Shown piece by piece: positions 1-64,000 of a stretch of DNA of 64,000 bases (within the stretch, counting starts at the first letter, position 1; every line of letters starts with the position of its first letter). The notes beneath the pieces are model-generated. The model saw nothing but the letters and a program-made list of their open reading frames with translations. It was not told the origin of the DNA and did no database searches. The stretch spans positions 16,616,001 through 16,680,000 of the forward strand of contig NC_059432.1 of assembly GCF_021028975.2 (NCBI RefSeq), in the 5' to 3' direction. The DNA comes from Sphaerodactylus townsendi (Eukaryota). The position numbers and the translations under genes are program-made.

Positions 1-62
1 TGGGGGACCCCGCGCTACTTGCCTGCAGTAGCACGGGGCAGAAGGTAAGTGGGAAAACGCCC
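1..62. mobile_element. Right end of a GC-rich PIF/Harbinger-like MITE (same family as 4215-4495 and 60609-60890)
   Basis: Hairpin CCCCGCGCTACT-loop-AGTAGCACGGGG followed by terminal AAGGTAAGTGGGAAAACGCC, matching the ends of the other two copies. Confidence 0.7.
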
Positions 63-759
63 AATGTAAACTTGGAATCCTTTGATTCTTCCACTGTCTA
101 AAAGTCCTCCACGTTCACACCCCTCTTGGATTTCTTGTTGCTAGCCCTAGGCTTTGTTTGGCTATTGATTTTCATGGTTGTTATAACATTAATGCTTATT
201 TGGGTAACGATATTTGATACTTACACAGTTTAGCTTCACATCTCATTCTGAAATGCAGCGGGTCTCTGGATCTTGATAATGACTTTTTAAATTCTGTCCA
301 ACATGTTGGCTGACAAACAGAGGGGTTTAGGTATTCATGACTGGTTGTCCTTAGCTCCATTATAGCAAGCAATACCTCACTTTATTCAATGTTGCCTGCA
401 TTAGTATTCAGAAAAAGAGAGTGAGTTTGGTGAAAACTGCCTCAATATTTATGTAACTCTGCTGGGGTCAGAGTTACAAGGGCAGCAAATGAAATTAAAA
501 AGGATCTATGTCACAAAAGCAAACAAGCATCAATCGCACTTTGATAAATTGCCCCACTGCTTAGTGTTTTTTAAAAAAAACCATTTTATTTTATTGACGT
601 GAGTCTAATGTTTTAATCCATAGCTTCATTTTATAACGTGCTTTAGTTGTTCCATCATTCTGAGCAGAGGTTTGAACATGAAGAGGAAATATGATGGGCG
701 AAGGGTCGGTGATCAGGAATACTGAGAACTTTTGCATGAACAAGTGGTCACTGAATAAA

Positions 760-1217
760 GGAGGAGGAGGAGGAGGAGCTGTTGTTGTTGTTGTTGTTGT
801 TTGGATTTATACCCCACCTTTTTCTCCTGGAAGGAGACTCAAGGTGACTTATAAGCTCCTTTCCCTTCCTCTCCCCACAACAGACACCTTGTGAGGCAGG
901 TGGAGCTGGGAGAGTTCCAAAGAACTGCAACTAGTGGTGGTGAACCTTTGGCACTCCAGATGTTACGGACTACAGTTCCCATCAGCCCCTCGCCATGCTG
1001 GCAGGGACTGATGGGAACTGTAGTCCATAACATCTGGAGTGCCAAAGGTTCACCACCACAGGACTAGCCTAATGTCACACAGCAGGAATGCAACAGTGCG
1101 GAAAACATCTGGTTCACCAAATAAGCCTCCGCCACTCAGGTGGAGGTGTGGGGAATCAAACCCGGTTCTCCAGATTCGAATCCACCTGTTCTTAACCACT
1201 ACACCATGCTGGCTCTC
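760..1217 (-). mobile_element. tRNA-CORE SINE (Squam3/MIR-like, older copy), interrupted by a hAT MITE
   Basis: Reverse complement of the SINE seen at 2126 and 8063; tRNA A/B boxes near 1150-1210; (GTT)n/(GGA)n tail at 760-801. Confidence 0.8.
932..1061. mobile_element. Short palindromic hAT (Charlie-like) MITE nested in a SINE
   Basis: Near-perfect fold-back TGGTGGTGAACCTTTGGCACTCCAGATGTT...AACATCTGGAGTGCCAAAGGTTCACCACCA; ACTAG on both flanks. Confidence 0.8.
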
Positions 1218-1441
1218 AATTTACCTTGATTGTGCTCTCTCATGGATTGTTTCTAGGTTTTCCAGCCTAAACTCATCCCTAGCCCCAAGCTGAATAGCTT
1301 TGCCACTGCACAGTAGCTGCTTGGGTTATATTCAATGGGTTGGTCATGGCTCAGTAATAACTAAAGCACTTGTGTTGTGGTATACAGCCACTTCTGCACT
1401 TACAAAGCCCACAAAGTAAACCTCCTTCATAATCAGACAAG

Positions 1442-1592
1442 GGGCACTTTTGCACATGCAGAATAATGCACTTTCAATCCACTTTCACAATTGTTTGCAA
1501 GTGGATTTTGCTATTTCGCACAGTAAAATTCAGCTGCAAAGTGCATTGAAAGTGTATTGAAAGTGCATTATTCTGCATGTTCAAAAGTGTCC
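1442..1592. mobile_element. PIF/Harbinger-like MITE (GCAGAATAATGCACTTTCAA family)
   Basis: About 35-bp terminal inverted repeats (TIRs); 3-bp TSD AAG at 1439-1441 and 1593-1595; relatives at 21345 and 39432. Confidence 0.75.
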
Positions 1593-2125
1593 AAGAAGTA
1601 CATGTCCCCTGGAGCCATGGCTGAATTGCTGATGTAACCTAGGGCTTTTCTGCATGGCTTTTTTCCTGTCAGTTCTGGCCCTGATCCCCCCAGCTTATCC
1701 CTTATTTCCGCGCTCATTTTTGTGCCCAGTTTCCACTTTTGTTTTGGTTTTGTTTTCCCTTGTTTTTGCCACTTGTTTTTCTGAGCCCACCTTCATCCTG
1801 ATGTTTTTTTCTGGAAACTATTCTGAGTCAGCTTTTTCCTTGTGCGTAATGTATTTCAAATTAGGCTCAAACTAGAAACAGAACTTATAAACCTCGATTA
1901 ATTCTCTCCTTACAAAACAAAGAAGAGTTTGAAAGAAAACCCTGGATGGCCGCAGGTTGGGATACTGGCAGCCCAATTTGGAGGGCGGGGGTGAACCCAC
2001 CAATGGAACCGGTGCATCCCTGTGTTGTGTGGGTGCCCACCTCACTGCACAAGGGGCAAGTGCACCCGTGGAGGGGTCACTTAGGCAGGTGCTGCATGGC
2101 TCTTTGACACCCAACCACAGTCCTT

Positions 2126-2432
2126 CAGCAGTGGCGTAGGAGGTTAAGAGCTTGTGTATCTAATCTGGAGGAACCGGGTTTGATTCCCAGCTCTGCCGCC
2201 TGAGCTGTGGAGGCTTATCTGGGGAATTCAGATTAGCCTGTGCACTCCAACACACGCCAGCTGGGTGACCTTGGGCTAGTCACAGCTTCTCGGAGCTCTC
2301 TCGGCCCCACCTACCTCACAGGGTGTTTGTTGTGAGGGGGGAAGGGCAAGGAGATTGTAAGCCCCTTTGAGTCTCCTGCAGGAGAAAAAGGGGGGATATA
2401 AATCCAAACTCTTCTTCTTCTTCTTCTTCTTC
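2126..2432 (+). mobile_element. Young tRNA-CORE SINE (Squam3-like)
   Basis: A box TGGCGTAGGAGG, B box GGTTTGATTCCC, CORE GGGTGACCTTGGGCTAGTCAC, (CTT)n tail; nearly identical to copies at 2632, 8063, 14702 and 31011. Confidence 0.9.
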
Positions 2433-2631
2433 CCCAGGCCTGCTGGTACAGAAAGTTGTGCCAGCATAGCTAGGGGCCTTTTGGGTTGTGGGCCGGGGAA
2501 TAGAACCTTATTTGGCTTCATGTACCTAGCCTCCATGTACCAACAGAGCCAGCCTCAGAGATATGTCATGTTTTGGGGGCTTTTTGTCAGAGGGGCTTTT
2601 CTACTTGTTTTGGTTTCTATTTTGGTTTCTA

Positions 2632-2906
2632 GGAGCAGCAGTGGCGTAGGAGGTTAAGAGCTCGTGTATCTAATCTGGAGGAACCGGGTTTGATTCCCAG
2701 CTCTGCCGCCTGAGCTGTGGAGGCTTATCTGGGGAATTCAGATTAGCCTGTGCACTCCCACACACACCAGCTGGGTGACCTTGGGCTAGTCACAGCTTCT
2801 TGGAGTTCTCTCAGCCCCACCTACCTCACAGGGTGTTTGTTGTGAGGGGGGAAGGGCGAGGAGATTGTAAGCCCCTTTGAGTCACCTGCAGAAGAGAAAG
2901 GGGGGA
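2632..2906 (+). mobile_element. Young tRNA-CORE SINE (Squam3-like); tail runs into a gap
   Basis: Nearly identical to 2126-2432. Confidence 0.9.
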
Positions 2907-3041
2907 NNNNNNNNNNNNNNNNNNNNNNNNNNNNNNNNNNNNNNNNNNNNNNNNNNNNNNNNNNNNNNNNNNNNNNNNNNNNNNNNNNNNNNNNNNNNNN
3001 NNNNNNNNNNNNNNNNNNNNNNNNNNNNNNNNNNNNNNNNN
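2907..3041. other. Assembly gap (N run)
   Basis: Run of n. Confidence 1.
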
Positions 3042-4214
3042 TGTGAACAGTTTGGGTTCATCCATTTTCATGGTAGACAATTGATGATTTATTAACACAT
3101 CGGTCAATGGTGATAAATACATACATTTTACAGCAAAAATCCAATGACCCAACACAAAATGATGCGGCAATCATTCAGTACTCACAAGAAAGAAGCAAAA
3201 CAAAATGAGAGTCGTTCAAATGGAATGATGAAACTTGCGAAATTGAATCACACCCCTAATTCTGTCCCGTAGAACTTTGTGAATGCTCTTTATCTTCATC
3301 TCCCCCCCAAAATCACCTTTGTTGCTCAGTTGCAAAATGTGTGACAACTATCCAGGTGACTCTCTTTCTGTGCTGAACTGTAGCTTTCTAGGCAGTCTGG
3401 AAGATTCATAACAGTTTGGGGGCGACAGTGTGTGTGTGTTCCATTTTGAGGGAGAGGCATACAGATTCTCTGCTCTGAGCTGACCACCTTTTCAGTCAAG
3501 TAATCAGGATGTCTTAAATTATAGAGGCACCAGCTTTCAGATTCTCAGATAAAGTATGGAACACGTTTGATTCCCCTGAACAGGCAAACCGGCGAATCCC
3601 CGTGGTCTTTAGTTATACATAAAGTGCAGCTCCTGAATACATAGTTCCAATGTTCGCTATAAATAACAGTTCTGCAGATAGCTCCATTCTTTGGTCTCAT
3701 CAATGTTGAATTAATATAATACATTCCATGTGATCATTTCCAAGTCTTCGTACACCTTAGGGGAACCCCAGTTGTTCGGCTTAGAATGTATAATACAAAG
3801 AGCTTTCCTTTAGCATTGGAGGTAGGCTGTACAGCCCATCTCCTGCTGACAAAGAAATAGTGTGTGGCTACCAGTTCTGGGCTCAGATGCTTCTTTAGAC
3901 TGCCCTGTGAAACCTTAGAAGAGGTTTCCTTCGAGTTCAGCATTTTAGGTTAGGGTCTTTACCACCCGATGCAGTAAATATTTGATGCTTATTTATTTTT
4001 TAAATAAAGAGGGACCTTTAGTATGATGCCCCCTACTTTCAGTATTTTTGTTATTGCCTAGTAATAAATTCATTTGTTATTTCCCCTTCCACATTTAACA
4101 GGAGGTCAAAATCCAAGTCTCCCTCGGATTTGTTCACATCACTAAGCTTGTTGGGCAGAGAATGTAGTTTTTCCTCAATATGTCTTCATTTAAGCAAGTC
4201 ACTGTATTTCTTTC

Positions 4215-4495
4215 GGCCTTTCCCCACTTCTCCTGCTGCCACCGTCGCTGCGCGCTGCTCTGAGCGCGCGGCATCCCTAGCATGCGTCTGGGCGTCCCCA
4301 CAACTCCGCGCTCTGCGCGGGGTCATCCAAAGGTGCCGTTTTTGCCAGCGCCAGGGATGCCGCGCGCTGAGTGGGCGCAAGAGCGGCAGCATCGGGGCGG
4401 CTGCGCTGTTGCCGCCCCTGACGTGGGGAGTGCAGTGGGACCCCGCGCTACTTGCGGAGAGTAGCGCGGGGCTTAAGGTAAGTGGGGAAAGGGCC
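4215..4495. mobile_element. GC-rich PIF/Harbinger-like MITE with internal hairpin
   Basis: TIR GGCCTTTCCCCACT / AGTGGGGAAAGGGCC; perfect 12-bp stem CCCCGCGCTACT/AGTAGCGCGGGG at 4441-4471. Confidence 0.7.
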
Positions 4496-5598
4496 TCTGT
4501 CAGCCTAGTGCTGGTACCATCCCATGGCAAGTACAAAAAGCTTCTATAAAAAAGGGGAGGAGCAGTTATTTTAACACTGTTCCCATTTTCGTACTAACGT
4601 GGGACTCAGTGTAGCCAACTGGTGTTGCAACACAGTTTTTAAAAGGCTTCCAAGCACCTGGGCAGAAGTTCCTGGAAGTCATTTTAGAGCACAAAATGTT
4701 TTCGAAAAATAAACAAAACCAACAGAAAAGTAAATACCTTTTGTTGTTTCCACTCTGCTTTAAGTGAGATTCTCTTTGCACGTTGGAAAGTCTTAGAACA
4801 GCTTCAGCCAAATCTCACTTTTTGTAGAGCAAGTTTCGTACTTCAGGAGACAGATGCTGTTTGTGATTTAAGACATTATATGGAAGTATTTGTCTGCAAT
4901 GAGTTAAATAATGCATGTGGGAAACCTACTGGCAGATTTTTTTAATAAAGATTCTGTTTTTCTAGTCCCAAACAGTAGATTTCAAAGGAAAATCCATCTG
5001 GCTTACTGAAGTTTGTAATGAATCCAGACACATTCTTCTCTGTTGTCAGCTGCTTGCTTTCGTGAAGTGCCTTTTGAGGGGGGGAATGTTTCTTGTAGTC
5101 ACTCTACATGATGGGTTTTGCAATCGCGTTCAAAGCTGTTTTTCTGTCTACATTCAAATGTTTGAGTCCAGTGTCAGCTTAATAATTGCATATGAACAAT
5201 GAGACCAAATAATCTTCTTCATCTTTCAAAAATCCCAGGTGCAAATCAAAAAAAGATGACTCTACAGGTGTCTGTATAGGAGAAGGAGAGGTATTTGTTG
5301 CTGGTCTCAGTAGGGATGTATTTTCTGTAGCTGGAAAAGCTACAGAATATGATCAAGGGGTTTGAGATTGTTACAACTGAGAAAAAAGGAGGAGCCCTTC
5401 GGATGTTATGCACAAATGAATTGACAGCTTGCCAGTCCTGTGTACCAAGAGTAATCCCCTGGAGGGTTCTGGGTTGCATGTGTGTATGCACATTAAAAAA
5501 TCATGCATTGCCTGATTCTCACAAAATCGATCACCATGTCTTTTGGGGACATCTTGATTATGGCAGGCTAGGGATGCAAGGGCTGAAAAGGGCTAGCA

Positions 5599-5745
5599 CA
5601 GGGGTCTGCAACCTGCGGCTCTCCAGATGTTCACGGACTACAATTCCCATCAGCCCACTAACCCATCAACCCATCAGAAGCAGGAAGGGGCTGATGGGAA
5701 TTGTAGTCCATGAACATCTGGAGAGCTGCAGGTTGCAGACCCCTG
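5599..5745. mobile_element. Palindromic hAT MITE
   Basis: TIR CAGGGGTCTGCAACCTGC; 8-bp TSD GGCTAGCA/GACTAGCA. Confidence 0.85.
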
Positions 5746-6950
5746 GACTAGCAACATTAGGCTTTTCAGCTCACATAAAGAACATCAAAAGCAGCACAGA
5801 ACATCAAAAGCAGCACAGTAGAGGCTTATAAAACTATGGGTATCTAAAGGGACAAGATGGAGAGATAGTCTCTATCCCCTTCATGTAATGAAATGTGCAG
5901 TAGTCCAATAATTGTCAGTAGGAGGTTAGGTAGAAAGTGTGTGATTGGCCTTTGGGGGAGGGCGGTATATAAATATGATAAATAAAATAAATAAAATAAA
6001 GGTCATCCTTCACGTTTCCGTGACAGAGTGGGGATTCGAACCTGGATCTCTCAGATCCTAGTCAAGTACTCTTATCCCAGCTAACTCTTACTAAATAAAT
6101 TATTGTTTTCAGTGTCTTCCTTTTCTTCTCTGTGTCGAATACCACTTTGCTGGTATTTTAAAAATGCAAATAAGAAGAGGAGGGGTTCGCCAGTTTATCA
6201 AGGATAAATCTTTGCATGGCTGTTAGCTGGCTAGCCAGATAGAAGCTTCAGTGTTCAGAGAAAGGCTGTGACAAACCCGGGGCGGCCGGGGGGGGGGGGG
6301 GATCATGCCCCACTTGAAAGTTTCCCAGAAGCCTCTGGGGCTGGCTGCTGCTGGAAAGAGAGTGCGGGAGTGGGTGAACTTTTGATCTGATCCAGATGGA
6401 CCCTTCCTGTGCTTTTAGTTAATTATAGCGTGCGCCTTACCATAAACGTGTCCCCCTCCCGATATTCTAACATCCTGGTCGCTGCAGAGAGCCAAGCACT
6501 TCCAGGTATGCAGAAGAAGTATTTTCGCTTTCAATTACATTTCCTTGATGCCGTAGCAAAAGAGATGAGGCTGGAGGCCCGGGCTGCTGCAGAAGCACTT
6601 TGCATTCTCTGTTTAATTAAAACGCGGCAGGTGATGCCAAAGGAATCGAGACTGTACAATGGATCGGCCCGTGCCAAATATTGGGATTTCGTGGGGACTT
6701 GGCGAGGCATCTGTGCAGACTTCCTACTGGTTAATATGTGCGCAGCCTGTTTTGCAAGGCCCATTGAGCTCAACTTATTTTATTTGACATTTTCTCCTCC
6801 GCTGAATTGTTGGGTTTTTCTTTTTTTTTGCCGAATGTAATGAAGCTGGAGAAAGAAGCCCTGGGTGGTGGGCCAGCCATTCAAGGACGGAGGTATTAAA
6901 CAAATCAAGGGTCTTTGCCTTTTGTAAACGGATGCTGAGCTATAAGTCAC

Positions 6951-7496
6951 AGGATTGGAGCACCTTCCTTATGAGGAGAGGCTGCAGCGTTTGGGACTCT
7001 TTAGTTTGGAGAGGAGACGTCTGAGGGGGGATATGATTGAAGTCTATAAAATTATGCATGGGGTAGAAAATGTTGACCGAGAGAAATTTTTCTCTTTCTC
7101 ACAATACTAGAACCAGGGGGCATTCATTGAAAATGCTGGGGGGGAGGAATTAGGACTAATAAAAGGAAACACTTCTTCACGCCACGTGGGATTGGTGTTT
7201 GGAATATGCTGCCACAGGAGGTGGTGATGGCCACTAACCTGGATAGCTTTAAAAAGGGCTTGGACAGATTTATGGAGGAGAAGTCGATCTATGGCTACCA
7301 ATCTTGATCCTCCTTGATCTCAGATTGCAAATGCCTTAGGAGACCAGATGCTCAGGAGCAGCAGCAGCAGAAGGCCATTGCTTTCACCTCCTGCATATGA
7401 GCTCCCCAAGGCACCTGGTGGGCCACTGTGAGTAGCAGAGTGCTGGACTAGATGGACTCTGGTCTGATCCAGCAGGCTAGTTCTTATGTTCTTATG
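6951..7496 (+). mobile_element. CR1 LINE, 5'-truncated (ORF2 C-terminus plus 3' UTR)
   Basis: Translates as GLEHLPYEERLQRLGLFSLERRRLRGDMIEVYKIMHG...WNMLPQEVVMATNLDSFKKGLDRFM, a typical CR1 ORF2 end; terminal (TTCTTATG)2 repeat. Confidence 0.92.
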
Positions 7497-8062
7497 ACTG
7501 ATCAGCAAGGTCAGCCACATCCTAAAGGTGTCCAGTGACCTGCCCATGAAGAGCTGAGGGTTTCAGGTTGCTTCTCAGCAGACAGGTGTTTCCATGACAG
7601 GCCTGCCGACAGGAGGTGCTTTGTAGCAATCTGGAGAGAGCAGCCGAAACATACCTGGAAAGAACAAGCACTTATCAGCTGTTCCGTATCTGTAGCACTT
7701 TGTTCCATTAGCGCTAAGCAACCGTCGGGGCTGATTGCAGCACAAATGAATGCTAATCACAGTTTAATTTAGTATTTTATGATACAAAATGGGATATCAA
7801 GTAGCTTTTGGTCTCTTCCCCCAGAGTAGTCACTGATGCATCAAACATGTGATCCAATTTACTAGTTTTAACATAGTCTAACAGACTGCAGATGGTCAGC
7901 TTTTCTGTTGCCTGGTTCGGTTCTATTTTCCCTATATTAGTGTGTGTGTGTTTGGGGGCGGGGGTCAATCAGATCCCCTTAGAAGCAGGCTTGATAATGT
8001 GGAAGACAGATAATTGAGTGCTGTGCTGTTATTGGGGGGGGGGGGTAACTAAGGAATGACCA

Positions 8063-8356
8063 GGAGCAGCAGTGGCGTAGGAGGTTAAGAGCTTGTGTAT
8101 CTAATCTGGAGGAACCGGGTTTGATTCCCAGCTCTGCCGCCTGAGCTCTGGAGGCTTATCTGGGGAATTCAGATTAGCCTGTGCACTCCCACACACGCCA
8201 GCTGGGTGACCTTGGGCTAGTCACAGCTTCTCGGAGCTCTCTCAGCCCCACCTACCTCACAGGGTGTTTGTTGTGAGGGGGGAAGGGCAAGGAGATTGTA
8301 AGCCCCTTGAGTCTCCTGCAGGAGAGAAAGGGGCGATATAAATCCAAACTCTTCTT

Positions 8357-8386
<30 letters not shown>
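8063..8386 (+). mobile_element. Young tRNA-CORE SINE (Squam3-like)
   Basis: Full head, CORE and long (CTT)n tail. Confidence 0.9.
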
Positions 8387-8387
<1 letters not shown>

Positions 8388-8961
8388 AATATCTCCTCAA
8401 GGAAGAATATAGACAGGTTCCTTTTTCTTGCAAATGAAACTGCAAGCAGTTTTTAACACCTGGTTAAAATCAGGTAAAGACCAGGTAGGGAGGGAGGCCT
8501 GATTTAACCTCCAGGTTGTCAGCTGGCCATCCCCACAATAAATCAGTCCTTATGTGAAATGCAGGTATAGAAGCCAGAGGTCTAAGGAGACATATCTGAT
8601 GCTACACTAAATGTTTGCTTGCTTCCGAGAACCTCAGCCGTGCATCAAATTCCCAGCACCCCACATTCTCCGTTCCTGTTTGAAAGTGTTAACAGCCACT
8701 TGTGTGGAGGGGAAACATGGACAAGCGATGTGTGGTGATGTTTCAATTTAAAGCAGATTGTCTTAGATATTGACTTTGCTCCTGCCTTTTCGACAGCACT
8801 TGCCTCCTAATGCAATTCACATTTGTTCAAGTTTAAGCTACAATGCTGTTCATAGGCACCGTAACTTGAATGCAGACAAGGCCCACGGCCTGCCCTCCAG
8901 TTGAGCCTGCATGCATTCCTGCAGCATCAAACCCACAGTGGACCCTAGGTGTGTTTTTAGA

Positions 8962-9068
8962 CGGGGGTCTGCAACCTGTGGCTCTCCAGATGTTCATGTT
9001 CAGGGCTGCAGGGCTGATGGGAATTGTAGTCCATGAATATCTGGAGAGCCAAAGGTTGCAGACCGCTG
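8962..9068. mobile_element. Palindromic hAT MITE, internally deleted
   Basis: Same TIR family as 5599-5745; TTTTAGA(C) on both flanks. Confidence 0.75.
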
Positions 9069-9534
9069 TTTTAGACAGACATGCAAACTCTCCGTTCTTT
9101 TTTCCCAGGAGGCTGACTTTTCCCAGGAGGCTAAGTGCTGATTGGCTCGTACTAGTCGCAAAAGTTCTTTAAGAAGACACTCAAATGTTGGCCTTTTCTG
9201 CAGACACAGCTTACCACAGATTTTCCCAGTGGGGGTCAAACCTTGAAAACATTTCCTGTGAAATCATTCTCCCCCCACCCCTGTTGTTTTGCTGCCTCCA
9301 GCCATCTCTTCAGTTTCATTCATTCCACACGCTACCTTTGAAAGTATATTATTCCTGAGAGTGGAGGGATGCCGTCCGTGATGCCGATCCCTTTCTTTCT
9401 TTTGCACAAGCGCTCTAGCTCTACTGCACAGTTTCATCTTGAAGCAACAATTCAAAAATGTCTTGGCCCTATTGATTTTTTAAAATATTTTTTATTGTAT
9501 AGAATATTTATACATTTGTTACAATCAATATCTT

Positions 9535-10084
9535 GGGTGCTGTGTGGTTTCCGGGCTGTATGGCCGTGTTCTAGCAGCATTCTCTCCTGACGTTTCGCCT
9601 GCATCTGTGGCTGGCATCTTCAGAGGATCTGATGTTGGGAAAGCAAGTGGAGTATATATCTGTTGGAGTGTCCAGGGTGGAGTGAAGCAGCGCGCCAACT
9701 GAGTAACAAAGGCAACCAGGTCAATAGTTGAGGGCATCTGAATAGAAGTATGAGTAACAATGAAGACTATAGCCTGGGAGTAACCCTGTAGATAGCAAGG
9801 TCACTGGTGGGAGCATCTGAATAGAAGTATCTTGGCCTTTGTTTCTTTTGTTCAAGTTTAAGCTACAATGCCAAGATACTTCTGTCAAACCTGAGTTACT
9901 CCAAACCTAATCTCATTACTCACTATTCAAATGCCCTCAACCTGACCTGGTGCTGACCACCCTGGACTAACAGATGCCTCTCCACTATCTAATACCAACT
10001 TCCTGAATCAGCAGCATCCTCTTTAAACTAAACCCTTATCCAGGCTTAACCTAATGATCCGGCCGTGAAATGACTTCGACAATG
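9535..10084. mobile_element. Penelope-like element: two pseudo-LTR arms in inverted orientation
   Basis: Minus-strand arm 9535-9846 with hammerhead motif; degraded plus-strand arm 9871-10084 ending CCGGCCGTGAAATGACTTCGACAAT; 13-bp TSD CAATCAATATCTT at 9522-9534 and 10085-10097. Confidence 0.82.
9585..9627 (-). ncRNA. Minimal type I hammerhead ribozyme (Penelope-associated)
   Basis: Minus strand reads UCCU-CUGAAGA-UGCC(loop)GGC-GAAAC-GUC-AGGA: conserved CUGAnGA and GAAA cores, stem I UCCU/AGGA, stem II GCC/GGC, GUC cleavage triplet. Confidence 0.8.
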
Positions 10085-11172
10085 CAATCAATATCTTTCA
10101 TTCCATCTTATACATGTTTCCACTTTTCTCCCCCCTCCCCTCTTTTTCTATTGGATTTATTTCATGCGTAAAGCCTTGGGAGTATTCCCATTCTTCTTAT
10201 TCTCTTATTCCATAGTTCTTTTCGTTAAATCCGAGCTTCTTCCATCCATTTTTTCATACAATGTCCATAGCTTCATAATATCTTCTCCATTTTTTTTTCT
10301 TTTCCATAATTTATTTTTTTTTGTCCAGTCTCTCAAAGAGATCTCTCAACTGTATTTGTTCCCATATGTATTCCAACCATTTTGAAACTGTCCATTTTTT
10401 GTTATCTTTCCAGCCCAACACCAACACTGCGTGTGCTGCTCTAATCATTATTTTATACAATGGTTCCAAACTTCTGTTCACTCTTATATCATCTATTATC
10501 CCCACAATTAGTAATTCATTATTTACATCAATTTTTACTTTTACTAACTGTTCGACATATTTCAAAATATTCTCCCAAAACTTTTTCTCCACTTTGCATT
10601 CTATCCACATATGTGTATAATATGCTCCTTTTTCTCCACAATGCCAACATTTTGGGCTTAATCCTTTAATCATATAGGCTAGTTGTATTGGGGTTCTGTA
10701 CCATTTAAGTAGTCTTGGCCCTATTGAGAACTACCAACCCAAAATGGAAGCCAAAATAACTGCTGGAGCAGGTTCCATTACCTGGAGAAACAGCAAGACA
10801 CGGCCCCCCGCAAAAAGCTGCACTTTTTTGGCCAAATCTGATCTTCGGTAATGCGCATTCATTACTGCAGCGGTCTCTGATTACATGCAGTGATTCGTCC
10901 TAGTATGCTTTTCAGTTGCCCCCAGCTTCAAAATTGCTCTCTGCCCTAATATTACATTAGCAGTTCAATATAAAATTGATAAAGCTGATCCAATCAATCA
11001 TGCCAGTTTGTATCTCTGCCTCAACGGTACAGTGCTAGTTTGATGCGACAAACAGTATAAAAAAACCCAGTAATTGATAACTCCTTTTGAAAATGGAAGA
11101 AGGGGGGGCAGCAGAAAATGATTGAAGGGAAAGTTGGGCAACTGAGCAGAGCATAGATAATGGCCAAGTGTT

Positions 11173-11325
11173 NNNNNNNNNNNNNNNNNNNNNNNNNNNN
11201 NNNNNNNNNNNNNNNNNNNNNNNNNNNNNNNNNNNNNNNNNNNNNNNNNNNNNNNNNNNNNNNNNNNNNNNNNNNNNNNNNNNNNNNNNNNNNNNNNNNN
11301 NNNNNNNNNNNNNNNNNNNNNNNNN
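11173..11325. other. Assembly gap (N run)
   Basis: Run of n. Confidence 1.
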
Positions 11326-12427
11326 CCATTACATGAATAAGCAGAAAAATGTAACAAAATGAAAGCACCCCCTCCGCTCTGCAAAGAACCACATTTTTGC
11401 CCAAATTAGAGTTATAGTCACACACAATCATTGCTGTGGCAGTCTCTTGTCAATTTCCTGCTGCAAAAGCCACTTACCCTTCTCAATTTCACTTTCTCTT
11501 AACAGCACATACAATGTATCTCTCCTTTAAACCTTACATGTCTAATTCAAGATGAAATTGACAAAGCTGATGAAATGGACCTGGCTTTTGTCTGTGTCCT
11601 AATGTTTCATCACTAATGCAATTTGACGAAGAGAAAACAATCCTTTGGAAAATGGAGGATGAGAGGGAGAAGAAAATAGCTGAAGGGGAGCTTGGGCAAC
11701 TACACAGGGGCATGGATAAAAACCAGGTGTTTGGTGAGGTGAAGGAATAAAGACTATTTCAACATGATTGCATGCTCAAGGGAAGCTGGCTCGGAGACAG
11801 ATAAAAAAATTGCAGTAAAAGTGCTTGGGAAAACAATGGAGGAAAAATAAAGAAAAACATTTCCAGAATGAAATGGAAGAAAAAACCTGTGGGATCAAAA
11901 GAGAGGGGAAAAGTAGCATTTGGCAGCAAGATAAGTTGTAAGCAACTCATGCGGAAAAGGTCCTACAGAGGGTGTGCCCTGAATAAATGGATAAGCATAG
12001 TGGGCCTCTAAAATATCTTAAAATTTAAAACCTGCCAGAAGCTTTGAGATTGGGGGTGGGGGGTGGAGACTGCTAAAGCTCACACTGGAACCGGGTATTT
12101 GTGCTGATAAAAAGCAGGGAAAGCTACCTGTTTCAACAGAAACAAGTTGCACAAGCCAAGGGGAAGGAAGTAACAGTAAAGAGTCATTGGTTGTTAACAA
12201 CAGGCATTTTCATTCTGTTGGATCTCAGCAAATTTTCCCTTGCAGATGTTCTTGCTGAGATGGAGGTGGTGCAGCTATCTGATGGTGATTGGTTCTCCCT
12301 GGTGGAAGGGGTCCAAAATATCTTCCACAGTTACTGGATGGCAGGTTACTGGAACTGGGCCCTTGACTGGAAGAGGGAAGGGAAAAGCAGTCTCTTTATA
12401 AGTGCTTGGTCACTGGCCCTTTAGAGG

Positions 12428-12698
12428 CAGTGGCCCGGGGTGCACTCTGTGTTTTCCACCCCCTGTGGCTCTGGCCCCTCCCCCACGGCCCCTCCCCCAC
12501 ACCTTTTCCAGCCAACAGAAAACAGCTTTTTGGGCCAGAAAATGGGCCAGGTTGGTGGGATAGGGCCAGGCCTGGTGAGGTGGGGTGGGGTGAGGCAGAT
12601 TGGGGTGAGGAGGGAAGGAGGCGAGAGTGATTTTTGTGCCCCCCATGCATGCGCCCGGTGCAACACGCACCTCCCTTCCCCTTGTAGCTACGCCACTG
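12428..12698. mobile_element. Partial hAT (Tip100-like) non-autonomous element
   Basis: Right end GTAGCTACGCCACTG is a typical hAT TIR; left end CAGTGGC; no matching TSD. Confidence 0.45.
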
Positions 12699-13457
12699 CT
12701 GACTAATGTTTCTGACCTGACTCATCCACTTGGGAAGGATGGTTACAACTTCCCTGTAGATCCTGGCAGTTTGGATTTTGGCAAGGACAAGAACGCCCTT
12801 CCTCTCATCTCTCCTGTGAAAAGGCAACTCCAAGGGGAAGCTAGAGGCACACTTTATTTGATCATTTATTAACTTCTTTTTTACTCTACTGGTCTCCTCA
12901 GCGGGTACCCAAATTGACTCACCACTTTCTCCTCCTCTTCATTTTATTGTCAAAACCCCATGAGGTGGGTTACACTAAGAGTGTTTTACTGGCCCAAGGT
13001 TGAGTATAGTTTGGCTTTTGCTGGGATATGCATTTTTAAATATCTTTTATCAAATACCAGGTTTGGGGACCTCTTTTATCTGAATTCATGATACACAGTA
13101 CTACTTTGTCATGTAGTTGAAAGGTATGAGGTGTATTTTTAGTCCAGTGGGAGAAGCTTATTTGTAAACATCTCCATAAAGATTCAAAGCTAGTTTTTCT
13201 GCAGCTTAATGAGGCATGCTTTTTTGCAACATTCCTTTCTAGTTTTGCAAAATGCTACTGATTATAAAAATGGTGGCAGGCAAACTGAAGGAGTGGTGTA
13301 CATCTGCAATGACCAGGCATGTTGTTTGGTTCTTGTGTTGTGCCAAGCAGCTTGTTGGTTCTTGAATTGTGGTTCTTGGTGCACCTGATTTATTTTATTG
13401 TAATCTAAGACTGTGGTATGGGGTGGATAATACACGTAAATAGAACAGAAATCGAAC

Positions 13458-13813
13458 CAGTGGCGTACCTAGGCAAACTGGAGCCCTGGGCAAAACCTGA
13501 ATTTGTAGCCCCCATCTCCTATTAGCTCCCATTGGAAACAATGGGGGATGGAGGCACTCCCTTTGGGAGTCCATAACTTTGGACTCCCTAAACCAAACTT
13601 CACCAAACATGGGTGATATTATCAGGATAGTCTCCTGAAAAATCTCTGAAATTTTGGTGTTGCTAGCCTAAAACCTGTGCCCTCTGCAGGCCAAAAACGG
13701 AAAAACACTGAAAATACAAAAAAATCCCACAAACCAACCTGCAGTTTTTGCGCCCCCCACAAGGGCGTGCCCTGGGCAACTGCCCACTTTGCCGAATGGG
13801 AGGAATGCCTCTG
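13458..13813. mobile_element. hAT (Tip100-like) non-autonomous element
   Basis: TIR CAGTGGCGTACCT / AGGAATGCCTCTG; 8-bp TSD AATCGAAC/AATAGAAC. Confidence 0.75.
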
Positions 13814-14196
13814 AATAGAACAGATAGGGATTCCTCCAAATCTCAATGGAAATAACAATGGAAAATCTAGATGGTGCTTTCTTTGAAGTTTTCATTATGT
13901 ACCGCAAAGGAAATCCATTCTAAAATTTCAAATTGAATAGCAGCTTGCCTGTTCCTGCAATACAACCAACCGTTGTAGGGACTTTGCAGAAAATGCTGGA
14001 TTTGGGCATACACGCAGTGTTGTTGAGGCATGATCACAACCGTATGCGAAACTTTATTTTGTGGTGTTGGTCTGTTTAGCTCAAGGCTGTCTAATTCTGC
14101 TGGGATGTAGCCAGGATGGTTTTCTCTGCCTGAAAAATATGGCAGCATCCCCAAGTGAGAAAGGCTGGTCACAGCTAAGAGCCTCGGGAATATCGC

Positions 14197-14700
14197 TGGT
14201 ATTTGACACCAGCAAAATAAGTGTCGAAAATGTGAACATCTTGAGGGGACTTTTTATCACTATGGTGGACTTGTGGAAAAGCTAAAGAATTTTGGAGGTC
14301 AATACAGACCATAATTCAAACGACTTAATTTACAAATGAAACCTGAGGCTTATCTGTTGGGGCTTTCGGACAAATCTCTGGAAAGAAAACATGGAACGTT
14401 GTTTTTTAAAAATAACAGCAACAGCAAGGATGTTATACTCACAGAAATGAACAATTCCAGCTATTCCTACAATTGAAGAATGACGGGTGAAGGTATTAGA
14501 GTTGGCAGAGATGGCTAAGTTGATTACTCTGCTTAAAATAAAGGACTTAGTTAAGTTCATGGGGAATTGGAAACCCTTGATAGAATATCTCGATACAACA
14601 GAAAAAATAAATAGATGACTTGAGGTTTTGAAGGTTAAGGATTGTTAAATTAAATATGGAAAAGTGGCCAAGTGCTGAAAATGTAGGGCTTAAGGGTTTA
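14197..14700 (+). mobile_element. Decayed L1 ORF2 3' fragment
   Basis: Translates as CRKCEHLEGTFYH.WWTCGKAKEFW...ARMLYSQK*...AEMAKL...WKPLIEYL with stops and a frameshift. Confidence 0.75.
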
Positions 14701-14701
14701 A

Positions 14702-14987
14702 GGGAGCAGCAGTGGAGTAGGAGGTTAAGAACTCGTGTATCTAATCTGGAGGAACCGGGCTTGATCCCCAGCTCTGCCGCCTGAGCTGTGGAGGCTTATC
14801 TGGGGAATTCAGATTAGCCTGTACACTCCCACACACGGCAGCTGGGTGACCTTGGGCTAGTCACAGCTTCTCGGAGCTCTCTCAGCCCCACCTACCTCAC
14901 AGGGTGTTTGTTGTGAGGGGGAAGGGCAAGGAGATTGTAAGCCCGTTTGAGTCTCCTGCAGGAGAGAAACGGGGGGTACAAATCCAA
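14702..14987 (+). mobile_element. Young tRNA-CORE SINE (Squam3-like); tail runs into a gap
   Basis: Nearly identical to 8063-8386. Confidence 0.9.
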
Positions 14988-15392
14988 NNNNNNNNNNNNN
15001 NNNNNNNNNNNNNNNNNNNNNNNNNNNNNNNNNNNNNNNNNNNNNNNNNNNNNNNNNNNNNNNNNNNNNNNNNNNNNNNNNNNNNNNNNNNNNNNNNNNN
15101 NNNNNNNNNNNNNNNNNNNNNNNNNNNNNNNNNNNNNNNNNNNNNNNNNNNNNNNNNNNNNNNNNNNNNNNNNNNNNNNNNNNNNNNNNNNNNNNNNNNN
15201 NNNNNNNNNNNNNNNNNNNNNNNNNNNNNNNNNNNNNNNNNNNNNNNNNNNNNNNNNNNNNNNNNNNNNNNNNNNNNNNNNNNNNNNNNNNNNNNNNNNN
15301 NNNNNNNNNNNNNNNNNNNNNNNNNNNNNNNNNNNNNNNNNNNNNNNNNNNNNNNNNNNNNNNNNNNNNNNNNNNNNNNNNNNNNNNNNNNN
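14988..15392. other. Assembly gap (N run)
   Basis: Run of n. Confidence 1.
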
Positions 15393-15979
15393 CTGGAAGT
15401 CTCTATGAAATAACTACTGTATAATTTTATGACTTTCTGTTTTTGTGTAGTTTTGGACTTTGATTTTGAAGTACAAATGTGAAAAATGAACAAAAAAAAG
15501 GAATGGTCGCTTCTCATTTGGACGTAGATCCATGCATGATGGAGGGGTGCCAGGTTGATTCTTTTTCTCCTCCTGGTGTCAACAGGGCCATAACCAGGAT
15601 GGGGACAGAGCCTCACTCGCAGCAAGGGATTTCCCTGTCTGGAAGTATAGCCCCATCTAGTCCGGCAGGCTGGTGATGGCCTTGCCGCTCTTGCTGGGAA
15701 TAACTGTCTGTGGTCTCAGCCTAAGATCTCTCCCAGCCCTCCTGTATGAGATCTTTATGCAGAGATGAGCTTCACCTTTGAGCTGTGAGCATTCCCTGAA
15801 TGGTGTGAATCTGGACTTCTTGGAGGGGGAAGGTCGTGAGAAGGCTTCAAAAGGGGCATTGACAGGGAATCTCTGGTTTGAAATGGGAATTTCATGACTT
15901 GAGTCTGGGGCCAGGCCTGAATCCCATAGAGTTCACTGGCTATACAGCCTTCAGCATATTCATCAGCATATCCAACTTA

Positions 15980-16444
15980 CTGGAGACCCCTGGCCCCTCA
16001 ATGATGCAGCTGGCCTCCACTCGGGCCAGGGCCTTCACGGCTCTGGTCCCTGCCTGGTGGAACACTCTCCCTCCAGCTGTCCGGGCCCTGCAGGACCTGG
16101 GTGATTTCCACAGGGTCTGCAAGTTGTTCCACCGGGCTTTTGGAGAAACCAGCCGCTGAGTGTGCCCCCTCCCCTATATCATCGGGACCCGTTACTGGGA
16201 TATATGGGTCCTTAATACTATCAGGACCCGCTACCTCTCCCTCCCTCTCCTAGGAGGATTAGGTTTTAGGTGGGAGGACAACCGTTGTTTTATTGTATTT
16301 CTGGAAGTATTATATGATGTTTTTATCTGTGATTTTATGTTGTACACCGCCCAGAGCCCTTCGGGGATGGGGGGGGGGTAGATTAGATTAGATTAGATTA
16401 GAATGAATGAATGAATGAATGAATAAATAAATAAATAAATAAAT
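15980..16444 (+). mobile_element. L2-clade LINE 3' end with compound microsatellite tail
   Basis: RARAFTALVPAWWNTLPPAVRALQDLGDFHRVCK.LFHRAF (L2 ORF2 end); 3' stem TGTACACCGCCCAGAGCCCTTCGGGG; (TAGAT)n(GAAT)n(AAAT)n tail. Confidence 0.75.
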
Positions 16445-16529
16445 GTTTAATTTGTAACTCTTTTCAACATCCTTCTACCGATAACTGTTTAGTGGCCTGC
16501 AAAGACTGAGTAAACCAGGTAGTCGCTCT

Positions 16530-16785
16530 CTGAGAGACAGCATGGCATGGTTAAGAGCAGTGGACTCTAATGTGGTGAACGGAGTTTGATTCCCCATCCT
16601 ACGTATAAAGCTTTCAGAGTGGCCTTGGGCTAGTCACAGTTCTCTCAGAACTCTCTCAGCCCAACCTACCTCACAAGGTTCCTGTTATGTGTGTGGGGGG
16701 GAGAGGTGACTGTAAGCTGTTTTAAGACGCCTTATGGTAGAGAAAAGTGGGACACACACACACACACAGAACAAACTCTTCTTCA
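16530..16785 (+). mobile_element. Older tRNA-CORE SINE
   Basis: GGTTAAGAGCAGTGGACTCTAAT...CCTTGGGCTAGTCACAG...ACCTACCTCACAAGG. Confidence 0.75.
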
Positions 16786-17647
16786 ATACAATGCAATTTG
16801 TTACTCAGCCTTCAAACCTGACTCTTGACAAACAGGTTGCAAGATTTCTGATAAGCATACATGCTTCAGGATAATAGTTAGGCTGTGGATAGAAAATAGT
16901 GCTGATTTCCTAGCTTATTCACTTGAGCTACTGGGATGAATCAGGCCAGTACAACTGAAAGGTTTTCCAAATGGTCATGTAGCTTCATTTCATACCCTAT
17001 ATTCACAGCACACGTTCATTCCAATTTGGATGTACCGAATGAAATGAGTTTTGGATTGCCATTGCTGTTTTCCTTGAAAGTATAGATTGTTTATTAAGGC
17101 TGTTTTCTTTCTTTCTTTCTTCTTTTTTTAAAAAAGCAGTGCAATCTATATCATAATTCAACTTCGGATGAATGCTTTAAGGATTGAGTTTCTGGAGTAC
17201 ACTAAATTCTACATATTATTGTTTACACAGTGGTTGAGCCAGACATTACGATAGTCAGAAAATGGCTTTTCTAGGTAGGATGATGATCTGTTTTGTGTAG
17301 TATCTTGTCACTGACGGTGCTCTATGCTGGATGCTTCAGAGAAGCGTACCAAAAACAAGGCACTAACGAAAAGCTTTGTCTGTCACCCTCACCCAATATC
17401 AGGTACGATCCAGCTTCCCTGGGGTGTTTACACATGCCGAAAGCATAGCTGCCAGTGCACCAGCTGGTCTGTGGCCGTGCCCAAACATTTCATCATACGG
17501 AACATTCCTGGTTCAATCCTTAGCTTCTCCAGCCAAAATAGACTTTCGGGAAGGAGTTCTTGAGAGAGGCCGTTCTTTGTCTGAGATTCTGGAGATATGT
17601 TGCCAGCCCAGAATGAGTGCTAGGGAGAATTAGTGTGGCAGAATGGT

Positions 17648-17900
17648 TATTTTATTTATTTATTTATTGGATTTCTTTATTGGATTTAATATACCGCCCT
17701 ATCCCCAAAGGGCTCAGGGCGGTAGACAATATAAAATATCCTATATAAAAACATACATACAATTTAAAACAGTTACGTTCTAAAACAATGTCCCACGGAA
17801 CCCGTATACAACCCTCCCAGAAAAGAATAATGGGTCCTGATGATGTTAGGGACCCCTGTAAAGCAGGGGGGGGGGCAGGGCATAACGTTATAATGTTAGA
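17648..17900 (-). mobile_element. L2-type 3' tail fragment
   Basis: (TTTA)n followed by ATACCGCCCTATCCCCAAAGGGCTCAGGGCGGT, the reverse complement of the tail at 16340-16444. Confidence 0.6.
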
Positions 17901-17944
17901 CTGGAAAGAGCTAAGTTCCGAACTCCATTTTGCAGTGAGGCATA

Positions 17945-18449
17945 GGCCCTTTCCGCACAGCATTCTGAGTGGGTTGCAGCCAGCATGAACAAACCCAGCA
18001 TAGCCCCGGGCCATTCGCATGGCTGGGAGTCCAGTGAACAGCCAGCACATTGGCCGGGGCGCATGCCTTCGCATTGAGACATGTTTTTTTGTTTTTAAAT
18101 CTACCTTCCACCATTGGGCAGCTATGCAGGCAGGCGCCCAGGCTTCCCCAGAGCCTTGCTGGAGCCAAAAGTGCCTGCGTGGCTCCATAGGTGGGGACTG
18201 GGAGGTACAAAACACCCCAAGCCCAGCCACATAATGTGCCCCACAGCCACAGCCGTTTGCTTGACCGTGGCTGCAAGGCATGTTAAAAGAATTGCACATA
18301 TCACAATTCTTTTAAAAGTTGGGTTTGGGGGGGTAGGGAAACCCAGGGCGAACTCACTTTTGGAGCAGGATCCATGCAAAGTGTCCCCCCCCAACCTGGG
18401 TTTCATCCCGCCCTTAACCCCGTGTTTATTGGCCTGTGTGGAAAGGGTC
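17945..18449. mobile_element. PIF/Harbinger-like MITE
   Basis: TIR GGCCCTTTCCGCACAG / CTGTGTGGAAAGGGTC; 3-bp flanks ATA/TTA. Confidence 0.6.
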
Positions 18450-18867
18450 TTAGTGAATGAACTTGGATTGCTTGCACAATATCAGCCTAGCCCACCTTGG
18501 AGATTATGAGGATTAGATGTAAAAGGGGAGAACCCTGCCTAAGCTTCTTAAATAAAGGATGGGATAAGAATATCATGATTTAAAAAATTCCCTTCCCCTT
18601 CCCTTCCCTTTCTTTTTTTCCTTCCTTTCTGGTTCTGGTTTCCTTCTTCTTGGAGTGGTTGTGGCTGGTGGCCTTCCTGTTATCATCTTTCGCTCACTGC
18701 CATCATGTGAGAATGTAATCAGTATAATCAGGGCACCATCTTTTATAGTATTAGTTTGATTAGGATTGTGGGGTTAATCATATGTTCAACTCATATCTAT
18801 ATATGTATTTATGGATTATTATTGTTTTAAGCTGTCCTGAGCCTGGGTTGCTGAGAAAAAGCAGGAT

Positions 18868-18922
18868 ATCAATCAATCAATTAATCAATCAGTCAGTCAG
18901 TCAGTCAGTCAGTCAGTCAGTC
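18868..18922. repeat. (TCAA)n(TCAG)n microsatellite, probably a retroposon tail
   Basis: Direct reading. Confidence 0.85.
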
Positions 18923-19355
18923 GCTCTCCTTTTAACATTATAGGTTCTATGTGTAATAGATGGAAGGTATTCATGCCCCATTCTCCCTCCTTCATCTGCA
19001 CATCATGAAACCACTGGTAGCAGCAGAGTTTCAATAGCAAGGTATCTCCCAGGAAATGCAAAATCTCCACGTTGCTAAAAGATGGGACGCCTTTGACTTT
19101 GCACTTAGTAACTGCCAAGAACACAGTAGCATCAACAAAGATATTACCCACCCTGAGCTTCTAGAATGTTGACAGCAGTACACCTGAGTGAAGAGTAAGG
19201 AGCTCAATTCTTGGGTCTTCCTCCTTTTTAGTGATTTTTTACATTTTAATTTTTAAAAGATTAGTTGTTACAAATAAGGTAACATGAAGCTTGCTTCCAT
19301 CTGTTAATGTCTGAACTTACAGCTTCTTAAATTCTGATTAGAGTTTTCAAGTCGG

Positions 19356-19766
19356 GCAGCCCCATCCTAAAAGCTGGAAACCCAGATGTGGCGCCGGGTG
19401 TGCTGGCCCGCCATTCCCAGGGATACTTTTCAGTGCATACAGAGGCTAAAAACACAGCAAAATATCTCGGCTGCTGGAAATCCCCCTTGGGCTTAATGGA
19501 CTTATGCCACCGAAAAGCTGGCATAGGTCCTAAGCCCCAGCTGCTGGCATAACAGGGGCAACTGCCAGGAGGAAGCCGATAGTGTCAGCTCCTTCCCTGG
19601 ACCACTCCCACTATGGCAGGGGCTCAGGGATACTGGCATGGCATTCAGTCCACCAATGGATCTACCCCTCTGCTAGGGCAAGTTTCCCAGGGACGCAAAT
19701 TTGCTGGCATGGCCCCTTGCCATTCCCAACAGCAGATTCACACACACGCCCTTTGGATGGGGCTGC
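19356..19766. mobile_element. Non-autonomous DNA element (MITE)
   Basis: Perfect 12-bp TIR GCAGCCCCATCC / GGATGGGGCTGC. Confidence 0.55.
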
Positions 19767-19789
19767 AAGTAAGATCCAAGATCTAAATA

Positions 19790-20140
19790 CAACATTTTAT
19801 TCTTATACATATGACTTTTGTTATCACCAGTTAATTGAATTTTTAGCTTCTATATTTTAAAAAACTCCAAAATCTATTTTCTTCCATACCATGTGGATGC
19901 TCTGTTATGTGATAAGAATGTCAGCTTTGCCATTGCTGAATATTTCATTAGTTTGTTCATCCATTCTTTAAGATCTGGGAGTGGGTCTCCTTTCCAACTA
20001 GAATTCTGCAAATAGAATTCTGACCGCTATCACCATGTATTCAAACAGTTCGTTATGCACTTTTGGTGCATTGTTTGGCAACATATTTAATAAGATACTT
20101 TTCAGATCGAATAGAAACTTAACTTTCAGTATCTTGGGTC
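19790..20140 (-). mobile_element. Decayed L1 ORF2 3' fragment
   Basis: LFEYMVIAVRILFA...WKGDPLPDLKEWMNKLMKYSAMAKLT resembles the L1 ORF2 C-terminus. Confidence 0.6.
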
Positions 20141-20518
20141 TTTCAGCTCGCGTTACAGCAGTTATTTGTTTTGTAGGAAAAAACGTAGCCACAAAGCAAC
20201 TGACATAATTTAAAACCAGTGCCTTCTGGTAACAGACACTAGATATAAATGAGCATAAGGAAAAGGTTGTGTCCTTTTGTTGGTTGGCCTGTCCCTCCGT
20301 TACCTAGTCAACACAAGAATGCTGTATTATGGTGTCATTACGGAATCATGTCTGTGCTGGTCTCCACTGGTTTCAGGCTTTGCTCCCACTGGCTGTGTAA
20401 CGCCGACTTTTGAGCATGTCTCCTCCACAATTGTGAAAGGGAACTGTGTCCCCTTTCTATAGAGGAGCTTCCAAATCTGCTAGGCTTTTGAGTCATTTGA
20501 GGTGAGTGTACCTATGAG

Positions 20519-20892
20519 CAGTGGTGGGATCCAAAAATTTTAGTAACAGGTTCCCATGGTGGTGGGATTCAAACTTTGGCGTAGTGCCAATGGGGCTGAG
20601 CAGGGCACGACGGGGGCGTGGCTGGGCATTCCGGGAGCGGGGCATTCCTGGATGGGGCTGTGGCAAGGACCTTGGGCAGGAAACGAATGCACGCAGGTGC
20701 AGGCTTCCACGCATGCCGGTGCACCTCCTGCTACACTGCTTCAAGTTCTGCGCACTACTGCTGAGAGGAGGGGCATAACTAAGGCAACAATCACGTGGCA
20801 AAATCACCAATTAGTAACCCCCTCTCGGCACACACAAATAATTAGTAACCTACTCTCGGGAACCTGTGAGAACCTGCTGGATCCCACCTCTG
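20519..20892 (+). mobile_element. hAT non-autonomous element (CAGTGGTGGGATCC family)
   Basis: TIR CAGTGGTGGGATCCA / TGGATCCCACCTCTG; perfect TSD CCTATGAG; relatives at 34406 and 61290. Confidence 0.9.
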
Positions 20893-20964
20893 CCTATGAG
20901 GATTACTTTTCAAGGTTCTGTTTCTGGAGTGAATGGTTACCGCCATCTCTGTATCCATCTAGGG

Positions 20965-21100
20965 CAGTGATGGTGAACCTTTGGCACTCCAGGTGTTATG
21001 GACTACAATTCCCATCAGCCCCTACAATTGGCCATGCTGGCAGGGGCTGATGGGAATTGTAGTCCATAACATCTGGAGTGCCAAAGGTTCGCCACCACGG
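20965..21100. mobile_element. Palindromic hAT MITE
   Basis: Fold-back structure; perfect TSD ATCTAGGG at 20957 and 21101. Confidence 0.9.
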
Positions 21101-21267
21101 ATCTAGGGCTTTCCCCACCATTGACAAAAAATTAGTTTCATGGTGAAGACAGGTGTAACTGAAGTTCTCTGACCTCTGAGTAGGGAGTGTTGTGTCACTG
21201 ATGCTGCAGAAAAGTCTCTTTGGTGTTGATATCGGCCTTCCAGATAATAAGAAACAAAAGGCAAGTA

Positions 21268-21650
21268 ACTGGCTGCTGTGGGTTTTCCAGACTATGTGGC
21301 CATGGCCCAGTAATTTTAAGTCCTGCTTTTTCATTCAAATCTATGGCCACTTTTGGACATGCAGAATAATGCACTTTCAATCCGCGTTCAGTGCACTTTG
21401 CAGATGGATTTTACTGTGTGAAATAGCAAAATTACAAACAATTGTGAAAGTGGATTGAAAGTGCATTATTCTGCATGTGTGAAAGGCTGGCATCTTCAGA
21501 GACATGTCACAGTAAGCAATATTTCATCCTTGGTGCAACCATGGATACGGGTGACATATTAAAAACTAAAACTACCAGACCACAGCCAGACAGCCCAGAC
21601 AATCCACAATAGCCAGTTGATTTGATCCGTGAAATCCTTCAGCAACACAA
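21268..21650. mobile_element. Old inverted Penelope-like remnant, interrupted by a Harbinger-like MITE at about 21345-21485
   Basis: Minus arm GGCTGCTGTGGGTTTTCCAGACTATGTGGCC...CTGGCATCTTCAGAG resembles 9535-9627; plus arm ends TCCGTGAAATCCTTCAGCAACACA. Confidence 0.6.
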
Positions 21651-22849
21651 AAGACAAGTAAGGTGATATCCTTTGTTGGGACAGCTTCTGTTTCCACAAG
21701 TCTGAGTTTTTGCTGGTGAAATGGCCTGTGTAAAACCAAGGCTTTCCCACCCTCAAACCAAAACAAAGTTGGTATCTTACCACCCATGCCAATTTATTCC
21801 AGCCATGATGCAGAATAGCATTAGGTGGTAACAACTGTAGGTAGTAACAACTGTAGTTTCTTATCAATGTGTATCAGAGTTAGATCTCTGAGTTGATCTC
21901 CAAGGACAGTTTTTTCTATGTAGTTTCAAAGGTTGTTTTATCTTTCGGACAAAGTTTGTGTTGCAAATCCTCTTGAATCTCTTCACTAAACTTCCCTCTG
22001 GAGTTTCAGAGCCAGTCATTTTGCTGATTATCCCTTGTTAAGACTTCTTGCGTAGAACCGATTCCGCCACAACAGGACGTTGTCAGTCTTGTGCTTCTGG
22101 GAATTGGAGCAGGTTAGTTTGAAACCTGTTAATTAGTGACTACCTGCCAGTACATGGAGTCTATTTTGCAGCATGTAGAAATGCTCTAAATAATGGATAT
22201 ATTTGTGTGAATTCTGACAAGTGTTCCTCATTGAGCTATGACTGGTGTTACTAAATACTGGGAAACTAGTGGAAATTAGTTGCAATAAGAAGGGGCTGTC
22301 TTAGGAACTATGCTTGGAAGTCCTAATTTAGGTGCTTAGGCTGAAGATCTACCTAACAGGAATTTTATGAAAATAAAATAAGCATGTATTTTGGCTTAAA
22401 TCTCATGGTAAATCTTAACTAATTAAGGGATCTCCATCAGCAAAATGGGATGTCCCCTTCTTCCCCTTCCTCTTGCAGCTAGAAATGATCCTTAAATGCT
22501 ACATCAAGAACCAGGGGATCCCTCAAGAAGAAGGGGGAGTAGAAGTTTAGCAGCAGGAAGAGAGGAGAGACATCCCCCTCCCCTGTTCAGTACAAATTGT
22601 CCATAGGATCTGTACCATTCCCGGGAAGCAGATTTAAGGCAAAGTAGCATTTCAACCTATTACACTGAATTTCTTTGGCCATTCTAATTTGACCATTTAG
22701 GTCTACTGCAAAGGCTTTAATACAAATAGGTTCACCCCCATTTTTGGAGATGATTGATTGAGGCGTCACTTTTGATGTACAAACTCATGCCAGTCATCTC
22801 TTTAGCGAATGTGTCTATCAGATTTTTGTAGCACTTCATCGGCCTTCTA

Positions 22850-23083
22850 TCATACTTTGGTCATGTTATTAGACAAGAGCCACTGGGAAAGGCAATAATG
22901 GGAGGAAAAGTTGGAGGCAGCGGAAAAGAAGGCAACCCAACATGAGATGGATTGAGTCAGTTAAGGAAGCCACAACTGTCTGTTGGAAAAAAAAACTGAC
23001 CAAAGCTGCTACAATAGGACATTTTGGAGGACATTAATTCATAGGGTCTCTATAGGTCAGAAGAGACTTGTGGGTACTTAACG
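22850..23083 (+). mobile_element. RTE (BovB-like) LINE 3' fragment
   Basis: YFGHVIRQEPLGKAIMGGKVGGS...RWIESVKEA; tail CATAGGGTCTCTATAGGTCAGAAGAGACTTG. Confidence 0.7.
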
Positions 23084-24289
23084 TACATGTACACTCACAG
23101 AGGCCTTCACATTTATTTGACCAGAGTGTATGGCAAGTCCAAAGAAGATACAAGTGCTGATGGTTATGTCTTAAAAGTTACTGCCTGTTTCCAGCAATGG
23201 TGCAAAATAGGATGCTCTGGGTTTACCTTTGGTTTCAGTTCTTCAGCGGCATTTCCAACTAGGTTTCTTTCTGTTTGTTTCCTCTATTTAAATTCATCTT
23301 GGCACATCTGAAAGCACAGGCTTCTTGTAAGTAACTTTTGATGACAAAGCAAAAGAAACTTAACTGAAGGTGTCAAAACAATTTCAGATTCTGCCTGTTT
23401 TCAAATCTCAGTGGCCTTGAAGTTATGATCGGATTGATTGAGTGTTGCTCATGAAATAACAGCTAACAAGCCTTCTCTCTCTTTTTATACTCCCAGTTTA
23501 TTCATTGACATTGGGAACATAGTGAGGGACTTCCTGCTTCCTCCCTCTCTCTTTCTCACGGTCTCACAATTATTTGAGTACCTTTTCCCATTCCATAACT
23601 CACTTTCTCAATAGTCTTAGCTGTACATAACCATGGTTAATGGTAACCATGGGTTTCATCGTGTTCAAGTGCAATTGTAATTTCTGGCTTGGACCCAGAC
23701 TACTGTTTCTGGAGCAAAAGGACTTCCTCCTGTGGAGTGTGTTTCCCCCTCTCATGGGAGCCCCCCCCCCCCAAGTCTTGTTCCTGGGCATTCTTTCTCT
23801 CCTGGAAACAGTATTTCAGGGGTTATTTAGGTCTGTTACATTGTTACTTGTGCGCTCCCCTCCCTTCCGTTCGTCGTCGTCTGAGTCAGAGTGAAATTTT
23901 TTCTACCATTTGCTGAGGCGAATTTGAGGGGAGAGAATTGCGGGTGCCATTTTAAAGCGGAGTTTTTTTGGCGCGTTCCGCTAGAATGGCCAGCAGATCA
24001 TTTTCTCCTCCTAAGGAGACCTTCGCCCGCTCTGCCGCAAAGGTGACGAGGGCTACCGCAGCCAGGGCTTCCACCCCCCAGTCTGGGGACGTTTTGGAAG
24101 ACCCAGTTGAAGGAGGGAGCAACTGCCAGATACACACAGCGTCAGAGATGTCCAGCCTAAGTGGTGGATGGCAGCTACACATGTGGTGTATGTCTGTATG
24201 TGTGCCTGCCCCTGCTTCTTGGGACCACAAAATGAGCGGAGCTGGCAGTGTTCATGTATGCATGAAGCTGCATTATATTTAAATCAGAC

Positions 24290-24450
24290 CCTTGGCCAAT
24301 CACAGCCTGTGTTGTCTACTCAAGACTGGCAGGGTCCCAGGCAGAGGACTTTTGCATCATGTACCCCCTGATCTTTTTGATTGGAGATGCTGGGAGTTGA
24401 GCCTGGGGCCTTCAGCATGCAAAGCAGACGGTCAACCATTGAGCATTGGA
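24290..24450 (-). mobile_element. Old tRNA-derived SINE with CR1-like tail
   Basis: tRNA-like GGAGATGCTGGGAGTTGAGCCTGGGGCCTTCAGCATGCAAAGCAGA; relatives at about 32815-33005 (+) and 62645-62820 (-). Confidence 0.6.
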
Positions 24451-25379
24451 TTCATTGTCTCCAGCGAGTCTTCATGAAAAGTTACATTTGCAGGCACATG
24501 CTGATGACATCATCAGGATGCCCAAGGCCACAGATATTGAGGATGAAATCCAGATGTTTTCATAGTGAGCGAAAAGAAATCCCTGGAACAAAAATGAGTG
24601 GGTTGTGCTCCTGGTTCCCCTTCATAGGTATTCACACAGTCTCAGCTCCTCATACACGACTGAATGGCAGGACCTAACATCATCTTATCGGCCCCATGAG
24701 AATTTCCCTTTTTGTCACACTTTCTTTGACTGCATATTAAGCAATCAAAGGCGCGTGGAGTCCATTACAACTAGTATTTTAGGACGGGAGGCTTGGACTA
24801 AAAGAACCTACATGTTTCTTTCTTGAATAAAGGCACCTTTACTGTCAAATCTCACTGCTTTATCTGTATTTCAGCTCTTAATAATAGTGTGCGGCTACCA
24901 GGTGTTACTCCAGCAACTTATAAGAACCTTTTTAAACCTCAGGAAACGCAGGCAAAGGCAGCTCTTTGTTTTCTCTCGAAATACAATGAAACTCAAAGGT
25001 TATACTGGGAGTCCCATTACAATCCTTTGTTTTCACTTCTAGCTGCCTGAAAATACTTATTTTACTTGAAAAGCAATAGGAGGAGACTTGACCTCATGTT
25101 GTTTTTAAAACATCTCAGCAGCGTTCTCCTTTCCAGGTTACGTTTTCTTCCCGCCTGCCTAGAACTAATGAAACATAGACCAGATCTGATAATAGTGAGG
25201 CAGCTCGGAGAATATCTTGCAAGTGTGTTGTGTAGCTCTCTTCGCTTGGTCTTGGCTGAACAGACAGTGTGGAAGGGCGCCTTGTGGTTTGGAGCCAGCC
25301 CTAGACTTTTGTATGCCTGAGACGAAACATCTAAAAGTGCAATCTTAAGCAGAGTTACGGGATTCTAAGACTTCTGGTG

Positions 25380-25503
25380 TAGAGTTGCCAGGTCTGGTTC
25401 AGAGGAAGTTCCTTGAAATTTGTGGGTGGTGTCTAAAGTATATGTGTGTGGGGGCGGGGGGGGGGAGCTCATTCCAGACCCAACCTTGAGGTTGGTAACC
25501 CTA
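25380..25503. mobile_element. Small hAT MITE (TAGGGTTGCCA type)
   Basis: Ends TAGAGTTGCCA / TGGTAACCCTA. Confidence 0.55.
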
Positions 25504-25535
25504 CAGTGACATCAGTGGACTCAGACTGTCTAGAC

Positions 25536-26040
25536 CAGTGGTGGTGAACCTATGGCACGGGTGCCAGAGGTGGCACTCAGAGCCTTCTCTGTGGGCACGC
25601 GCGCATAAAGTTCATCATGTGAAGAGCAGAAAATTCCTCCCCCCCCCCCCAGACACACACATCTAGGCTGGCCTGGGCCGCTGGGCGCGACGTGCAGGTA
25701 ACTCTGTTAAATGCTGTTAAAACCCACTGATTTTCATGGGAAGAACTAAAGCGCAATCCTTTACCTGGGAGTAAGCCCAGTTGCTGGCAATGGGGCTTGC
25801 TTTTAAACCCTCCTAGGGTTGTGATTCACCCAATTCAAAGCGTTGCACAGTTGCTTCAAAGCAAAGCCACCGACGACCACCAAGCTTACTCCCGAGTAAT
25901 GCGTGCCTCGGAGCCAACCGTTTTTTCTAAACAAAAACCTCAGTATTCAGGTTAAATTGCCGTGTTGGCACTTTGCGATAAATAAGTGGGTTTTGGGTTG
26001 CAGTTTGGGCACTCGGTCTCGAAAAGGTTCGCCATCACTG
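25536..26040 (+). mobile_element. hAT (Charlie-like) non-autonomous element, about 505 bp
   Basis: TIR CAGTGGTGGTGAACC / GGTTCGCCATCACTG; perfect TSD GTCTAGAC; inverted relative at 38067-38573. Confidence 0.92.
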
Positions 26041-26219
26041 GTCTAGACTCTAGAGGGTTGCTCTGTAAATCACTTTCCCATTGGTCAATCTGCTTTCAAT
26101 GGGCATAGTTGATTTCCTCTGCTTTTGGAGAAGGAGAGTAACTTAAGAATGGCTGTACATATTGGTTTCTCTGCCAATTATGCTCATGTTATCATACGTT
26201 ATAGGTGCAGGTGGATAGG

Positions 26220-27430
26220 AAGATAGAGACATACAGTTGGTCGGGACCCCCAAGTAGTCTAACCCACTGTACAATGTAAGAAATGTACAACTACATCCCC
26301 CTCTGCCTCAACAGTGACCCATGCTCTAGGCAAAATGGTCCCCATTACTCTTATGTATGTACGTGGGACTTTCCAAAGGTTGGAAATGTTTTTACAAGCT
26401 TCATCTGACTCAGCAGAGCAATTTCAGGACATATAAAGAGATGACAGGAGAATGGGAAGGCGGGGGAAGATGTTCTCGAGTGAGTTGCTTCCACATGCTC
26501 ATCTGTAGGATCCAAAAATTTCTGTATATATTTTTCTTTATGGTTATGTGTTGATTATTGACTCATGCTCTATGTCCAGAGGAAGGCAAACAATCTCCAG
26601 GATCCCTAGCCAATCCGGAGGAAAATTCCTTACTGGCATTACCCTGGGTATGAAAGGAAGGGTTACTGCATCCAAGAACTGACTCATCCCCTCCTCTTCT
26701 CCCTCTCATGATCTGCATAAGTTCAGAGACTCAGTATTGCTGAGGGCCATCTAGTCTCTGCTGAAAAGCCTCCAAAGAAGAAGAACCCATCTCCTAAGGG
26801 AGCCTGTTCCATTGAGAAACAATTCTGCCGGGAAGTTCTTAATGTTTAGCCAAACATTAAGAACTTAAGGAACAGCAGTGGTGTAGTGGTTAAGAGCAAG
26901 TGTATTCTAATCTGGAGGAACCGGGCTCAGGGACTTAGGTAAGGGGGGTGGTTCTCGGGTTCAAACCTCTCCCATTGCATGTCCAACTTGCTTGAAACAA
27001 TGCATGGAATGGAACAGCCAGAAAGTGCTCAGTCACCGAACACACCCCATTAAAAATCTATACCTACATCACTGACTGGGTTTGATTCCCCTCTCTGCCA
27101 CCTGAGCTGTGGAGGCTTATCTGGGGAATTCAGATTAACCTTTGTACTCCAGCACACGCCAGCTGGGTGACCTTGGGCTAGTCACAGATCTTCTGAGCTC
27201 TCTCAGCCCCACCTACCTCACAGGGTGTTTGTTATGAGCGGGGAAGGGCAAGGAGATTGTAAGCCCCTTTGAGCCTCCTATAGGAAAGGGGGGATATAAA
27301 TCCAACTCTTCTTCCTCTTCTTCTTCTAAAACCCTTTTGAATTAATTTCAACCCATTCTGGTCCAACCTTCTGGGGCAACAGAAAACAACTTGATATCCT
27401 CTTTATGATAGCCCTTCAAATACATGAAGT
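26220..27430 (-). mobile_element. Old CR1 3' region, fragmented by later insertions
   Basis: CR1-like reverse-strand segments at 26220-26330, 26570-26855 (GCCTGTTCCATTGAGAAAC...AAGTTCTTAATGTTTAGCC) and 27330-27430. Confidence 0.55.
26868..27327 (+). mobile_element. Squam3-like SINE carrying a nested hAT MITE (26928-27074)
   Basis: SINE split at ACCGGGTT; the insert has TIR CAGGGACTTAGGTA / TACCTACATCACTG with flanks ACCGGGCT/ACTGGGTT. Confidence 0.85.
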
Positions 27431-27519
27431 TGGCTTGATGAGAAGGCCCAAGTCCTGCTGGAAGGGACACAGCTGATGAGGAGAGCCTCCATACCTTCCT
27501 AAATGTCTGAAGTTGTCAC

Positions 27520-27800
27520 TAGGTTATGGTGACCCGCTTTTGGCGGGACAGTCCCGCCTTAAAACAATTTGTCCCGCTGTTTTTTTAAACCGTCCCAATT
27601 TTTGGAAGGCTGCCACACTGCCTTCTGGGGCACGCCTCAGAAGGCAGTGCGGCAGCCTCCTGTGCACGCGGCCGCAGGAGCGCACTGCCTTCTGGGGCGC
27701 TCCCGTTTCCCGCCCTGTCACAGGACGGGAAACGAGAGCGCCCCAGAAGGCAGCACGCCCCAGAAGGCCACTCACCCACCCTGCCTGCCCGGGTCCCGGT
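27520..27800. mobile_element. Partial hAT (Blackjack-like) element related to 41197-41599
   Basis: Shares TTTTGGCGGGACAGTCCCGCCTT and GCGCCCCAGAAGGCAG repeats in the opposite orientation. Confidence 0.7.
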
Positions 27801-28851
27801 TTACTTTGAGGCCTAGAGGTGTCTGGGAAGGCCTGGATCCTTATCAGGCTCATTTGGGCCATCAGGATTAAAACATACCCCTCAGATCCCAACTTCCTTT
27901 TCCAGATTTGAGAAGGAGCCTTATCAAAATGGAGTGGAAAAAGACACCGGGCCTCAGCTGTCAGAGCCGACAGTGCAAGCAATGCTCTTCCATTTACCTT
28001 GTTTCACATCTCTCTCTTCCAGGTCTTTGCTTTGGCAAGCCAGACACACACTGTAAAGAAAAAAACACCCATGCCTCAATGTCATACTTTCCCCCCTGCT
28101 TAATAAAGTGATGACAACCATTGCGGTGCCTGAGAGACAAACAAACATACTTTGCTTGGAGGACATGCACTGAAGTAATAGAAATCAGTCCACTCAGGCT
28201 TGAAGCTATTACCTTCATCATCCTCTCATGTCAAGTTCCGAAGAAGGGATTTTCTCCCCACCACTCATAACTTTGTTAGCGGTTATCAGCGATGCATGCT
28301 ATATTGCCTCCTCTCTTCATCACGCTGATCTTGGGCTTTACGGTTTCAAATAAATAAGTGGCGAAATGGCGCCTGACGTTCTATCTACGCTGCAAAGGGT
28401 AGCTTGTATTAGCCGAGTAAATGTTGAAATTATTCTCGTTGCTAAGTGCCCCTTGCCGGTTCCATCCTCCCCGCTGGCGTGAACATGGCAGCCCGCGCCG
28501 AACGCTAGAGCAGTTTTCCGCGCAGGAGGAGGAGGAGGAGCAGAGAGCGGCCTCGTTTGAGGAGTCAGTGAAACTTTGTGTGACGTGTGTGTCCCCATTG
28601 GCGTTTGCCATCAAGTCAGACAAATAATTATGGAGATGTTCAGCAATCCATGTCGTCACTGTAGCTTGAGTTAACGCTGAGCAAAGCCAAATCTGATGGA
28701 TGGAATGGCTGGGAAGTGCCCAGTGGTGTCAAGGACATCTGCTCTTGCTGTTAATATTTTTTTAAATGTTAAATCGGCTGTGTTGTGAGTGCACTGGTGA
28801 ATTCTGTTTCTTTAAAGAAGTGACAACCCCGCCTATTTAAAGAAGTCACAG

Positions 28852-29203
28852 TGTTATTGACAGGCCCTCAGGAACCAAGGGTAGTCCACACACAGGTCTT
28901 AGCAAGTTCAGATGTTTAATGTGCACCGAGCAAACTAGACAAGAAAAGTAACCTGCAAACTGAACCACAGCGTTGCTGCCACAAGCTAACTCAGCTGCAA
29001 CCTCTCTTTTATAGCCAGCCTCCCATTCCCTTATGCAATAACCTCTTGCACCTGGGCTACTCTAGTCTGGCTCCTGCATCTACTGTAGCTCACCCCATAG
29101 CAGCTAACCTGCTGCTTTGTCTCCTTTGGGGGGTGGGGGTGATGGAGCTGTTAGGGTCCCTTCTGGCTGTGTATCAAGGGACTAATAGTAAAGCATCATG
29201 ACA
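28852..29203 (-). mobile_element. Possible solo LTR
   Basis: TGTTAT...ATGACA ends; minus-strand TATAAAA (about 29007) upstream of ATTAAA (about 28915); no TSD found. Confidence 0.3.
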
Positions 29204-29306
29204 AGGGTGAATACTGGCCAGGGGGACCACCTGCTGACCAGGTATCAGGGGTCCTTGAGATCGAGGACTGACATACAACATTCCATAAGCTTGATTTTCT
29301 CTGGGT

Positions 29307-29630
29307 CAGCAGTGGCATAGTGGTTAAGAGCAGTTGTACTACTGTTACCTGGAGGAACCAGGTTTGATTCCCCACTCTGCCACCTGAGCTGTGGAGGCTT
29401 ATCTGGGGACTTCAAATTAGCGTGTGCACTCCCACGCATGCCAGTTGGGTAACCTTGGGCTAATCACAGCTTTTCTGAGCTCTCTCAGCCCCACCTACCT
29501 CACAGGGTGTTTGTTGTGAGGGGGGAGGGCAAGGAGATTGTAAGCCCCTTTGAGTCTCCTGCAGGAGAGAAAGGGGGGATATAAATGCTCCTCCTCCTCC
29601 TCCTCCCCCTCCTCTTCCTCCTCCTCCTCC
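29307..29630 (+). mobile_element. Squam3-like SINE with (CCT)n tail
   Basis: Same body as 8063-8386. Confidence 0.88.
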
Positions 29631-30282
29631 TGTGAAAGCAGTGGAACAGCCAGGGACAGCTGGAGGCTTCTCTGGGCATCCGTAATCTCTCATTTTAACC
29701 CCGTGCTAGACTTAAAATCATAGCAAGTGCCCCCCTACAGCAAAAGAAGACTTCCTGTATTTTCCTAAGTAAATGGTTAAAGGGAATGATTGTAGGTTCC
29801 TGTAAAGGTTTTTTTCCTTCCCTTCTACTCCATGTGAAGTGGTAAATCCTATCTGTGTTTGTATCCTTTAGATATATGAAAGGGACCCCTATAGAAAATC
29901 TTTCCCCCCCCCCCCTGGAGGCTGTGGTTGTTTTCAGCAGCTAGATGTTTGTTTCATCAGAGAACTCCTTGGGTGTGCAATAAAAAATATGCTAATGATT
30001 GATTTGCGGAGGGCATCAGTGTTGCTGTCTTGTTTGATGTGAAGGAGTGGTCAGGGCAGGGTTATTTTTATGAGTGTGGATGGTCCCGAGTGGACGGTTT
30101 GCCTGCTGGGTGAAATCTTAATGGAGTGCTCAGCAAATGAGTTCTGAGCAAACGTGTGCCGTAAACTGCAGTTGGTGATTTTGAATTAGGCGGCGAGGAG
30201 GGAGAAGTTTCCCGGTGGAGTTATCGGGAACAGGGAGGTGAGGATTGCTATCTGGAAATGTGATTTAGGCTGTATGATTTAG

Positions 30283-30542
30283 AAAAAGAAAAAGAGTTGG
30301 TTTTTATGCCCCGCATTTCTCTACCTTAAGGAGTCTCAAAGCAGCTTACAATCACCTTCCTTTCCCCTCCCCCTGCCCACCTACAGCAGGCACCTTTTGA
30401 GGGAGGTGGGACTGAGAGAGTTCTGAGAGAACTGACTGATCCAAGGTCACCCAGCAGGCTTCATGCGTAGGAGTGTGACAACAAACCTAGTTTTCTGTGT
30501 TAAGAGTCCACTGCTCTTAACCACCACACCATGCTGGCTCTC
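30283..30542 (-). mobile_element. Older tRNA-CORE SINE
   Basis: CCAAGGTCACCCAGC...GCTCTTAACCACCACACCATGCTGGCTCTC. Confidence 0.75.
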
Positions 30543-31010
30543 AGGCTGACAGTAGGTACCATTGACTTAGCTGGCAAAAAAGCAAACCCTCGCAAGACAC
30601 CTGATCACCCCAGGTTCCAAAAGAAATTAAGCCCTGTAGTAAGGCCCTCTAAACCTCTTGCTGTTATTATGGGAAATAATAACAGATTTGTGCTATAGAG
30701 GCATTGGTGTAGTTTCTGTGTGATCTGCGAACATGTATAAAGGGGGATCTCATGAGGCAGGTTCCTTCTTCTGCCTGTGTTGCCCTTGTTCCAGGGAGGA
30801 ACTGTGTAATTCGTCTCATATATGTGATTCCTCCTTCTGCAAATTACCACAGCAGAATGAGGCTAGATTCACAGGAGCGGACTAAACTTTTCCTGTGTCT
30901 GTCTGAAGTTTGGTGCTGGGAGGTATTTATTTATTTGTTTGTTTGTTTGTTTGTTTGTTTACTGTAGTTAGTTCATTTATATTCCACCTTTATCCCCAGT
31001 GGGGGCCCAA

Positions 31011-31310
31011 AGAAGAAGAAGAAGAAGAGTTTGGATTTATATCCCCCCTTTCTCTCTTGCAGGAGACTCAAAGGGGCTTACAATCTCCTTACCCTTCCCC
31101 CCTCACAACAAACACCCTGTGAGGTAGGTGAGGCTAAGAGAGCTCCGAGAAGCTGTGACTAGCCCAAGGTCACCCAGCTGGCATGTGTGGGAGTGTACAG
31201 GCTAATCTGAATTCCCCAGATAAGCCTCCACAGCTCAGGCGGCCGAGCTGGGAATCAAACCCAGTTCCTCCAGATTAGATACACGAGCTCTTAACCTCCT
31301 ACGGCACTGC
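31011..31310 (-). mobile_element. Young Squam3-like SINE inserted in an older MIR-like SINE (about 30975-31480)
   Basis: (GAA)n tail and reverse-complement body; the host resumes at AGCTTACATT...CCAAGGTCACTCAGCAAG. Confidence 0.88.
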
Positions 31311-31772
31311 AGCTTACATTGTTTTCTTTTCCTACATTTTATCCTCACCAGAACCTTGTGAGGAAGGCTAGGCTGATACGTGACCGGGCCAAGGTCACTC
31401 AGCAAGCTTTCATGGCAGAGTTGAGATTTGAACTTGAGTTTCCCAGATCTTAGTCCAACACTTTAACCACATTGGCACTCTCTCTTCAGTTAAACGGGAA
31501 GAGCATTCAATTATGTGCCCCCCCACCCCACTTCATTCAGAAGCGACTCTAAGGTAGTTCTGGACTCAAATATAACTGTTCTACAAAAAGAAATGAAAAA
31601 GGGGAAACCCTCTTTTAAAAGAGAATGAGAGGAATCAATGGCTATTTCTAAAAGAACGAATTAAGGGAAAAGAAATTCCACTCCCCATAACAACACTAGC
31701 ATGAGATCATTGCATCAACCGACCTGGCACATTCCTAGGAGTTAAACAACAACAACACAAACGCTCTACACA

Positions 31773-32430
31773 AATGGCTAGTAACAACACCTTAACTTTC
31801 AAACAAAATAAGATAACATTTCTTATGAAATGGTATTATTGTTCTAATCATCAAATCAATATCTTCATTAATAACTCAGATATCAACATTCCAATAACAA
31901 TCATTCAGCAACCACCAACACACAAAAGCTCAGATTCTCCATTTCAGGTTGTTGTCAGTCCAGAAGTATTAAGTATTACCACTAAATAACAAAGCCGACC
32001 TAGCTCAGAAAATGGCACAAAAATTTTTTTTCAGAAATAAGTGGCTAGTGCCACACTTTCAGGCTGATCTACCACTGGTATGGTTCGATCTCCTGTAATC
32101 TTCTCATTGGGCCGGTTGCACATATTGTATTTCAAGTGCTAATACAGCATTCTCTATTCCAGGGTCTCCCCTGTCTCTGATTATTTTCTGGCTCCCTAAG
32201 ACAGCATCTGGCTGCAATTCTCCCACGCCCAGCTATTGTCTTCAAAAGAGAATCTGAACTTCTCTGTGTTGATACTTGCTGAATTATTGTTACTGGAATG
32301 TTGACATTAGAGTTATTATGGAAGATACTGATTTGATGATGAGAACAATAAGATAGTTTCCTAAGAAAAGACACAAAGGCAATTTGAAAAAATATTTTAT
32401 TTGAAAGTCACAGAATTGTTACTAGCCATT
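31773..32430. repeat. Old long inverted repeat (arms 31773-31939 and 32248-32430)
   Basis: Outer 15 bp perfect (AATGGCTAGTAACAA / TTGTTACTAGCCATT); arms align with mismatches through to CAGATTCTC / GAGAATCTG. Confidence 0.8.
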
Positions 32431-33944
32431 GGTGCAGTGTGTATGTGTTTGTGTGCCTACCCCCACTCATGGAGACTCACATTCCAAAGAGTGTAGCATC
32501 AGTTTCCAAAGTTGCTAAAAAGCACTATGAGTGGTGGTGTTTTTTATTCTTGCTGTTTGTTTCCTAAAAGAACCTGGAGCTGCCCTCAGTGTATTTCTAG
32601 TCCTGATCTGTAAGAGAGATGTCCGTGGTTCAGTGTTCAGCAGTTGCTTTGCAGTTCCAACCCAGCGGTCCCCAGTTAAAGGGTCTCAGGCAACAGCTGT
32701 TAGGAAAGAATCTTCTCTGTCAGAGAGCCCGGACAGCTGCTGCTGGCCAGAGTAGGCAGTGTTGAGACAAGTGGATTCTTTGAGAGTAAGGGTGTAATTT
32801 ATGGGGATATCATTGGGGTTGGGGTCAGGCACTCTGTTTTGCATGCAGAAGTTTTCATGCTTCATCCTTGGTATCTCCAGTTAAAAGGATTTTAGGGTGA
32901 CACTGCTGGCATCTGAGACTCAGGAGATCCGTTGCAAGCCAGGGTTGACAGAAGTGAGCTGGATGGACCCTGGGTTCTAACTCAGTAGCAGGCAGCTTCA
33001 TATGTCCACTGCCTTTTTAAGTTCCGGCATTATTGTATTCAAATTGTACGGTGAACAAATGTCCCTTGTACATTGTATCAATCCATCTATTTTAAGCTAT
33101 GGGAATTGTGCTGAAACAGGCTTTGGTACAAACGTCTCGAGAAACTACATTGCAGCTGCTGGCTTTGATATCTGATGAAGATGACAAGATTTGAATTAGT
33201 TGCATTCCCTACTCACAGAAGTAAAATTTGACCCTGCTTTGAGGCTCAGTAGACTGCACTCCGTTCCCTTCAATTTGGCTCATTCACTGGCTTTGTGTTT
33301 TGCAGTCACAGTGTGAAAAAAGGTCTTTTATCAAGGAAATAGGCTCTTAAAAGATGGAGCATGAAAGGAACAGTCACCGAGAACGTGCTCTGTAAATTCT
33401 GAATTACAGCCATGGAGGATGAAAGAAATGTCGAAAATGTAATACAATTGGACTTTTTACATCTGTTTCTGCCTCTCGTAAAATCTTCTGGCCTGATGAA
33501 TGTATTTCAATTGAGTCTGATGGAGACAGCTTCCCGTGTACAAGAAACCTAACTATGCACCTATAAACCAAGCTGCTGGCAAATAGATATGATTAGAAAT
33601 CAGGGCAATGCTGAGAAGTGAAGTGTTGCTAGACCTGGGCTGGTATCAAGCATCTCTGTTAATGATCTGGAAAATGAACTGATTGCAATGCTGTGCTATG
33701 CTTAATGTGTAAGCAACGCCAACACAAATGGAAATAAAGGTGCCGGCACAAATGCATACCTGAGCCCTTCTTGAGATGAGGTTGTGCATTACAATCTGCA
33801 GCCACCTGCACTTCCTTACCCAACTATTTCCACGTAGGTGGCAACTAACAGTAAATTGGGGTGACAGTCTGTAGAGTATGTCTATTATGATGGGGAGATA
33901 GCCAAGAGAGGCTGGTGTGCAGGGAAACTTCTTTGCATATGCAA

Positions 33945-34122
33945 TTGCTGTCAAGTCGCAACCAACTTGCTGGTGACTCCAGCAAGAGGCTTTCAAGGCA
34001 AATGAGAAGAAGAGGTGGTTTGCCACTGCCTTCCTCTGCAGTCTTCCTTGGAGGTCTCTCTTCCAAGTACCAATCACTTTTAGCTTCCAAGATCTGATGA
34101 GATCAGGCTGCACCGTGCCGCC
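33945..34122 (-). mobile_element. 5S rRNA-derived SINE (5S-Sauria-like)
   Basis: Minus strand GCCTGATCTCATCAGATCTTGGAAGCTAA...GTACTTGGAAGAGAGACC matches the 5S rRNA internal control region, followed by a GAAGGCAGTGGCAAACCAC body and an RTE-like tail. Confidence 0.75.
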
Positions 34123-34405
34123 TTTGCTTCCGGTAGAGGGAAATCTCTAAGTGAGAGCAACGAGTTTTGGGCAGAATATTGATCTTGTGTTTACAATAAG
34201 ACAGGCAGCTCTGTCATATGGTTTAGGGAAGCAAAATGGATGCTGCTGTCCTGGGTCTGGCATGGTTCAAGGGCTGTACTGCTGCAAGCCCCCCTACACA
34301 ATAAAAGTGGAAGGTAGGATTGTGCCATTGGAAGGATGGGCAGTGATTTGGCAGTGCTGATTACATTCAAATGAGTGAACGATTTTCATTTTGATATGCT
34401 GTGTG

Positions 34406-34801
34406 CAGAGGTGGGATCCAGCAGGTTCTCACAGGTTCCCGAGAGTAGGTTGCTAATTATTTGTGTGTGCCGAGAGGGGGTTACTAATTGGTGATTTTGC
34501 CACGTGATTTTTGCCTTAGTTACGCCCCTCCTCCACTCCTCAGCAGTAGCGCGCAGAACTTGAAGCAGTCTAGCAGGAGGTGCACCGGTGTGCATGGCAG
34601 CCTGCACCTGTGTGCATTCGTTTCCCACCCAAGGACCAGTGCAGTGGCTGCGTCCTTGCCACAGCCCGCCCAGCAATTCCCCACCCCCAGAATGCCCAGC
34701 CACGCCCTGTCGTGCCACGCCCAGCCCCATTGGCGCTACGCCACTGTTTGAATCCCACCACCATGGGAACCTGTTACTAAAACTTTTGGATCCCACCACT
34801 G
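34406..34801 (-). mobile_element. hAT non-autonomous element (same family as 20519-20892)
   Basis: Reverse complement of 20519-20892; perfect TSD GCTGTGTG. Confidence 0.9.
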
Positions 34802-36087
34802 GCTGTGTGGCTCATGGTCAGAAGTCAGAGCTACGTGAGTGCACGTGACCCTGATCAAGTGGCACAAACATGATGCCGGTGACAGTGAAGACTTATCTTG
34901 CCGAATAAGATGGGAGCTCAAAATGTGGGTCTTTTCTTTGTTTGCCGCAGAAGAAGAGGAAATGTAGACTGTGAAGGCTTAACTCCCCTCTTCTTCTAGA
35001 CAGGGAAGTGCCCCCCCTTCCTCACCACCACTCTGGCCTGTAGGAGAAGTACCACTTGAAAACTGCAGAGTTTCCAAGCAGGAATATTAACCATCAACTG
35101 CTGCTTCCCCACCTCTTTATACATCCCTTTGAAGGGGAACCCATATTTTGTTCTTGTGTATCCACATACGTTTAAGTGCTGCTGTTAAAAGCTCAGTGGA
35201 GATCAAAACATACTTTTCATGCTTGGCTCCATAACAAATTTGGTAGAAATGGCCATCTTATAATATGCACAACAGATGTATAGGTATAGAGCAAGAGTGT
35301 GAAAGGGAAGACTTGGCAATTAGACCCTCCTGGGCCAGCGCTAATTATTTAACTGCTAAGTTACCCACCCAGAGGTGACAGAGATGCATGAAGGGAGTGA
35401 TAGTGTTGGCTAGGGGGGTTTGTCAGAAGCTAATTTGAAGAATGGTTGGGAGCATGGCCCACCCACCACCTCCTACTCCCTTCCCTAAAGTGGCCTTTTG
35501 GTAAAACTAGCCGGTGACATTTGTCAGTTGCCCATGGTGGTTATGTTGGGAAGACAACTATGACGATCACATTCTACCACTACATTCCTTACGTGGTGCA
35601 GTTATTAAGCAGTTCTGGGAAAACGTGAGTTGGTAGCCAAGCAAAAAGAATAGATGTGATCCAGTTATTTAAGATACAATTAGCGATGCATGTCAGTCTT
35701 TCAAATAATTTTCTCCCTTGATCAGAATAAATGCATCTGGGGATTAGCGCTCTTTCTACAAGAGATGTTTGACAAAGTGAATATGAATAAAATGCATAAT
35801 ATTAAATCTTCCACTGACGGTGTACACATAATCAAATCAAAGAAAATGGCAAGGACACTGTATATTACTTCTGTACTTTATCTACATTTGAACCCCCACG
35901 TACTGTATCCTAATCAGTTTATGCAAAGTTGTCTAGAAAGAGGACTAAATGCTAGGAATGCTTGAGAACACATTGGTGCTGTCCAGGGTGCTAGTGAAAT
36001 GGATCACTATCAGAGGCCCACTAAGTTGAATAGACACCATCAAGAGGGCTGTCCAAGCAGTTTTGCTCTAGACAAGTTGCTATAGAG

Positions 36088-36222
36088 CACAGGTGTCAAA
36101 CTCGCAGCCCTCCAGATATTATGGACTACAGTTCCCATCATCCCCTGCCAGCATTATGCTGGCAGGGGATGATGGGACCTGTAGTCCATAACATCTGGAG
36201 GGCTGCGAGTTTGACACCTATG
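36088..36222. mobile_element. Palindromic hAT MITE
   Basis: TIR CACAGGTGTCAAACTCGCAGCCC; flanks CTATAGAG/CTCTAGAT. Confidence 0.8.
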
Positions 36223-37159
36223 CTCTAGATGAATGCTTCACCAACAGTGGTTGTGCCTGAACTGAAGATTCTTAAGGTGGGCTTGGCTTCTTCACTATCC
36301 TATTAACCTCACTGGGGCCAGGAAACAGCCTAGATATAGTACTTTGTCCTTCCATCTTATGAAAGGCTGACATCATCATTTGTGGAATGTCCAGGATGAC
36401 TGGGGATTCTAGAGGTGGACAGGTCCAGACAAGGGGCTTCTGAACCTCTTATTGTGGCTTATGGGCTACTTCTTCCTGGGGAAAAGCTCTGGGTTTCCTT
36501 TGGGGGCATTCTCTTAGTCATTGGGTATGGCGGGATCTTCAGGAGAATCCTCTTACTCTAAGGAGTTCAGGATTAGGTTTCTTCCTAGGGCTGAGCATGG
36601 ACAAGTCCTTAATAATGCACACTTAGACACTCCACTAATTTTGCTTCCCTTAAGCTAAATCTGGTTACTATTGTTCTTTTCTTGTCTTCCACAATTTATA
36701 AAACATGGTTATAAGTAGTAATCTTTGTGACCTTTTCTGATGAGTAAAAGTTGCCTACATATTACTAAATCTGGAAGTTTGGTATCTGGCAGAATGTTCT
36801 TCCCACATTTAGTTTCTCAATCTGTGAGAGTTGACATCGATATGTGTGACTGAGGGGGTACGTTTGCCACGACCCCATAACTATATTGCATGTTGTCCTG
36901 GGGCTATATGGTCTGTGGCTTGGAGTATTTATATGAAATGAGGTCTCGAGTTCAGCTGCATCATCTCCAGATAAATAGAATCAGGGCTAAAAAATGACCT
37001 TGGAGAACTGTTAATAGTCAGAGAGGACAACTGCTCGTTGTTCCAAATGAATAAATAAACTCTTAAGTTCTTTTAGAGCACTGGAAGACTGGCTTTCATC
37101 TATAGAAAGATAAACAAATTGTCTGTGCATTATATAATGTGTAACAAAAGATAGTGAAC

Positions 37160-37350
37160 CAGGCAGTACAGTATGGGTGACCCAAGTTTAAATCCCAACT
37201 CTGCTATGGAAACTCACTTGGTGACCTTGGGCTTGTAACTTTTAGCCTATCCTACCTTACAGGATTGTTGCTGTGAAAATCTAATGGAGGAAATGAAGTT
37301 GTATGTTGCTGTAGGTCCCCCACTGAGGAGAAAAGTGAGGTATACATTTC
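37160..37350 (+). mobile_element. Old MIR/CORE SINE
   Basis: GGTGACCTTGGGC...CCTACCTTACAGGATTGTTG. Confidence 0.6.
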
Positions 37351-38066
37351 TAAACAAAAGCCAACTGGTTCAAAATGAATTAATCCATTTTCCTTCTGTA
37401 ATTTTCTTCAACCATTGGGAAGGAATGGTTCCTACTTGTCAGTCAATGGGGCTGGCTTCCTGCGGACCATATTTAGAAGCGCACAGTTTTGTGTTTGTAC
37501 ATAGCAATGTTTCCTGACAGGCCTGTTGTTCATGAGTTGTATGCAAATCTTCGGGTGTGTTGGCCACAGCTGTTAAATCTGCAGGATCATGAGCCAAAAT
37601 GACAGCTGGGCAGCAATATATTTATTTTTCTCCCTGGCTAGCTTGAACTCAAATAATGCTTAATCAAGACTTTTAAATTTGCAGCATTGATTGAAACGAC
37701 AAGTCAAGCCATCTAGTGCATGAGAATCAAGGCAGGCCTGTCCCAAGTGCTTACCCAGGGCATGATGGTTGCAGTAAAAACAGATTCATGTTACAAAGTG
37801 GAACAGAATCCTCCCTCATCTCAAACAAGTTTCTTTATTGATGTCTTGTGATCTGGACATTTTCTTTTCCTGATGTTTTTCGCTGAATTTTAGAGGGGTT
37901 TTCCCCTTGTAGGCATGCCCTGCATTTAGACTTATTTAATAAGCATGTTGCATTGGGCGGAATCATTGGGATGGCAATGGGGTTGCAAAGTGCAATCTCC
38001 ACAGGATCCTCTTTCAGTCCACGCTCTCCTTACACAGGTGTTTCTCACAACACCCACTCCTTAGTA

Positions 38067-38573
38067 CAGTGGTGGTGAACCTTTTCGAGACCGAGTGCCC
38101 AAATTGCAACCCAAAACCCACTTATTTATCACAAAGTGCCAACACAGCAATTTAACATGAATACTGAGGTTTTAGTTTAGAAAAAAAAAGTTGGCTCTGA
38201 GGCGTGCATTACTTGGGAGTAAGCTTGGTGATAGTCGGTGGTTTTGCTTTGAAGCAACCATGCAACTCTTCCAACGGGTGAATCACGACCCTAGGAGGGT
38301 TTGCTCTGAAGCAAGCCCCATTGCCAGCAACCAAGCTTACTCCCAGGTAAAGGATCATGCTTTAGTTCTTTGCATGAAAATCAGTGGGGTTTAACAGCAC
38401 TCAACAGGGTTACCTACACTGCTTCCCCAAAACTAGGACTTAGGTTTAATGCTAATAATCGAGCCCAGTGGCCCAGGCCAGCCTAGATGTGTGTGAGGGG
38501 CACTCTGCGCGTGCCCACAGAAAGGGCTCTGAGTGCCACCTCTGGCACCCGTGCCATAGGTTCGCCACCACTG
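38067..38573 (-). mobile_element. hAT (Charlie-like) non-autonomous element
   Basis: Reverse complement of 25536-26040; perfect TSD CCTTAGTA. Confidence 0.92.
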
Positions 38574-39363
38574 CCTTAGTACAATAGACTTCATACTAGA
38601 AAGCATCAAACTGTATTTTCCTTCCTCCGTGGAACTCCAAATAGTCTGCTTAGTTTTGGCTTCCTTGTTGTATCAGGATCTGTGGACGGTGTGAGACAGC
38701 ATGACTGGCCAACAAACATTCAGCAAGCTTAAACATTCAGCAGACTTCATGGTTGAGTTATGAGTTGAATACAGCCCTCCCTCACCTTAGTTGGATACAG
38801 TAAACTACATACCACACTGATTCTCAATTATCCTTTCCAAATAAATGTACTTAACATTGGACTTCTAGCAACTGCTTATCTTTCTATTAACTGCTAGATA
38901 GTGTTTGGAGAGTGGTATAAATCTTGCCCAAGATGGCAGAGGGGGTGGGGGGAAGCCAATTCTTGGAGCATTGAAAATCACTTTCTTCCACTGAAGTGCA
39001 TCATCTGTCTAATTCTAGAGTTTCTAAGCTTCCATTTGTCTTCCATGCCACTCCAGTATCTCTGTAGACCCACCCTTTGCCCTGGAGTCCATGAGTGCAT
39101 GATTGGGAGATTCACTATAAGATGAGCAATAACAGAAAGAGAAACGATTCTGTGTTTGGGCTGGTAATTGCTGGCATCACATTTGTACAATCTGATAAAT
39201 CAGCACAGCAGAATGGGAGATGTTCAGGTTTGGAATCAGCAACTGGATTTTTTTTTTTAAAAAAAAGCATTGCACAATGGATGAGTAAAAGCATTTGATG
39301 TTATCCAGTTAAGTACTATTACTTAGTCCGGTCCAAGTAATAGGATATCTTATTACCCTACTG

Positions 39364-39775
39364 AGGAGCCCCGTGGTGCAGAGTGGCAAGTCAAAGTCCT
39401 CATGACCTGGGTTCAGTCCCAATGCAACTCTGGCCCCTTCTGCACACGCAAAATAATGCGTTTTCAAACCACTTTCACAACTGTTTGCAAGTGGATTTTG
39501 CTATTCTGCACAGCTTCAAAGAGCACTGAAAGCAGTTTGAAAGTGCATTATTCTGCATATGCGGAATGAGCCTCAGTTTCTAACAGTTGACTCTAGGTTG
39601 ACACAGTCTTCCATCCTTCCAACGATGGTACAATGTACTCAGTTTGCTGGGGGTAGACGACAAGGGAAGGCAGTGGCAAACCACCTCATAAACAAAGTCT
39701 GCCTAGTAAACATTGCAATGTGACATCACCCCATGGGTCAGTAATTACCTGGTGATGGCACAGTGGCCTACCTAT
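39364..39775 (+). mobile_element. Sauria-type tRNA SINE with nested Harbinger-like MITE (39432-39572)
   Basis: Head GGAGCCCCGTGGTGCAGAGTGG; body GGTTGACACAGTCTTCCATCCTTCC and GGGAAGGCAGTGGCAAACCAC; the insert matches the 1442-1592 family. Confidence 0.7.
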
Positions 39776-41196
39776 ATCATCACCTGAATGGGTACTAGGA
39801 GAATTGGAAGCTGTGATTGGAAAATGTAGCAAAGAATATAGCAAAGACATGATATGAGGTGATAGAAAGTGTGTTGTGGTTTGGCTTTATGTGTACTGTG
39901 TGTTGATTATGGTCCTGTGTACAAATAGCATCCCAAACTGGAAAGTGACTATGTTATCTCCTCCCAATGAAAATACTCCCCCACCCTGTATACTTCCATC
40001 ATTGTGTACACTATAGATTGGATCGCATCTAAAATTTCTGTGAACTGAGGAGGGAATTTTCACTGATTCCCCCTTCCTACAGCTGACCTTCAACTCTTCC
40101 CAAGTGAGGCCTGGAGTTCCCCCTTCCCCTGGGAGCAGCATTTGGGGGAACATTTTCAACTGTCGTTGAGAAAGAGAAGTTATTCCCCATGGACAGAGGC
40201 CCTTTTCTTAGGCAGAGTCTAAGCACATGTCTTCATTAGCGATGAGAGGATGAAAAGGGGGCCCATAGCATGCTCCTGTTCTCTGAATTCGCATTAAGAG
40301 ACGAGAAACATAATGTCTGCACTAGGTCCACGGTCAGCTAAATTAGAAATCCTTTCAAGGGCATGCCTTTGTATGTGCATGTATGTCAACCATTTGTTTG
40401 CAAGGTAGGGTCAGTATTCCATGAATAGAAAGCATGCTGTGAAGGAAAATCTGCTCTTAGGAAACAGTTCTATTCAACTTCGGCAGAAAAAACATTGGTG
40501 TATATATTATACTTTTTGGTCTCTTGCTTGACTGCACATTCATCAGTCTTCTGAAATATCAGTCCCAGGAGCTGAGGCTGAAGTAAATGAGTGTGCCTTT
40601 ACACACTGTTTTCCACTGATCCTTGTTATCTGTTTAAATCCCTGTCTTCTCAAGTGAAATGTTGAATTATGAAGAAGGTTTTCAAATGATATGAAGCAGA
40701 AAGCAGATGGCTAGATAAGTAGAAGCTGGGCTTGGCTTGTAATTAAGGTGTTTGGAGATGCTTTGCTTCTGATATTGCATCGCCATGTATTTTACATCTT
40801 TCTTCTGACCCTGTCCAGATTGTCTGAACCCTCCATGAGAAAATGAGGTCTTGAGTATGCATATAATGTCTCACTGGAATGTCTCAGGGCTCAAAGAAAA
40901 TGAATTATAGTGTGTAGTTTATCTTTTAATCTCCAGTATAAAACATATTTTTTTTGAGGGGGGGGGGTGTCTCAGCCTGAATTTTCAGCTTGAAACCTAG
41001 AATTTCCTCCTGAACATGTGTACCAAATCTCATTCGAGTTGTTCAGTATTCAAAGGAGAGTCTTTCCTTCATCTCCTTCTCTGGGTTGGTAAGAAACATT
41101 GGCAGTTGAAGATTTAACAATGGAAAATAATTCCATCCCGAGCTAGCCACTGCTACCTTGTGAATTTTTTGTATTGCAGCTCTTTTCTTCCTAAGA

Positions 41197-41599
41197 TAAG
41201 GTGACCAGATGGTCACCTTGTGAACCCGGGACGGGGGTAGGCGGCTGTGCACGCGCAGCCGCAGGAGCACACTGCCTTCTGGGGCGCTGCCGTTTCCCGC
41301 CGAAATGGCAGCGCCCCAGAAGGCAGTGCTCCTGAGGCTGCATGCGCGTGCGGCTGCAGGAGCACACAGCCTTCTGGGGTGCTGCCGTTTCCCACCCTGT
41401 GACAGGGCGGGAAACAGCAGCGCCCCAGAAGGCCATGCTCCTGCGGCCGCACGCGGGAGGCTGCTGCACTGCCTTGCGCCCCAGAAGGCAGTGCGGCAGC
41501 CTCCCAAAAATCGGGACAATGGAAGGAACCCACGGGATGCGGGACAAATTGTGCGAAGGCGGGACTGTCCCGCCAAAAGCGGGACGGCTGGTCAGCCTA
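41197..41599. mobile_element. hAT (Blackjack-like) non-autonomous element with internal GC-rich repeats
   Basis: TIR TAAGGTGACCA / TGGTCAGCCTA; perfect TSD TCCTAAGA; repeated GCGCCCCAGAAGGC in both orientations. Confidence 0.85.
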
Positions 41600-42514
41600 T
41601 CCTAAGATTACACAATAACTGTAAGACCCTTCAGTATTTTGAGGAGAGTTGTGGGAGGGAGCCTTTTAAGGTTCTTTTGGAACAGGGCTGGCTGTTTTTG
41701 TTAATAAAACTGCTTTCCTACAAGTGACTTTTCTACCAGTGGAAAGAAGATGCATCCTGTATGGTGCTGTCTTCCCTCCCAAAGATGCAGATATTGTAAA
41801 TGCATCTTTTCCTGCCATGTGAAAAGAAGGCATTTTGGAAGAGTGGTTAAAAATACATATTTTTTTAAAAAAATCAGCCAGCCAGTAGATAGCTGCTTTT
41901 GGTTTGCCGTCATCACACACACACACACACAAAGAGAAAAGCATGCAACTGTGTGTCACAACTTTGGACCAGAGTTTAACAAAAGGCCTTGCCTTGCTTG
42001 GTCAACCTTTGCACTACACCACACATTTATGTGCCTCGCTTCTTTCTCCCCCTGTTGGGAATGGAGGGAGCCCCTCCTCACACTTCTGAGAATTAGATGA
42101 ATGCTGCTCCCTGCTATGCTGCTTTTGACCAAATTCATCCAGGATCATTCTTTGATTTATGGGGAGATCAGAAGCAGCTAAATTATAATCACAGTGTGGA
42201 ACTGACACTCTGATCCCCGAAAGAGAGGAAATGTTTTGTGACTGTGACAGAGGCGGTGGGCATGGCATATAATTTTGTCACGGGGAACAATAACTTCACC
42301 TAGTGAAATATTAAAATGAAATCGGGTTGAACGGACTGTGAAATGCCGAGGCAAATCTCAGATAATGGTAGCCGAACATCAGAACTCCTGATATTTGATA
42401 ACAATTTGTGTTATGTGGTTAGAATATTCCCCTCTCCCATTTTAATAGTACATGTGCTGTATTTTAGTATTATATGTGTAGTATGTAAATTAATTTTAGG
42501 GGTTCAGAAAGCAT

Positions 42515-43040
42515 GGCCCTTTCTGCACAGGCGGAATATGGCGCCCTGGGGACGGCAAAAATGCCGTCCCCAAGGAGTCGTTCGCACAGGAGGCGCAGCT
42601 GCTTCGCAGCCACGCCGCCCTCGCTCTGCCCGAGTGGTGTGAAGCCACCGTTTTCCAACCTCGCTTCACCAGCGAGGTTTATGAAAAATGGTGGCTTGGA
42701 TCCGCTGTCGTGCGAACGGCAACGGCTCCAAGGCACCTTCCCTCCCCCCCATGTCTGGGCGACCTACCTGCCCTGCGGCCCTCTGGCGCTTCACCGAGGG
42801 TTGGGGACATGCCCCCTCTGCCCTGCGACTCCGGAGCGGTTGCGCAGGGCAGGGGGCGTGTCCCCTGGCCTCGGCGACGTGCTGGAGGGCTGCAGGGCAG
42901 GTAGGTTGACCTAACGACGGCGCAGCTCTGCGCCGTAGTCCCGGGAGGTTCTGGGACCGTTCATGCGAACGGTCCCAGAGGGGTCGGGTCGGCATCATCT
43001 ACGCCGACCCGACCCCTTCCGTCGCCGTGTGGAAATGGCC
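42515..43040. mobile_element. CpG-rich PIF/Harbinger-like MITE with several internal hairpins
   Basis: TIR GGCCCTTTCTGCAC / GTGTGGAAATGGCC; 3-bp TSD CAT. Confidence 0.78.
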
Positions 43041-43746
43041 CATGAGTGGAAAATTGACTACTAAATGATGCTGATGGTTGAAGGGACAGCAATAGCTAAC
43101 CTGGAATGCTTGACCCAATAATGTTTCATTTGTAAGAGGCAGTCTTAACAGGGAAACACTTTCCCCATTTTTTTGGGGTTGTTTTTGTATGTATCGTATT
43201 GGATTATGCGCAGCTTTTAAGATATAACCTAACTTTAATATATAACTTAACTGATTCAGGTTTTCCACATTTAGATACTTTGATATTTCTCCTGGTGTAG
43301 GCCATCTTGTTTGTATCTTGTTTGGGTTGTCTCCACCATCAATCAAGGAGGCAGGAAATATATTTTGGTCACTTCCTGTAGGCTGGTCGTAGCCATCTTG
43401 CCCCAGTATCTTTCCTGCCTCGTCAGGGAGTGCAGCAAATTCAACAGGCTCTTTGCTTATTGATAGGCTTCGTGTCCTTTGGATCCCCCCCCCCAAAAAA
43501 AACTTCAATTCTTTCTATTTACCTCTGTAAGGGCTGAATCCAGTACTACTGTTGGTATTTAGGTTTGTCCTTTCTTCCTTCAAATAATAATGTCCCTGTT
43601 CCAAGGAACTTGTAATTTGGATTAGAGATGTGAAGGCCTGAAAAAAACCAGGATAAAACTGTTGTTGTTTCCTGCATTTTCCCCCGAGGTCTTTTTTCAG
43701 TTTTTCAAATGCTTTGAAAGACAACATAGGCATGCTATAGAGTCCC

Positions 43747-43810
43747 AGTGGTGGTGAACCTATGGCACTCCAGATGGTCATGGACTACAATTCCCATCAG
43801 CCCCTGCCAA
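43747..43810. mobile_element. Half copy of the palindromic hAT MITE
   Basis: CAGTGGTGGTGAACCTATGGCACTCCAGATG...CCCATCAGCCCCTGCC. Confidence 0.7.
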
Positions 43811-45403
43811 TTCCATAAATAAGTTAGATTGACTTAATTCAGCTGCCATGTTTGTTATGCTGGCATTGTGTGACTTCCATGTGCAGCGAGAGTTATTTGT
43901 ATATCTTGGTGAAATGGAAATATCATTTTGGATGCAGATTCCAACTACAGGATCCTAATTCTCAGCTTGGGAAAGACAGAGATTAGGCATGGTGCAAAAT
44001 GATGCATTCATCAACTCTGCTTATCTGATTGGGAGATTGACACTCTCTTTACTTTTGAAACTTGGATACAAAGTGTGGGTCTATAGCACTACAATAAAAT
44101 TCACATTCTTGCATTTCTCATTTTCATTATTAGGGTTTTTTACATGTGTACAGCTTGCAGGATGCTTTGAACATGGACCTCAGATTATTTTAACATCTTT
44201 AAATTGTGAAGATAGAGCTGCTATAATAGTACTGCAACTCCCCCTCCCCAATATCCTTGATTCAATACTTTGCTTTGATCTAGTTTATAGGAAATGATTT
44301 CACACTGAAATGATTCGGGCAACGGTCAACAGGCAAGGAATTGCCACTTGAAGGTATCTGTTCCTTTAGATTTGTTCCTGTTTTTCAGAGCATTAGCACA
44401 TTGTTGTGGACAAATAGACTATTAGCTGCTTATCTTATCCAAGGCTATGAATGCATCTGGGGTGCCTGTTGTCGCTAGGAAACTGCACTAGCCAATCAGC
44501 TGGTGAATCTTAGTGAAGTCCAGCTGGTGGGATTCAGAACATCTTGTCCTGAATGTTAAAAAGGGTACAGCCATGCTATGTAAGCAACATTTTGTGTTAA
44601 TTAAACCAGGGGCCCACTTATATTTCAGTAAACATGGAAGGATTGAGGGATTCTTTTCTCTGTAACTGTCTGGAAAAAAATGCTTATAAACCATGCTATG
44701 AAATCCTTGCATATTTATGCTACTGTTACAGTTGTCTGACTGCCCCTTTGGTGATTTCCATGTGGCAAGAGAGGAAGTATGCATTTTCCCATATTCTTCC
44801 AGTTGAGGCGCAACAGGGTTGATGCCACTGGCATCCATGGGCAGCAGGACAGCCTTGGTATCTGAATACATGAGAGTATTTCTGGTAGCTTAGCATTCTC
44901 GGCATGGTGGTAAATCCTGGGACTGTGCCCTCATCTCTTTTGCAGTTGTTCAGTGATCAAGGCAGCTTGAATGCCCCGCCCCTCATTAACACATGTTCTG
45001 CAGCCATCCTATGTGCATTTTGTATGCGTGTGAGGTCTGTGTCTACTGTAGACTGAACAGAGCCAAGGTTCATGACCGCAAATCCCACCATGAGCCAAGC
45101 TTGAACATTTGCAAAGCGCTTCAGCTGTGCTTGCTTGGGTCCTCCCATTATCCATCAGGACAATGAGACTGGGCCAAAGCTGAAGGACCTGGGGACTCTG
45201 TGTGCTCAAGTCCCGGAGCCAAGTGCAAAAGGAAATAGGGTGTGTAAAATCAACCACTATGGTTCTGAGGCAGAATGAAACCTCTGGATGTAAAGGATGG
45301 AAACCACCTTTTTTCCCATGGTTAGTACACAAATGAACACACAACGCATATGGCATTATGGTGCTTCTACTGAGTCCGATCCATTGTCCCACAATATCTA
45401 ATA

Positions 45404-45544
45404 CGTGGTGGCGAACCTTTGGCACTCCAGATGTTATGGGCTACAATTCCCATCATCCCCTGCCAGTATGGCCAATTGGGAATGTAGTCCATGATGGGAA
45501 TTGTAGTCCATAACATCTGGAATGCCAAAGGTTCACCACCGCTG
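45404..45544. mobile_element. Palindromic hAT MITE
   Basis: Same family as 20965-21100. Confidence 0.8.
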
Positions 45545-45849
45545 TCCTATCCCTTCAGTGGTTCCCAACCATTCTTATCTTCACGTCCCACCAGTCACTA
45601 AGAAACTGGGTCTAACCCTGATAGAAACAAAAATGGCCCATCATGACATGACTTGCCAAACCTGCTCACCTGCACCAAGTTGTCACTGTACTGTCTTCCT
45701 CTCCCAAATGAAACTTTTAAAGCAAACATCCCTGTGTGTAAGTTCTATAAAGATTATTATTTTTTGGCTCTTCAATAGAAGCCTACAGGGTAGAAGAGTT
45801 TTTTTATGACAAGCGATAGTGGACTCGTTGGTTATTTGCTGGTAGAGCA

Positions 45850-46216
45850 GACAGGAGAACACATGTGTGCTTTTATGCTGTGGGCCTGTGAGGCAGCAGC
45901 CCACCAGTATAAATGGTACCGGTGGAGTCCCAGGACTGTTCGCATGCTTCCAGGAGGGTGGCCCTGGAGCCACCATGGCCCTCAGAGGTGCCTTCGCATG
46001 GAGGCGCCTCTGTTTTGTTTGTAAACTTCCCTTCTCTAGACCTGTGTCTATGCTGAACTCGTGTTGATGTGTTTGGGCCTGTGCAGGGATGGGCGTAGGA
46101 AGGGGAATGTGAGGATGGGGTGTGAGGTCTGAAATAGTGTGCATCGGGGAATGCTTGTAAATTTCGTTGTGCAGGCACAATGACAATAAATGCTTCTTAT
46201 CTCATCTTATCTTATC
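45850..46216 (+). mobile_element. Probable Rex/Babar-type LINE 3' UTR
   Basis: Ends AATTTCGTTGTGCAGGCACAATGACAATAAA plus (CTTAT)n; 5' boundary uncertain. Confidence 0.45.
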
Positions 46217-46364
46217 TTCCCCCGAGGAGCTCTGCAGGGACAAGGGGACACACTCCTGTGGCCATGGCAATGCCTCGGGGGTCGGAGGGCAGGAGGCATG
46301 TCCCCTCGTTGCTGCAGGGCTGCATAGGGAAGAGAAGGAAAGTTTACAAGCAGAACGAAGGCAA

Positions 46365-49300
46365 CTGTTAATATGGCTTTGCACTATATCCTACAGCATC
46401 TTGAATAAGCTAGGGACCGCGTAAAGGGATCCTCTTTGTTGACTTTTAGTTCAGCATTCAATACTATCAGGCCGGACATTCTTCTTAACCAAACTAAATC
46501 AGCTAGCAGTACCTGAAGCATATTTTGTAGAGAAGTGGATCCTGACAAGCTTCCTAACAGATAGGAAACAGCAGGTGAAAGCTGGGAAAAGAGATTACAT
46601 CAGACACCTGTAAAATGAGGGTACTGGGGCCCCAAGGCTGTGTACTTTCACCTCACTTCTTCTCTTCTCTGTATACCAATGACTGCATCTCCAAGCGATC
46701 CATCTGTTAAAATACTGAAATTCTGAATTGATATTTAGCAAGTGATTGTGGTCTCCATATTATTATGCATTCCGAGAACAACGATGAGGAAACCGCATAC
46801 AGGCGGGAGGTTTGAACAACTAACCTCGATGGTGCCACTGGAACAATCTAGAACTAGAACACACTTAAAACCGTAGAAATGGTGGTAGATTTCAGGAGAA
46901 ACCGCTCCCATCCTACTCTCTCTCACAATACTTAGACAACCACAGTATCAATAGTAGAGAGACCTTTAAATTTCTAGGCTCCATCATATCTCATGACCTA
47001 AAATGGTCACCTAATATCAAAAATGTCATCAAAAAAGCACAACAAAGAATGTTCTTTCTGCGCCAACTCAGGAAGCTCAAACTGCCCAAGGAGCTGCTGA
47101 TACAGTTCTCTTGGAGGCTCGGGGCATCTTGGTGGGTGATTCTCCACCCCCAATTCAGGGAGGCAGGAAACAGAATTTCGTCACTTCCTGTCCAGGCTTG
47201 GCATCCATTTTAGCCAGTATTTCTTCTGCCCTGGACAGGAGTGCACGGGAATTCATGGTCACTGGTACCCACACTCCTGTCTATTGTCTTTTCCCTTCTT
47301 AACACCTCGTCTCCTGTCCAGTTTTGTCACTCTTGTTGTATCCCTTTTCTGTTACCTCCCTCCTCCGTTTGTCTAGTGTGACTAGTTTGGGGGTTAGGGC
47401 TAAGGATAGTTAGTACCTTCCCTCAGGGAATTCTTCCGCCAAAGAGAATATACCAAAATGGCCGGCCGGCTGACGATTTTCTCCTCGGCAGGATTCCACA
47501 GATCTACGCAGAGGCTACCAGAGCCTCCCTCCAAGCCCTCTAGTAAGAGCTACCAAAATTCTAAAGGGCCTGAGGAACCGATCCAGATCCTACTGCAGAG
47601 CCCCTCAGACAGAGTTCAGCCCAAACCCGTAGCTCTCTCGCTCTCTCAGCTACCTGGAGGCGGGCAACAGTCAGCCTGACAAGCGGCTGCAGATCGAGGA
47701 GCGCCGGTGCAGCTTCTGGCAGCCCCAGCTTAGCTAGCAGCGAGTTCTCGGCTCTGCCGATAGCTGTCAGGCGAAGCTGACAGGAAGCGGAGAGGGAACC
47801 CGCAGCCCAGCATTCAAGAAGCATAGCAACGATCCAAAGTCAAAGCGCAACAACGGGCGGGCTTGCACCCGCGATGCTTACTCCTGGTGCAGAACGTTGG
47901 CGCCAGCCTCAAAACCAAGCAGGCAAGAGAGACCGCCCTTGAGAAGGGAGGAGGAGCAGTTCAAGCTATATGGAGGGAGGGAGAGTGAGGCTGTTCAGCC
48001 ATTTAACTGGCAGTCATTGCTCCCAGCCGATTTTGCAGCGCTTTTTTAAATAGAGACCATCGAGGACAAGCTGCAAAATCTTCAGTACAGCCGGATTCTG
48101 AAGACCCCAGGGGAACCTGAGATGCGTGACCCAGCTTCCCAAAATGATTGACCCCATGGGCAGACTAGGGGCTACCCTAGGTCCCCATTAGATAGCTCAG
48201 GCACGCGTCCCTCCAGGGACCCTTTGCAGGAGGCAATTGCAGCCTTCAGTTCAGGGGCCTGACCCATGCCCCTACCCTCCCCTGTGCTGGGCACGCTAGG
48301 GGTTACCTAATTCTAAGAACCCCCAGTTCTTACCCAGGGGCTAGCTAGGGGTTGCACCTAGAATCTCCCATGGAAGATCCCCTGCAATTCCCTCAGGAAG
48401 AGAGAGGGCAGTGGTGATGAGGATGAAGGGACAGCACTCTCCAGTGGGCATTTTCTGACGGTCTGAGGAGGGTAGATGTGTGAGTTCTTCAGGAGACCCT
48501 CTACCAGGTGTTTTAAGGATGAAGAGCTGGCTCTCCTAATCACCCAAAACCATTTCTGCCCTGGAATTGCATTACAGAAGATGCCCAACTGCCCAGGAAG
48601 CCTCTTCATCACTTCCCCGATTAAAGGCTGTCCCAAGGGAAGCAAACAGTTCCTCCCTACCCGGAGGAAACTCCCCAAAATGGTCTTTCCGATCCCTGAA
48701 TTCTTTTCTTAAGAGAAAAATTAAAAGAGTAGGAAGCCCCAGCCTCCAAACAAACACTCCATTTCTAGCAGCCAAAAGCGATACTTGGTCCCAGAGATAA
48801 TGGATTCCATCCTAAAGAACTCCTCCTGTGGATGCCCCCCACGTTGTTTGCCACCCAATCTGGGGAGGACTTCTAGTTTAAAGAAAGGTGAGGGCAGCAT
48901 CAAGGATGCCCTTGATAAAAGAACCCGACACCATGCTCAGGAGATCTCCACGAGATCCCCTGGCTACCTCCATGAAGGCCATTGCCCCAGCATCTACTGT
49001 GGCCCAGGGCCCTTCTGGTTTTGGAGCCAACGTAGAGTCCCTCGATATTCTGCCCTAGAACTAGCGGCAGCTAGGAAGGGGGAAGGGGGGTTGATGCATT
49101 GATAGAATATGGCGCAGCATTCATTGCAGATGAAAGCTGCCAGCCGATGCGCTTGGTGTTATCGGTTTCGATCCATGGCCTCTTCCATAGGTAGCCCGGC
49201 GTAATGCCTGGATTTAAGAGCCTGGCGAAGCAGATACCCAATCTAGGAACATGATTGCCAGCTATGCCTCTTCAGGAGGTAATACCTTATTTGTGACGGG

Positions 49301-52300
49301 TGGCGTGAATTGGATCATGGTAAAATTAAGGCGGGATAGAAAGAAGACATTACCCAAATTCCTTCGTTCGACAAAAAATCAACCCTGGCCCAAAGCGTCT
49401 TTTAGTTTCTCAGAGAGTGTTGCCAACGCTTACGCATCCAGAGATGGCAAGAACAACTCCATGGACTCAGAGAGGGCAGAAATTCCTCATGGTATCCCAC
49501 GATGGATCCGGGTCTTCCTTTAAGAAGAAGGCTTTAGGTCAAAATTCGATAAGAATACCAGAGGAGGCCGGGGCACCTGGTCTCGGCTCCCCAGGTCGAG
49601 GGCGTCTTCTACTCTTCCAGGAAAGCTGGAAGGGCAGCCAACGTCGATGCGTGGACTGCAGAAATAAATCTCCCTAGGATATGCTTCATAGAATTTCTTT
49701 CTCTGCTCCCCTGAACCTTCTTTCTTCCTTCTCCTCTATAGCAACAAGAAGGACAAGCCAAGCGACTCTGGAAGTCAGTAAAACACCTCCTGGCGTGCCC
49801 GCCGCTAGAAGAGGTACCCAAGACAGAGATGTTCCTCCAGCACTAATACACTAAGCATTTTCTTCGGTCCCCAAAAAAATCCGGGGACTGGAGGCAATCC
49901 TGAATCTTCAAAGAATCAACAAATTCACTCAGACCCGCGAGATTCGGGGAAATGGAAACTCCTCAGAACAAATACCGGGGCCCTCAAGGAGCGGGGATTT
50001 CATGACATCTCTGGATCTTTCCGAGAGGCATATCTTCATGTACCCATAAGACCTTCTCACAGGAAGTTCCTCCAGGTTTAGGTGAACAACAGAAACATAC
50101 TGCAGTTCAGGGCCCTCCCTTTAGGCTGGCCTCGGCCCTCGAGTTTTTCGAAGCATACTGATGGCACCCATCTCTCTCTCCGTCAGCAAGGGTAATCCAC
50201 ATCCACCCCTATCTGGGCTGACCTTTTAATTAAGCTCGGTCCAGGGAACAAGCAATCCAAGGTCTGAGTTTGGTCAGACAAACCCTACAGACCTACGGTT
50301 TCATCATCAACACATCCAAAAGAGTTCCCCCCTTTTTTGAAAAGCCAACACAGCATCCCACAACTCATCTAGGGCCGTCATGAACCGCGAACAAAAGCAG
50401 CTCTCTTCCTCCCAGAAGAAAAAATAAACAACATTCAAAGAATGATAGGAATTCTTCTACAATCCCAATCCTGCATCGTCTTCTCTTTCTAGTAAAGAGA
50501 TTCTGAGACTCCTCGTGCCAACCATCGACCTCACCCAGTGGGAAGGTCTCCTTGCGTCCACTCCAACAGTTTCTCCTCCGTCCCTATCAACAGGGACATA
50601 ATTCACAAGAGAGGGACAGAAAGATTCTGATTCGCAGCTCCTGAAATCCGGCTCCGGGCTGTTGGTGGATGTGCAAAAGAGATGTATCTCAGGCTCAAAC
50701 AAAAGATTTACCATAATGCCGTCTCAGATCTCAGATCTTCACAGGCGCTTAAGTCCTATGGGCTGGAGAGCCAGCCGCCAAAACAAATATGCACAGTGGA
50801 AGGAAATGGACAGCAATCAGTCCTGTCTGCCCATCGCGTGTTGGAAGTCAGGCGATCTTCCTAGCACTCAAATCATTCCAGACCTCGGTTTTCCAATCGG
50901 CATGTCTTAATCCGCTTTTGACAACATAGCTGGCAAAGGCTCATATCAACAATCCAAGGGGGGGGTCAAGATCCTCCCGTTGCTGGGAAGATGTCCAGCA
51001 TTCTGACCTGGGCGAACACAACATCAAGAGCCTGAAGGGCAGAACACATTCACAGGGTTCTGAACCTACAAGCCGACTCGTCATTTAAGCTGAGCCGGCA
51101 ATCCATCTTCCTCCACGAATGGGGCACCTGAACAAGAATGATTTTCTGGACCATCACACAACACCTCGGGTGCCATCGCAGTGACCTCTAACGCATAGCG
51201 GCTTTCAGCACACAGTTACCACAGTTCATGTCCAGGTACTTTTCATCCCACAAAGCTCTTGCGTGTAGATGCTCTGACCAGCCCATGGTCAGCCAGGTCT
51301 TCTGTATGCCTTTCCACCCGTTCCTACTCTCATACCCAAACTTCGCCCGAAATCGCCGAAACAAAAGCTCAGATCATCTCTACATATACCCAATTGGCGA
51401 GGAGACGGTGGTTCTCCGCCGCAATACAAGAACTGTCCGGCAATACATTTGCGTTCCACATTCCGGTCGCCAACTCTGCTCCATCAGGGTCCACTTCTGC
51501 ACCCCGATCCGGGATAGTTTCCCATCTGACTGCTTAGGCTTGAGCGGAGGCGATCTGACAGACAAAGGTTATTCAACAGCGGTAACAGACACCCTTTCTG
51601 GCCTCAAGGCGTCCTGGAGCAATCGCGTGTATGCATCTATAACTACATCTGGAAGGCTTTTGTCAAATGAGATTACGACCAGACGGATGAATCCTGAACA
51701 TCCTTCCCTGGTATGCGGTGTTGGAATTCCCACTGGGCGGCTTCCAAAGCGGGGTCATGGTTCAACACCCTGAGAAGACAAAATTAAGCTGCATGTCCAC
51801 TGTATAGCCAAAAGTTCCAAGGGAATTTCAGCCTCACAACATCCGGATGTCATCAAGGTTTCTGTAAAGGCATGTTCAACAGTCGCATGCACCTACCATA
51901 CATGCCATGCGGCTTCCGCATCATAAGGGAAGCGCTCGGTCACTCGGCTCTAACAAAGTGCATGAACCGACCTCCCAGACTATCTACCACTTCGTTGGCT
52001 AAAGGATGAAGACATTATTCTTAGTGGCCATCATGCATTGCCAGAAGGGTGTTATCAGAATAAGGGCCTTTCCATTAACCCTAATTGGTAAGGCTCTTCC
52101 CGCGGCGACAAGGTGGTCGCTCAGCACAAGATCCCACCTTCAAGCCCAAGGCATCACTCTTCCTTCCATTTAGCAACAGGACATTATTTTGCTATCTTTT
52201 GTCCTCGACCAAACCATCCAAAGGAGCTATGGCACAACTTAGGCGATCAGGCGGTCTCTAAAAGCTTTTCATTATCGCGCTGCAGAATCGGGATCAGAAA

Positions 52301-53877
52301 GTCTCTCAGGCTCTTCATCAACACAGCTGCCCCAAACCCAGTAGGCATTGCCCGTATCGCTTCCATTAGTGCTAACATTAAGAGCTGTATGTTGGAAGCC
52401 CATAAGGCCATGAACATTTCAGTTCAGGCTGGCATCTGGCGCATTCCACTTCGTCAGCAGCCACTAGCGCCAGCATTCAGACATGGCGCCTCAGTGGAAC
52501 AGATCTGTACGAGCAGCCATACTTGGTCAACGCGCCTTCCGCTTTTGTTAGACGTACAAGCTAATTCCATGGGGTGCAGCTGACTGCAGTGTTCGGGCGT
52601 AGGAGTTCTGGGAACACATTATATAGATGCTTCGCGACAACCCACCCCCCAATTTGGGGACACTGCTTTGGGAGGTCCACCAAGATGTCTTGAGCCTCAA
52701 AGAGAGCGGTCCGGTGGTTCACTTGCATCGTGAAGGGGCCTTCTCTTGTAGGCGAAGGGCATCCAGGCCACTTCCCAGCGAATGGATTAGCATTTGCTCC
52801 ATGAGTCTCCAGTCTCTGTATATATATTCAGATATGAAAAGTTAGTGTTTAAAATACCTTTTCTAGGACAATTGTCCTGTGGTTGATGTTCTTCTTCGAC
52901 TAATGTTGTTCTTGGAGTTATTTCATTGTTGTTCACGTTATCTCTTTGAGGGACCTTTTTTTCACTTCATCGTGTTTCCCCTTTCTGGACTGCTTTCGGT
53001 CAGTAGAATACTGGCTTCTAAATGGATGCCAAGCCTGGACGGGAAGTGACTAAATTCTGTTTCCTGCCTCTCCTGGAATTGAGGGGTTGGAGATCACCCA
53101 CCAAGATGCCCTTAAGCCTACAAGAGAAGTTGCCCTTCACGGTAAGTGAACCAATGGATGATTCTACCAGAGGAATCATTGAGTCTGTCATCTGCACCTC
53201 CTATATAACTGTGGTTTGGTTCTGCAACCCAACAAGATCGAAACTGAACTTCAGAGACAATCAGAACTGCAGAAAAACAATTTAACGCTAGGCAACTCCT
53301 GCCTTCCATTGAGGGACCTGTATGCTGCACGGGTCCAAGGGCTGTGGAAAAAATGTTACTGACCCTCTGCATCCTGGACACAAACTGTTTCCAACTCTTA
53401 CCCTCTAAACGGCGTCGGCTACAGAGCACTGCGCACCGGGCAACTAGACATAAGGGAGTTAGTTTTTTCCCGAATGCCATCACTCTGTTCAAACAAATAA
53501 TTCCCCGATAATGTTAAACTATTTATTATATACTCTCATTATATAATTACTGCACTACTTTTTCATCATCATTCCTATTACCTCCATCTCCTCCCACTTA
53601 TGACTGTATGACTATGGCCTGTGCTGACTGTTTATTTTATTTTATTTTATTTTATTTTTATGATTTTGGTACATTTTATGTTTTCATTTACTACTGATTG
53701 ACCTGATTGCTTACTAGGATCCTATGGTGATAATCATTAAGAGCTGTAACATGCCTATGATTCTTGATAAATGTATATTTTTTCTTTTATGTACACTGAG
53801 AGCATATGCACCGGAGACAAATTCCTTGTGTGTCCAATAACACTTGGCCAATAAAGATTCTATTCTATTCTATTCTA
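46365..53877 (+). mobile_element. Rex1/Babar LINE copy 1 (46365-47109 and 53166-53877), split by DIRS
   Basis: Frameshifted RT: NMALHYILQHL, LFVDFSSAFNTI, PQGCVLSP.LFSLYTNDC, KKAQQRMFFLRQLRKLKLPKELLIQF; resumes YRGIIESVIC after the DIRS; (TATTC)n tail. Confidence 0.88.
47106..53165 (+). mobile_element. DIRS1-type tyrosine-recombinase retrotransposon, copy 1 (full length, heavily frameshifted as assembled)
   Basis: Left ITR 47106-47222; ICR 52681-52763; right ITR plus extension 53007-53165; collinear with copy 2. Confidence 0.92.
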
Positions 53878-54498
53878 AAGAAGCCGGTAGAAATGGTGGT
53901 GAATTCCTCAGGAAGCCACTCCCATCCTACCTCTCTCTCACAATACTAGACAACACAGTATCATAGTAGAGTAGACCTTTAATTTCTAGGGCTCCATCAT
54001 ATCTCGCGGAAGCTAAAATGGTCACTTAATACATCAAAATGTCATCAAAAAAAAGCACAACAAAAGAATGTTCTTTCTCGCTTCAACTCAGAAAGAAGCT
54101 CAAACCACTTTAAGGAGCTGCTGGATACAGTTCTCTTTGAGGCTTCGGGGGGCATCTTGCGGGTGGGTGATTCTCCACCCCCAATTCAGGGAGGCCAGGA
54201 AACAGAATTTAGTCACTTCCTGTCCAGGCTTGGCATCCATTTTAGCCAGTATTTCTTCTGCCTAGACAGGGGAGTGCACGAATTCTTGTCCTGGTACCCC
54301 ATTACCTAATTCCTATCTATTCTTCCTTCTTTTCGTCTCCCTGTCCAGTTTCATGTCACTCTTTGTTGTATCCCTTTTCTGTTACCTCCCTCTCTCGTTT
54401 GTCTGAAAGGTGTGACGCTAGTTTGGGGGGTTAGGGCTAAGGATAGTTAGTACCTTCCCCTCAGGGAATTCCTTCCGCCATAAAGAAGATATACCAAA

Positions 54499-56470
54499 AT
54501 GGTCACCGACGGCCGATTTTCTCCACCTCGACAGGATCTCCACAGATCTGCCGCAGAGGCTACTAGAGCCTCCTCAAACCCTCTAGTAAAGGCTACCAAA
54601 AAAAATTCTAAAGGGGCCCTCGAACCCGCCAAGATCCTCTGTAGAGCCCCTCAAGACAGAGTTCGTACCAACCGTAGCTGTCTCTCTCCTTCACCGGGGC
54701 GGAACAGCCGCCTGACAAGCTGCTGCAGGTGCAGGCGCCCGTGTCGGCTTCTGCGAGATACCAGCCCAACGCTGGAGGTTCTCGGCTCTGCCGATGCTTC
54801 AGGGCGATGACTCAGGGCGGAGAGGAGGGAAACCATCGGCCCGCATTCAGCGCAGAACGACGGCGGTGCAAAGCGCAACGGGCGGGCTTGCACCTCCACG
54901 CGCATGCATCAGTGCAAGACATTGGCTGACGGCGCCTCCACCAAGCAGGCAAAGAGACCGCCCGGCGAAGGGGAGGAGGAGCAGTTCAAGCTATGGAGGA
55001 GGGAGGGAGGCTGTTCAGCCATTTAACTGGCAGTCATTAACTCCAGCGGTTTGCAGCCTTTTAAATAAGACCATCGAGGACAAGCTGCAAAATCTTCAGT
55101 ACAGCTGATTCAGACCCCCAGGAACCTGAGATCGTGACAGCGCCCCAAAATTATTTACATGGGCGAACTAGGGGCTACCCTAGGTCCCCATTAGATGGCT
55201 CAGGCTTGCGTCCCACTCCAGGGACCCCTTTGAGGAGCAATTGCGGCCCTTCCAGTTCAGGGGCCTGACCCATGCCCTCCCCTGTCTGGGCAGCTAGGGT
55301 ACCCTAGACGGTTCTTACCCAGGGGCTAACTAGGGTTACCCTAGAATCCCCATGGAAGATCCACATTCCCTCAGGAAGAGGAGGGCAGTGGTGATGAGGA
55401 TGAAGGACAGCACTCTCCAGTGCATTTTCTGATTCTGAGGAGGTAGATGTGAGTTCTTCAGAGACCTCTACCAGGTGTTTTAAGGATGAAGAGCTAGCTC
55501 TCTAATCACCAAAACCATTTCTGCCCTGGAATTGCACGATACAGAAGATGCCCAACTGCAGAAGCGTATAACCATCACTTCCCCGATTAAAGAGCTGTCC
55601 CAAGGCAAACAGTTCCTCCCACAGGAGGAAACTCCCAAAATGGTCTTTCGATCCCTGAATTCTTTCTTAAGAAATTAAAAAGTGGGAAGCCCCAGCCTCC
55701 AACAAACACTCCATTTCAGCGGTAAAAGGCGATGCTTGGTCCCAGAATATGACTGGATTCCATCCTAAAGACTCCTCCTGTGGATGCCCCGTTGTTGCCA
55801 CCCAATCTGGGGACTTCTAGTTAAAGAAGGTGAGGGCAGCATCAAGGATGCCCTTGATAAAGAACCGACACCATGCTCAGGAGATCTCACGAATCCCTGG
55901 CTACCTCCATGAAGGCCATTTGCCCCAGCATCTACTGTGGCCAGGGCCCTTCTGGTTTAGACCAACAGAGTCCTCGATATTCTGCCCCTAGAACTATGAC
56001 AGCTAGGAAGGGGTTGATGCGATATTAGAATGGGGCATTCATTGCAGATGCTTCCTTCGATGCGCTGGTGTTATCGGCTGATCCATGTACATAATGGCCT
56101 CTTCATAGTGTGGCCCGGCGAAATGCCTGGATTAGAGCCTGGCAACCAGATGCCAATCTAGGAACATGATTACCAGCTATGCCTTTCAGGGTAATACCTT
56201 GTTTGGCGGCAATTTGGATGCATAATTAGGTGGAAACCAAGGATAAGAAGACATTACCCAAATTCCTTCGTTCGAATAAAATATTCCCTGGCCCAAAACG
56301 TCTTTTTTAGTTCTCAGAGAGTGTTACCCGCACATCCAGAGATGGCAAGAACAACTCCTGGACTCAGAGGGCAGAGGTCCTCATGGTATCCGTGGATCCG
56401 GTTCCTTCGTCCGAAGAAACTTTAGGTCAAAATTCGATAAGAATACCAGAGGCGGGGCACCCAAGTCCTG
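54499..56470 (+). pseudogene. DIRS ORF1 (gag-like), frameshifted as assembled
   Basis: Position after the left ITR; motif ARRNAWIRAWQ.DA...YAFQGNTLFG near 56110-56220 is typical of vertebrate DIRS gag; boundaries approximate. Confidence 0.6.
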
Positions 56471-56474
56471 ACTC

Positions 56475-57870
56475 CCCAGATTAGGGGGCGTCTTCTACTC
56501 TTCCAGGAAAGCTGGAAAGGCAACCGATAAAATCGTGGACTGCAGAAGCAAATACTCCTAGGATATGCCATAGAATTTCTTTCTCTGCCCCAACCTTCTT
56601 TCTTCCTTCTCCTCTAAGCAACAGAAGGACAAAGCCAGCGAACTCTGGAAGTCAGAAAAACCTCCTGGCGATAGCCGCCATAGAAGAGGTACCCAAGACA
56701 GAGATGTTCTCGGGCACTACTGCAAAATTTCTTTACGGTCCCCAAAAAATCGGGGACTGGAGGGGCAATCCTGAATCTTCAAAGAATCAGCAAATTCATC
56801 CAGACCCGCGGAGTCTTCATGTACCCATAAGACCTTCTCACAGGAAGTTCCTCAGGTTCGCGGTGAACAACAAACATTACAGTTCAGGGCCCTCCCCTTT
56901 GGGCTGGCCTCGGCCCGAAGTTTGAAGATACTGATAGCACCCATCACTCTCTCGATCAACCGAGGGGTCCATCCACCCCTATCTGGGCGACCTTTAATTA
57001 AGCTCACGGTCCAGGGAACAAGCAATCCAAGATCTGAGTTTGGTCAGACAAACCCTACAGACCTGCGGTTTCATCATCAACATCCAAAGAGTTCCTTAAA
57101 GCCAACACAAAACTCATCTAGAGCCATCGCGGAACCGCGAACAAAAGCGGCTCTCTTCCTCCCAGAAGAAAAAATAAACAACATTCAAAGAATGATAGGA
57201 ATTCTTCTACAATCCCAATCTGCATCTCTTCTACTTTCTAGTAAAGATTCTGGGAACTCTCCATAGCAACCATCGACCTCACCCAGTGGGAAGAAGGTTC
57301 CGCGCCGTCCACTCCAACAGTTTCTCCGTCCCTATCAACCAGGACATAATTCACAAAGAGGGACAGAAAGATTCTGATTCAGCAGCTCCTGAAATCGGCT
57401 CCGCTGGTGGATGTGCAAGAATCTTATTCAAGGCAAAACAATTTCTCCATACGTCTCAGATTCAGATCTTCACAAGCAAGTCTATCGGACTGGGGAGCCA
57501 GCCTGCAAAACAATATGCACAGGGGAAAATGGACATAATAATCAGTCCTGTCTGCCCATCCAGCGTGTTGGAAGTCAAAGGCGATCTTCCTAGCACTCAA
57601 ATCATTCAGACCTGGTTTCCAATCAACATGTCTTAATCCGCACCGACAACATAGCGGCAAAATCATATCAACAATCAGGGGTCAAGATCCTCCCGCGATT
57701 GCTGAAGTGTCCAGCATTCTGACCTGGGCGAAACACAACATCAAGAGCCTGAAGGGCAGAACACATTTCAAAATGAACCTACAAGCCGACTGGCTGAGCG
57801 GTAATCCATCTCTCCGGCAGAATGGGCACTGAACAAGAAGATTTTCTGGACCATCACACAACACCTCGGG
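56475..57870 (+). pseudogene. DIRS reverse transcriptase and RNase H, frameshifted as assembled
   Basis: GRLLLFQESWK, VPKKSGDWR, LHVPIRPSHRKFLRF, QFRALPFGLASA, HPYL(G)DL; RNase H-like TDNIAA..INNQG and N.QADWLS. Confidence 0.85.
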
Positions 57871-58215
57871 GTGCCATCGATCGACCTCTTCGCAACGGCA
57901 CAAAACACACAGTTACCACAGTTCATGTCCAGGTACTTTCATCCCAAAGCTCTTGCGGTAGATGCTCTGACCAGCCCATGGCCGCCAGTTCTTCTGTATG
58001 CCTTTCCACCCATTCCTCTCATACCCAAACTACTTCGAAAAATCATCGAAACAAAAGCTCAGATCATCCCCTCTTCGCTTTTAATTAGCCGAGGAGGCCA
58101 TTGGTTCTCCATAATACAAGAACTGTCAACATGTCGGCCGTTCCACATTCCGGTCTGCGCCAACTCTGCTCCATCAGGGTCCACTTCTGCACCCGATCGG
58201 GATGGTTCCATCTGA
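57871..58215 (+). CDS. DIRS DNA N6-adenine methyltransferase-like domain (C-terminal part of pol)
   Basis: IDLFATAQNTQLPQFMSR...AVDALTSPWPPVLLYAFPPIPLIPKLLRKI carries the DLFA and YAFPP motifs of the DIRS MT domain. Confidence 0.85.
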   Translation: MPSIDLFATAQNTQLPQFMSRYFHPKALAVDALTSPWPPVLLYAFPPIPLIPKLLRKIIETKAQIIPSSLLISRGGHWFSIIQELSTCRPFHIPVCANSAPSGSTSAPDRDGSI

Positions 58216-58239
58216 CTGCTTGGCGGCAATGGGAGGCGA

Positions 58240-59250
58240 TCTGACAGACAAAGGTTATTCAACAGCGGTAACAGACGCCTTCTAGCCTCAAGGCGTCCTG
58301 CGACGATGGCATCTCTAACTACATCTGGAAGGCTTTTGTCAAATGGTCTTCGACCAGACAGATAGATCCTGAACATCCTTCCTGAAATCGGTGTTGGAAT
58401 TCCTACAAGACGGCTTCCAAGCGGGTCTGCGTTCCAACACCCTGAGAAGACAAGTCGCCGCATCACTGTATGGCAAAAGTTCAAAGGAATTTCAGCCTCC
58501 ACAACATCCGGATGTCATCAGGTTTCTTAAAGAAAAGTTCAACAGTCACAGCCACCTACATGCCATAAGCTTCCCATCATGGAAGCTAAACTCGGTCCTT
58601 TCAGCTCTAACAAAGTCCCCTTCAACCGTCCAGACTATTCGCCGTTGGCTAAGGATGAAGACATTATTCTTAGTGGCCATCACATCGGCCAGAAGGGTAT
58701 CAGAATTAAGGGCCCTTTCCATTAACCCTAATTTGTGCGTCTTCCACTGACGACAAGGTGGTCCTTCGCACAGATCCCACCTTCAAGTAAGGCATCCCTC
58801 TTCCTTCCATTTGCAACAGGACATTATTTTGCCATCTTTTTGTCCTCGACCAAACCATCCAAAGGAAACATGGCACAACTTAGGCGTCCAGACGGTCTCT
58901 AAAAGCTTTCATTATCGCGCGAATCGATCAGAAAGTCTCAGACTCTCTTCATCAACACAGCTGCCCCAAACCTAGAGCATGCCCATGTCAGCGGCTTCCA
59001 TTAGTGCTAACATTAAGAGCTGTATCGTGGAAGCCCATAAGGCCATGAACATTTCAGTTCGGCTGGCATCTGGCGCATTCCACTAGATCAGCAGCCACTA
59101 ACGCAGCATTCAGACGCCTCCAGTGGAACAGATCTGCAAGGCAGCCACTTGGTCGCGCCTTCCACTTTTGTTAGGCATTTTACAAGTAATGAATTACATG
59201 GGGTGCAGCTGACACAGTGTTCGAGCGTGGGTTCTGGAACACATTATAGA
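58240..59250 (+). pseudogene. DIRS tyrosine recombinase, frameshifted as assembled
   Basis: ORF 58391-58750 LEFLQDG...HPDVIRFLK...KTLFLVAITSARRVSELRALS; AHSTR at about 59073-59087; EQICKAATWS.PSTFVRH. Confidence 0.9.
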
Positions 59251-60608
59251 TGCTTAACGACAACCCACCCTAATTTGGGGACACTGCTTGGGAGGTCCAC
59301 GCAAGATGCCGAGCCTCAAAGAGAGCGGTCCATTGGTTCACTTACGTGAAGGGGCCTTCTCTTGTAAGAGGCGAAGGGGCATCTTGGCCCTCAATGATAG
59401 TTAGCATTTATCATGAGTCTCAGTCTCTGTATATATATTCAGATATGAAAAGTTAGTGTTTAAAATACCTTTTCTAGGACAATTGTCCCTGTAGTTGATG
59501 TTCTTCTTACGACTAATGTTGTTCTGGAGTTATTTCATTGTTGTTTACGTTATCTTTGAGGGACCTTTTCACTTCATGTTTCCCTTTCTGGACTGCTCGG
59601 TCAGTCGAATACTGGCTAAAATGGATGCCAAGCCTGGACAGGAAGTGACGAAATTCTGTTTCCTGCCTCCCTGAATTGGGGGTGGAGAATCACCCACCAA
59701 GATGCCCCTTCGCCTACAAGAGAAGGCCCCTTCACGGTAAGTGAACCAATGGACCGTTCTACAGAGGAATCATTGAGTCTGTCATCTGCACCTCTATAAC
59801 TGTGTGGTTTGGTTCTGCAACCCAACAAGATCGACACAGACTTCAGAGAATAATCAGAACTGCAGAAAAAACAATTGCTGCTAACCTGCCTTCCATTGAG
59901 GACCTGTATACTGCACGGGTCAAAAAAAGGGCTGTGAAAATATTTACTGACCCCTCGCATCCTGGACACAAACTGTTTCAACTCTTACCCTCTAAACGTC
60001 GCTACAGAGCACTGCACACCAAGACAACTAGACATAAGAACAGTTTTTCGAATGCCATCACTCTGTTAACCAAATAATTCCCTCGATAATGTTAAACTAT
60101 TTATTATATACTTATTATATAATTACTGCACTACTTTTTTCATCATTCCTATTACCCATCTCCTCCCACTTATGACTGTATGACTATAGCCTGTGCTGAC
60201 ATTTTATTTTATTTTATTTTATTTTATTTTATGATTTTACATTTTATGTTTTCATTACTACTGATTGTTTCCTGATTGCTTACTAGACCTATATGACAAT
60301 CATTAAGTGCTGTACCTTATGATTCTTGATAAATGTATTTTTCTTTTATGTACACTGAGAGCATATGCACCGGAGACAAATTCCTTGTGTGTCCAATCAC
60401 ACTTGGCCAATAAAGATTCTATTCTATTCTATTCTAAAAGTGGCTTCTCCGACCCGGTGCCGTTCGCTTGGCACCGGGTACAAAACGCTGTTTTTGAAAA
60501 GACTCAGTTTCAAAAACAGCGTTTCCCTGCTGGTTGGGGGAGAAAAGGCGCAGTCCTGCCTCGTTGCAGAGGCATCAGCCAAGTGAACAGCACTCTATGT
60601 CAGTCCAT

Positions 60609-60890
60609 GGGCATTTTCCCACTTACCTTAAGTCGCGCACTACTCTCCTCAAGTAGCGTGGGGTTCCCCAGCACTCCCCACTACAGGGGCGGCAACAACG
60701 CAGCTGCCCCAACGCTGCCGCTGTTGCGCTGAGGGGGCGCACGTCATTCCTGGTGCCTTTTGAAACGGCGCCTTTTGATGACCCCGCGCAGAGCACGGGG
60801 TCGTGGGGAAGCCGGGGCGCGCGCCAGAAATGGCGTGCGCTGAGAGTTGCGCGCAGCAACCTTTGGACCAAGGTAAGTGGGGAAACGACC
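60609..60890. mobile_element. GC-rich PIF/Harbinger-like MITE, in opposite orientation to 4215-4495
   Basis: TIR GGGCATTTTCCCACTTACCTT / AAGGTAAGTGGGGAAACGACC; TSD CAT. Confidence 0.78.
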
Positions 60891-61289
60891 CATGTTAGCT
60901 CCTTTGGAGTAATTTGGATAGTATTGTTAAGTTGTCTTTTTTGCAGCAGTTATAGTAGTAGTTTAGTTTACTGTTAATGCATTGGTATAGTGTTAAAGTA
61001 TCGCTATATTGTTAATGTATGGATATATTTTAATGTAGATATATTGTCCATGTATTATTGCTTTGTTATATTGATACACTATTAATGTATTGCTGTATGG
61101 ATTTAGTATTGATATAGTGCTGCTGTCATTGTTACTGGCAAATTGTGTGTTTAAGTCGCCATCTGTATTGTGTTTAAGTCGCCATCTGTATTGGTTTCTT
61201 ATTTTTTAGTTCCATGTATTCTGTTCATATATACTCTGTTTTAATTTATATTGTTTTGCTATGTTGTTAGCCGTCCTGAGCCCTGCGGG

Positions 61290-61481
61290 CAGTGGTGGGA
61301 TCCAAAAATTTTAATAACAGGTTCCGATGGTGGTGGGATTCAAACAGTGGTGCCACCGCACACACGCACCTCCAGTCCCTATTGGGCAGGGAGGTTGCTT
61401 TAGTAACCCCTTCTCGGCACTCAGAAAAAATTAGTAATCACTTTTAGAGAAGTGGTGAGAACTGGTTGGATCCCACCTCTG
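61290..61481 (+). mobile_element. Short hAT element of the CAGTGGTGGGATCC family, inserted in an L2-type tail
   Basis: TIRs as in 20519-20892; TSD CCTGCGGG/CCTGCAGG. Confidence 0.85.
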
Positions 61482-62644
61482 CCTGCAGGGATAGAGCTGG
61501 GTATCAATCAAAAAACAAATACAAAATTACTGGGAGTTTCTCTGAGTTTTGCTGGCACCTTTGGACTGACCAAAGGTCTAAATGCTTAGTATAATTTTTG
61601 TGAATCGGTAATTCTTGACATGTTTGGATCCTGCTTTTTCAGAAGCCAGTTTTGTATCATGCTTGGGCAATAGCCCGAGGCTGGTGGAACAAAGGGAACT
61701 GGCGATCAATAGGAGAAATAAATTTTGTCTTGTAAAAGTGGGAAACATTTGTGTCAGGTTTAGTCTATCATAAGAAATAAGACAGTTCCCGGTGGAAATA
61801 CCTGGGATAATAAACGTACAAGGTCATTGTCTGCCCAGGTCGAGATGCGGAGCAGTGAGGCATGGAGATAACATCCTCTGACCAAGATTGGAGAAGTCTA
61901 TTTGATATATAACTCCCTCTCTGGGAAATCAGAGAATATTGCTGAAACAGACTTATGGCAAGCTTAACTAACCGGGTGTGAAGAGTGATTAAAGTGATCT
62001 CCAGCATGTAACAAAGTCAGCCCAGAAAGAAGATCTGTAGTAAATCCTACCTAGAGAGCTGAATGTGTATGTGGTTGTTACACCATATGCATTAGAATAT
62101 TACACCAATCGCTGTTGGGCGCATCAGAAATTATAGCCTACCAGGTTTCCGATGGAAATAACATACAAAAACTTGTGCTGACTTAAATCAACCTCTGAGG
62201 TAGCATTTCCCAAAATGTGTTGTCTGCTACTGTGTAAGGGATTTTTCAATAGTCTCAATTATCCATGCATGGGGAATCTGCATGCTTGTAGATTCCCCAT
62301 GCAAATCTTCTGTTGTGGCATTTTCTTCTGGTCAGACTATACTGGAAGTTGGTTTTTCTGTTTGATCTCTGCTTTGGCTGTGGCCATCCCTCCTGATGGA
62401 AACGCAGTGGCATTGCCTGCCTTTGGATGCCGCGGTCTGTTGCTTCTCTGGATGAAACCATGAAAAAAAAGGGAAAGAAAGAACTCAGCCTGAAAATTAC
62501 AAGGAGCTGCAAAGGTTGAGCTTCTCTGGATTAGTCAGGGAAGCTTTCAACTCCCTAACTTTTAATTAGGAGCGCTCCTGGGATGGCGAGCAATTATTCA
62601 ACTCAGATCGGATTAGAAAGCACATGCCATCTCTCAGAAAATGT

Positions 62645-62820
62645 GAAACTGCCTTATGGTGAGTTAGACCATTGGCTCATCCAATTTAGCACCAGCTGTC
62701 CTCAGGGGTCTGAGGGAAAAGAGACGTTTCCTAACAAATCCTACCTGAAGTCCGTTCATTGGAGATGCCAGGGATCGAACCGGGATCTTTCTGCACACTC
62801 GTTCACTGAGCTATGGTCCT
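62645..62820 (-). mobile_element. Old tRNA-derived SINE with CR1-like tail
   Basis: GGAGATGCCAGGGATCGAACCGGGATCTTTCTGCA...CACTGAGCTATGG. Confidence 0.6.
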
Positions 62821-64000
62821 TTCAGGCTTATTTTAACAGTGGACTAAAGGCAGGTCACTACACCAATGAGGCAGCATGTTGGAGAAGTGCCAGAGGCCAG
62901 ATCATTCTGGTCCCAAGACATCAGGTGACCCTAGGGGGGCAAACTTTCGCTGTTCCAGCTCTGTAGCATCAAAGCTGATGGCATACCCTCAGGGAAGCCA
63001 ATAACCTTTCTGCATTTCTAGCTCTTTTTTTCCCTTTGCGTTCTCTGTGAATGTTAAGAGTGGGGTGTGTCTGATACCCAAGGCCACCATTATCCAAGCA
63101 CAGCTGTTATCCAGAAGAAAATGGCATGCCATTTGCATTTGACATGTATTTGGGTTATCTTTGCTTAAGTTTTTGATTGCCCTTGAGCATCCCAATCATA
63201 TCCCTTTGTTAGACCTATACTGCTTAATAACCTCTGCGTGACCAAGTAGCTAATGCTGTTTTGGAAATGTAGGGGAAGCCTTTAATGAGAAACTAGTGAG
63301 CTATGAATAAATAAAAAACAATTCCCGTGCATGATAATGCTTCTCTGTGCAATTTGCCGAGCTTGCCTATCATTTGTTACTCCGTAATTGGTGAAGGGAG
63401 ACTAGGGTATGGGGAAGTTGGCATCATTTCCATTCTCAGTTCTCCACCCTACTGTTTTGCCTACATGCTTAAGGGGTGCCTTCTCTCCTAGTTCCATTGA
63501 TCTCCCGGCATGTACAGATGGGGCGCAGGTATTTTGGTGCCAACTCCATTGGCACCAACTCTGCATGAGATCCATCTCCTAAATTTAAACATTTATCTCC
63601 CATCTGTGTAGGAGAGTAGGAGTCTCAACAGCAGCATTGATTAATTATTATGCAGTAGAATGTAGGGGAAAAAATAAGAGGCAATGTTTAACAGCTTTTC
63701 AGTTGTAACTTTTTTCCTGGGATTATGTTCCAGTTTCTTCTTTTGATGATATGATTTAGAGTTTAGGGTACGGATGACCAACACTAGCAGAACTGCCCTT
63801 TTGGAAAGTGCGTTTTGCTGATCTTGTACTTGCTTTTTGAACTCCAAAGAATCTATAGAACCACCTCTACAGATGGGCAGATGGCGGTATTACAGTATGA
63901 TAAGGCTCCAGTGATCCAATAAGCCAGCAGGATCCTAGGGGCATACTGCCCAGGGGGACTTATGGGGTTAAATGTTCCTGGGCTGTGGCCATTTAGTCAG

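What the first reader, a model, noticed from the sequence alone, without database searches (positions are those of the whole stretch)
46365..60436. Head-to-tail duplicate of a LINE+DIRS composite with an identical insertion point
Seen: the unit from about 46866 to 53878 is repeated at 53879-60436. Both Rex1 copies carry a full DIRS at the same base (codons QF|YR), in the same orientation, and copy 2 begins right after the (TATTC)n tail of copy 1. Hypotheses (inference): (a) the DIRS hitch-hikes as cargo in a LINE RNA that keeps its 3' recognition tail, so copy 2 is a 5'-truncated retrocopy mobilised in trans; (b) this DIRS family targets Rex1 site-specifically; (c) a local tandem duplication using TAAA microhomology; (d) a gap-filling artefact or two haplotypes laid end to end. 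Options (a) and (b) would be an unusual transposon-on-transposon system, but the noisy sequence makes (c) and (d) at least as likely.
Basis: partly seen in the sequence, partly recalled or inferred. Interest (0 to 1): 0.7.

Follow-up and report, generated by a model that had tools for sequence, protein, structure and literature searches.

The report
Doubled LINE-DIRS block in noisy sequence
One jumping gene (DIRS) landed once inside a truncated copy of another (a Rex1-type LINE), and the 7-kb block appears twice in a row in error-rich sequence; the doubling is likely an ordinary local DNA duplication, nearly as likely an assembly error, and unlikely to be a new transposon-on-transposon system.

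Summary
Observation confirmed: 46866-53879 recurs head-to-tail at 53880-60439 (82% identity, mostly indels), each copy a LINE split by a full DIRS1-like element at one GTTCT core. The copies descend from a single insertion: 19 DIRS and 2 LINE variants are shared almost only by them. Targeting (b) fails: 0 of 27 other DIRS ends lie in Rex1. LINE cargo (a) is unsupported: the junctions occur only here among the best-scored hits, the host LINE is a 5'-truncated fragment, and 0 of 26 Rex1 copies sit behind a Rex1 tail. The differences between copies look like long-read errors (indel-rich, strand-biased A/G, not CpG), as in many repeats of this assembly. The error pattern changes at about 54925, 1 kb past the tandem joint rather than at it, which mildly favours one read carrying the joint, hence a real local duplication (about 0.5) over a gap-filling artefact (about 0.42). 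The TAAAA microhomology cannot be established through the noise. Public contigs were uninformative. An earlier scan note reports another DIRS tandem in raw-read sequence elsewhere in this genome (not checked). Ordinary either way; interest 0.15.

The parts
46228..46364 (+). Left half of an older dispersed repeat that the LINE interrupts
   Evidence: 74-83% to L122 and L126, which run on without a break into the right flank
46365..47109 (+). 5'-truncated Rex1/Babar-type LINE, copy 1, part before the DIRS; starts inside the RT region
   Evidence: 15 of 17 paralogues extend or match further 5'-ward or start later; alignment starts at 46365; ALKBH8_N domain E 4e-11
46958..47435 (.). Nearly error-free island around the left LINE|DIRS junction inside otherwise noisy sequence
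   Evidence: Error-free runs of 197, 85, 73 and 43 bases; a public contig matches 47307-47437 exactly
47105..53165 (+). DIRS1-like element, copy 1: left ITR about 47106-47221, gag (LAP2alpha) about 48713-49583, RT-RH about 50025-50942, MT-like about 50930-51555, YR about 52003-52561, ICR about 52697-52763, right ITR about 53007-53128, rE to 53165; frames broken by about 10% noise
   Evidence: Self-BLAST; domains mapped from copy C9
53166..53875 (+). LINE 3' part, 3' UTR and (TATTC)n tail, copy 1
   Evidence: 81-87% to 17 paralogues; same tail length as copy 2
53876..53886 (+). Tandem joint: tail plus 3-5 flank bases, then LINE sequence equal to about 46866-46873; noisy, overlap of 0-5 bases undetermined
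   Evidence: only this locus spans it among 40 scored of 1165 candidates
53880..54134 (+). LINE middle part, copy 2 (repeat of 46866-47109)
54130..59760 (+). DIRS1-like element, copy 2 (left ITR about 54131-54253, ICR about 59316-59387, right ITR 59608-59724, rE to 59760), with an 89-bp gap at 56811
   Evidence: Dam-like MT hit E 0.006 at 57805-58212
46365..54925 (.). Noise regime 1 (insertion-rich, about 9-10% errors); runs across the tandem joint
   Evidence: Change point 54925, 25 log-likelihood units better than at the joint
54925..59482 (.). Noise regime 2 (deletion-leaning, about 6% errors)
59761..60434 (+). LINE 3' part and tail, copy 2, nearly error-free
   Evidence: Up to 98.4% to paralogues; 3 substitutions and 3 deletions in 864 trusted positions of 59500-60436
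60435..60580 (+). Right half of the older repeat, beginning TAAAAG
   Evidence: 82-83% to L122 and L126

Best explanation
A DIRS1-like retrotransposon inserted once into a truncated Rex1-type LINE at a shared GTTCT core, likely by its tyrosine recombinase crossing over in that core, and the block was then likely copied head-to-tail at the DNA level. Order of events: older repeat, then a young 5'-truncated LINE inserted into it (shown by the empty-site paralogues), then one DIRS inserted without a target duplication (single insertion shown; recombinase step inferred from the published DIRS1 model), then a 7-kb local tandem duplication from about 46866 to a few bases past the LINE tail (inferred; template switching or end joining at A-rich ends). 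The 18% difference between the copies is sequencing noise (inferred from its spectrum), so the copies are probably near-identical and recent.
For: One origin: the copies share 28 substitutions against three other DIRS copies where about 2.4 are expected; of 30 shared isolated substitutions 19 are absent from C2a, C10 and C2b; copy 1 shares 2 of copy 2's 3 rare LINE substitutions (paralogues carry them in 1 and 2 of 31); same tail length, seen in 9 of 29 other copies. Noise, not age: private substitutions are CpG-type in 9 of 150 and 8 of 83; isolated A/G vs C/T changes 23:6 in copy 1, reversed 5:33 in copy C10; longest open frame 193 and 163 aa vs 968 aa in C9. Joint inside one noisy segment: 53879-54850 has the error rates of 46365-53879 (p 0.49) and not those of 54850-59500 (p 2e-11; boundary chosen after seeing the data, errors bursty). 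Only 1 of 11 other noisy repeat copies (C2b) has both rates that high. A gap closer that fills with one read's fragment (PMC7476103, passages) would need a molecule that holds the joint.
Against: No read or contig seen spans the joint (uninformative). 8 of 11 other noisy copies are also insertion-rich, so two reads could look alike. Regime 1 is insertion-rich while raw nanopore reads are deletion-rich (PMC8486125, passages), so it may not be one raw read. The joint falls within 5 bases of the repeat/flank boundary, where software boundaries also fall. Each element junction is clean in only one copy and the tandem joint is noisy on its right side. The microhomology parse is one edit worse than overlap-free parses. 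Two other noisy loci show odd direct duplications (L013, 186 bp; C2b, about 80-100 bp). The assembly method is unknown.
Confidence: 0.5

Rival explanations
1. Assembly artefact: the locus has one LINE+DIRS block, and two or more long reads (or two haplotypes) extended into the gap from both sides were laid end to end without being merged.
For: All of 46365-59482 except one island is 6-10% noisy; two error regimes; the copies differ only by error-like changes; the joint sits at the tail/flank boundary; overfilled gaps are common with PBJelly (28,377 in one fish assembly, PMC9635638, passages); other duplications at noisy loci here.
Against: The regime change is about 1 kb past the joint, not at it. 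No N lies at the joint. 53779-53877 holds one base found in no other LINE copy (3 of 54 matches, equal to the three fetched loci of this window), so it is not a stray short-read contig. A read reaching the tail would overlap the clean right segment by about 0.9 kb and could have closed the gap with one copy (inference).
Confidence: 0.42
2. LINE cargo: an RNA of the composite was reverse transcribed by Rex1 proteins and primed on the (TATTC)n tail of its own source locus, giving a 5'-truncated retrocopy in tandem.
For: Explains why one breakpoint is at the tail and why copy 2 is 5'-shorter; the LINE family is young (best pairs 97-98.5% identical).
Against: No dispersed composite (best 40 candidates each). 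0 of 26 LINE 5' ends follow a tail and 0 of 29 tails are directly followed by the LINE. The source LINE lacks its 5' end, yet the RNA would have to start upstream of the DIRS. Landing on its own locus among several hundred tails is improbable without a cis mechanism. Tail length identical in both copies.
Confidence: 0.04
3. This DIRS family targets Rex1 site-specifically and inserted twice into two adjacent LINE copies.
For: Same base and strand in both copies; 5-bp GTTCT identity between target and circle junction.
Against: 0 of 27 other DIRS ends lie in the LINE; the two DIRS and the two LINEs share private variants; the other ends share little more than TT.
Confidence: 0.01

Closest known systems
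DIRS1-like tyrosine-recombinase retrotransposons of vertebrates (AcDIRS1/2, TnDIRS1a, XtDIRS2/3 in Table 3 of PMC3266345; passages seen)
   Same: About 5.75 kb; ITRs, ICR, right extension; gag, RT-RH, MT-like, YR; ends in an NTT core matching the circle junction; no target duplication.
   Different: This copy sits in a LINE with 5 bp of core identity; window frames are unreadable because of noise; no sequence comparison with the named elements was made.
Rex1/Babar non-LTR retrotransposons (review PMC6274825; squamate Rex-Babar in PMC8872380; passages seen)
   Same: AP-endonuclease-like stretch upstream of RT in a long paralogue, frequent 5' truncation, conserved 3' UTR, short tandem oligonucleotide tail.
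   Different: Clade assignment was not tested by a tree; the link of the ALKBH8_N (DUF1891) domain to Rex1/Babar is recalled.
Microhomology-associated local tandem duplication (template switching or end joining; PMC11790251, search listing only; mechanism otherwise recalled)
   Same: Single locus, head-to-tail, shared private variants, short or no homology at the joint.
   Different: Joint unreadable through noise; reality not shown.
Overfilled gaps and false duplications from long-read gap filling (PMC9635638, PMC8848313, PMC7476103 passages; PMC9516828 search listing)
   Same: Raw-read quality sequence inside a repeat, doubled content.
   Different: No N spacer; the error pattern does not change at the joint.

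Membership tests
DIRS1-like retrotransposon | Inverted terminal repeats | tested here: met
   47106-47221 vs 59608-59724, 96.6% inverted
DIRS1-like retrotransposon | ICR complementary to both ends, with right extension | tested here: met
   59322-59387 vs 59697-59760; ICR reads as right end joined to left end
DIRS1-like retrotransposon | gag, RT, RNase H | tested here: met
   In copy C9: LAP2alpha 4e-16, RVT_1 7e-15, RT_RNaseH 1e-5
DIRS1-like retrotransposon | Tyrosine recombinase | tested here: met
   Phage_integrase E 4e-4, below the curated cut-off, at the expected 3' place in C9
DIRS1-like retrotransposon | Methyltransferase domain | tested here: inconclusive
   Dam E 0.006 and 0.011, below cut-off, at the expected place
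DIRS1-like retrotransposon | NTT core, no target duplication | tested here: met
   Empty LINE site holds GTTCT once; each junction keeps it; other ends mostly TT
Rex1/Babar LINE | RT with upstream AP endonuclease | tested here: inconclusive
   RVT_1 5e-20 in L018; Exo_endo_phos_2 E 0.001, below cut-off, in L133
Rex1/Babar LINE | Conserved 3' UTR, oligonucleotide tail, 5' truncation | tested here: met
   29 loci: tails of 4-17 units, varied 5' ends
Rex1/Babar LINE | RT groups with Rex1/Babar, not L2 or CR1 | not tested
LINE-mobilised chimeric retrocopy | Dispersed copies with differing 5' ends | tested here: not met
   Only this locus spans the junctions
Target-specific retrotransposon | Independent insertions at one target sequence | tested here: not met
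   0 of 27 other ends in the LINE; shared variants
Real tandem duplication | Joint supported by independent reads, doubled depth | tested here: inconclusive
   Only contigs were available; they drop such links
Real tandem duplication | Microhomology at the joint | tested here: inconclusive
   Twelve parses tie; the TAAAA-overlap parse is one edit worse

The most novel reading that the evidence does not exclude
The tandem is real and arose by tail-primed reverse transcription in cis: a read-through RNA of the LINE+DIRS locus annealed to the locus's own (TATTC)n tail and was copied there by Rex1 proteins, so a LINE duplicates itself in place and carries an intact 5.7-kb DIRS as cargo.
Probability: 0.04. 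Interest if true: 0.6.

Novelty: new member of a known kind. Interest (0 to 1): 0.15.

Why it matters
As most likely read, it matters little: a nested insertion of two known element types plus a local duplication or an assembly error. It does warn that many young repeats in this assembly carry 2-10% read-level noise, which inflates their apparent age, breaks their frames and makes tandem repeats of them untrustworthy without reads. If the in-place retrocopy were true, it would show a second route of DIRS spread that needs no recombinase, and a way for microsatellite-tailed LINEs to build tandem arrays.

Tried and rejected
Public runs: 20 listed, 3 hold over half the words. Contigs of X15-X18 laid on 45600-53878 showed the empty LINE site in all four runs but no go-back joint among 15 of 121 joints shown, and the tool skips the tail repeat. 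X15 on 46850-46899 gave 4 loose ends, none with tail letters before 46866. Contigs drop weak links between high-copy repeats and I had no control that these samples carry this allele, so this is no evidence either way. Contig depth (flank 68, 24, 28; DIRS about 500, 150, 350) cannot separate 6 from 7 copies and is no copy number. The idea that 53779-53877 is a misplaced short contig was rejected. Old divergence of the copies was rejected. 9 of the 30 shared substitutions are A to G before CG and 11 of 30 recur in other copies, so these were set aside as likely systematic errors or family variants. In one search, 7 of 34 rows were dropped before counting: 3 window rows and 4 ICR matches; one more end (L045) was filtered because it abuts another DIRS. 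I first guessed a snake and read snake papers; earlier scan notes call the genome a lizard or gecko (not checked). Literature: one search for DIRS, nested, inserted into, LINE, tandem duplication gave 1 plant review; this is not proof that no such case is in print. No supplements were read.

Full report
Observation. The window lies at G000:C8:16616001-16680000 of a 1.81-Gb assembly. The stretch 46866-53879 recurs at 53880-60439 with 5963 matches, 368 mismatches and 492 gap events, 82% identity. Each copy is a LINE cut at the same base by a DIRS of about 5.7-6.0 kb on the same strand.

The parts. The DIRS has inverted ends, an internal complementary region and a right extension. The cleanest copy elsewhere (C9) gives LAP2alpha-type gag, RT, RNase H, and weak recombinase and methyltransferase hits, the layout described for DIRS1-like elements in PMC3266345 (passages), which integrate by crossover in a 3-bp core without target duplication. 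The LINE is a young family (best pairs 97-98.5% identical) with RT, a following ALKBH8_N domain, a weak endonuclease hit in one long copy, and a (TATTC)n tail. I file it as Rex1/Babar-type from these features and recall, without a tree. The window's LINE starts inside the RT at 46365. Its two flanks are the halves of one older repeat that is whole at two other loci, so the TAAAA after the tail is target DNA.

One insertion, not two. Against three other DIRS copies the two window copies share 28 substitutions where about 2.4 are expected. Of 30 shared isolated substitutions, 19 are absent from the three further copies compared; 9 of the 30 are A to G before CG and likely systematic errors. In the LINE 3' part copy 1 shares 2 of copy 2's 3 rare substitutions; at the third, and at a 3-bp gap nearby, copy 1 has the common state, which may be noise or a true difference. 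Other DIRS copies are not in the LINE: 0 of 27 ends from 22 loci. Hypothesis (b) is rejected.

No sign of a cargo system. Four searches with the LINE|DIRS junctions returned only the two window copies as spanning hits, among 40 scored of 1208-2318 candidates each; the tandem joint is also unique. Of 29 LINE loci, 26 show their 5' end and none follows a tail; none of the 29 tails is directly followed by the LINE. A retrocopy would need an RNA starting in a LINE that has lost its 5' end and would have to land on its own locus. Tail priming would explain the breakpoint at the tail, so (a) is not excluded, but I give it 0.04.

The differences are noise. Private changes are mostly indels; CpG-type changes are 9 of 150 and 8 of 83; purine transitions outnumber pyrimidine ones 23:6 in copy 1 and the bias is reversed, 5:33, in copy C10, as expected if it follows read strand (inference). 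Noise of 2-10% is common in this assembly's young repeats: 11 of the 22 other copies profiled are noisy in whole or part. Noise alone therefore does not show an artefact.

Real or artefact. Error rates per trusted base (substitution, deletion, insertion) are 0.038, 0.013, 0.044 over 46365-53879; 0.032, 0.017, 0.050 over 53879-54850; 0.025, 0.020, 0.012 over 54850-59500; near zero after. The best change point is 54925, 25 log-likelihood units better than the joint. Two reads spliced at the joint would be expected to change there, and only 1 of 11 other noisy copies has the first pattern in full. If the fill comes from one read, as in the tool described in PMC7476103 (passages), the joint existed in a molecule. 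Against this: 8 of those 11 copies lean to insertions; raw nanopore reads lean to deletions (PMC8486125, passages), so the first regime may be a thin consensus; the joint lies at the repeat boundary; it is not clean, and the microhomology parse is not the best one; two other noisy loci carry odd direct duplications (from 119 partly overlapping loci surveyed); and overfilled gaps are a documented fault (PMC9635638, PMC8848313, passages). The assembly method is not known to me. Public contigs could not decide. I put a real local duplication at 0.5 and an artefact at 0.42.

Verdict. Two known element types, one nested insertion, and a doubling that is either an ordinary tandem duplication or an assembly fault. 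An earlier AI note on this genome (e1-9956481) reports a DIRS dimer in raw-read sequence with the same open question; I did not locate or test it. Interest 0.15.

Noticed in passing
L013:952-1138 and 2390-2569 (G000:C3, about 70.398 Mb): A noisy LINE copy is flanked by a 186-bp direct repeat (87%), the second copy starting right after the tail: an unusually long target duplication or a gap-filling fault.
   Followed up: partly
L034 (G000:C2:17142500-17152400): The DIRS copy C2b holds 2.3 kb of unrelated sequence flanked by a doubled 80-100 bp of DIRS; no match among the other fetched loci.
   Followed up: partly
L131/L132 (G000:C11, about 2355470): The right end of a related DIRS abuts the left end of a more distant DIRS element head-to-tail: a possible DIRS-into-DIRS-end insertion.
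   Followed up: partly
L032:3845-6748 (G000:C9): Cleanest DIRS copy, with a 968-aa stop-free frame holding RT, RNase H and recombinase hits; in the published layout pol and YR are separate overlapping frames, so a residual frameshift may join them.
   Followed up: no
window 46035-46218: 3' end of a second high-copy element with an AATAAA and a (TATCT)n-like tail, inserted in the same older repeat about 150 bp upstream of the LINE.
   Followed up: partly
window 2126-2432, 2631-2906, 8062-8372, 14695-14987, 27075-27327, 29306-29626, 31010-31314: Seven copies of a young 250-320 bp repeat (86-98% identical); two end at runs of N.
   Followed up: no
L019:2341-3148 and L135:3560-4030: A LINE copy sits within a tandem array of about 265-bp units, partly palindromic.
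   Followed up: no
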